From the human T2T-CHM13v2.0 reference genome, Homo sapiens, in NCBI RefSeq assembly GCF_009914755.1, contig NC_060933.1: DNA of 64,000 bases, one strand, 5' to 3'. Shown in pieces: positions 1 to 64,000 of the stretch. How positions within the stretch are numbered: the first letter of the stretch is position 1; every line of letters begins with the position of its first letter. A program made the translations under genes and the position numbers. The notes under the pieces were generated by a model. It had not been told where the DNA came from. It did no database searches and worked only from the letters and a program-made list of their open reading frames with translations.

Positions 1-3000
1 AACAATATGGTAAACCTAAATGTAAAAAAAAATTAAATTGAGTTAGGAATTTCAAAAAGACATTTCATGTGCCTTTTCAACTTTCAATTTCGTATGAAAG
101 TTGAAAAAACTTGAAATCAGTAAGTGTGCATGTGTATGTAAAACAAAATTATTGCATATAAAAACTTTTTTAAGGCATCTAGAAAATGTTTAGCAGTGTG
201 CCATAGTTTAGAGGCATTTTAAAATGCTTTTTAGTGGTACATAAAAAATTAATTAATGACAGAGTCTATGAAAAACAAGTAGAGCAGCTTGAAATAATTC
301 ACATATTTTTCATGTTAAACTTTTAGGAGAAGTCCAGTGATGTCACGATAGCTCTACAATGTTGATTTATTTTGTCGCTTTCATATGCTTATTTTATATA
401 TAAAATAGCTGAAAACAGCTATGAATTCTAAAGCATGGTAACAGGGGTAAAAGGTCACACACATTTCTTTTAGATGCTGCAAATATTGCTTCTGTTCACA
501 CGTTATCGTCCAAAAATTAGTTACATTGCCTCATCAAAGTGCAAAGAGGCTGGTAAATGTACTTTAATTTGCTAAATGCCTTGCAAGATATAGGGATGTA
601 TATTGAGGAGACAAAGAATGGAAGTGAGAATTACTTGTTATTTTGACTTCCAACTATCGGAGAACATTCCCAAAGAAATATTATACTAAATTTCTGCCTG
701 AATAATTATTTCAGCATCTCTTTCATGGTCTTTGCTTAAGGGCAGTGCTTCCAGCTGAGGTTGCATGCAGTCTTATATTCCATAGACTAAATGTCTAGGG
801 TAATTCAGACTTATAACCTAAGTTTATGTTACAACTTTTCTAACTTATGTTCCTTTGATGGAGTTTATCCTCATTGCCCCACCCCCCAAATGGTTTACTA
901 ATAAAGTATAGTCTAAAACAGGAACATTATTCTTTTTATATTCTTTAATCTCCATTGAAATAAACACAATTTGTAGAATTATTAACTAATAGAAATTAAT
1001 TGAAAAGAAGCATCTTTCTTTTATATGAACAATGACACAGTTCAAATTTATCTTGAAAACAGTTTTAAGCACAAGTAATTACCCTGAATTTGTAAATAAC
1101 CCATTTATAAGTAGGTCAATAAGAAAACATTTCAACAAATTTCAAATGTGATATCATTTCTAGATCTTATGAAATAATGGAACATGTTTTGGAAGATAAG
1201 AGAAGTTTACTTAGCCAATAATAACAGGTCTCAATCAATTATTTTTTAACAGCTAGTTTATCCCTGGATATACCTTACTATATCCTGTTTTTAGATATGG
1301 CATTTGAAAACCTCCAAGAATATAGAGATAATTTTAATTGAGCTATTATGGTTAGTATTTATTTTTAAAGTTCTGAATTTTTTTAAAAAATTCAATATTC
1401 TATGGTATATTAACAAGATTGATTGGAATAATGCATTTTTTTAATGTAGTGGGTTGGTGATATGTTTTTCTGCTGAGAAAGAAGGCTGTTCATAATCTTA
1501 AATTATATTAGGTTTTAGAAACAACGAAAATTGTGGGATTCCCTTAATGGCTTTCTTACACTTGAGTTCTAAAATATTTATCAATCTCAAATATATTTTA
1601 CATTATGTTGAAAAATGACTATTAATAGTTTCTGCTAAAAAGAATTATCAACTTTTTATGCATCACCATTTCAGAGTTGGGCTTATAAAAATATCAGTAT
1701 CTGTCCTACATATATACCAATGTTTTTCAATTTTTAGTCAATTAAATATGTTTCATTGATTTTCTGCTGTGTGCCTAAAATTGTGCATGATGATATTATA
1801 GAAGGTACTGTGAGAAGGCTTAAAGCAGTATATTTAACCACTGCCTACCAGAGTAGTACATAGAGAAGCAAGCCTAATCTATAAGCAACAATGAGAGCAT
1901 GCTACAGATAACTTTTAATATTGTAAATATATATGATACAGATGATAAAATCTTTATGAAATAATCTATAGGAGAGGTGAAATGGGTCTCTGCCAGGAGA
2001 ATGCAAAGGCAGTAAAAAATTAAAAACCAAAATATTGAGAATTATTTTGAGGAAAGTGTTAGTAGAATTTAATAATACATTTAATAGAAACATAAGATTA
2101 AAAATGCAAAGATGAATTCAAAGTTGCTTACATTCAAAAATAACTCATTAAATGTACAGTATTTTAAGCACACTTTTGATCTATGAAGAGTATAAATATG
2201 AATAAGACATAGTTCTTTAGGCTAGACATAGAGAATATTTTTTTGTATAGAAATAAAATCTAGAGTATGTAATATTAGGGGAAAGAAAATGCCTCATAGA
2301 TGTCAATAAACCTTGTTCCCTCTATTTTTTTTTTTACTGGTTTCATTTCCTGTAATAATTGTGGTAAGAGTAATGCTGAAACAATTAAACCTCCAACTCT
2401 TAAAACAATAAAAGTTATTGCTTGCTTAAATAATAGGAATGCTATCTGTGATTTCCTGCAGGGTCATTCAAAGATTTATTATTTTCCTATCCGTGGTTTT
2501 GCCATCCTCAATACATAGCTCTTGGGGGTTTTCTGTGGATTGTTTTAATGTTAGCCAACCAGAGAGAATAAAAAGAGTATTAAAAATTATTAATTGTGGG
2601 TCTATGTGACCCTGTAAGAAGGCTACATCACTACTATATACTTAGAACCTAAATTTCTATGCCAAAATATAGGCGAATATAGCAAATATTGTCCAAATTT
2701 ACAAGGAAAGAGAAAATGAATTGTGTGTTCATCTTACAGTTTCTAATAAAATCCCCAACATTGAACTTAAATGACTCTCCAGTTGTTCATTAGGAGCATA
2801 TGCTGTTGGTTGACTGCCAGCATACATTATCTCACCTTTTCTTTCTAAGATAGAACATATTCAATACATCCAAGTCTTCCAAGGCTTCAGTACTTCTCTA
2901 AGTTTACTGTCTCGTCTTCAGATTCAGGTATGATGTGATTACTCTAAGTATAGCCTGATTCTTTGCCAAAAATAAGAACAAAAATACGCATATGACCCAA

Positions 3001-3285
3001 TTCAGTACAAAGGCAAATCAGGGCAAATTACCTTAAGAGTTTTTAAAATAAATGTTTCTCTTGGTGTCTCTTTCTTGGTCTTCTGGGTAGGGTTGTATCT
3101 GAATATGATGACCCTAAATGTCTGCAGACATTTTTGCAGCAATGTTAAGGGTAAAAGTGACACAGCCAATAGCAAAGAAGTGCCAGAAAATACGTAAGCA
3201 AACTGTGACCTCTTTTTACCTCTTGATTGACTTTTATGTTAAATAATGAATTTACCTTATGCTTGAAAGAATTTGAAATAGCATT

Positions 3286-4630
3286 TGGCAGTGAAGAATT
3301 TACTCCTCCCATATTTTCATTCAAGAGAAATTTCCATGAGGAGGGTTGTTGGTGGGTTACCTCCAACTCAACCACTTCAGAGCTACTACAGTGGTAATGC
3401 ATGTTGAAGAAAAGAGTCAAACTCTGTGAAATATTTGAAGAGATTTATTCTGAGGCAAATATGAGTGACCTCGGCCTGTCACACAGCCCAGGAGATCCTA
3501 AGAACATGTGCCAAGGTTGTTGGACTACAGCTTGGATTTATACATGTGAGGGAGACATAAGACATCAATCAGTACACCTAAGATACACATTGGTAAAATT
3601 GGGAAAGGTGAGACAACTCAAAGCAGGTGGGGGTGGGGTGGGTGAAGGCTTCCAGGTTAAAGGTGAATTCAAAGATTTTCTGATTGGCATTTGACAACTG
3701 GCTAAAATAATTTATCTAAAGACCGGAATCAATAGACAGGAGTGTATGGGTTAAGATAAGGTTTTTTAGAGACCGAGGTTCTTATGCAGATGAAGCTTGC
3801 AGGTAGCAGGCTTCACTGAGAATAGATTGTAAATGATTTTTATCAGACATAAAAAGGAAAAAGGACTTGGAATCAGGAAAAATCAGGAAAAAGACTTGGA
3901 AAGAGAAGGGGATTCTCTACAAAATGGAGATTTTCCCCACAGAAACAGCCTTGTAGGGCCATTTCAAAATATGTCAAAGAAATGTATTTTTGTGGTGAAA
4001 TACTTTGATTTCTTTCAAGGCCTGCTATCTGTCATGTTGATATCTTATTGCTACGAAGAGTCTGTTTTGTCATTCTTAAGTCTCTACTTTAATGTTAACA
4101 CTGTTCAGCTATGCATGAATTCCGAAAGGATGAAAGTAAATAACGAGGCACGTTCAACCACCCATTTCCGTCATGGCCTCCATTACTGTTTCAGGTTTAG
4201 TTTAAAATGCCCTTGGCCAAGATAAAGAGCCCATTTAGTTGGTTAACGGACATTGAATTTTATTTTTGGCTTACATGCAGGTGCCATGCTCTCCTTAGGT
4301 TGCTGCTCCCTGCCAATGCTGAGCAAGGAAGATATTATAGGGCTTTTCATTCTTGTCCCACATGGACTCATCTAAAGGTCAAAGTTCACTTTGGTGCTCT
4401 TTCAGTGTGGCTGACAATTTCTCAGATCTGCACTCTTCTCTGAGGCTCCTCCTTTCCAATTATCTTTCATGCTCTCTCTTCTTTTGAGGTGCCGGCTTGC
4501 ATCATGATCTGGAGGCTCTTGCAGCCTCTTGCTCTATCTTCTCTTTATTCTTCAAAGGCGTTTTCTCTGGTTACTCTCTTATACGTGTAATTCCATCTTG
4601 GTGTCTGATTCTTGGGAAACCCAAACTGGC
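3286..4630 (+). mobile_element. LTR16-family (ERVL) solo LTR, split by a MER4 insertion
   Basis: The 3' part (4280-4630) matches the LTR16 end (tcagatctgcact...ctgaggctc...ccatcttggtgtctgattcttgggaaacccaaact). The 5' part is about 3286-3401. Confidence 0.6.
3402..4275 (-). mobile_element. MER4-group (ERV1) solo LTR
   Basis: TG...CA termini (tgttgaagaaaagagtcaaactctg...ttttggcttaca), the MER4 motif gagatttattctgag-caaatatgagtgacc, and a 4-bp TSD tgca on both sides. Confidence 0.85.
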
Positions 4631-4929
4631 TTATAATTTTTCTTACTTTCAGTAAAACCTTCTTTGCTGATGCATCATTCATTAATTCATTAAATGTATT
4701 GTGTTTTGTATGGGAAAACAATGATGCCAAAGTGTCTATAGCTATATAGTCTGATATATGCTATAATAAGAATTTGGAAAAAGTATTATTGGTTCACAAA
4801 GGCAGAAATTTAGGAGGTTAGATACATTTAAAGTAAAATTTGATTAAAAAGTGTGAACTTAAATAGATTAAGATAACATGGGGTGTTTGTAAAATATATT
4901 AGTAAAATACAATGACATACCCAAAGTCC

Positions 4930-5361
4930 TGTTAAATCAAATTAAATATGGCCTGAGAAAAACGCCATACTTCTATATTTCAGTCCTTGTGAATGAACTG
5001 CAACCTAACTCAATAGGTACACAAGACTAAAACCTAACTTAGGAATATGCGCCTGTAACAATCGCTGAGTCTTGGCCAATTCCAGCAGCCATACTTCAAC
5101 TAGTCGCATACAGCTGAGTGTTCAAATAAGGCAAGTGCCAAGCCATAACCAATCCAGCTGTTTCTGTACCTCACTTCTGATTTCTATGCGTCACTTTACT
5201 TTGTATTGTCTATAAATTCATTCTGACCATGAGACACGCCTGGAGTCTCTCTGAATCTGCTGTGATTGTGGGGGCTTTCCAATTTATGAATCATTCATTA
5301 CTCGATTAAACTGTAAATCTATTTTGGCTGAAGGTTTTTTTTTTTTTTTTTTTTTTTAGCA
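4930..5361 (+). mobile_element. MER57A-type (ERV1) solo LTR
   Basis: tgttaaa...aaatatggcctgagaa...gttcaaataaggcaa...taaccaatccagctgtttctgtacctcacttc, ending in CA, with a 4-bp TSD gtcc (4926-4929 and 5362-5365). Confidence 0.85.
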
Positions 5362-7449
5362 GTCCTCACCATAATGATCCATACACGTAAGTGTCTAATA
5401 TAATCTTTCTAGCTTTCTTTTTTGGTTGTGTTTAGTCATACTGTTGCTGATTCAGCTTTGTATAAAATATCAGAGCAAAATGACTATCAATAATACAGAG
5501 ATCTGCAAAAATTCCCACACAGGTGAAATATGCATGGTGGAAAGAGGCAATTCTTAAGGCAAAGAGCCAAGCATGTACCAAACACCAATGCCCTTGCATA
5601 CCAAAGCTAAAGATTCTACAATTTGCCAAAGATAAGAATGTACCTTTCACAACAGCAAGGACCTCATATATTGTCTTATTATATATCCCTAAAATCTAGC
5701 ACAGTGTTGAATAAGAGGAAGTAGAAATAATTTTGAGAAGGAATTAAACATGTATTTGTAGAAGTCAAGTCTTACCCATTGAAAAAGTATCTCCCCCATA
5801 TTTGTAATTCATTAAATTGTTTGGAAGGGAAAAGAAACTAAAGGGAATACTCCATAGGGAAAGTTGTTTCAGAAATTATGCAAATTTATTCTAATAACTA
5901 AGAAATAGTGAAAATGTATTAGAAATGTTAGGTAGAGGCACATTTCAGATTTAGACTAAGGTGCAAATGGCTTTCTACTTAATGATAGAGAAAAGCATAA
6001 ATAAAAGTACATTGTATACATGAAATGGTTTTGTTTGAATTGGGTATAGAATATCAAATGAGAAATATATAGTAAGGAATTGAATATATGGAAATACAGA
6101 TATAGACGGCCAGAGCACCTACTTGTAGCTCTTGATAGCAGAATTATCAGTCAACTGAAAAGATATTTTAAGACCTCCAAGAATAAGTAGATAATTTCTA
6201 TTCTGTATTTTGTTAATGAAAGAAAACCAGGGTAATAACTGCTTGAATTTTCATCACTAGCATGTTTCCTACATACATAAACATAGTGAGTAGTGAGTAT
6301 ATTCACATATAAAGTAACAAAGAATTATAGTAAACCCCAACATCCAATCGGGAAAAATGTTGTAACTCTATATATTCATTAAATTGCTCACAAACTGACA
6401 TCTTTTAGCATATAATATGGTTTCCTTTAGCTTGTTAAAGAGCATGGACTCATGACTAAAACATAAGAACACCCAATGAAGCTCAACTAAATCAATTCAA
6501 CTATGAAAAATAAACTGACTAGTGATCATCTCTTTACTATTATTGAAAGAATAACTTACAAGTAAAAACATTCAATTTTTGAAAACAGCTTTATATTTAT
6601 TGAATTTATGCATATAACGTTAGTTGCATTTCAAAATAAAATGGCTGCCTTAAGTGATGCAAAATTACATATTTATACATTCTCTGAATTAAGCAGGATT
6701 AATTGAAAAGTGGATATGAAGGCATGACTGCAAGCTACAAATTGATCCTATTTTTAGTAACTTGCTCTAGCTGAGATGTTATATGTTCAGATTTGTTGAC
6801 ACGAAGCTTTATTGAGAAGCATTACTTATTCCCAATAACTCAAGGAGGAGCCTGTTTTGGGAGGAAAAACCACATCAAGTATGTTTTGTTGAATCAAGAG
6901 GATTTTATTTTTAGAAAACTACTAATGATTTTTTCTGAAAATGTGACTATTTTGAAATCTAAGAAAAATCAAATATTTGATACTTAACGTAATTTGCAAC
7001 TTGACATAAAACTACTCAGTTTAGTTGGTCATAATATACTCATTCCTAACTTATTCCACTTTACAAAAAAAGTAAAAGAAAAGCATAAATAAATAAATAA
7101 GGAAAGAGAAACAAACAAACAAAAAACATTGGAAACTGACGAGGTAACAATTTATAGAATCAAAGATTAATTTCCACCAATTATGGCATGAATAAAACTA
7201 ATCAACTAAAATATATTTTAAAAATCAAGAAGATAGTAGGAAAACAGCTCCCTGAGGACCCCTGGAACAGTAATTAGGCAGGCACTCTTTGCCTGTTGGA
7301 CATTACCATTTTCTTTAATGTTTGTATGAAACGATGCCAATTTATCTTTAAGCAATTTATCTTTAAGTTGCTAAAGTGATGCAAACGGCTGTCATGTAAC
7401 AATCACCAAGAGAGGACCCATTCTAGTTCACAAACTGCCCTGATGCTTT

Positions 7450-8320
7450 TTATAAAAAACAATCCACTTCAGGATAATGTGTTGTTCCTGGTTTCTATGT
7501 CTCTTTAACTTCTTTAAATCAGAAGCATTCCATAGTCCTTCTTCAACCTTCATAGCATCCTAAACATTTTTTGAAGGTAATATTCCAATGGATTCTATTT
7601 TTAGAATGTCTCCCAATTTCGATTTGTCTGGTGTTTTCTCATAATGAGGTGTCAAGACATGCATTATTGGCAATAAAATCACCAACATGATGCTATGCTC
7701 TTCTTATCATATTTCTTCAGGTTATATATGAAATTAATTTTTCCCATCAGTGGTGATTTTAATTTTGATCATTTGAAAGGTAATGTCTTCCAGATTTCTC
7801 TATTGCAGAGGTACTCCTCATTTTCTTTATATTAATATAACATGACATAAAATGATATTTTTTACACATAGACTATCTATTGTATACATGTATATACACA
7901 TGTAATTAATCTAAAATTAAGTGTTTTGCGGAGAGATACTTTGAGAGTGTGAAAATATCCCATTTCTTCTCCAACATTTACCCACTAGGTTTAGCATCCA
8001 TTGATGCCTCAACACTCAATCAAATACAATGTGAAAATTTTCAAATGATAATTTTTTAACATACAATATCAACCCTTTTCCTTTTATTGGTTGGCACTCT
8101 GTGGGAAAATAATAGTGTTTCCTTCTTTTATTCATTCATTAATTCGTGGATTTATCTCACGTGGACCCATGGATTCCTATTTCTTTCAGTGGCCCATGAT
8201 CTGTTCCTTTACTTATTTTATTGATTCAGTTTTGCTAATTTTGCTAGTAGGAACTATTCAAGTTTCTCAGCTCTTTTAACATGTCTTTCTTAGCATTTGA
8301 GCACTCCCTTATTTTCCTTG
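7450..8320 (-). mobile_element. L1MC4/5-type 3' end fragment
   Basis: Motifs tagaatgtctcccaatttcgatttgtctggtg, ggagagatactttgag and cccactaggtttagcatccattgatg are typical of the L1MC 3' UTR read antisense. Confidence 0.65.
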
Positions 8321-8339
8321 TTTTTTTTTTTAATCTCAG

Positions 8340-8960
8340 ATTATGAATAGTCATTGCAAATCTATCAAAATATACTGGATTTCTGTATATTATTATTGTA
8401 TCCTGTGATCTAGATAAACACACAATTTTACTAACTTTTTTGCAAATATCTTTTTTATTTTCTGCACAGAATATAATAATATCTGTGAAGAAAGACATCT
8501 TTCTTTCTAAATTGTATGTATTCTTACCTCTCTCATTGCATTGCTAAGACGTGTAGTATAAGCTTCAAAAGAATTTATCAGAGCAAGCATGCTTGTCTTT
8601 TTCTAGGTATCAGGGCAAAAATATTCAGTCACCTTAATGTTATTGGAAAGTTAAGGTCCATAGTATAAACCTTAGAGCACCTACCTAACAGGACAAAATA
8701 AGCAAAAACATATGACTAATAATCTATTAGTTGAAATAAAATAAAATTCAAAATTAAACACTTAATCCAAGGTAAAGCATCAAAAGTGGAAAATAGTAAT
8801 AAAGAACAGATTAAATTTTATGGAAAATAAATTTTATGATAGTAGATTTAAGGCCAAAATATAGATAACAATATTAAATATAAGTAGTCTAAAACTACTA
8901 TTTAAAGTAAGAATTTTAAGACTAAATTTAAAAAGTAATGTTAAATCAATATAAAGACAA
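8340..8960. mobile_element. Old L1M fragments (antisense ORF2 piece, then a sense inter-ORF/ORF2 start piece)
   Basis: Degenerate L1M-like text that is T-rich and then A-rich; no intact ORF. Confidence 0.4.
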
Positions 8961-9343
8961 AGGTTGGTCAGAAAAAATAGGTTGAAGATAGCTGTACTTC
9001 ACCATGATACAGTAAGAGGAACTAAACTAAATTCTTTACAAAACAAACAAACAAAAAACAAAAAAACACACACACAAATAAAAACTAACTGCAGACAAAA
9101 TATAATCAACAGTGATTTTTTAACCATTGACAAGAAGCTGAGGATGCTGATCCCTGATAAAAGAAAAAATAAAATCTTATTCCAAGCTTTCTCTCAGTTT
9201 CCAGAAGACATAGTGAAAGGATAATCCAAAGAAAGGATAACTCTCCCTGTATATTGAGAAATTGAAGATTGGGGCTTAGAAAGGAAAATTTAGCTAGAAT
9301 TGCAGAGCTAAATAGAAGAGAGAGAACATTTGCACAGAGATGG

Positions 9344-9691
9344 TGATATGGTATGGCTTTGTCCCCACCCACATCTCATCTTGAATTCCCATGCATTGTG
9401 GGAGGGACCAGGTGGGAGATAATTGAATCATGGTGGCAGGCCATCCCATCCTCATGATAGTGAATAAGTCCCACAAGATCTTACGGTTAAATAAGAGGGA
9501 GTTTTTCTGAACAAGCTCTCTCTTTGCCTGCCGCCATCCATGTAAGATGTGACTTGCTCTTCCTGGCCATCTGCCATGATTGTGAGGTTTCCCCAGCCAT
9601 GTGGAACCATAAGTCCATTAAACCTCTTTCTTTTGTAAATTTCCCAGGCTGGGGTATGTCTTTATCAGTAGGATAAAAATGGATGAATACA
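9344..9691 (+). mobile_element. THE1B-like MaLR solo LTR
   Basis: tgatatgg...gtccccaccc...tgtgggagggacc...gccatgattgtgagg...ccccagccatgtggaac...aataca. Confidence 0.9.
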
Positions 9692-9957
9692 GGAATATAG
9701 GAAGTGTCTGCTTTTTCCTGGCTTTTATCTTTGCCTGTAACATTCCACCCCAGAGGCTCACATGGCTTCTCCTTTCTCTTCAAGTCTTGCTAATCATTCC
9801 TTGTTGATTCCTTAAAATCAACACATATAAATGTGTATCCCTTTCTTAAACAAGAGATCCCTTTCATCCTTTACCTTTCTGTATTTGTTAGTAGAATTAA
9901 CCATCTGCTAGTATACTATAAAATTTACTTATGTATTATATATATTATCTATTCTAG

Positions 9958-10334
9958 TGGTATGATTTGGCTCCATTCCCACACAAAATCTCATCTTGAA
10001 TTATAATCAGATTTATAATCCCCATGTGTTGGGGGAGGGACCTCCAGGAGGTGATTAGATCATGGGGTGGTTCTCCCATGTTGTTCTCGTGATAGTGAGT
10101 GAGTTCTCATGAGATTTGGTGGTTTCATAGAAAGCTTTTACCCCCTTCACTCTGCACTTTTCCTTCCTGCCACAATGTGCAGAAGGACATGGTTTGCTTC
10201 CCCTTCTGGCATGATTGTAAGTTTTCTGAGGCCTCCCCAGACCTGCAGAATTGTGAGTCAATTAAGCCTCTTTCCTTTATATATTAACCAGCATCTAGCA
10301 GCTCTTTATAGCAGTGTGAGAACGGACCAATACA
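9958..10334 (+). mobile_element. THE1C/D-like MaLR solo LTR inserted in an L2 remnant
   Basis: tggtatgatttggct...gtgatagtgagtgagttctcatgaga...tgtgagtcaattaa...gtgtgagaacggaccaataca. L2-like flanks lie at about 9730-9950 and 10400-10560. Confidence 0.85.
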
Positions 10335-10699
10335 ACAAGTGAACAGGTATTTTTGCTTATTGTCCATTGTCAAAACCACTTATTTATTTTTACATTGACT
10401 ATTGTCTATCTTCTATGGTTTGTTACCTCCAACAATAAGGTAATCAAGGGTCAAAATTTTTTGTTTATTCAGTAAAATGCTCTCAGTGAATTGGGCATTG
10501 GGTGGCACAGAGTAAGTATTTAATGTATCTATTAATTTTGTATATAAATGAATAAATTTTCTAAATTTTGCTAATAATGTTAATAGAAGACCCAAAAAGT
10601 ATAATCAGTAAATTAGTTGTATTTTGAAGAAAAAAAAGTTAATCTATGTAACAAATTTATGTAAAAATTCTCAGGATATACACTTGAGTAATAATCACT

Positions 10700-14900
<4,201 letters not shown>

Positions 14901-15477
14901 ATTTTTTTAAATCAAAATGTAGGTCTGTAGTTTTCTGTTAATCTCTACCTATTTTTTTCCTTTAAGGGTAATCTGTACCTCATATAATGTATTGTTAGGG
15001 TTGCTTCCTCTTTTATTTCTGGAAGACTTTGCATAGAGTTGTTACTATTTATTCTTTAAACATTGTGAGAATACAAGAGTGAAACCTTCCTGACCTGGAA
15101 TTATTTTGTGTGTGAGTTTCAAATTATAGATTTAATGTATTTAATAGATGCAGGATTATTCATGGTGTCTCTTTATTTTTAAGTGAATTTTGTAACCTCT
15201 TTTCTCTCAAGTAATGTGTCCGTTTACCAAACTTTTAAAATGTATTTGCATAAAGTTTAAACATTGTGTGCTTACTATCATTTTATAACCTATAGTATAA
15301 TTAGTGACAGCCTTTCATTACTGGCTTTAGTATTTAGCATTTTTTCTCTTTTTTGTTAAGTATAGCTAGAATTTTTTCATTTTTTAATAAATTAGCTTTT
15401 TATTTTATTGATATTCCATTTTGGTGTTCTTTCAATTTTTATTGATTTTTGTTCTTATATGTATTTTATTATTTCTT

Positions 15478-15925
15478 TGTACCTTAGTACATTTCGACTG
15501 CAATAGAAAAATACCTTTTTGTTGTGGCTTATAAACAACATAATTTTATAATTTATAATAACATAAACTTATAACTTATAAATTTACTTCTCATAGTTCC
15601 GGAGGCTGAGAGGTCTGAAATCAAGGCTCTCAAATATTTGATGTCTGGTGAGGGCCCATTTCCTGGTTCATAGATGGTTCCTTCTCTCTGCATCTTCACA
15701 TAATGGAAAGAGCAAGGTAGCTCTCTGGGGTCTCTTATGTAAGAAAACTACTCATTTACTATCCTTAATGTAGTACTAATTTAGTACCCTTATAAAAGAG
15801 CCCCAGATCTCTACTTTCATGATCTAAGCACCTCCCAGAAGACCCCATCTCCTAATACCATAAGTTTGGGAGTTAGGATTTCTACATAGGAAATTCGAGG
15901 AGACACAAACATTCAGACAACAGCA
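15478..15925 (-). mobile_element. MLT1A0-like MaLR LTR
   Basis: gtggcttataaacaac...ggaggctgagaggtctgaaatcaagg...tctggtgagggccca...gacacaaacattcagacaacagca. Confidence 0.8.
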
Positions 15926-16029
15926 TTCTGTTTTGTTTGGGTTTAATTTGCTTTAGGAACTGATTAGATTCTTTTTTCTTTTCTAACATAAACACATGGC
16001 ACTATTACATTTATCTAATTCTTTATTTC

Positions 16030-16170
16030 TAAAAAATTTTTAATTATTATGGATACATAATAGTTGCACATATGTATGGGGTACATATGCATACAAGCAT
16101 ACGACATACAATTATCAAATCAGGATTCTGATATTCATCACCTTAACATGTATAGTTTCTTTGTGTTAAT
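16030..16170 (-). mobile_element. L1MA 3' terminal fragment
   Basis: atggatacataatagttgcacatatgtatggggtacat...tcaaatcagg...catcacctta is the L1MA 3' end read antisense. Confidence 0.65.
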
Positions 16171-16595
16171 ATTGTTTAGTTATCTTAATAAATTGACCCC
16201 TTTATAATCAGTGAGTATATTTTCTATCACTAGTAATATATTTCATTCTGAAATATATTTAGTTTGACATTAATATAGTAACTCTAGTTTTCTATAAATT
16301 TTTGTTTGTACTACACACACAGATATCTATGTATTTATATTTGCAGTAGAATTTTAGTAGACAGAATTAGATTTCTGATTTTTCATTGATGTGTATGAAT
16401 GATTTACATGTAATGTAATGTGATTATGAATAAGCTTAGGTTTAAATATAACTTCTTGCTATGTTTTCTATTTATCTTATATGCTCCTTGTTCAATTATT
16501 TATCCTTTTTTTACATTTTGTAGATTAGTTAAATATGTACTTCATTATTTTGTGTTATTTCTACTATTGGTTTACTAATGTACTTCTTTTTTAGG

Positions 16596-16684
16596 TTCTG
16601 CTTTAAGTTTTAAAATATAAATACTTCTGCTTTAAGGTTTAAAATATAAATACTTCTACTTTAAGTTTTAAAATATAAATACTT
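16596..16684. repeat. 29-bp tandem repeat, 3 copies
   Basis: Unit ttctgctttaagttttaaaatataaatac at 16596, 16625 and 16654; copies 2 and 3 each differ from copy 1 by one base. Confidence 0.95.
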
Positions 16685-16705
16685 AACTCATCACAGCCTA
16701 CTTTC

Positions 16706-16980
16706 TTTTTTTTTTTTTTTTTTTGAGACGGAGTCTCGCTCTGTTGCCCAGGCTCACTGCAAGCTCCGCCTCCCGGGTTCACGCCATTCTCCTGCCTCAG
16801 CCTCCCAAGTAGCTGGGACTACAGGCGCCCGCCACTACGCCTGGCTAATTTTTTGTATTTTTAGTAGAGACGGGGTTTCACCATTTTAGCCGGGATGGTC
16901 TCGATCTCCTGACCTCGTGATCCGCCCGCCTCGGCCTCCCAAAGTGCTGGGATTACAGGCGTGAGCCACCGCGCCCGGTC
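16706..16980 (-). mobile_element. AluYa5 with a 25-bp internal deletion
   Basis: Ya5 diagnostics read antisense: ttttagccgggat, gccactacgc, cctcccaagtagct. A perfect 14-bp TSD cacagcctactttc flanks it (16692-16705 and 16981-16994). Confidence 0.9.
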
Positions 16981-17151
16981 CACAGCCTACTTTCAAATAA
17001 CAGTATATCACTTGATATGCAGTATAATACATTGCCAGTTTTTTTCTGCAGACACACATATACATCTCATAAAATTTTACTTCTGCCTTAGGAATCTTTC
17101 TTATAAATGACAATGGAGGATGGCTGACAATGAAATTCTTTAGATTTTGTT

Positions 17152-17338
17152 CAGTGCTGAGACAACGTTGAGATGAGCAAATTTTACCTCTGGTGAAACA
17201 CTTAATGAGGCACTCTCTCGGGTCACACAAGGCACAAGTCTTGCACTCTCAATCTCAAATATATAACTCTGAAAGTGAGTAGCTCTTTAGGTTTTGGGAC
17301 CTAGTTGTGTCATTTTCTTTACCCTAGTTCCAAACCTA
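17152..17338. mobile_element. MER96 (hAT) palindromic MITE
   Basis: Degenerate terminal inverted repeats cagtgctgagac.../...accctagttccaaacc, with internal gaggcactctctc...gaaagtgagt symmetry. Confidence 0.6.
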
Positions 17339-18493
17339 TTTTTAATTTTCTAAAAATAAATGAGCCCTATTTTGCTTTAGTGCTTAAAATTTTCTACTTG
17401 TTATAAAAATGTAGATAAAGCTGTTTTTTATTATTTAATTATTTATGATTGCTCCATTGTCTCCAAGCTTTCATAGTTTCTGAAGAAAATTGCCCGTATT
17501 TGTGTGTTTGTGTGTGTATTTCTTTTGATGTGGATTATTTTTTCATCTCTGATGCCTTTTAAGATTTTTCTCTTTCTCACTGATTTTCAGAAATTAGACA
17601 ATAGTTTACCTTGCCATTTTGTCTTTATTTGTGATTCTAATAACATTTTGGCAATCGTTTCTTCGAATTTTTGGTTTTGTTCTTCCCTACCACATACTCA
17701 CACACATACATCCACTCAGTGTTCTTCTGGGACTCCATCTCTTCTTGTATTATGCTGCTTGATATTGTCAAACACAGTGTGGTTGTTTTTTCAAATGTGT
17801 CTATGTTTTCTGTTTTGGATAGTTTATATTGTTATGTTATCAAAATCACTGGTATTTTTTCTACAATGGTTAAAGTGCTATTAAATTTATTCATACATTT
17901 TTAATCTAATATACTTATTTTTTCTGTTTTAGGAGTCTGCTTGTTTTTATTTCTTCCATTTTTATCTTCTCGTAATATACATATTTTCCCATCTTATTTG
18001 AAAAAATAAAGCATATTTTTAACACCTGAATTAACATGTTTCAACGCTAATTATTATGTTCACCAAAACCAGATATTGTGAATTCTATATTGTTATGTGA
18101 TGGATTTTGTTGAATTCCTTTTGTATATTTGTATTTTGTTCTCAAACACAGTTAAATTATTTGGAATCAGTTTGATGCTTTTAGAGATTGCTATAAAATT
18201 TTCTTAGAGAAGATGTAGAGTTGCTTTAGGTTTAGGAATGAGTGAGTTCCATCACAAAAGCAGGATTCTTCCAAAGATTCTACCTAATAGCTCATACATT
18301 ACCCTGTCTTCTACTTTGGTTTGTGGCAACAATAATATTTGCAGAGCTTTCTGAGCTTTGAGAATTGTTCTTCAAACCCTTTGTGTTGGCATTTTACCCC
18401 AGGCTTCAGTTATTTTCTCTCATGTATTCACAGTTTAGTATTCAATGAAGGACTCAATAATTTCCTAGGAAGGTCTGCAGACACACGGTCATC

Positions 18494-18735
18494 TGTATTC
18501 ATTAGCATGGGCTGCTATAACAAAATGCCATAGACTGAGCAGCTCATAAACCACAGAGATGTATTTCTCAGTCTAACCTCACATGGTGGAAGAGGGAGGG
18601 GTCTCTCTGGCACCTTTCATAAGGGCTCTACTCCCATGATCCAGTCACCTACAAAATTGCCCATTTTTTAATATTATCACCTTGGTGGTGAGAATTTTAA
18701 TATACAAATTTGGGGAGGTCAATTAGACCAGAGCA
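18494..18735 (-). mobile_element. MLT1A-like LTR, internally deleted
   Basis: gggctgctataacaaaatgccatagactg...ctcacatggtggaa...tcaccttgg...tttggggagg. Confidence 0.7.
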
Positions 18736-19082
18736 TAATTCTTGGCAGATAAAAGAAGCCATAAGAAAGCTGGTGTGATCAGACCAGAATGAGCCAGAGG
18801 GAAGTTTTAAGATACAATAAAATATTAGGCTAGACTATTAAAGTACTTTGTCATTAGAAATTATATCTTTCAGATGAAATCTACCCAATCCTTGCTTGTA
18901 CATCTTGCTAAAGTTTTAACTTTTCCATTGATTTCATTATATTTGTCATGTCTTTCCTATCAATTTAATTTTCAATTATCTTCACTTCTTATACATACTG
19001 CTATATATTATTTAATCATTCTGCCTTAAATTATTTTGTGTACGGTTATAATACTTCAGCCTAGTTTACTAGGAACTCATTA

Positions 19083-19415
19083 CAGTTGTTCCTCTGTATT
19101 TGTGGGGTACTGGTTCTAGGAACCCTCAGACACAAAAATCTACAGATGCTCAAGACCCTTCCATAAAATGATGTATAATAGTATTTTATACACCTACATC
19201 CACACTGTCACATACTTTAAATCATCTCTAGATTTCTTATGATACCAAGTACAATGTAAATGTTATGTAGTTAGTTATAGTGTGTTCTTTAGGGGATAAT
19301 GACAAGGCAGAATTCCATATGTGTTCACTTTTTCATAAATGTTTTTCCAAATATTTTTGATCCATGGGTGGTTGAATCCACACATGCAGAACCTATGGAT
19401 ATGGAGGGTCCACTG
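19083..19415 (+). mobile_element. MER2 (TcMar-Tigger MITE)
   Basis: TA-flanked cagttgttcctctgtat...atggagggtccactg termini, with internal tactttaaatcatctctagatt. Confidence 0.85.
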
Positions 19416-21022
19416 TACTTTTTTCTATCCTCCTAACTACATATTGGTTTCTATTTTTGTCTTTATTAAATCTTAAATTGTAGTCATACTACAAATTCGA
19501 TCTTTTCTATTGTTTCATTTTTTTCTATTTCTTGAACAGTATTCTGTTTCTGTTTCAATGCATTAGTATCCACTTATTTATGTTTACCAAAATATTACAC
19601 AGTCAAATAATTCAGGAAGACTTTGAAAATTTAAAGTCAACAGATTTGTATTAGCCTCAATTATATCATCTGTAATAAATCAGATTATCCTGTCATTAGG
19701 ATTAAATATTAAAATCTATTTAAGACATCTTAAAGAATATTTGAGATATTATGTATACTTAATATGGATATTTGTTTTCTTCCCTTCATTTTCTGATTTA
19801 TTTTAGCCTTTTCATTTGTATTGTTTTATGTACCTTACAGTTACATAAACTCCTTAGTATCTGGAAACTTGTCTTCTTATTTTAATGTGCCATTCATCTC
19901 CTTAGCACAATTTCTTACACATATATGTTCTACAAATGTTTATTAAATGAATTAGTGTCAACTACATGCATGCTTTATTCATTAAGCTGTCAAAGGATTG
20001 ATCTGCTTTACAGCTTTGTCAAACTATAGAACTTTAATTCTTTTGCCATATTTTAAAAATAATACATGTTTAGGTAATAATAAAATCAATATTCATACTC
20101 ATAAAATAACAGATTGTAAAAGCATTGTAGGCTAACCACATACATTTTGGAAAAGAAACTGAAATTAATTCTTAAATTCTTTCAAATTCTTCATCTTATT
20201 TACTCTTTTTGTTAAGTAAATGTTTATCTTGTATTTTAGTTTTAAGCTCTTAGAATCTTCAACAATATAGTTTTTTGTACATAAAATATTTAAATCAACT
20301 CAATCTATGTACATGTTATAAACTAAGTTCAAGTAAAATTACATAAAATGCAACAATGCATTTTATTTTTCTATTCATATTTTTCTAATAAATCTTGTAA
20401 GTTTAAGTAATTATTTTAGTTAATGCTATGAAATTCTACCTAGGCAGGTAAGGTGTCAATTTCCCAATTTGTATGCAAACTGAACAATTTTCTCTGGGCT
20501 CTTCATCATTTCATCTTTCCACTTAACTTTCTCTATTTTAACCCAATAATATTTATTGTATTTTCCCCATTTAAACTAATGAATAAAAATTTCCCTCAGT
20601 GTAAACTCTATGTTGATGTTTCAAATAGAATATTTTATTCCCTGTGTGTTTTGAGTAGTAGCACCTTTAATGTTTTATCTATTTATATTTGTACAAGGCA
20701 TATTACACATCTGAAATGAACACAGTACTAATTAGCATAAAGTCAATGTTAGCCTTAGACTTTACAGGTAAGTCTACAGAATACAGAAAGAAAAAATATA
20801 ATGTCATATGTACTTCTTAAACAGTTCTATCAGTGGAAAAACTGATGATGCATTCATGTTTTCCTCAATATTTAGTGAGGAGAGCAAAAATGAGTAATAA
20901 GGCAAGAGAAAATATCCGCTGCGTCACTGTAACAGGCACTAGATGATGAGGTCATAGAATGTATTCATCTTTATTTATTCAGCAATTAGCTCCATACCTA
21001 GCACATAAACACTCCCATCTCA

Positions 21023-21363
21023 GGTCTCAGTTCGCTTGTGCTTCTGTAACAAAATAGCTGAGACTGATAAGAACAGAAACTTGTTTCTCACAGTCCAGGA
21101 GGCTGAAAAGTTCAAAACCATGGTTCTGGCAGGTTTGGCACCAAGTGAGGTCCCAGTTTCTGCTTCTAAAATGGTAACTTGAATGCTGTGTCCGTACATT
21201 AGCTAGTTCCCTTCAGCCCTTTTGCAATGCACTAATCCCATCTATGAGTACAGAGTCCTCATGGCCTAATTACTCCTAAAGGCCTGACTTCCTAATACTA
21301 TTGCATTGAGGATTAAGTTTCAAAATGGCTTTTAGAGGGGAGACAAACATTTAAGCTAAAGTA
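21023..21363 (-). mobile_element. MSTD/MLT1A1-like MaLR LTR in an L2 tail
   Basis: tgtaacaaaata...tttctcacagtccaggaggctg...cactaatccca...cctcatggcctaat...ggattaagtttcaa. Confidence 0.75.
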
Positions 21364-22977
21364 TAATAATCCATAATTTTTGAATGAATGAACAAAAAGT
21401 CACTTGCATTTAAATGTGAAAAGGTAGATACTTTCGGTGTCAGTTATTTTCTGTACAATTGTGATTATTCCTCATAAAAATTCAGAGCAATCAGTTGGTT
21501 TTCAATTAAATTTACACATTAGTTATAAACGTTTTAAATGTTAACTCTGTTTCTACCGTTCATGATATTTAATATGTATATTAATTTTACAAGAATTACT
21601 TAAATAATTTTCTTCCAATTTTCTAATTCTCTTTCCCTTGTTGAAATGAGCAAACACACAAAATATCAAGTGACAGACAATGCATTGCTAATGTCTTACT
21701 TTGGTAAGATACTTTCATTAGTATTTCGAATAGAACTGAGATTTTTATTTTTATATATTTTTTAACCAAACCTGACTCATATTATAGATGATCTAAAGTA
21801 TTAATGTAATACAAAACCATTGTATTTCTTGGCACAAAGAAAAAACGTGGGTCATGTCAAACACCTGCAATGACAGTAAAATCATGTCACAAATAGATAA
21901 GCTAATTATGTTGAAAAATGATTATGCACACACTATGTAAAGCATTGTCCTTTTCCTTTGTTGGAGGGCATTTATTCATAGACATCATGTGTACTTTCTT
22001 CCCAAAGGGTAAGGTTGACCTAGAACCCTATGGACGACCCTTTAGAGTTAAGCTTGCCAACTACTTGTCAGAAATGATTAGTGAGAAATGTAGGAAAGAA
22101 AATTTCTCCTGTTGATAACAGGGGGCAAATAGAAAATGCCCTGAAGTTGTCATAAGGAATCACATTTTTTTCAATAAGAATATTTTTTATTTGATAATAT
22201 CTAATATCACAGATCAACCTTTATTTATACATATTCTAGACATGTGTTGAACTTGACAGGTTTTGGTAATAGAAAATTCTGTGGCAACTCACAAAAGAGT
22301 ATGTGTGCATTGTAATCATCTTTATTATAAATAATAACTGTGTCTTTTTTTGATAAAATGAAGATATAATAAATCATGATTTCCCCTCAATCATATCTTT
22401 TAGAAACTGAGTTTACGTGTCTTTGGATTTATAATAATCCCAAACTCACGTTTTATGTTAAAATACTCATTAAAATGCGATAATTTATTACAACTTTATT
22501 TTGGATTATATTCTGAATGTTTTACAACATGAAAGCTAAAGAATGCTATACATTTTTTGAAACAGATTTATATAAGCCTCACAGTCTGTATTATGAAATT
22601 ATTAATGTTAGAGTAACATTTTGATCTACTAGATTCATAAAATTAGTGAGAATTCTTCAGCTATTATTTTGAATCCTCTCTTTATATCTCTTAATAATAC
22701 AGATAACACAGATTTGAGCTACAGGAAAATGTAATGTGCATTGTGTTTGAACAAAGTGTGTTATAATTTTGGATGTACATCAACCTATACTGTATCCCTA
22801 TGTTGTGTAAGACTGAATATCCTAGATCATATTGGATTATTACAGTCAATAATATTTTACATTAAACATCAAAAAATAATATGGCATTCATTTACAACCC
22901 AGAAAAATGAGTAACTCCCAGGAGAAATTTAGTTTTCATTGCTCCTTATGCTAACAACTTTAAAGTTCAAATGCTAA

Positions 22978-23346
<369 letters not shown>

Positions 23347-23638
23347 TCTATTTTTGAAAGTTACCTTTTGTCATTTTTTTATCTGCAGTAGTGTGGATTA
23401 GAAACCTGGCTCAGTCCTACCACTAAAATAATTCTTAAAAGTTGGTTGAAACATTAAAAAAATCTTGCTTTAGTGTCACAATTATCAGGCAAGAAGACAA
23501 CAATTTTATGAAAATTAAGGTTTTACCTTGAGAGCATTCTCTGGTCCTGATAAGGATGAGGCCATGTTTCTTGGGACTGTAAAAAGCAGGGGACCAGAGA
23601 CAAAGTTCAAAGTCCAGCCAAATTGGAAGTGTAGTAAG

Positions 23639-24443
23639 AGAACACTCTTACACTATTGGTGGGAGTGTAAATTAGTTCAACCATTGTGGAAGACAGTATG
23701 GTGATTCCTCAAGGATCTAGAACTAGAAATACCATTTGAGCCAGCAATCTTATTACTGGGTATATACTCAAAGGATTATAAATTATTCTACTCTAAAGAC
23801 ACAGGCACACGTATGTTTATTGCAGCACTATTTACAATAGCAAAGACTTGGAACCAACCCAAATGTCCATCAATGATAGACTGGATAAAGAAAATGTGGC
23901 ACATATACACCATGGAATACTATGCAGCCATAAAAAAGGATGAGTTTGTGTCCTTTGCAGGGACATGGATGAAGCTGGAAGCCATCCCTCTCAGCAGACT
24001 AACACAGGAAAACCAAACACCATATGTTTTCATAAGTGGGAGTTGAACAATGAGAACACATGGTCACAGGGAGGGGATCATCAGGGAGGGGCTGCAGGGG
24101 GTGGGGGCCTAGGGGAAGGATAACATTAGGAGAAATATCTAATGTAGGTGACGAGTTGAAGGGTGAAGCAAACCACCATGGCACATGTATACCTATGTAA
24201 CAAAACTGCAGGTTCTGCACATGGACACAGGGAGAGGAACATTACACACCGGGACCTGTTGGGGGTGGAGGGCAAGGGGAGGGAGAGCATTAAGACAAAT
24301 ACCTGCATGTGGGGCTTAAAACCTAGATGACGGGTTGATAGGTGCAGCAAACAACCATGGCACATGTATACCTATGTAACAAACCTGTACGTTCTGCACA
24401 TGTATTCCAGGACGTAAAGTGAAATATAAAAAAAAAAAAAAAA
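23639..24443 (+). mobile_element. L1PA7-like 3' end fused to a second, L1PA8/10-like 3' UTR end
   Basis: ORF2 C-terminus ([19 protein letters not shown]) followed by two consecutive 3' UTR termini joined at cacatg (24218-24223), with a single poly(A). Confidence 0.85.
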
Positions 24444-24699
24444 AGAATGCCCTTTTCTGGGGTTCTCACTAATGTGACCTGTGTAACTTGAAAATCCTCA
24501 AGACAGAAATTTAAAGTGATCTCATTCTGTTTATAACCCTGGGCCCTTGGTACAAACAAATTTATATAATCCTTTTGGGAAACCTATTTCAATTCTATCC
24601 TAAAATTATTTGCATAAATATACTTCTATTAGTTAGGAATTGACAGTAAAACAAAACAAAACACACAGAGAAAGATGGTGCATGAAAAGAATATAGGAG

Positions 24700-25800
24700 G
24701 AAAACAGGGAGATAAAAGAATCACATGAAGAAAGACTCCAGATACTGGAATTATAAGAATGTATAACAAACAAGTTTGAATTAAGTAAGAATTAAAATGA
24801 ATGATTTAAAAGTTTAATTCAAACAACGGTAAACACACAACTGACACATTCATAATACGTTAGAGATAGCTAAAGTGAGAATAACCACATAACGTAAAAC
24901 ATAGTTAAATTCACTTTGACTATTAAGAGATGTATAAAAATGAACAATAAAGAGAAAGGATTCAGTGATATGAAAGACAGAATGAAAATGACTATCATAT
25001 ATTAAACTGGAGTCTAATATGTTCATTAGTGAGATTTACTGGCATCCCTAATGAAAGACATCAAATTCTCAGATTCAGGAGAAATAAGACATTACACTCA
25101 AGATACATAAGATGAATTCATTCCTCGGCACACCTAAGTTTTCATCATAACCTGTACCTTCAATCATCTTCATTCTTCCTGACCTGATCTATTTTTCTCA
25201 TCGTATTTACCACCTTCAAACATATGGTACACATCCTAGTTACTTTGGGTATCTTATATTACAATATAATCTCAAAACAGATTTTGTTGATTTTATTTAC
25301 AAGATGTAACCAAAGGGCCTAGATTATCTTTATAGCACAGTATATGTTCAAAATTTATTACCAAATAAATATAAAGTACATTTATGAAAGGTGAAGGAGA
25401 ATATAAAACAGAGGGAAGATCTTCAGAACTACCACAACAAAATGACACATAACTTAAATGTCAAAATACCAACACTGACTTCTTATCAACAGCAATAAAA
25501 AGTAAGAAAAAATTTGGAAAATATCCTCAATGAGTTTAGACACACTTCTATACATTAGAGGTTTATAAAACACAAAAACTCCTTTTATAAATGAGTCAAA
25601 ATAATGACATTTTAGACAAAGAATAACAGAAAATTTATCATCCAAAAGCACCTTCCAAAGAAACCTCAAAAGACAAATTTCAAACAAAGGAAAATGATCA
25701 CAGATAAAAGATTTGGGATAAAATAAATAATAATGAGAAAAATAGAATATATATGGGAGGTATAAAAAAGAAAATAAAATTTACTTCAATACAAAATTGA
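24700..25800 (+). mobile_element. Old L1ME ORF1-region fragments, with an L2 piece at about 25130-25370
   Basis: A-rich degenerate ORF1-like text (gaaagacatcaaattctcagattcagga, atgacattttagacaaag). Confidence 0.45.
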
Positions 25801-25812
25801 AATGTGTAAAGA

Positions 25813-26475
25813 TGTTTTGGTGGGGGTCTCCATTGCTCTTCAGCTTTGATTATTTATTTAAAAAACTCTCAGAACTCAGAGAAGCAATTATACTCATGTT
25901 TACAGTTTATTAAAACAAAAGGATGCAGAGTCGTATCAACAAAGGAAAAAGATTCTCAGGGCAAAGTCCAGGAGACTCCAGGCACAAACTTACAAGTGTC
26001 CATCACAGCAGAATCACATGCAGATACACTTCAGTCTCCCAGTAAAGCTGCATACAACCACATGTGAATTCTTGGCAATTAGAGCAGCTTATTTATTCTT
26101 TGATGTCCCAGGTTTTTATTGGTGGTTAATCACATAGGCATGCAATGCCCAAGTGGCAAAACTTGGCAAATTCAGCTTCCTTTCCATGATCCCTCTAGAA
26201 CAAAACCAGGCATTCAGCATAAATCATATCTTAGAATAAACGTATCTGGTTAAATTGATACCATATGGTTCAAATAAATACAGCATGGCTCAGGGCCTCA
26301 GGCATATAAAGTCAGTCATTCACCATAAACCCAAGGCCTCAGATATACAAAAACACTCTTCACGGTAAGACTATTTCCAGAACTCAGAGGCTAGCTAGTC
26401 CTAAAAACAAACCTTACCTCTGAATGTGCAGGGTTGAAAAAACCCTGGGCTGCTGAGTTAACACATTCTTGCCTA
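25813..26475 (-). mobile_element. MER34/MER21-group (ERV1) LTR
   Basis: agaactcagagaagcaattatactcatg...gggcaaagtccaggagactccaggcacaa...gaatgtgcagggttg...gctgctgagttaac. Confidence 0.7.
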
Positions 26476-27790
26476 ATCCATATTTATTGTCCCTGGTCTA
26501 ATCTCTCCTGTAGCAAAACAATCATATTTTTCTGAGCATCTACATTGAATATGGCATTTATATGACAGTAACAACAGTAATATTAACATGAATATGCCTA
26601 GCATTTTATGGACACAGTGTAGGGTAAAGATTGATTTTTAAAAATTACTAATGCATCCTACAAGCCCATTGCATACACTTTAATATTTTGTACAAACAAA
26701 ATTACTCATTCCTCCTCTCAATCTGCTTTTATTTTTACTTTTTGATAAATCTGTGCAGAACTATTTAGCATTGAAATTAGATAATGGTTAGCTGAATTCT
26801 GTTTTCTCAGGCCATTTATTATTCACCCAGATTACATTCTGAAGAGGCTTTAACTCAATATCTTAATACATTTGATTATCAATATAAGCATTATATAACT
26901 TCTCTACATAAGATAGTTGAATCTTACCAACAATGCTAGTGTAATGTCATATTGCAGTATGATCATGTTACAATTCAGTTTTATTACAGAAAAAGTTATT
27001 ACGAATGATAGAGCTATTTGTTACAGCTACTCAACATAATTGGTTCTTGTCTTTATACCGTATAGTATTATAAATAAGTGTTATTACTACTCACCATGAT
27101 TTGATTATTTCTGGGTTTCTAATGGGTTGTGGACTTAGCCAGTCACCCTGTCTTAGTTCACAGGCCCTAATTGACAATGGTCTCTACTATATGCTGTCTT
27201 ACACCAGGATACACTCCCTTCCTATAGACAAGACACAAGAATAAGAATAGTTTATATCTCTGCTACCTGTACTACAGGATGTCTTATCCTTATCTATTCT
27301 TGGGGCAATGGCAATAACAATGAATTAATATAAATTATGAGTGACCTCAGAGATAGTGTCCCTAAGATTATATAAATGTGTCCTTCTGCATCTAAGAAGA
27401 ACCATTACCCTATGGTTATTTAGGCCTCCATCTGTGTTAAAGTGATAAAGTGATGCTATTGAGTCATAATACAAACTCATTACCAGTGTTGGGTCCTAGC
27501 ATTATCCATCATTAATTGTTGAGTCTACCTTACCAAGTTCACTAAAACTTCATTACTTTTTCCAGGTTGAATCCCATCCCTTCCTCTCTCATAGGTGAGA
27601 ATTCCCTCTAATCTATTTATTTTAGTTAATAAATCTTCTTTCCTTAAAAGCCATTCATGATTAAAAATGAATTCAGCTTTTCTCACAATGCCTAGATCAG
27701 CATCTATCTCCCTGAAGGTTTTTTTCTGTTTGTAGGCCAATGCTTAACCCAAGAGGGTTGTTGTCATTGTATACTAGATTTAACTGGAAT
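26476..27790 (-). mobile_element. Probable ERV1 internal-region remnant next to the LTR
   Basis: Non-L1 sequence abutting the LTR. The minus strand near 27370-27440 gives a weak env-immunosuppressive-domain-like peptide (LNNHRVMVLL). Confidence 0.3.
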
Positions 27791-27879
27791 GAGGAACCAT
27801 GTTTTACACTCCAGACTGTTTGGTTCTCAGTATGAGGATAAAAATAAGAAAAAACAAAACAACAAACAAACAACAACAA

Positions 27880-28560
27880 AAAACAAGAGTTCTCTACAAT
27901 TTTCGAGAAACAGAAGAGGAAGAAATGCTTCTCAATTCATTTTATGAAGCAAGCATGACACTTAAACAGAAGAAGACAAAGATGATAAAAAAAAAGAAAA
28001 GGAAAACAAACAAACAAAACTTTAGACCAACATAACCTAGATGCAAATCTACAAATATACCCTAGATGCAAAATCCTCGACAACTTGAATACGACACTAT
28101 GTAAAAAAGTGACACATGACCAAGCCATGTTTATTCCAGAAATGCAAGACAGTTGCAATATTTTAAAAAATCTAATAATATAGTTCATCATATTAATATT
28201 CTAAAATAGGAGAATGCATGATCAGTTCAATAAACGCAGGGGAAAAAGACACTATTCAACAGTTACTTGTGATAAAAATTCAGCAAACCAGAAATAGCAG
28301 AAAATTCCTTCATCTTGATAAAGAGCATACAAAAAATCCATCATATTTAGCTGTGAAACACTGAATGTTTTCCACATGTATGCTCAGGAATAAAGCAAAG
28401 ATGTTTGCTTTTATCACTCTTTTTCAACATAATACTTAGAGTTCTATCCAGTGTGTAAGGAAAAAAAGGAAGAATAAAATAAATGCAGACTGGAAAGAAA
28501 TAAGTAAAACTGTTCCTATTTGTAAATAATATGATTACATATGGAGAAATTTATACAGCA
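27880..28560 (+). mobile_element. Old L1M ORF2 fragment
   Basis: Translates to ETEEEEMLLNSFYEASMTL...NFRP, a degenerate ORF2 segment (LPNSFYEAS...ENFRP). Confidence 0.75.
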
Positions 28561-29125
28561 TTTAGGAGAGAGAAGGAATGTAGAAAAGGGAGAGGAAGGG
28601 GGAGGCAAAAACAAAGGGGAAGGAGAAAGTAAAAGAACAGTGGAAGGAGAAGCAGTGTCTCCTAAAATTAAGAAGGATTTAGCAAGATTAGGACAAAAGG
28701 TAAAAACAGGTTTCCTGATATTCTTAATTGCATTTCAATAGCTTTCCAAACATAAATATTTCTCAGGTAGTTGAATGCTTTGGTCAATTTCGAGAATGAT
28801 GGAAGGCTGCTTTAATGAATTTCTAGTGGCCTTTTGTGCAGAGGATTTGCTGGTCTTTTCAAGTGACCATAGTCCACATTGATGGGTTGATTGAATATGG
28901 AAACCATCTTGAACTCCCAAGATAAACGCCAATTAGTAATGATATATTTTACAAACACACGTGCATGCACACACACACACACACAGACATGAGAGGATTT
29001 AATTGGATAATATTTTGCTGAAGTTTTTGAAATCTAAATTCATCATCAAAATACATATTTGCCTACAGGACATTTTCCTGTAATGTCTGTTTTATGGTTT
29101 TGGTATGGGGATAATGGTAGACTCA

Positions 29126-30393
<1,268 letters not shown>

Positions 30394-30694
30394 GAAAAGT
30401 GTTTCCTCTTTTTTATTTCTTAAACTTTTGTGTAATATATAAATTATATCTCCTTAAATATTAGTAAAATTTGTCAGTTCGTTTATCTAGGTGGGTGTTA
30501 ATAAATTTAAAACAGATATATAGGGATGTGCATTTTATTGCTTTCTTTTTGAGTTTGCCTTAGTTTGTATCTTTTGAGGGATTTATACACTTAATCTAAA
30601 TTAACTAATTTACATTTATAAATTTCATCATGGTATTCATTTAGTTATCCTTAAACTGTTGTAGGACAATGGAAATGTTACTTCTATCATTCTT

Positions 30695-30997
30695 TTTTTG
30701 TTGTTTATTTGTTTTGAGACAGAGTCCCGTTCTGTCGCCCGGGCTTGAGTGCAGTGGCCTCATCTCTACTCACTGCAAATTCCACCTCCCAGCTTCAAGC
30801 AATTCTTGTGCCTCAGCCTCCCGAGTAGCTGGGAATACAGGCATGCGCCATCACGCTCGGCTAATTTTTGTATTTTTAGTAGAGACAGGGCTTCACTATG
30901 TTGGCCAGGCTGGTCTGGAACTCCTGACCTCAAACGATCCGCCTGCCTCGGCCTCCCAAAGTGCTGGGATCACAGGCATGAGCCACCACCCCCAGCC
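30695..30997 (-). mobile_element. AluS (Sx/Sz-like)
   Basis: Full dimer with a 15-bp TSD acttctatcattctt (30680-30694 and 30998-31012), inserted in an old antisense L1M. Confidence 0.9.
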
Positions 30998-33360
30998 ACT
31001 TCTATCATTCTTAAAATTTGTAAATTATTTATTTCCTATTATTTTCTCCATAGTCTGGCCAGAGATTTAACAATTTTATTGATCCCTTCAAAGATCTAAA
31101 TTTAGTTTAATTTACTTAGCTATATAATTTTTCTCCGTTTAATGTTGTTTATTTCTTCATTAACCTTTATTATTTTCTTCTTTCTGATTGCTTCAGAATT
31201 AATTTGTTCTCATTTTTATAATAACAAGTTGGAAGCTTTCATCATAATTTCAAGGTAATTCTTCTTTTCTAATGCAAGCTCTTAATGGGATAGATTTTTC
31301 CCTAAACACAGAAATTTCCACATTTTGATATGTTATACTTTTTTAAATTTCTCTTACTTTTGGCTAGGTTCATGTTTAAATATACATATGTGCAAGAATA
31401 TTTTCCCTTGATTTATATGGATTTAGAGGTTAAAAAAAGGCAAAAAAAATATTTTGGAAATTTCTAGGAGACTTAGTTCACCATAATTGTTACATAATTG
31501 TGCATATGTTGCAAGTAATGTATTGAGAAAAGTATTTATATCTGTATACATGTTTGGTCCTTAATGATGAAATTAATGCACAGTTGTCTAACTGTAATAA
31601 TTTCCTTATAATCACACTAGTTTTCCTTTGGTGCCACAAGATGATGAATCTCACTTTAGTGTGACCAAGCAAAATGAGGTACAAAAACAGTCCAATCAAT
31701 GTGAAAATATCTCAAATTCACATGAATTTTAAAAATATTTTATATGTAAATTAAATTAGAAATTAAATATATATAATATATTTTATTTCAGAAATATTTG
31801 CTTGCCTTTTGGAACTCAAAAGTTCAAAACCTTCTATTGTCATCTTTAAATAACTAATTTTTAAGTTAATTTCTACTTGGTTCTATGAAAATACTACCAC
31901 ACAATGTGGAGATAAAGAAAACATTTACAGAAAAATTGTCCATATGGACACATTTTAAACAGATGATCTAATTAGCATAATAGCCACCAAACTGGTAAAT
32001 AAACAGTTTTGTTGATTTGCTGCTTAATCAGCATCTATTCAGAATTCTGTAATATTGTTTAGTAAAACAGTTTATTTCCATCCATAAATGTATTTTATAA
32101 ATTTATGCCCAGTAAACTTCCAGGTAAACCATCGAAATATTAACTGTTTTCTACAAGTGATGGTCTTTTTTTTTAAGCTGGTTTCTATAATGAATTGATG
32201 AGAGCGAATGAAGATTAAAATGCTTATTCTGTAATAAAAGCCAATGCCAGCATGCCGATATATAATCTCTATAGATCAAAAAATATTCATGCCTTATTCT
32301 CAGATTTTTAATAGTGGCTCTAAGCAGTCTTAAAAATTTATTATTTAGACACCTTATCCTATATTTTAAAAATATTTTCTTAGTATACTGTGGATGTTAT
32401 ACAAGTCATATAATGGATAGAGAATTTCTTACATAAATTTACAATAAAATTTTTTAAATAAAACTTTTGTGAAATTATTTTCAAATGTTATAAATGTTAA
32501 TGAGTTTTGTTATATTGGTTCCAATATTTCTCATATATGGAAAATGTCATTTTCCCTGGGAATTAATATTTGGAACTGGTGTTTAAGAAAAACCATGTTT
32601 GATGTTGGAAAATGCTATGTCCGGTATAACTATAGATGTTTGGAAAGCAGCTCAGTTATGCTAAAGATAAAGAAAGGAGAGAAAAATGACAGAAGGGGAG
32701 GTTTGAACAAAACAAAATAATACCTGAAAATGTTGAATGGATATGTAATATTTGTGAATGTTTATGTTCTCTATTTCACCATTATTTAAACATTTATATT
32801 TTCAAAGGGAGACAATAATTATATTTTGAAATCATTTTATTTTTTTATAGAGTGCTGTATTTTTTCTTTTCAATTTCAATTTGGTGAGCAAACAAAATCA
32901 GTCAGAATATTATACATAATTAGGTTTCCTTTTTGAGATTTGTTGAAACTCTTTATCCTTTATGTATGTATTTCAAGTAGTATAATAAAAAAGAAATATA
33001 AAATGATCAGATATACATAAAAGTATTGTAGATTATGTTTTTTCATATTTTCTTTCTTTTAATGTATTTTGCAGATATAGCCATTCCAGATTATGATTTC
33101 ACAAACTAAGATGATTCTCAGTAGGGAAGCGTTACTGCATGTCGTTTTCATCAAAGGGAGCTTAGTTTATTTGCCTGTCTGAATATTGACATTATATTAC
33201 TAATTTACACATTGGGGAAAGGGTCAAGAGAACTCCAAATTTTTGTTGACTTGATATTAACCTGAAAGGGGAATGTTAATAAATGACAAAATATATCCAC
33301 AGTAGTTAGATATCAAGTTGTGTTTATTTTTTTAATCTACTGCATATTATTGAATTATTT

Positions 33361-33397
33361 AGATAGATAGATAGATAGATAGATATAGATAGATAGA
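33361..33397. repeat. (GATA)n / (TCTA)n microsatellite
   Basis: agatagatagatagatagatagatatagatagataga. Confidence 0.95.
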
Positions 33398-33402
33398 TTT
33401 AT

Positions 33403-33767
33403 TAGATGTACAGGAAATAGAATTCACTGGTGGGCATGCGTAAAGAGGGGGCAGCTCTTTTCTAATGCAGGGCTAGCTGCTTGTCCAGGGGCCCGTGATT
33501 CCAGGGCTATATTTGGCCCCACAGCCATCCAGGATGAGTTGTTTCTCAGCCACCAAGTCTTAAAATGTATATGCATTAAACTTGGTAAAATCGCACTTCT
33601 TTGAGATGTGGCTTTTTGGGCATTCACTGAACTTGAATTTGGCCCTAAATAAGGCCTCAGTCACATGCTCCAGGGTTTGCAGCTTGGTATGGATGAACAT
33701 GGCCAATGTGAACTCTGACCTCTGGGTCCTGAGGCTTTCCAAAGGCATACTACATCCGGTCTTAAAC
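33403..33767 (-). pseudogene. RPL10: RPL10 processed pseudogene fragment (last coding exons and 3' UTR)
   Basis: The minus strand translates AFGKPQ..VRVHIG, then [57 protein letters not shown]10 reads [77 protein letters not shown]. A frameshift, a stop and an RPL10-like 3' UTR are present. Confidence 0.93.
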
Positions 33768-33816
33768 CTAGACTAGGGAAAGCACTAGATCCAAGACATA
33801 AATGTCCAATGGCAAA
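33768..33816 (-). other. Retained 3' end of the RPL10 host intron, with its 3' splice site
   Basis: The minus strand reads tttgccattggacatttatgtcttggatctagtgctttccctagtctAG|Gtttaagacc, a pyrimidine tract and AG ending exactly where the exon homology begins. Confidence 0.75.
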
Positions 33817-33914
33817 GGCTGTTGTACGCAAGGAACAGGCTGCTGCACACTACCTAGGATGCTGCTGTTTGCAGCCCTTCCACACCAGGCCCCATGTGGC
33901 TTAATTGATTGTAG
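33817..33914 (-). ncRNA. SNORA70: SNORA70 (U70) box H/ACA snoRNA retrocopy, degenerate
   Basis: The minus strand reads caattaagcc...catgggg...gtgtg...ggctgcaaACAGCAgcatcctaggtagtgt...gcagcctgtt...ACAgcc, matching SNORA70. The H box is at 33863-33868 and the ACA box lies 3 nt from the end. The copy is about 98 nt, shorter than the ~135-nt parent. Confidence 0.88.
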
Positions 33915-34185
33915 AAATTATTTTATATATTAAGTTTTTGGGGATTCCTATCTTTTATTCAAGATAGCTAAATGTAATTTATATTAGACCATATACAGTA
34001 AGTTGTAAATTATAGAAGTTGTGCTTATCAAAATCATATTCAGTGGGCAATATGGCCTTTAATATAATGAAGTTTACTGATAAAAATTAAAATAAAATAA
34101 TGTGGTTTTGTAGTGCTCTTGTATGTCAACTAAAACAAATTAACAAAACCTATTGAAACCCATAATCATTTAGACTATCTACTTA

Positions 34186-34477
34186 CACTTTGGGAGGCCA
34201 AGGTGGGCAGATCACCTGAGGTCAGGAGTTCAAGACGAGCCTGGCCAACATAGTGACATCCCATCTTTACTAAAAACACAAAAATTAAACAGGCGTGGTG
34301 GTGCATGCCTGTAATTTCAGCTACTCAGGAGGCTGAGGCAGGGAGAACTGCTTGAACTTGGGAAGGGGAGGTTACAGTGAGCCAAGACTGGGCCACTGAA
34401 CTCCAACCTGGGCGACAGAGGGAGACTCCATCTCAAAAACAAACAAACAAACAAACAAACAAAAACACAACAAAAAA
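34186..34477 (+). mobile_element. AluS, 5'-truncated, with a (CAAA)n tail
   Basis: Starts at cactttgggagg; 12-bp TSD actatctactta (34174-34185 and 34478-34489). Confidence 0.9.
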
Positions 34478-36575
34478 ACTATCTACTTAAATACCATTCT
34501 ATTAAAATAAATATTTTTCTGTGATCTTAGGTTTGTTTTGTCTCAATAATATAAATAGTGTATTGGCTGTCTCAAAGTGTTAAATGGAAGCATATTTTAT
34601 GGGATTGCTGAAATATCTACCAACTTTTCTTACTGTAAGTTATGCAATGGTGCATTGATTAATGCATTGGAACTTGTTAAGCAGTTTGCATGTCTGAAAA
34701 ACCAAGGTTCAGAGGTATGTAGGTTAAATCCGGCAATCAAATATCAGAGAGATATTTCAGAATATTATTTTTGTGTACCAGAAAACACTTTTCAAAAAAA
34801 AAAAAAGTAAGGGCATTAGGAAGGCATTGTAAGGTTAATCTTTTCCAGCAAAGCTATTACATTGATTTTTCTGGAGTTCTTTAGTTATAAAAAGTAGAAT
34901 GTAGTTATAGGATCTAGTCAGCATTAAATTGATTGAAAAAATGAAAAACACTGTTTCATTTTTAAATAGATTAACAATTAAGCAAGTTGTTTATGTTGTC
35001 CCACTGATATACTAGAATATGCTACATTCTTTTGGGCATCTTTCAGACCATAGGGCTAAAATGTTGAGAATGACAGAGAGACAATTAGGAGCTCAGCACA
35101 AAGCAAAATGTTATGAATCAGGAAAATAAATAGAACAGAGATCAAAATTAGATAGATGCAGAATTGGAATGATACTGAAAACAAGAGATGGAACTGCAGA
35201 AAATACTATGGCAGATCATTCATTCCTTTGAATGGTGAAAGTAGTTAATACAATGGCTAACAATTGAAATGGAAAACCAGACCCAGATGAAAAAATGCAA
35301 ACCAGTAAACTTACCTAGTCCTATTATTTTACTCAATTGTAGGAAATACATGAAAAAAAAGTTGTTCATTATGAATCCTTTTTTCTAACATAGGAAGAAG
35401 TCACCACTAAACCTTTCTCATTTTTTTACTCAAATGTTTGTGTTTTCTCATAGAACTTATAATTTTAATTTATTTTTCAATATATGTTTCCCATACAGTC
35501 TAGTTGGATTCATAGTTGCAATGTTTCATGTGGTATATTTGCTCCCTATGGAACAGAACATAACATTAATCTTTAGATGTGTCACTAGAGAGATTTGTAT
35601 ATATCCACATAAATCTACAGTTGCAACTAGAAAAATTATCCTGTGAAAATTTTGTGATATGAATGTCTTTCAACTTTTTAAAAAGTAAAGAGAAAATGAT
35701 GAACAAACATGAGTTGGAAATCAGAATGAACAAATCATGAAAATATAGTGTACCCCTTCAAAAATTTTGAAAATTAAGAGAAATCGGTAGAACAGCTATA
35801 TTATCATTTACAAAAATGTTTCTCTACCTATAGAACAAACAATTACTTTGTCCTCTAATTTCCAAATAACTTACAGAACATTTATTTCCTACTGTCACTG
35901 GAATGGCAGGCTGGCAGGCTGAGTTGGTAGCCCAATTGGTTCCTCACATCAAAAGATTCCCTTTATTATTTCCTTATTTTCTCTTTAATTCTGGCACTCC
36001 TTCATGATTGAACTTACAGATGTTCTTTTGTCTACTAATTTTCGAGTAAGCCTGTGCTCTCTATAACTTTCAGTCTCAATTTCCTCCTACCATCAGCCTT
36101 TTGTCTAAACATTCTTATTCTGGTTTGTTTCCCTGAACTCTTGACATCAATCTCTGTTCCTTCAATATTCTGTTTCTTCTACTGGAAGCATTCTTTCCCA
36201 GATTTCACCCACTTTACTCTTCTCAATCTCTGTGTCTGAGTTAAATGCTTCCTTAGGTTTCTATGTAGGATTGTCTGTCCATCTGTAATTTTTCTATATC
36301 TCTCATGTTAACATACTTATATCCTTTACTGAAAAATGTCTCCTTTAAAAAAAAATCAATGTGTTTGTTTACTTTCTTAAAATGCCGTCTTAAACTGCAA
36401 GGTCAAAGAAGGTAAGTATGATATTTGGATATAAATATCTACCACTTAATACAGAAACTATTCTAGCACTTGTATAGGCAGTATAAGACATAATTTTAGA
36501 ACTCTAAAATAAAAACTCATAAACTGAAGTTAAATATCCATTTCCCACTGCTATCTCCTTTTCCTTTTAACACAT

Positions 36576-38983
36576 TGATATCATTTGGATCTGTGTCCCC
36601 ACCCAAATCTCATGTCAAACTGTAAGTCCCACTGTTGGAGGTGGGGCCTGTTGGGAGGCAATTGGATCATCGGGCGGTTTCTCTTAAATGGTCTAGCACC
36701 ATCTCCTTGGTGCTGTTCTTGTGACAGTGAGTGAGTTATTGTGAGTCTGGTTGTTAAAAGTGTATAGCACCTCCCCACCTCTCACTCTTCTTCCTGCTTC
36801 CAGCCATGTGAAGTGCTGGCTCCCCCTTCACCTTCTGCCATGATTGTTAGCTTACTGAGGCCCCCGCAGAAGCCCAGCAGATGCATCATGCTTTCTGTAT
36901 AACGTGCAGAACCATGAGCCAATTAAACTGCTTTTCTTTATAAATTACCCAGTCTCAGGTATTTCTTTAGAGCAATGTAAGAAAGGACTAATATAGAAAA
37001 TTGGTAGAGGAATATGATATTGTTGTAAACATACCGCAAAATGTGAAAGTGGCTTTGAAACTGGATAGTGGGCAGAGATTGGAAGGGTTTGGAGAGATCA
37101 GAAGAAGACAGGAAGATGAGGGCAAGTTTTGAACTTACTAGAGTCTTGTTACATTGTTGTGACCAAGCTACTGATAGAGACTCACAATGAAGTCCAGGCT
37201 GAGGAGGTCTCAGATGGAGATAAGGAACTTAATGGGAACTGGAGCAAAGGTCACTTTAGTTAGGCATTAGCAAAAAGGTTGGCTGCACTGTGGGCCTGCC
37301 CTAGGGATCTGTGGAATTTTGAACTTGAGAGTATCTCAAGTTCTGGTGGGTATCTGGTGGAAAAAATTTCTAAGCAGCAAAGCATTCAGGAGGTAAGCTC
37401 ACTACTTCTGACAAACTATTTTGATGTGTGTGAGCAAAGAAATGACCTCAAACTGAAACTTATATTTAGAAGGGAAGCAGAGTGTAGAAACTTGAAAAAT
37501 TTGCAGCCTGGCCATGTGGTAGAACAAAAAGCCCATTTTCAGGAGAGAAATTCAAGCAAGCTGCAGAAACTTGCTTAACTAAAAGGAAGGCACATGCTGA
37601 TAGCCAAGAAAATGAGGGATACTCTCCAGGGCATTTCAGAGACCTTTGTGGCAGCTCCTCCCATCACAGGCTCAGAGGACAACGAAGGAAGAATGGGACA
37701 CTACTACATGCATCTCATCTGTTGCAGCTCTAGCCATGGCTCCAAGTGGCCCAGGTACAGCTCAGGATGCTGCTCCAGAGGGTTCAAGCCATAAGTCTTG
37801 ATGGCTTCCATGTGGCATTAAGCCTGAGGGTGCACAGAGTACAAGAGTTGAGGCTAGATTTCAGAGAATGTATGAACAAACCTAGATGTACAGTCAGAAA
37901 TCTGCTGCAGGGTCAGAGCCCTGATGGAGAATCTCTACGAGGGCACTGAAGAGGGGAAAGGTGGGGTTGGAGCCACCACACAGTGTCCCTACTGGACCAC
38001 TATCTAGGGGAACTATGAGAAGAGGGACACTATCTTCCAGACCCCAGAATGGTAGATCCACCAGCACTTGTACCGTGTGCCTGGAAATGGTGCAAGCACT
38101 CAACACCAGCCCTTGAGAGCAGCTGTAGGAGCTGAACCCTGCAAAGTCACAGGAGTGGAGCAGCACAAGGCTTTGGGAGCTCACCCCTTGCAGTGGTATG
38201 CCCTGGATGGCGTCAAAGGAGATTGTTAAGCTTTAAGACTTAATAACTTTCCTACTGGGTTTCAGACTTGCATGGGGCCCGTAGCCCCTTACTTTTGGCC
38301 AATTTCTCCCTTTTGAAATGGGAGTATTTACCCAATCCCTGTACCCCCATTATACATTATATCTTGGGAGTTTTTGTTTTTTTTTTAATTTTACAGGGTC
38401 TTAGGCAGAAGGGGCTTGCCTCATCTCAGATAAGACTTTAGACTTTGGATGTTTGAGTTAATGCTGAAGTGAGTTAAGACTTTGAGGGACTGATGGGAAG
38501 GCATGATTATATTTTGCAAACTGAGAAAGACAAAATTTGGGAGGGACTAGGGCAAAATAATATGGTTTGGATCTATGTCCCCAACCAAATCTCATGTCAA
38601 ATTGTAATACCCAGTGTTGGAGGTGGGGCCTGATGGGAGGTTATTGGATTGTGGAGTGGTTTCTTTTTAATGGTTTAATACCATTTCCTTGGTGCTATTC
38701 TTATGATAGTGAGTGAGTGAGTTATTATGAAATCTGGTTGTTAAAAGGGTGTAGCACCTCCTCACCTCTCACTTTTCTTCCTGCTCCCAGCTATATGAAG
38801 CACCGGCTCCCTCTTCATTTTCCCACCATGGTTATACATTTCATGAGGCCTCCCCACATGCCCAGCAGATGCAACATTCTTTCTGTACAGCATGCAGAAC
38901 TGTGAGTCAGTTAAACCTCTTTTCTTTATAAATTACCCAATCTCAGGTATTTCTTTATAGCAATGCAATAATGGACTAATACA
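36576..38983 (+). mobile_element. Full-length MSTA MaLR (LTR 36576-36995, internal region, LTR 38558-38983)
   Basis: Two similar LTRs (ttggatct-tgtcccc...ccaaatctcatgtcaaa) around MST-int sequence; 5-bp TSD cacat/cacct. Confidence 0.9.
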
Positions 38984-39210
38984 CACCTAATAATATTATT
39001 TCCTTGAATCACGCAATCAATTAACAAAATCCTCTGTGTGAAATGGCTGGCTTCCTTTTATTGGTGGTTAACTGCTAATTAAACAATATTTTTGGCATTT
39101 CAATTTTGTTGTTATTATTGTTCAAAGCTTGTACAAAGCCTCCATCAAGTAGTCCAGTTCTCCAGCTTCTGTCACTCCTGGACAACATTTGTATTTAAAA
39201 ATACCTTTCA

Positions 39211-39511
39211 GCCAGGTGACACACACCTGTTGTCCCAGCTACTCAGGATGCTGAGGCGGGAGGAACACTTGAGCCCAGGAGTTCTGGGTTGTATGCACTA
39301 TGTTGAGGAAGTGTCTGCACTAAGTTTGGCATCAATATGTTAGCTTCCAGGGAGCAGAGGACCACCAGGTTGCCTAAGGAGTGGTCAACTCAAAAATTGA
39401 GCAGAATAAAACTCCTCTGCTTATCAGTAGTGGGATGACCCCTTTGAATAGTCACTGCACTACAACCTGGGCAACATAGTGAGACCCTATTTCTTAACAA
39501 AAAAAAGAAAG
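39211..39511 (+). pseudogene. RN7SL: 7SL (SRP) RNA processed pseudogene
   Basis: Alu-domain ends enclose the S domain (gtgtctgcactaagtttggcatcaatatg...accaccaggttgcctaaggag...atcagtagtgggat). An A-tail and a TSD aaatacctttca/aaataccttcca are present. Confidence 0.92.
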
Positions 39512-42500
39512 AAATACCTTCCATATTTCTGCAAGTATGTGAGTTATCTTTGATGTAGTGTTACCTTTTTGCAGTGAATGAAGTGTAATAACCTCTTGCT
39601 CATTTTGTTTACAAAAATAAATAAATAAATAAAAGCAGGGACATTCTAAGTGGAATCAAGTTCCAAGTAATACAGACTTAATACTATTTATAGAATAATT
39701 CAATTTTATGATATATTTCATGTGTTGCTATCCTCAGTTATATTTACTCATGTATAGTTACACTTGTCAATGTCCTAGCTATAATCACCTATTTTTAGAT
39801 TTTAATAAATGTAATTAAATTAATAGCATTTCTATTTTTATAACAAGTTCTAAAATTAAGCCACAGTAGAAAATTCATGATAAGATTAAGTTTGATTTTT
39901 ATTTCACTTTTATATGTATGAATCTTAAGAATTTGGTATTTCCTATCTAATATTTGTCTTTCTGTTCTTGGAAACTAATTTCAAATTATTTACAAGTTTC
40001 AGAAGTATGCAGCCAGTGAAGAATCCAATATCATTTTGTTCAATATACCTATAATTTGAACTTAAATAAGTATACTTCCACAAATGTCACCGAAGCAAGT
40101 ATTTCAAGTATTTATTTCCAGGTATAATTTCAATTATGGGGTATTCAGATATCTTGTTATATCAACAACTAAACATAATATATTAAATTATTTGAGATAT
40201 AAAAAGTATATCTTGAAAACAGTGCAGTTGTAAATCTTTAAGGTAGGAAAGCAGCTCAGCAAATGTTTTCCTCCACTGTCCATGAGGCAAATGTCTAATG
40301 ACTGTACACACACACTCACACTCACACACATACATACACATTCTGTCTCAAATATAGATATATATTCACACTCTGATTCAATGAATTCAACCTCATGACT
40401 AAGGATTTGAATAGATAGTGTTTTTTAACCTTCATCCTTTCCTCTACTGCAATTTATAATTGAATTAGCTTACTTATTTCCTAGTAAAAACATTCCAGCA
40501 TTGTGATACTATGATAAGGTTAAGATGTGAAAGTGTTTTTTACCATTTATTATAGAAAAACTATCTTATTTTCAGATTTCTAAGAACCTTTTCAAATCCA
40601 CCAAGGAAAAGTGTCTATGCCTTATAGATTGAAAAGCTCATCTTTACCAGTTAATTTACATTTTACTTTTTCCTAAAATATAAGGCTCTCCATATCTGTA
40701 GGTACACAGTTTGACTTAATTATCCTATGTTATATATTGTACATAATTATATGAGAGATAATGGCAATTTAAACAAATAAAATGATGGCTATTTCTTTTT
40801 ATTAACTTCATCATATTTCACTGAGGTTTTCCTTACTTTAGGCTTCCTCGATGGCTGCAATGTATGCTAAAAGTAAATTTTTATGTGAAATGTTTAAAAT
40901 ATTTGAAAATGATGCTTATTGTTTGTCAGGTTTTGCCACTGTTAGCATGACTCAGTACCCATAGAGTCTGTCTCTTAGGGATGTGAAGCAAATGATTTCT
41001 CTGATCCAAAACATTTCATATGCCTTAAAAGTCAAACAATGCAAAGATGTGATATTTAGAATACTAGTTACATAATAATGGATAATGACTTAGCTTTTAA
41101 AACAACTGCTTTAAACATGACACATTTAAAGCTAATTTGTAACTTTCATATGTTTCTGAAACTTTTATAGTCACTAAATAATTTGAGTAAAGCAAATGGG
41201 TTTCAGACCGATTACAATTTGGAAAGATTGATTATAAATTTTTAATAATATGTAACAAAGAAAAATGTGGTCACTTGATTATATACCTCTTCCCCAAGAT
41301 CAAGTAAATACTTTATCAATAGAAAAAAGAAAGAAAAGCAAAAAGAAAAGAAAAAGAAAGCAACACTGCTATACAGAACATTTTTTTTTCTAAATGGAAT
41401 CCAACAGCAAAAAAAAAGATAATTGAAGATACTATTAAAAGATACAATTTAATATTAATATTGACCACATTTATAAATTCACATAATTTTATAAAACATA
41501 TGCACTTCTGAGTATAAAACACACATAATACAAAAAAGATTATTACATTTTAAATTGTTAAAATTTCCTCAATAGTTTTTCCACACCTGATGATTACTCT
41601 CAATCTCAACAAGATAATTATAAATGATGTTTATTATTCAAAATAGATTATTTTGTGTGTGTGTTTTATTCAATTAGGTGGTAAATTATAAGATTTTGCC
41701 AGGTGATTCAGAGAAGTAGCCTGGAAAAGTTTATATAGATGGTACTAAATGAAAGATAGAAAATTAAAAATTTATAGTTAAATTTATTAGAAACTTAAAA
41801 TTCTTTAAAAAATTATAGTTAGGTAAATAAATCAACTAAATTTTTCCTTTTTCCTTCATATTGCAGAGTGTATTATTCCAGCCGGTTTACCATGCAGGCT
41901 TCCCAATTTGATACTAATTTTAACCTGACTTTTATATATCAATATTAAAGAGACGAAAAATAAATGTGATTTTCTCCAGCTCTATATCCCTCCAAGGAGA
42001 GCTTTGGAACTGAAATCCTAATCAGGGGATACATTTTTAATATTTTTGTCTCAAATGAATTTGGAGTCCTCCATAGTATTTCCAAAGTTGCAGAGCAGAA
42101 AAGAGGTTACCAATAAAATTGGGTAGTTCTCATCCCAATTACAGAATTAGGCCAAGTTATCAGATATGCAACAAATATCCACTCAGAAAGATTGAATATT
42201 TAAATATTTTAATTTATGAAGTATTAGCCTATTGCTCAGTTAAAGTATTTTGGAAATTTTTCTTTAAAAAAATGTATCAAACTTGTGGTTAGATGACATT
42301 ACTGACTCATTTTGCATCTGATCAAAACAAATAATGCATAAAACAAAGCAATGTAAGTTATAAAGCATTTTAAAATTGAAATAAGAGACCTTTATTTCTG
42401 TTGCATATCAAATGGGATTTATTGACTTCCTTTTCTCAAAAATGTCATATAGAAAACATTTCTACCCTCTAAAAATTACTAATAACATTAGCATCAATGA

Positions 42501-43489
42501 CTTACAAGTAGACACAAGTAAGATGAAACACAGATTAACTCATACCATCAAATTCATATGGCCAAGTATAATCCCATTATATAACTATTTTCTATCACTA
42601 AGCATAGTCCAGCTATAAGTGTAAAAGGATGACGAAAAATGTTGCTAAAACATTAAGTGAAAATATACTGAAAAGAATCCCCAAAGACAAGAAATACAAG
42701 AACACACCAATTTGCCATCACACTTTATGTTCAGCCCTTTAGTGAAAAAAAAAAGTTTTCTAATTAATATTTCATTTACATTGGGGACAAGTACATAATG
42801 TAGTCATCAATTTGCTTAGATTCTGAAATACCATTCATTTATGTACATATTTTCTCTATTCAAATGTACTATTCACATCACTTGTCAATTTGCATATATT
42901 AAATCATCATGCAAAATTTACCATATTTTGAGTATTTTATTAATAATCACCCTTTTCTACAATTTTTATATGCACTTAAATTTTAAACAGCCAAACATTC
43001 AAAGGCTTAAAAATCAACACTTGAATTTTAAAATACTATTTGTATGAAATGAAATATTTAATTACAAATGTTAACTATATGTTATTGCTGTAACTATTGG
43101 GATAGACAGTGGGCAGTTAGTATAAGCTACTTTGTTAATAAATAAAATTTTAAAAATAATCAATGGAATGTTCATTTCAAACTACTTTGTTATTTCATTT
43201 CATTTAAATTTAGCATAAACTTTACTTCGGCAGCCAATTCCTTAGTTGTTCTTCTCCATTAACTCATGACTACTTTAGCTCTTGATGCTAAGCATGATGA
43301 TGTTTGGTTTCAGAAGTTGCCACATTAACAATAGGATCCTTGAAGCTACAATCATGCTAAGCAATTTTGACAATTTTATATTTTATAGGGCCTAGTTCTA
43401 ACATTCTATTATTATTTAATTTTATAAATATTTTTAAAAATCTTGTTACTAAATTAAAAATAGACCTCTGGAAAATAAATTGAAAGGTT

Positions 43490-43792
43490 TTTTTGTTTTT
43501 TGTTTTTTGAGACAGAGTCTCACTCACTCTATCACTCAGGCTAGAGTGCAGCAGCCTGATCTTGGCTCACTGCAACCTCTGCTTCCTGGGTTCAAGCGAT
43601 TCTGCTGCCTCAGTCTCCCAAGTACCTGAGAATACAGGTGCCCACAACCATGCCCAGATAATTTTTGTACTTTTAGTAGAGATGGGGTTTTGCCATGTTG
43701 GCCAGGCTGGTCTCAACTCCTGACCTACATGATCCACTCGTCTGGGCCTCCCAAAGTTCTGGGATTACAGGCATGAGCCACTATTCCCTGCC
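43490..43792 (-). mobile_element. AluS
   Basis: Full dimer read antisense; degenerate TSD aaattgaaaggtttt/aaattaaaagttttt. Confidence 0.9.
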
Positions 43793-44009
43793 AAATTAAA
43801 AGTTTTTATATGAAAAAGATATACACAAAGCAAAGATACTTTTACAGTATGAAAGTGAATTATAATTGAGAAAAATATCTGCAGGCCATAATAGAATAGT
43901 TCTATTTCAATAGTTCGCAAACAATTTGTTAGTTCTGCTAAATAAAAAAATTTCCAACACTTGTTAAAATGGTTAAGGATCACTTTATTTAAGATTAAAA
44001 TGATAGGTG

Positions 44010-44360
44010 TCAAGATGATTCTAACAGGCAAGAGAGATAAGGTTCAACTCTGAACACAGCAAAGATATCTGGGAAGTGCAGCTAATGAGCAGAGTGAAAG
44101 GTTGTCAATGAATACAAATTACTAAGAGGAGACATCAAGGGTAGGGGATTTCTTGTTAGCTAACGTAAGAGGATTCTTGCTGAAGGCAAGCCAGAGTGAT
44201 CAGATATCAAGAGTGGGAGATTCTCTCTAAACTGACTTAGCAGCATTCTTGCAACAGCTGGACTAGGCAGTGTAAAGACAGGGCCCAAGGACAAAGTAGA
44301 GTCAAAAAGAGTGTTCCTAGAAGCCTGACTAAAGCGTAGACAAGAAGAAAGTCTTCATCA
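44010..44360 (-). mobile_element. MER31-like (ERV1) LTR, partial
   Basis: gtgatcagatatcaaga...taaactgacttagcag-attcttgc...gcctgactaaag...agtcttcatca. Confidence 0.75.
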
Positions 44361-46429
44361 GTTCAAAAGTCACTTTCTATACTTATGATTTGGCCATGAG
44401 CATTCCTATCTTTACTTAGTTTGGAGGAGTGGACTCAGCAGCATGTATGTTATGGGAAAAAAAGAGATTTGGAAAAATTACTTACATAAGTTTGAAAGGC
44501 AAGATGAATCTGGCCATATGGTAAAATCCAACAGAACTCTTCTGGTTATGAGTAATTTGTAAAATAATTCATACATTGCCCATTATATGCATTAGATATA
44601 TGTAAATTTTACCATGCTTATTCTTCAGAACACAAAAAGTGAAATACAAAGGCAAACATGGTAAAGCAATTTATTTTAGTTTTTGTGAGTTGTTCTTCTA
44701 GAGTATGTTATATGACTCTATGCCCTCAGTTTGAAACTCTCATTGAACCATATCTAAATTAACTAATAAAATGAACTTTGAATTATATATGCCACTGTGT
44801 GCAAATTAACATTCATTGACTGTATGTGTATGTAAATATTGGCCAGTAAACAGAGCCATTTACATCTTCATAAAGAGAATAACACTTCCAACTAAAATTC
44901 CTTCTAAAATTGGACTCATATCAATTGGAAGTATTTCAAACAATTACTAAACTGATTTACTTGAACAAATATAGAAAATATTATCTAAGCTATGTGTACC
45001 TATTTTTTTATATTCCTAGAAATTAGGGGGAACTTTTATTTCCTTTGAGTGAATATGAGTTTCTAACTTAACAAAATATATAATAGTGAGTCAGTAAAAT
45101 GAATACTTTTACCAAGGATGGAAAGTGTTCTGAATTATCTAAAAGACATTTTCATTGCAGTTAACATTTGCCTGTGTAGATCAGATTAATATTAAAATCT
45201 ATTTTTTTCTTTTAACAAAATTTAGCAAATGAGGAATTTTCTATTGGTTCATTTCTTCTGACATTTCTTCTATGTTGACCCTTCTCCCATTTCATGTTGC
45301 AAGATGTGAGATCTTACTTCATTTATCACATTCATATTCAAGGCAAACTAAATAGAATCGGGATGATAGGCTTGTACATTTATGCTTTTTTACAGAAATC
45401 TTTAGAGAAGTGTTCAGCTATACTGTATCTCACCTATAAAAGGTGGTTCACATTTCCAAATGGATAAAGGCTAGAAAAATCAAGAAAAAGAGCTGTCATG
45501 AGTATACGACAGCAAACATAATTTGGGGCTTAGACTCATGACCAAATTGAAGTTCTGTAAGTAAGAAATTAAGAGAAAATTAATATTGGGCAGGCAAAAT
45601 CCATGTTGGTATATCCTTATGCATATAACTAGAAATATATTGCTAATTTTAATAAACTTACTTTCAAAAATGTATTCTGTGTTATTATACTTTAACATGT
45701 GTTCATTAACTGTGTGTGTTCCTAAACCTTGTCATATTTGGATATGATTTTTAGCAATAAATAGTGGGGCAAGATGGAAAATCTGAAGTTTTACAAAAAC
45801 TAAATATAAGACAAAAACAATATATATTCAACTAAAAAGGAGTTGGCAACAAACTTCTCTGATTCTATATCAAATCCCAAAAAACAATGGAATATGTATC
45901 AGTAATTATTGACTACCATAGGGTAATAATAATAATAAATGGTCATAAAATAAATTAGTTAATGGAAAATGATAGATATTAATTATTGAATGATAAAGCA
46001 CAATGTAAAACAAAATGATAGAAATAATCATACTCACAAACATAACAATCTGTATGTAGAAGTCTAGGTTTTCCAAATTAAAGCTGGTTACTCACAAAAT
46101 CCTTGAAAAGAGTGAGAAGTTGGTGGGGTGATTATATTTTTAAGCTATGAAGTCAGATAGTGTGATGTTTCATCTCAGTACCACTATAAAATAAAGTTTT
46201 AATCCTGTTCATGTCACTCTTAATTTTCACTAGCTTTTTAGGTAAGGAAAATTCATGTCCATCCCTTCCTTGATTCATCTCTTTCAAAAGCAACATTTTA
46301 AATGGTTGATGACTTAACATCACTGCAACTATTTTCTCCTTCATTTAAGAACATAATCAACCATTTATGTGAGCATGTTTATTTTACACCTCAATTTTGG
46401 CTCAAGGAATATAACACATAGCGGTTTCT

Positions 46430-47175
46430 TTCTTTCATTTGCCATATCAAATCCATGAACACCTGCCTTTAAGATGTATCAGATTACTTTTACCTCTTAC
46501 TAGCCATGTCCAGGCAACTGCCAAAGCACTGGATCATTGGAATAGCTTCATAAATGATGACCCTATTTCTCTCACTTTCATTCCTAGAGGCTGTTTTTCA
46601 GCCAGGAGTCAGAATGATTATAAAACATAAATCAAATAATTTCACAGTCTTGCTCATAGCTTTCTAATTGTTCCCCTTCTCAAAGTAAAACCCAAAACCT
46701 TGTCATTGTTTGTGAAAGCAACAATATGGGATCCTTCTCCATACCTCCCCCAATTTATTTTATCACAGCCCTCATTGTTTTGGTCATTCTATCCTTAAGA
46801 GCCTCCTGATATTTCTTGGAAATGCCAAGATTCACCCACCTTAAAAACCACTTTGTTTTTCTGTCTTTGAAAGAGACACGCGCTGTAGATATTTGCTTGC
46901 TACTCTACTTACTTCTAGACATCTCAGCAGAATTCTTTTGAGAGGCAGACAGTCACTCTGGATCTGCATTCAAATTTCACCCTAGAACTTATCCGCATGT
47001 TAATACTGCGTTTCTTTTTTTAATTTTTCACTGCCTTTCTCGCCCAAAAAGAAAGAACGTAAGCTCTTTTAGTCAGGGACAGCTATTTTTTTTTCTGTTT
47101 TCTCTTTTTCTTAACCTGGCATGAAGACACATTTCTGGCATAGAGCAAATGAATAATAAATATTTGTTGAATAAT
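46430..47175 (+). mobile_element. L2 3' region
   Basis: aaaacataaatcaaataatttcac...aaagtaaaacccaaa...ctggcatagag...taaatatttgttgaat, the L2 3' terminus. Confidence 0.65.
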
Positions 47176-47399
47176 CTTGCATAAGTTAATCCTTAATTTG
47201 TCAACTGTTGATTCATTTTGCTCTGAAATCAATGACAATAAAAAAGAATTGTACTTCTATTTTGTACTTTTTTACTCAGAGTAAATATTTATTGAGATTT
47301 AATTTGTGCCCTGTAAACTGCTAAACTCCTAAATCCATTAGGTCTATTTCTCCCATGAGGTAAATATTTGCTCTTCATTGAGGATATAGCCAGCAAGGC

Positions 47400-47870
47400 A
47401 GAAACTAGTCTAGGACTTACAAACAATCTGATTTTATTATGTGGAGCAGGTAACATCAGGGTGAAAATAACTAAGAAACAAAGCAAGGAATAGTGATGAA
47501 AGTATTAGCACTAGCAGAGAACTAATCCTTTCCTCATGATAGTAAGGTCAATGGGAGAAACTAAAGTTCCAGAGATCCAGTAATGAGCCATTTCACAGTA
47601 GAATTACTGCTGGTGAGAAATGGGACCAGGGAGAAATATGACCTCTGATGTAGGTGTCATTAGAAGCAGAGAAAACAAACAAACGAAAACAGAAGTGGCC
47701 CTTCTCCTTGCCTTTTCCTGTCCTTCAATCTTTGGCTTTTGCCTTCCCTTGCCTGAATCTACCCAAAGACTAGATGACAAGGAAGCATGGGAAATGCAGA
47801 TTTCTGTTACAGTGAAAAAATAAAAGAAAACTGCTGAGGAAATTGATCTGAGAGCAAACAAACTTTGATC
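47400..47870 (-). mobile_element. ERVL LTR remnant (LTR33/LTR41-like)
   Basis: gtggcccttctcc...ccttcaatct...cctgaatctacccaaagactagatgacaaggaagcatgggaaatgcag. Confidence 0.45.
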
Positions 47871-47921
47871 AGCATATTAATATTATCATGTCATTTTACA
47901 GATTAAAAAATTCAAGTTCAG

Positions 47922-48214
<293 letters not shown>

Positions 48215-50890
48215 AATTCAAGTTCAGAGAGATGAAACAACTTTTTAAGGCAATCAGACTACAGATCTAACTGTCATTTACACTAAAACATTTTAGGAAA
48301 ACAAAATCATAATGCTTTTGTGGTATTTTGATATTTCAAGAAAAATAGTTATATGTTTCGGTGTGTGGCGTGTGTGTGTGTGTGTATAAAATGATTCTAC
48401 ATTAAATCAAAAATTTAACTTAAAATTTTAAAGATAGAGTAAGGGCTGATAATAGGTTTACCACCAATGCACATTTTCAAGCAGTTAAGTGATTCTAATT
48501 AGTAAGAAAAAAACCTAGCAGTCCGTACCTAGCATATGGGCTGGCATATAGTTGGCACTCAGTGACCGTCTTTTGAAAGTTATTATGCCCTTGAGGCTGT
48601 TACAATTCCAAAATGAGATGGAGCAAAGTTTGTGATAGTTGTGATTTCACTTATAATTCACTTATAGGTGTTGAATTCTCAGTAAGGATAATCCAGGTAT
48701 TTCACTTCCATTTATCCTTTGTAACATTTACTTAATACACACTTTGTGCTCTTATCGAACTTTTCTGTTATATTTTTAAAAGGTTTATTTGCCCTCCAGG
48801 TTAACTGGAGAAATAGTGTTTTATTCAAAGTTATGAAGAAGGACTTCCTCATTCTATTATTTCTACACAAATATTTATTACAAATATATAGATTACTTAA
48901 GTAGCTACTTATCTGATGACTTACAAAATGATTTGAGAACAATTTAAAGTTACGTGGTGTGCTTTCTGTACACATAACCCACATACTAAGTAATTTATAA
49001 AAATCCATAAAATAGGAAATTAACTTAAAGGTCACTAGGCTCTCAGAAGAATAAATGACCTTTGATGCTGGAAATCACTTACTATTTTTTTCAGGTTTTG
49101 CATAATATATTATGTATCACTGTTCTCAAGATATTTCTTATAAAAATTAAAAGAAAACTCACACAGAATGAACTGTTATAAAATATGTAAAATTTTAGAA
49201 ACTCTCATAATTATATGAATACTTAAAGCACTGCTCTGGAAAAATAATTGAAAGATAAAAGGATATTTATCTTAAATGGTAGTAATTTTCATGTTTATTT
49301 AAAATAAGCACAGATAAAATTCTGAAAAAAGAATGATAAAGTGAACTCAGAGTAGAAAAATCCTTTAGTAGTGAAATAACAGGTAAAACAGGACTAAAAT
49401 CTTTTAAATAATGTACTTAACTTACTTAGTTTTGAAAATATCATCATCATGTATAAAAGGCCATTTTATGTCCAGAGCAATGTTGGCCTTGGTCTAAGCC
49501 AAAATTCTTAGTAGAGAGTTTTTAGAGTGTTTGCTGTGGTAACATGTGTTAAACTTTTTTCAATATAGCCAATTCAAAAATTTTAAGTAAAATGTATGTT
49601 AGCTCTATTCTTACCTGCCATGCCTCTCAGATCTTATATCCTTATCTTATAACATCTGGCTGCTCCGTGATGGCCATTAAATCCCTGCTAGGAATTAGGA
49701 ATCCATTCCTGTTTCAGGGTCCTCTTCATCACCTTCAAATTATTTATGTACAGTGTACTTTTGAAGGCTATACACTTTATATTTTTAACATTTAAAAAAC
49801 GAATATTGATGCTATTTATTCACAGCTAAGTATATACACATTTAAATATTAATCCAATATACATGTATTTGGTGCACATTACACGCTGAGTACTTTTCTA
49901 GGCCCTGAGGCTAGAGCTGGGCACAACGGAGACAAGTCCTTGCTTTGTGAAGCAGAAAACAGATGACTTCCAGTAAAGTGCTAAGTTGTGCTTGGGAAAA
50001 ATAAAATTAGAAAAGCAGCTAGAAGGTGTACTGGAGATGACAAGAAACTGAGAAGAGAGGTTGCTGTTATATAGAAAGGGCGGAGAAGGCTTCTAGCAAA
50101 AAGCAGCATTTTACCAGCTATCTGAAGGATATGTGAAGCCCTAAGGTCTTTAATTAGAAATGCTTTACTTGCAAGAGCAACAAAATATAAAATATTGATA
50201 ATTTTGACAACAAATAACTTAGGATTTTCTAAAGAAAAATGACAAACTAGGTTGGCACCATGGTCTCTCACTTGTTATTTATTTTAAGTCTAATTTCTCT
50301 ACTTATATAAAGGATGCAATTTTTGTTTGGTATATGGTTTTACTCAATATATGAAGATATTGAGTAAATATCAATTATTATTACAACTTTTAAAAACAAA
50401 AACAAGGGACAAAAGATGAGATTTGACTAAATCGTGACCATGTTTTCTTAAATGAGTGTTATCGATACACATTTTTTTCCAAATTACTTTAGTAAGTTTT
50501 ATAATTTTAAAACACCTTAATGCATTCTAATTCTCCTCATTTATTGGAGTTAATATTTACTTTAATTAATAAAATTTTAGTCTATTTTTCTCTTTTTCGA
50601 AGACCTTTAAAATATGGATTTCACATTTTCACAAGATAATTTTTAGAATTTTTGTAAATATCCAAATGGGGTGCTTTCCTATTGTTGGGATATTCCCTTT
50701 TACTAATACTGCTTTCATATTCTCCTTTCTGTAATGTATCTTAACTTCTTTTGTTGCAGAGAATGTGAACAATATCTGAAACTATACTATGGCCCTACAA
50801 AAGTTGTCATGTTGTCTATGCTAACTGTTGTGCTAATTTTACTCTTTCGGTAGTGCCTGGTATAAAGTTTGGGTCTATCATGGTGATGTA

Positions 50891-53570
<2,680 letters not shown>

Positions 53571-54240
53571 AATATGTAGAGAATTTTTAAAAATTTTTAG
53601 CATATTTTACAAAACTTATTGCCTTATAAGTACTCACTCAATATTTTATTTAAGGAGTACGTCTTGATTTTTAAGGGGTTCTTAGCTTTATTGGTTATGT
53701 ATTAAATAAAACCTCAGCATTTCAATCATAATGTATAAGAAGTATGTTTATGTCATTATTTTTAAAACATAATTTGAATAAATGTATAATATTCCATGTA
53801 TGCTGTTATCATAACATATTTAAAAATTTTAGCAACATTCAATATCTCTTATTTTATTATCATATTTTAAAAATTAAAGCCTAATGATCACACTTTTTAC
53901 ATAAGCTTTCGTTTGATTTTACTTTCAAAGATTATGGTCAAGTTCTCTCACTATGTAGACTCTTTTTCAATCATATATTTCTAGTTTCATAAATGACACA
54001 GCATGTTTCTTACTTCAAAAATAGCATAAACTTGAAATTAGATTCCTATTTAGGTACATTTGAATAATTTAAAGTAAATGTCTTACATTGCAGAGCTAGA
54101 AAAATGTTTATTTTTTATATTTTGGTTTGCTTTTGGTTCTTTTAGTTCTTTAGTTAGCTTTTTTTTTTAAAAAATAAAACACTTCACAAATATTCTCTCT
54201 AAAATATATGTACAAACTAAATGTGGTTTGCTTTCAGCTA

Positions 54241-54456
54241 CAGTTGACCCTTGAACACATGTGTACACTACGCAGGTCCACTTATATGCATATTATTTTT
54301 TCAACCAAACTCAATAAAAAGTGCGGTGTTTTCTGTAGGGTTGCCTTTTCCTATAAACAGGTTCCACAGGGCCAACTGGGAAACTTGAGTATATGTGGAT
54401 TTTGGTACATGAAGGTGCCCCTGGAATTGATCCCCACCTATATGGAGAGATAACTA
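54241..54456 (-). mobile_element. MER8 (Tigger MITE)
   Basis: TA-flanked cagttgacccttgaaca...ggtccacttata...acttgagtat-tgtggattttggta. Confidence 0.8.
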
Positions 54457-55020
54457 TATGTTGTGTTTGCTAGATTCACCAGCCAGAGATAATATACTGT
54501 TATAGAATGCTTTAGATTTATACAATTACCTAATATATTTGGCACATTTTTATTTATGGCTCACATCAAGTTACATACTCAATACATGTCTGACTTAGCT
54601 TCTTTATCTGTAATCTGAGAATACTCCTTTTCCTGAATACATATCATGATGACAAGGATCTTACAAAACAAATCATGTCAAAGACTAGGCATGTGCTAGT
54701 TAGTTTTAAACATTCTTTAACAAATAATCTCCAGGGGCACTACCTTCAACACTCAATCTTTGAGAAAATCTAGTTTTTAAATGGTCCACATTTTGCATTA
54801 ATTTTTAAAAATGTATTGAAGACCGTAGGAAAGAACTGGAAAGATTTCTGAGACATCTGAAAATAATAGAAAATAATCTATTTTATATCAAGAAACATTG
54901 AACAAAAATGAAACAAATAAAAAAATTCTGTGGAAGAAGAAATTAATTCAACCTCATATATTTCTCAATTTATTCAATGATGAGGTCACTTGATTTACTT
55001 CATGTGTACATTTCAATGAA

Positions 55021-55272
55021 TGACTGCATGTCCAAAATATATTTTATACATTTTTACTGAGATTATTCACACTTCAGTCTTCCTGCTTTGGTACAAAATA
55101 TTTTAGACAAACTATTATACTTGTTCATGTATAACTGTCACTTTAGTGACTGCATGTCCAAAATATATTTTATACATTTTTACTGAGATTATTCACACTT
55201 CAGTCTTCCTGCTTTGGTACAAAATATTTTAGACAAACTATTATACTTGTTCATGTATAACTGTCACTTTAG
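55021..55272. repeat. Perfect 126-bp tandem duplication
   Basis: 55021-55146 is identical to 55147-55272 (tgactgcatgtcc...gtcactttag). Confidence 0.97.
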
Positions 55273-55305
55273 TTATAAAAATGATGCTTAAGTTAAAAAC
55301 AAAAT

Positions 55306-55581
55306 GGCCGGGCGCGGTGGCTCACGCCTGTAATCCCAGCACTTTGGGAGGCCGAGGCGGGTGGATCATGAGGTCAGGAGATCGAGACCATCCTGGCTAA
55401 CAAGGTGAAACCCCGTCTCTACTAAAAATACAAAAAATTAGCCGGGCGTGGTGGCGGGCGGCAGGAGAATGGCGTGAACCCGGGAAGCGGAGCTTGCAGT
55501 GAGCCGAGATTGCGCCACTGCAGTCCGCAGTCCGGCCTGGGCGACAGAGCGAGACTCCGTCTCAAAAAAAAAAAAAAAAAA
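55306..55581 (+). mobile_element. AluYb8 with a 30-bp internal deletion
   Basis: Yb8 diagnostics ctaacaaggtg, gggaagcggag, gattgcgcc and the 7-bp duplication gcagtccgcagtcc. CpGs are largely intact; TSD aaaaacaaaat (55295-55305 and 55582-55592). Confidence 0.93.
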
Positions 55582-56546
55582 AAAAACAAAATAATTTTAA
55601 TAAAGAAGTGTGAGAAGTAATATATAACCTCTGAGTCAGTCAGAATCTAGCAAATCTTTATAGGTCACATACATTAAACATTCTTACATTCACTGTCAGT
55701 GGCTCTAATTAAGAATGATCATATAAAAAGATCTTTTCATTTTTCTTGGCTTTTTCTAGTTTGCCCAAATCGCACCAATTATTTCTTCTATACTGTTGGT
55801 TCATGAGTTCGTGACTGTACATAGTTAGTAATTACTTAAAATCAGATTTTTTTTTTACATTTTACTGAAACATAGTTTAATTCACCTTTGCTTTTCTCCC
55901 ACTAGCTTGATATATTATTGAACTATAATAATTTTAAAAAGAAAAATCACACTATGCCAAAGATAAGGAAACATTTAAATGACAGAACTATTTTGTCTGA
56001 ATAAAGACACAAGATCATATATAGAGAAGAGAAAATGAGCTAATTCATATATTTGGATGATATGAAGTAGATTAAATATTTTATGTTTTTAAATAAGTAA
56101 CATGTTAAGCAAGACAGAAAATTATTTTTAATAAAATAAAAAATATACAAAAGCTTTAAAATTCATGCAAATATCTAAATGAAAGAAGAAATCAGACAAT
56201 GTATATCTTGGCATTGTTCAGTTGGGGATTATTGCTTGGACGATATTTGCTATATTTGTATTTCTCTGTCTTGTTATTTTTTTTTCTATTAGCTGAACAT
56301 AAAAATTTCAAACACGAAACTAAAATAAATGAGTAAAATAACATCATTATGGGCTGACATACTTTTGGTGTGTTAAGGTGTATTACTAATATGATACATA
56401 TTGTAAAAACCATCAATAATAATTTAAAATTATAATATTTAACAATAAAATTACTATGTTTTGTAATTAACTATGCTAACTATATCATTAACTATATTAA
56501 TGACTGATATTGCATAAAAATATATTTGTATAGCAGATAAAAAGAT

Positions 56547-56690
56547 GGGGGAGGGATAGCATTAAGAGAAATATCTAATGTAAATGATGAGTTAATGGGT
56601 GCAGCAAACCAACACGACACATGTATACATATATAACAAACCTGCACATTTTGCACATGTGCCCTAGAACTTAGAGTATAATAAAAAAAA
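56547..56690 (+). mobile_element. L1PA5/6-like 3' terminal fragment
   Basis: gggagggatagcatta...taaatgatgagttaatgggtgcagca...ccctagaactta...poly(A). Confidence 0.85.
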
Positions 56691-57255
56691 GTTGTAAAGA
56701 TAAATTTTGTCTAGAATTCAACTAAGAGGCACCTAGAAATTTTTAAGGATAATTAAAATTCGAAGATGAAATTTGAATGTTAACATAAAGCAAAATAAAA
56801 GAAATGCCAAATACATACAATTTTAAAACTATAACAACTTCAAAATTCAAAAAGAAACTTTTATATTATTATGTTATATAATATTTTTATTTTTAAAGGC
56901 ACTTTTTTCTTGTGATTAAAGGTATGTGTTCTCTTAAAAACATGTATTTCTCTACATTTAAAAAAATGATTTTTTAACTTAAAAAATAAATTATTTTCTT
57001 CCTTTTTCTATTCCTATTTTATTTTTTTAAATTTTTTTAGACTTTTGGCCATTTTTCTTAACTTTATATAGCACTAAAATGACTTATAAAATACTATAAT
57101 TATATAAATTTTGATAGGATGTTAGTGGAAATTTATATGCTATTCTGTTAGTTTATTAAATTAATGTTTATTTTTATACAAACATTAATTATTTTCAAAG
57201 TGGCCACTAAAATGAATAATAAGCAATCATAAAATAATTATACAAAATTATATAG

Positions 57256-57604
<349 letters not shown>

Positions 57605-57729
57605 AGAAATTGTATATTTTTAAATACACTAATAATCTTAATAATGCATCCGGTATATTTATATGAGTTACTGAGAAAGGTGTATTAGAATCACCTTCAA
57701 TAATTTTGGTTTTAAAAATTTATCCAATT

Positions 57730-57888
57730 AAGAGACACTAGACCTTCTTTTTTCTTCCTAGTGAAAATACAATGAGAAGGCAGCTGTCTGCAAGCCAGGA
57801 AGAACTCTTACCAAGAATTGAATCTGCTGGCACCTTTAACTTGGACTTGCCAGCCTGCAGAACTGTGAAAAACAAATGTCTTTTGTGA
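57730..57888 (+). mobile_element. MLT1A-like LTR fragment, cut off at the L1PA16 start
   Basis: gagaaggcagctgtctgcaagccaggaaga...ctgctggcacc...ttggactt-ccagcct-cagaactgtga. Confidence 0.7.
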
Positions 57889-59148
57889 TCAAGTGCCAAG
57901 ATGACTTACTAGAAGCAGCTAGTATGCTCCACTCTCGTGAAAAGGAAATAGACTGGCCAGTAAACACTAGCACTTCAACTGGATCTTCCAAGAGGACATG
58001 TTGGGATTCAGCAAGGAAGCAACAGAAGCCATGGAGAACAAAAACAGCAAGACACAACAGCCACCCACCCAGGACTGGGTGGAGTCAGGGGAGGATCCTT
58101 ACCACAAAGAAATAGTGACTGAGAGAGAGCCCCATGGCCCCATACTTCTGTCACGGACCTTTGTAATCATAGGCACAGGTGATCCACCCTGAGTCCCTCC
58201 CCCTGGGGCCTTCAGACTAACAAGGAGAGCTGCATAGAATCTGGGCAGAGTTCCAGATCAGGCACATGAGAAGTCCCAGGGGTCTTAGACCCCTAAGCAC
58301 CCCAGTGCTAGTTGCCATAGCTTCACCAACAAGAACGCCAAGTTCTCTGCATGCCAAAAGTTAGTGGCTACATTCATGGTTCTGAGGAGCAGAGGGACTT
58401 CATGCCTTGCCTCTGGTTAACCTCTCCAGGCAAGGCACACTGACCTGGAACTCCAGAACAGCCATGAAACACCCATTTGACCTCTTCAACTGGCAGCAGC
58501 TCTGCATTTCTCTGGGATGAAGCTCCCAGATGCAATAGACATATCTGCTGTTTTTGCTGCTATTGCAGCTCCAGCCACTACCCAACTGCCTTCAAGGTCA
58601 GGAGGGAGTGAAGAGTGTTATGACTGTTGTGGGCCTCCAGCACAGGGCAAGCTGCCTTCTGGAAAAGCAGTCATATAGTTTTTAATGTTGGTCATGGCCC
58701 CTTCTACTCCTCACTGGTCAGGGCCTCCTGGCTTGAGCCTCCAGCACAGCCACCTACCTCAGCCTGACAACTTGGGCCAGAAGCAGCATTGCATTTCCCT
58801 GGGACAGAGCTCTCATAGGTATAAGACAGGCCTGCCGTTTTTGCCTGCTATAGCCCCTGCCCATAATGCCCTCAGATCAAGAGATAGCAAAGAGGCTTAA
58901 GGATTATAGCAGGTCTTCAGCTCAGCACATCTGCCTTATGGAGGTGTTGTCAGACTTTTTTCCATGTCTGTCTTTGCTCCTGCTACTTCTCACTGGGTAG
59001 GGCCTCCCGACCTCGGCCCCAGCACAGCTACCCTGCTCCCACTTGAACACTTCAGACAGTGGCACCTGTGCATTTCTCTGGGATAGAATTCCCAGTGACA
59101 ACCCACAGCCCCTCTGCCATTACATACAGTGGTACCACCCTTGCTGCC

Positions 59149-61455
59149 TGATATGGTTTGGCTCTGTGTCCCCATTCAAATCTCATCCTGTAGATCCCAC
59201 AATTCCCATGTTTTGTGGGAGGTACCTGGTGGGAAATGACTGAATAATGGAGATGGGTATTTCCCATGCTGTTCTCGTCATAGTGGATGGGTCTCATGAG
59301 ATCTAATGATTTTAAAAACAGGAGTTTCCTGACACAAGCTCTCTCTTAGCCTGCTGCCATCCATGTAAGATGTGACTTGCTCCTACTTACCTTTCACCAT
59401 GATTGTGAGGCCTTCCCAGCCACGTGGAACTGTAAGTTGATTAAACCTCCTTCTTTTGTAAATTGCCCAGTCTCAGGTCTGTCTATCAGCAGCATGAAAA
59501 TGGAATAATACAGTAAATTGGTACCAGTAGAGTGGGCTCTACTGAAAAGTGCCTGAAAATGTGGAAGCAACTTTAGAACTGGGTAACAGGCAGAGGTTGA
59601 AACAGCTTGGAGCACTCAGAAGGAGACAGGAAAATGTGGCAAAGTTTAGAACCACCTAGAGACTTGTTGAATGGTTTTGCCTAAAATGATGTTACTGATA
59701 CGGACAATGAAATCCAGGATGAGGTGGTCTCCAATGGAGATGAGGATCTTGGGGACTAGAACAAAGGTGACTTTTGTTATGTTTTAGCAAAGAGACTGGT
59801 GGCATTTTGCTCCAGGCCTAGAGATTTGTGGAACTTTGAACTTGAGAAAGATGATTTAGGGTATCTCATGGAAGAAATTTCTAAGCAGCAAAGCATTCAA
59901 GATGTGACCTGGGTGCTGTTAAAGTCACTCAGTTTTATAAAGGAAGTAGAGCATAAAAGTTCAAAAAGTTTGCAGCTTGACAATGTGATAGAAAAGAAAA
60001 TCCCATTTTCTGAGGAGAAATTTAAGTCAGCTGCAGAAATTTGTATAAGTAATGAGGAGATGAATGTTAATCCCCAAGACAATAGGGAAAATGTCTCTAA
60101 GGCATGCCAGAGGTCTTCATGGCAGCCCCTTCCATCACAGGCCTGGTGACCTAGGAGAAAAAAAGTGGTTTTGTGGGCCAGGCCCAAGGTCATCATGCTG
60201 TGAGCAGCCTGGGGACTTGGCACCCTGTGTCCCAGCTGCTCCAGCCATGGCTGAAAGGGGCCAATGTAGACTTTAGGCTGTGGCTTCAGAGGGTACAAGC
60301 CCCAAACCTTGGCAGCTTCCACTTGATGTTGAGCCTGTGAGTGCACAGAAGTCAAAAATGGGGGTTTGGGAATCTCTGCCTAGATTTCAGATGTATGAAA
60401 ATGCCTGGATGTCCAGGAATAAGTTCACTGCAAGGGTGAGGCCCTCATAAAGAACCACTGTTTAGGGCAGTGTGGAAGGGAAATGTGGGGTTGGAGCCCC
60501 CACAGAGAGTCCCTACTGGGGCACTGCCTAATGCAGCTGTGAGAAGAGGGCCACCGTCCTCCAGACCCCAGAATGGTAAATCCACTGACAGCTTGCACCG
60601 TGCACCTAGAGAAGACTAAGACACTCAATGTCACCCTGTGAAAGCAGCCATGAGGGAGGCTGTACCCTACACAGCCACGGGGGAGGAGCTACCCAAGACC
60701 TTGGGAACCCACCTCTTGCATTAGCATGACCTGGATGTGAGACATAGAGTTACTGGGAGATCATTTTGGAGCTTTAAAATTTGACTGTCCCTCTGGATTT
60801 CACACTTGCATGGGGCATGTAGCCCTGTTGTTTTGGCCAATTTCTCCCATTTGGAATGGCTGTATTTACCCAATGCCTGTACCCCCATTGTATCTAGGAA
60901 GTAACTAACTTACTTTTGATTTTACAGGCTCATAAGTGGAAGGGACTTGACTTGTCTCAGATGAGACTTTGGACTGTGGACTTTTGAGTTAATGCTGAAA
61001 TTAGTTAAGGCTTTTTGGGACTGTTGGGAAGGCATGATTGGTTTTGAAATGTGAAGATATGAGATTTGGGAGGGGCCAGGGGTATAATACTATGGTTTGA
61101 CTCTGTGTCCCCACCCAAGTCTCATCTTGTAGTTCCCATAACTTCTACATGTTGTGGGAGGGACCCAGTGGGAAATGATTGAATCATGAGAGTGAGTCTT
61201 CCCCATGCTGTTCTCATGATAGTGAATGGGTCTCATGAAATCTGATGGCTTTAAAAATGGGAATTTCCCCAAACGAGGTCTCTATTTGGCTGCAGTCATC
61301 CATGTAAGATGTGACTTGCTCCTCTTCTTGACTTCTGCCATGAGTTTGAGGCCTCCTCAGCCATGTAGAACTACAAATTGATTAAACCTCTTTCTTTTGT
61401 AAATTGTCCAGTGTCAGGTATGTCTTTATCAGCAGTGTAAAAAAGGACTAAGAAA
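59149..61455 (+). mobile_element. Full-length THE1A/B MaLR (LTR 59149-59512, internal region, LTR 61088-61455)
   Basis: Paired THE1 LTRs around THE1-int (gtaaattggtaccagtagagtggg...); TSD ctgcc/ctccc. Confidence 0.92.
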
Positions 61456-63207
61456 CTCCCCTTGGGCTGGGGAAAGAACAAAATCCTGGTTGCTTCACTA
61501 GCTCCTTCATCATGACACAGCTGCCATATAGCGTAGAGCCCAGTCTCTCTTCCTTGTGAGCTCCCAACTCCTATCCTTCACTAAGCAGAACTCCTTGCTT
61601 GGGCCTGCAGAGTAGCTACCTCACCCAAGCTGAACATTTCTATTGCCAGTGGCTCTGTGTTATCCTGTGATGGAGCTCCCAGAGGCAAATGACAGCCAAC
61701 TGCCACTGCCAATGCAGTGGTACCTGCCCTTGCTGTCTTAGACTGGGAAAGAAATAAAAGAGCCTGAATGCTTTACTCATGCTTCCAGCACACTATGATT
61801 ACCATATGATCACCATATGGCATGGAGCCCAATCTCTATTCTCTGTGAGCCCCTGATCCCCTGCTCTTCACCAGGCAGGGGTCCCAGCAAAGGCTCATAG
61901 TGCAGCAGCCCCACTCCAGGCTGAAAATGCCCAGTGGCAGTGGTTCTGCATTTCTCTGGGGTGGAGATCCCAGAAGCAACTGAAAGTTTTTCTGCAACCG
62001 CTATTCAGCAGTACTGCCCTTGCTGCCCTCCAACTGGGGAGGGAACAAGACCCCAAGTGCTTTACTCACACCTCCAGCACACTGCAGCTACCCTACAGAG
62101 AAGAGATGAATCTGTCTTCTCACAAGCCCTGACACCCTCTGCTCATCACCAGTAGTGTCCCCCAGCTTGGTTCCAAAATGCACAGGCCCCATCAAAGGTT
62201 GACCACTCCATTTGGCAGCATCTCTGCATTTCTGTATGGTGGAGCTGCAAAAGACAAGTGATAGACCTCCACACATTACCACTGCCAAGGTCCTCACCCC
62301 TTTTGTCCCCAAGCTTGTGAGGAAACAAAAACCTTGAGCTCACCCCAGGGCTGTGATGTGCAGCACTGCAGTGACAAGCCAAGCTATGCAGCCAGCATTT
62401 CAGTAGGAGGGAAGCCTACACACACAGAATACTGACACGGAGCATGGCTGCAAATGTGAGAAAATATATATTTGTGTATGAACAAGAGCCTACCTATCAG
62501 CCATTATAGGTAGGTAGGCTGAACAAGAGCCTACCTATCAGCCATTATACCTAAGTGTCATCAGCCAGATTGCAGCAGAAACTTCAACTCTAAAATTACT
62601 TTGCTAATATAAGCCTCTGTGAAACCCAGGACAATAATTCAGCTACTAATAAAGATCATGCAAAAAGGTGCTTTGAAAACATCCAGAAACAAAGTCAACT
62701 GACTATGCTCAAATTATACCACAGTTAAAGAAACACCAGCCCACACAGATGAGAAAAAAGCCAACATAAGAACTCTAGCAACTCAAAAAGTCAGAGTGTC
62801 ACTTTACCTCCAAATGACTGCACTAGTTCTACAGCAATGGTTGTTAAATAGAAGGAAATGGCTGAAATGACAGATATAGAACTGAGAGGTAGAAGGAAAT
62901 GAAGATCATTGAAATTCAGTAGAAAGTTGAACACTATTTCCAAGAATCTGAGGAATCCAGTAAAATGATTAAAGAGAAAAAAATTAGCCATTTGAAAAAA
63001 CAAAACAAGACAAACAAACAAACAAACTAAAACCAAACCTAGCAGGTAGAGTTACAAAATACACTACAAGAATTTCATAAAATGATTGGAAATATTCACA
63101 GCAGAATGGACTAAGCCAAGAAAAGAATCTCAGAGATTGAAGACTGATTATTTAAGTTAACACTGCCAGAAAATAAATAAAGAAAAGAAGAATTTTAAAA
63201 AATGAAA

Positions 63208-63500
63208 GGTCAGGCATGGTGGCTCATGCCTGTAATCCCAGCACTTTGGGAGGATATTGAGACCATCCTGGCTAACACGGTGAAACCCTGTCTCTACTAA
63301 AAATACAAAAAAAAAAAAATTCACTGGGCATGGTGGCAAGTGCCTGTAGCCCCAGCTACTCAGGAGGCTGAGGCAGGAGATTGGTAGGAACACGGGAGGT
63401 GGAGCTTGCATTGAGCCGAGATCATGCCACTGCACTCCAGCCTGGGCTACAGAGCAAGACTCCATCTCAAAAAAAAAAAGAAAGAAAAAGAAAAGAAAAA
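63208..63500 (+). mobile_element. AluY-like with a ~27-bp left-arm deletion
   Basis: cactttgggagg is joined directly to atattgagaccatcctggctaacacggtg. Confidence 0.88.
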
Positions 63501-64000
63501 ACCTTGGAGAAGTAAGGGATTCTGTAAAAAATTTCCCCAATTTCACTAGAGAGATTGACATATAAATTTAGAAAATTCAGATAACCTATGTAAGATGCTA
63601 TGTAAGACAACCATTGCAGAGACACAAAGTAATCAGATTCTTGAAGGTCAATGCAAAAGAAAAAAATATTAAAGGCAGTTAACGACAAGGGGCAGGTCAC
63701 ATAAAGTGGAAACTACATCAAACTCACAGGGGAACTCTCAGCAATATCCCACAGTCAGAAGACATTAAGAATCCATATTCAGCATTTTTGAAAAAATAAA
63801 ATTTTGAACCAAGAATTTTATGTCCCACCAAACTAAGCTTCATAAACAAGGGAGAAATAAAATCCATTTCAGATAAGCAAAAGCTAGGGGAATTTATTAC
63901 CACCAGGCCTTTAGAGACCACAAGAGATCCTTAAGAAAGTGCTAAACATGAAAATGAAGGACTGTTACCTAGCACCAGAAAAACACACTCAAGTATATAG

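What the first reader, a model, noticed from the sequence alone, without database searches (positions are those of the whole stretch)
33353..33923. Retro-fossil of a snoRNA-5'-ended, intron-retaining, polyadenylated RPL10 RNA (SNORA70 + intron end + spliced exons)
Seen on the minus strand, in order: a SNORA70 copy starting at about 33914, 49 nt of intron ending in a pyrimidine tract and AG (33816-33768), RPL10 coding sequence running without interruption to the 3' UTR, an A-rich tail and (TCTA)n. A candidate TSD aattattt flanks it (33353-33360 and 33916-33923). Established: SNORA70 is encoded in an RPL10 intron and guides 18S rRNA pseudouridylation, and snoRNA retroposons carrying downstream host exons are a described class, so the class is not new. 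Inference: the copy begins at the snoRNA 5' boundary, keeps the snoRNA-bearing intron end, and appears to lack the downstream RPL10 intron. The template would then be a germline RNA trimmed to, and protected by, the H/ACA snoRNP at its 5' end and polyadenylated at the host site, like snoRNA-capped polyadenylated RNAs. The alternative is L1 RT stalling at the snoRNA on an intron-retaining pre-mRNA.
Basis: partly seen in the sequence, partly recalled or inferred. Interest (0 to 1): 0.8.

Follow-up and report, generated by a model that had tools for sequence, protein, structure and literature searches.

The report
Old SNORA70–RPL10 snoRNA retrocopy (known class)

Summary
On the minus strand, window 33915-33361 aligns to the X-linked RPL10 gene as follows: SNORA70 from its 5' end, the 48-49 nt downstream part of its host intron, the penultimate exon, the last exon with the 75-nt last intron exactly missing, and the 3' UTR up to the normal poly(A) site. 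An A-rich remnant and (TCTA)n follow. An 8-bp target site duplication (AAATAATT) flanks the element. No homology to the intron exists upstream of the snoRNA.

This is exactly a "Type-3 U70 snoRT" (Weber 2006, PLoS Genet). The predicted RNA is also in print as the RPL10-SNORA70 "3'-snoRT" (2025).

My survey of T2T-CHM13 found 31 independent snoRNA-bearing copies and 10 spliced RPL10 pseudogenes. None extends into the upstream intron. Nine have duplications ending 0-3 nt before the snoRNA start.

The window copy is the most diverged of the 25 copies measured. Its snoRNA is dead (39.4 bits, both hairpins deleted). It was later spread by segmental duplication to at least 10 places. Verdict: real, ordinary, already known.

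The parts
33916..33923 (-). 5' copy of the target site duplication (AAATAATT), preceded by ATATAT, so the target reads T/AAAA like an L1 endonuclease site
   Evidence: Sequence. Conserved in the 8 paralogues aligned. Chance about 1e-3.
33817..33915 (-). SNORA70 (U70) H/ACA snoRNA copy, from 1 nt before Rfam position 1 to ACA plus 3 nt. Decayed: 17 nt missing from the 5' hairpin and 21 nt from the 3' hairpin.
   Evidence: Rfam RF00156 at 39.4 bits against a gathering score of 40. Alignment to parent 1500-1635. The chr4 paralogue keeps 15 nt of the 5' hairpin that this copy has lost.
33768..33816 (-). Retained 3' part of the snoRNA-hosting (penultimate) RPL10 intron, ending in a pyrimidine-rich stretch and TAG
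   Evidence: Aligns to parent 1636-1683.
33612..33767 (-). RPL10 penultimate exon, with an 8-nt deletion and frame-breaking changes
   Evidence: Aligns to parent 1684-1846. Broken reading frames.
33403..33611 (-). RPL10 last exon: end of the coding sequence and the short 3' UTR up to the canonical poly(A) site, joined directly to the previous exon because the 75-nt last intron is absent
   Evidence: Aligns to parent 1922 to about 2137, with a single 75-column gap over parent 1847-1921.
33361..33402 (-). Remnant of the poly(A) tail: ATAAA followed by a (TCTA)n microsatellite whose length varies among paralogues
   Evidence: Sequence. Repeat number differs between the 8 paralogues aligned.
33353..33360 (-). 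3' copy of the target site duplication (AAATAATT)

Best explanation
Window 33361-33915 (minus strand) is a Type-3 U70/SNORA70 snoRNA retroposon. It is an L1-mediated retrocopy of an RPL10-derived RNA with three properties. Its 5' end lay at, or 1 nt before, the 5' end of SNORA70. It kept the 48 nt of intron downstream of the snoRNA. It had the last intron spliced out and was polyadenylated at the normal RPL10 site.

The template is best explained as follows (inferred). An intron-retaining RPL10 transcript was cut upstream of the snoRNA. It was then digested 5' to 3' until the assembled H/ACA snoRNP blocked the exonuclease. This is the RNA now called a 3'-snoRT or cSPA-like RNA. L1 endonuclease nicked a T/AAAA site, the poly(A) tail primed reverse transcription, and the cDNA ran to the end of the template. 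The result is an 8-bp target site duplication.

The insertion is very old; non-CpG K2P distance to the parent is 0.28. The snoRNA has lost parts of both hairpins, the coding frame is broken, and the tail has become a (TCTA)n microsatellite. The element has no function today. The locus, probably originally at chr4:135.09 Mb, was later copied by segmental duplication to the chr9 pericentromeric region (6 copies, this window included) and to chr13, chr14 and chr21.
For: Anatomy shown directly by alignment to the RPL10 gene and by Rfam.

Retroposition rather than DNA duplication: the last intron is precisely absent, homology ends at the poly(A) site used by the other copies (parent 2131-2139), an A-rich tail remnant is present, and the 8-bp duplication has a chance of about 1e-3.

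Template ended at the snoRNA 5' end:
- In 69 loci compared with the parent, no BLAST match falls in the upstream intron part 1163-1495.
- Over 20 copies, per-position identity to the parent at 1480-1495 is 68 of 320 (21%, background). It rises to 10/20 at 1500, 15/20 at 1501 and 17-19/20 at most positions from 1504 on (14/20 at 1506, 13/20 at 1507).
- Nine copies have duplications of 8-17 nt ending 0-3 nt before position 1501.
- All 10 RPL10 pseudogenes that lack the snoRNA have this intron fully spliced out, so no copy derives from a full-length intron-retaining RNA.

Literature:
- Weber 2006 (PMC1687206, sections 8, 14 and 15 read) describes the same anatomy, 30 human U70 Type-3 snoRTs against 12 plain pseudogenes, and the same mechanism.
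- PMC12152556 (passages read) reports RPL10-SNORA70 3'-snoRT RNA. It also reports that 3'-snoRT 5' ends lie at a median of 2 nt upstream of H/ACA snoRNAs.

Segmental duplication: 10 copies share flanks, the duplication and the 21-nt deletion. The chr4 copy matches the window across the 3.5 kb compared (window-locus positions 6-3563), with 107 mismatches in 3580 columns.
Against: The duplication is short (8 bp) and AT-rich.

The poly(A) tail is inferred from an ATAAA remnant plus a microsatellite, not seen as a run of A.

The RNA-level steps (endonucleolytic cut, exonuclease block by the snoRNP, cytoplasmic or nuclear encounter with L1) are not observable in DNA. The published 3'-snoRT data are somatic and tumour-derived, not germline.

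Seven other copies are truncated inside the snoRNA (starts at 1543-1557). So reverse transcriptase arrest or another 5' end does occur in this template.
Confidence: 0.93

Rival explanations
1. L1 reverse transcriptase stalled at the snoRNA while copying a full-length intron-retaining RPL10 pre-mRNA. On this reading the 5' end reflects enzyme arrest, not the end of the RNA.
For: Seven independent copies are truncated inside the snoRNA, all starting at parent 1543-1557 on the 3' strand of the 5' hairpin. Four or five of them have duplications abutting the truncated end. So arrest within this structure does happen. Weber 2006 also attributes the partial copies to reverse transcriptase arrest (section 8 read).
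Against: An enzyme moving 3' to 5' would stall on entering a structure or RNP, not exactly after leaving it. 19 of 31 copies stop at 1496-1508, and none of the 69 loci continues into the 338-nt upstream intron part or the upstream exon. No retrocopy of a full-length intron-retaining RPL10 RNA exists among the 10 spliced pseudogenes. Long-read RNA 5' ends of 3'-snoRTs lie at the same place, a median of 2 nt upstream (PMC12152556, passage read).
Confidence: 0.04
2. A chimeric retrocopy made by template switching of the L1 reverse transcriptase from RPL10 mRNA to mature SNORA70, in the manner of U6-L1 chimeras.
For: Such chimeras of small nuclear RNAs with mRNAs are known (recalled; also cited in Weber 2006 section 10 as a contrast).
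Against: The 49 nt between the snoRNA and the exon are the contiguous genomic intron sequence, and the exon starts exactly at its splice acceptor. A switch from mature mRNA to mature snoRNA could not produce this. The same junction recurs in every copy surveyed that retains the exon part.
Confidence: 0.01
3. A DNA-level partial duplication of the RPL10 gene, or a chance resemblance.
For: The locus lies in a region rich in segmental duplications, and it was itself duplicated at least 9 times.
Against: The last intron is precisely absent. Homology begins and ends at RNA landmarks (snoRNA 5' end, poly(A) site). The element is flanked by a duplication. Nucleotide homology to RPL10 spans about 500 aligned bases at 75% identity.
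Confidence: 0.01

Closest known systems
Type-3 U70 (SNORA70) snoRNA retroposons, Weber 2006, PLoS Genet 2:e205 (PMC1687206)
   Same: Every feature matches: it starts at the mature snoRNA 5' end, keeps the entire downstream intron part, has the last two RPL10 exons processed, carries a poly(A)-derived tail, and has a duplication at an L1-type target. The paper also notes snoRT copies multiplied on chr9 and chr4 by segmental duplication, although the case it names is a U109 snoRT.
   Different: Nothing in kind. This copy is at the old, decayed end of the family: the most diverged of the 25 I measured. It is present in at least 10 paralogous places in T2T-CHM13. I could not check whether this locus is in that paper's Figure S3 or Table 3, because they are .doc and PDF supplements that I did not open.
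RPL10-SNORA70 3'-snoRT RNA (PMC12152556, 2025) and cytoplasmic dyskerin-bound snoRNA-retaining transcripts (PMC9394076, 2022)
   Same: This RNA has the structure required of the template. It is polyadenylated, and its 5' end lies within a few nt upstream of the H/ACA snoRNA (median 2 nt). The DNA copies end 0-3 nt upstream.
   Different: It is an RNA seen in somatic cells, tumours and plasma, whereas the window holds a DNA fossil. Neither paper mentions retroposition: no word starting with 'retro' occurs in PMC12152556, and neither 'retrotranspos' nor 'retropos' occurs in PMC9394076.
SPA lncRNAs and the SNORD86 cSPA (5' snoRNA-ended, 3' polyadenylated RNAs; known to me from review PMC11028025, passages read, and from recall of Wu 2016 and Lykke-Andersen 2018)
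   Same: The same architecture: a snoRNP blocks a 5'-to-3' exonuclease and so takes the place of a cap on a polyadenylated RNA.
   Different: The Prader-Willi SPAs arise from read-through and are nuclear, with C/D snoRNA ends. Here the end is an H/ACA snoRNA inside a protein-coding host. Membership cannot be tested from DNA.
Ordinary RPL10 processed pseudogenes
   Same: L1-mediated, spliced, polyadenylated at the same site.
   Different: They contain the upstream exons and no snoRNA or intron. There are 10 such loci in CHM13 against 31 snoRNA-bearing ones.

Membership tests
Type-3 snoRNA retroposon (Weber 2006) | 5' end coincides with the 5' end of the mature snoRNA, give or take a few nt | tested here: met
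   Homology to the parent starts at T1500/C1501, window 33915/33914. Five of 34 upstream positions match, which is background. Rfam model position 1 falls at 33914.
Type-3 snoRNA retroposon (Weber 2006) | Entire intron sequence downstream of the snoRNA retained | tested here: met
   33816-33768 (49 nt) aligns to parent 1636-1683 (48 nt) and ends in TAG at the acceptor.
Type-3 snoRNA retroposon (Weber 2006) | Downstream host exons present in spliced form | tested here: met
   The 75-nt last intron (parent 1847-1921) is absent as one gap.
Type-3 snoRNA retroposon (Weber 2006) | Poly(A) tail at the host gene's polyadenylation site | tested here: met
   Homology ends at about parent 2133-2137, like the other copies. 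It is followed by ATAAA plus (TCTA)n of variable length. The tail is a remnant, so this feature is met by inference.
Type-3 snoRNA retroposon (Weber 2006) | Target site duplication abutting the insertion, at an L1 endonuclease-type site | tested here: met
   The 8-bp AAATAATT lies 1 nt from the snoRNA start and directly after the tail. Chance is about 1e-3. The target reads T/AAAA.
Type-3 snoRNA retroposon (Weber 2006) | Insertion absent at the orthologous site of an outgroup species | not testable with these tools
   Only the human assembly is held; there are no other mammalian genomes.
Functional SNORA70 paralogue (H/ACA snoRNA gene) | Two intact hairpins with pseudouridylation pockets, an H box and an ACA box, and a score over the Rfam gathering threshold | tested here: not met
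   39.4 bits against 40. 17 nt are missing from the 5' hairpin and 21 nt from the 3' hairpin, although ACAGCA and ACA plus 3 nt remain.
SPA / cSPA / 3'-snoRT RNA (as the template) | RNA with a snoRNP-protected, uncapped 5' end and a poly(A) tail | not testable with these tools
   This is an RNA-level property. It is supported only indirectly, by the DNA 5' ends and by PMC12152556.

The most novel reading that the evidence does not exclude
The human genome's U70 Type-3 snoRTs are the germline fossil record of the RPL10-SNORA70 3'-snoRT (cSPA-like) RNA. That minor, uncapped, dyskerin-ended RNA would then have been a better L1 template than the far more abundant RPL10 mRNA. The support is the count of 31 snoRNA-bearing copies against 10 spliced pseudogenes in CHM13, with the window copy among the oldest, so the bias has lasted through most of eutherian history. 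The explicit link between 3'-snoRT or SPA RNAs and snoRNA retroposons did not turn up in my searches (no word starting with 'retro' in PMC12152556).
Probability: 0.45. Interest if true: 0.3.

Novelty: already known. Interest (0 to 1): 0.1.

Why it matters
For this locus, very little. The one point of wider use is a reminder that Type-3 snoRTs record, base by base, where snoRNP-protected polyadenylated host-gene fragments began in the germline. In my survey, duplication-flanked 5' ends lie 0-3 nt before SNORA70. That agrees with the median of 2 nt reported for H/ACA 3'-snoRT long reads. The old retroposon literature and the recent 3'-snoRT/cSPA literature therefore describe the same molecule and could be cross-cited.

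Tried and rejected
1. A possible 5' end at parent A1496. Several copies seemed to share ATG.T upstream of the snoRNA. I rejected this for two reasons. Per-position identity at 1498-1499 is 3/20 and 2/20. In L035 those bases belong to a 17-nt target site duplication.

2. Using BLAST start positions alone to call truncated copies. L059 and L064 turned out to have a recognisable 5' part (shuffle p 0.02 and 0.06). L048 and L011 are full-length only by the Rfam alignment. I therefore list 4 copies as uncertain.

3. Mapping the extent of the segmental duplication with a 20-kb query. The call returned nothing scored because there were too many letters. I can only say the chr4-chr9 homology spans at least the 3.5 kb held in L001 and L010.

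5. Looking for Weber's chr9/chr4 U109 snoRT in this window. The whole-window Rfam scan at gathering threshold shows only a 7SL match, so the window holds no recognisable SCARNA18 or U109.

6. Protein-level confirmation of RPL10 (Pfam, PDB) was not run. The nucleotide alignment to the gene itself made it unnecessary.
Full report
**What is there.** I read the minus strand of window 33200-34200 and scanned 32000-35500 against Rfam. SNORA70 (RF00156) matches 33914-33820 (-) at 39.4 bits, E 2.4e-05. That is just under the gathering score of 40, with large deletions in both hairpins.

The window's own genome is held as G000, with the window at C9:43090001-43154000. A search with RF00156 located the parent SNORA70 at C23:152636801-152636935, scoring 161.8 bits. 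The surrounding locus L031 holds the 3' half of RPL10.

In L031 coordinates the gene is laid out as follows:
- snoRNA-hosting intron: 1163-1683
- SNORA70: 1501-1635
- penultimate exon: 1684-1846
- last intron: 1847-1921
- last exon: from 1922
- AATAAA signal: 2112-2117

**Alignment to the gene (supported by the BLAST table).**
- Homology begins at window 33915/33914, equal to parent T1500/C1501.
- The snoRNA copy ends at 33817.
- 33816-33768 aligns to the 48-nt downstream intron part and ends in TAG.
- 33767-33612 is the penultimate exon.
- The 75-nt last intron is missing as one clean gap.
- 33611 to about 33403 is the last exon and 3' UTR. It ends where the other retrocopies end, at parent 2131-2139.
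- Then come ATAAA and (TCTA)n (33402-33361).
- The 8-mer AAATAATT flanks the element on both sides (33923-33916 and 33360-33353).

A shared 8-mer in 12-nt flanks occurs in 0.09% of random pairs of places in the window, and in 0.15% under the local composition.

One detail needs correcting. The AATAAA next to the microsatellite is tail remnant. The true signal has mutated to AGTGAA.

**What it is.** This is a Type-3 U70 snoRNA retroposon. I read sections 8, 14 and 15 of Weber 2006 (PMC1687206), plus passages found by term search. The paper defines Type-3 snoRTs by four features:
- they contain the entire downstream intron sequence;
- they contain the processed 3' exons;
- they carry a poly(A) tail.

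It states that U70 lies in the penultimate RPL10 intron. It reports that, of 42 human RPL10 processed pseudogenes, 30 are Type-3 U70 snoRTs (18 entire, 12 partial) and 12 are purely exonic.

I collected 69 loci besides the parent. They came from three genome searches and one fetch. I compared each with L031. I then merged overlapping loci and copies that share flanks, and classed the results.

| Class | Count | Notes |
|---|---|---|
| snoRNA-bearing, homology starts at parent 1496-1508 | 19 | The window family counts as one |
| snoRNA-bearing, diverged 5' part, probably full-length | 4 | L048, L059, L064, L011 |
| snoRNA-bearing, truncated, starts at 1543-1557 | 7 | L049, L053, L056, L055, L050, L051, L070 |
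| Diverged family with snoRNA only | 1 | L057 on chr1; L060 and L066 on Y |
| Spliced RPL10 pseudogenes, no snoRNA or intron | 10 | |
| Fragment of the last exon only | 1 | L068 |

The total of snoRNA-bearing insertions is 31.

- No locus has any BLAST match to the upstream intron part 1163-1495.
- In an ungapped comparison of 20 copies, identity to the parent is 68 of 320 (21%) over 1480-1495. It is 10/20 at 1500, 15/20 at 1501, and 17-19/20 at most positions from 1504 on, dipping to 14/20 at 1506 and 13/20 at 1507. Three of the rows (L037, L052, L048) look mis-anchored, which lowers the counts slightly.
- Nine copies have target site duplications of 8-17 nt ending 0-3 nt before position 1501.

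The 5' ends are thus sharply clustered at the snoRNA boundary, and nothing reads through.

**Mechanism and rivals.** A reverse transcriptase that stalls would be expected to stop on entering the structured, protein-bound snoRNA. It would not be expected to stop exactly after crossing it. The seven truncated copies, all starting on the descending strand of the 5' hairpin, look like such arrests. The main class looks like run-off at the end of the template.

No retrocopy of a full-length intron-retaining RPL10 RNA exists among the loci examined. Template switching is excluded by the contiguous 49-nt intron piece. DNA-level duplication is excluded by the spliced junction, the tail and the duplication.

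The template RNA itself is now documented. PMC12152556 (passages read) defines 3'-snoRTs as polyadenylated fragments whose 5' end lies next to the intronic snoRNA. It reports a median 5' end two bases upstream of H/ACA snoRNAs. It chose RPL10-SNORA70 as its H/ACA example, detected by nanopore reads and digital PCR in cell lines, tissues and plasma.

A review (PMC11028025, passages read) places these RNAs beside SPA lncRNAs and the SNORD86 cSPA. The remaining steps are inferred, not shown here: which nuclease cuts, which exonuclease trims, and where L1 meets the RNA.

**History of this copy.** Nine further places in CHM13 match the 563-nt element. The eight on chr9 (five further copies), chr13, chr14 and chr21 match at 97-99%. 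The ninth, on chr4:135.09 Mb, matches at 89% including gaps.

The eight copies I aligned share the flanks, the duplication and the 21-nt deletion in the 3' hairpin. Only the chr4 copy keeps 15 nt of the 5' hairpin that the others have lost.

Over the 3.5 kb held, the window differs from the other copies as follows:

| Compared with | Mismatches |
|---|---|
| chr4 | 107 in 3580 columns |
| Acrocentric copies (chr13, chr14, chr21) | 65-68 |
| Other chr9 copies | 18-32 |

So this was one insertion, later spread by segmental duplication, with chr4 as the likely source. The direction is inferred from the interstitial position of the chr4 copy and from its retained bases.

Against the parent, the element has 75% identity and a non-CpG K2P distance of 0.28. 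It is the most diverged of the 25 copies measured; the youngest stand at 0.023. At commonly assumed mammalian neutral rates (recalled) this means on the order of 100 million years, but I could not check an empty site.

**Novelty and literature searches.** The class, the RPL10/U70 case, the mechanism and the RNA are all in print. Searches for a paper joining SPA or 3'-snoRT RNAs to snoRNA retroposons found none that makes the link. No word starting with 'retro' occurs in PMC12152556, and neither 'retrotranspos' nor 'retropos' occurs in PMC9394076. Subscription papers and supplements were not covered. That link is the only mildly new thought, and it is a cross-reference rather than a discovery.

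**Verdict.** A real feature, correctly read, ordinary and already known. Interest 0.1.

Noticed in passing
window 39211-39495 (+): Full-length match to metazoan SRP (7SL) RNA: 141.5 bits against a gathering score of 70, covering model positions 1-299 including most of the S domain. It is therefore a 7SL-derived pseudogene rather than an Alu. The match at 34290-34436 skips the S domain and is an Alu.
   Followed up: partly
L049, L053, L056, L055, L050, L051, L070 (G000 C19:9.95M, C18:3.18M, C8:33.8M, C16:55.9M, C17:30.7M, C12:75.7M, C7:103.6M): All seven 5'-truncated SNORA70-RPL10 retrocopies begin within a 15-nt span of the parent (1543-1557), on the 3' strand of the snoRNA's 5' hairpin. None begins in the 3' hairpin, the downstream intron or the penultimate exon. 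Four or five have duplications abutting the truncated end. This suggests a preferred reverse transcriptase arrest point or a second protected RNA 5' end.
   Followed up: partly
L031 position 1502 (G000:C23:152636802): The parent SNORA70 in CHM13 has C at snoRNA position 2, forming a CpG. All 20 retrocopies compared have T there, including copies only about 2% diverged, and the Rfam consensus has U. Either the source gene carried T when the copies were made, or every copy lost the CpG.
   Followed up: no
L057 (G000:C1:201789107-201789236) and L060/L066 (G000:C24:25439864 and 27059288): A diverged SNORA70-like sequence without RPL10 exons (55-64 bits) occurs on chr1 and twice on Y, with the same upstream flank. 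It is one old snoRNA-only copy spread by chr1-Y and intra-Y duplication.
   Followed up: no
L041, L047, L056, L070: Four U70 snoRTs are interrupted by later insertions of about 300 nt. In L070 the insertion lies inside the snoRNA, and about 12 nt of snoRNA are duplicated at its ends, as expected for an Alu. This matches Weber's remark on Alu-interrupted U70 snoRTs.
   Followed up: no
window 33361-33397 and paralogues: The (TCTA)n derived from the poly(A) tail differs in repeat number among the 8 paralogues aligned. It is nearly absent from the chr9:48.07M copy and longest in chr9:41.72M. The microsatellite has therefore stayed mutable after the segmental duplications.
   Followed up: no
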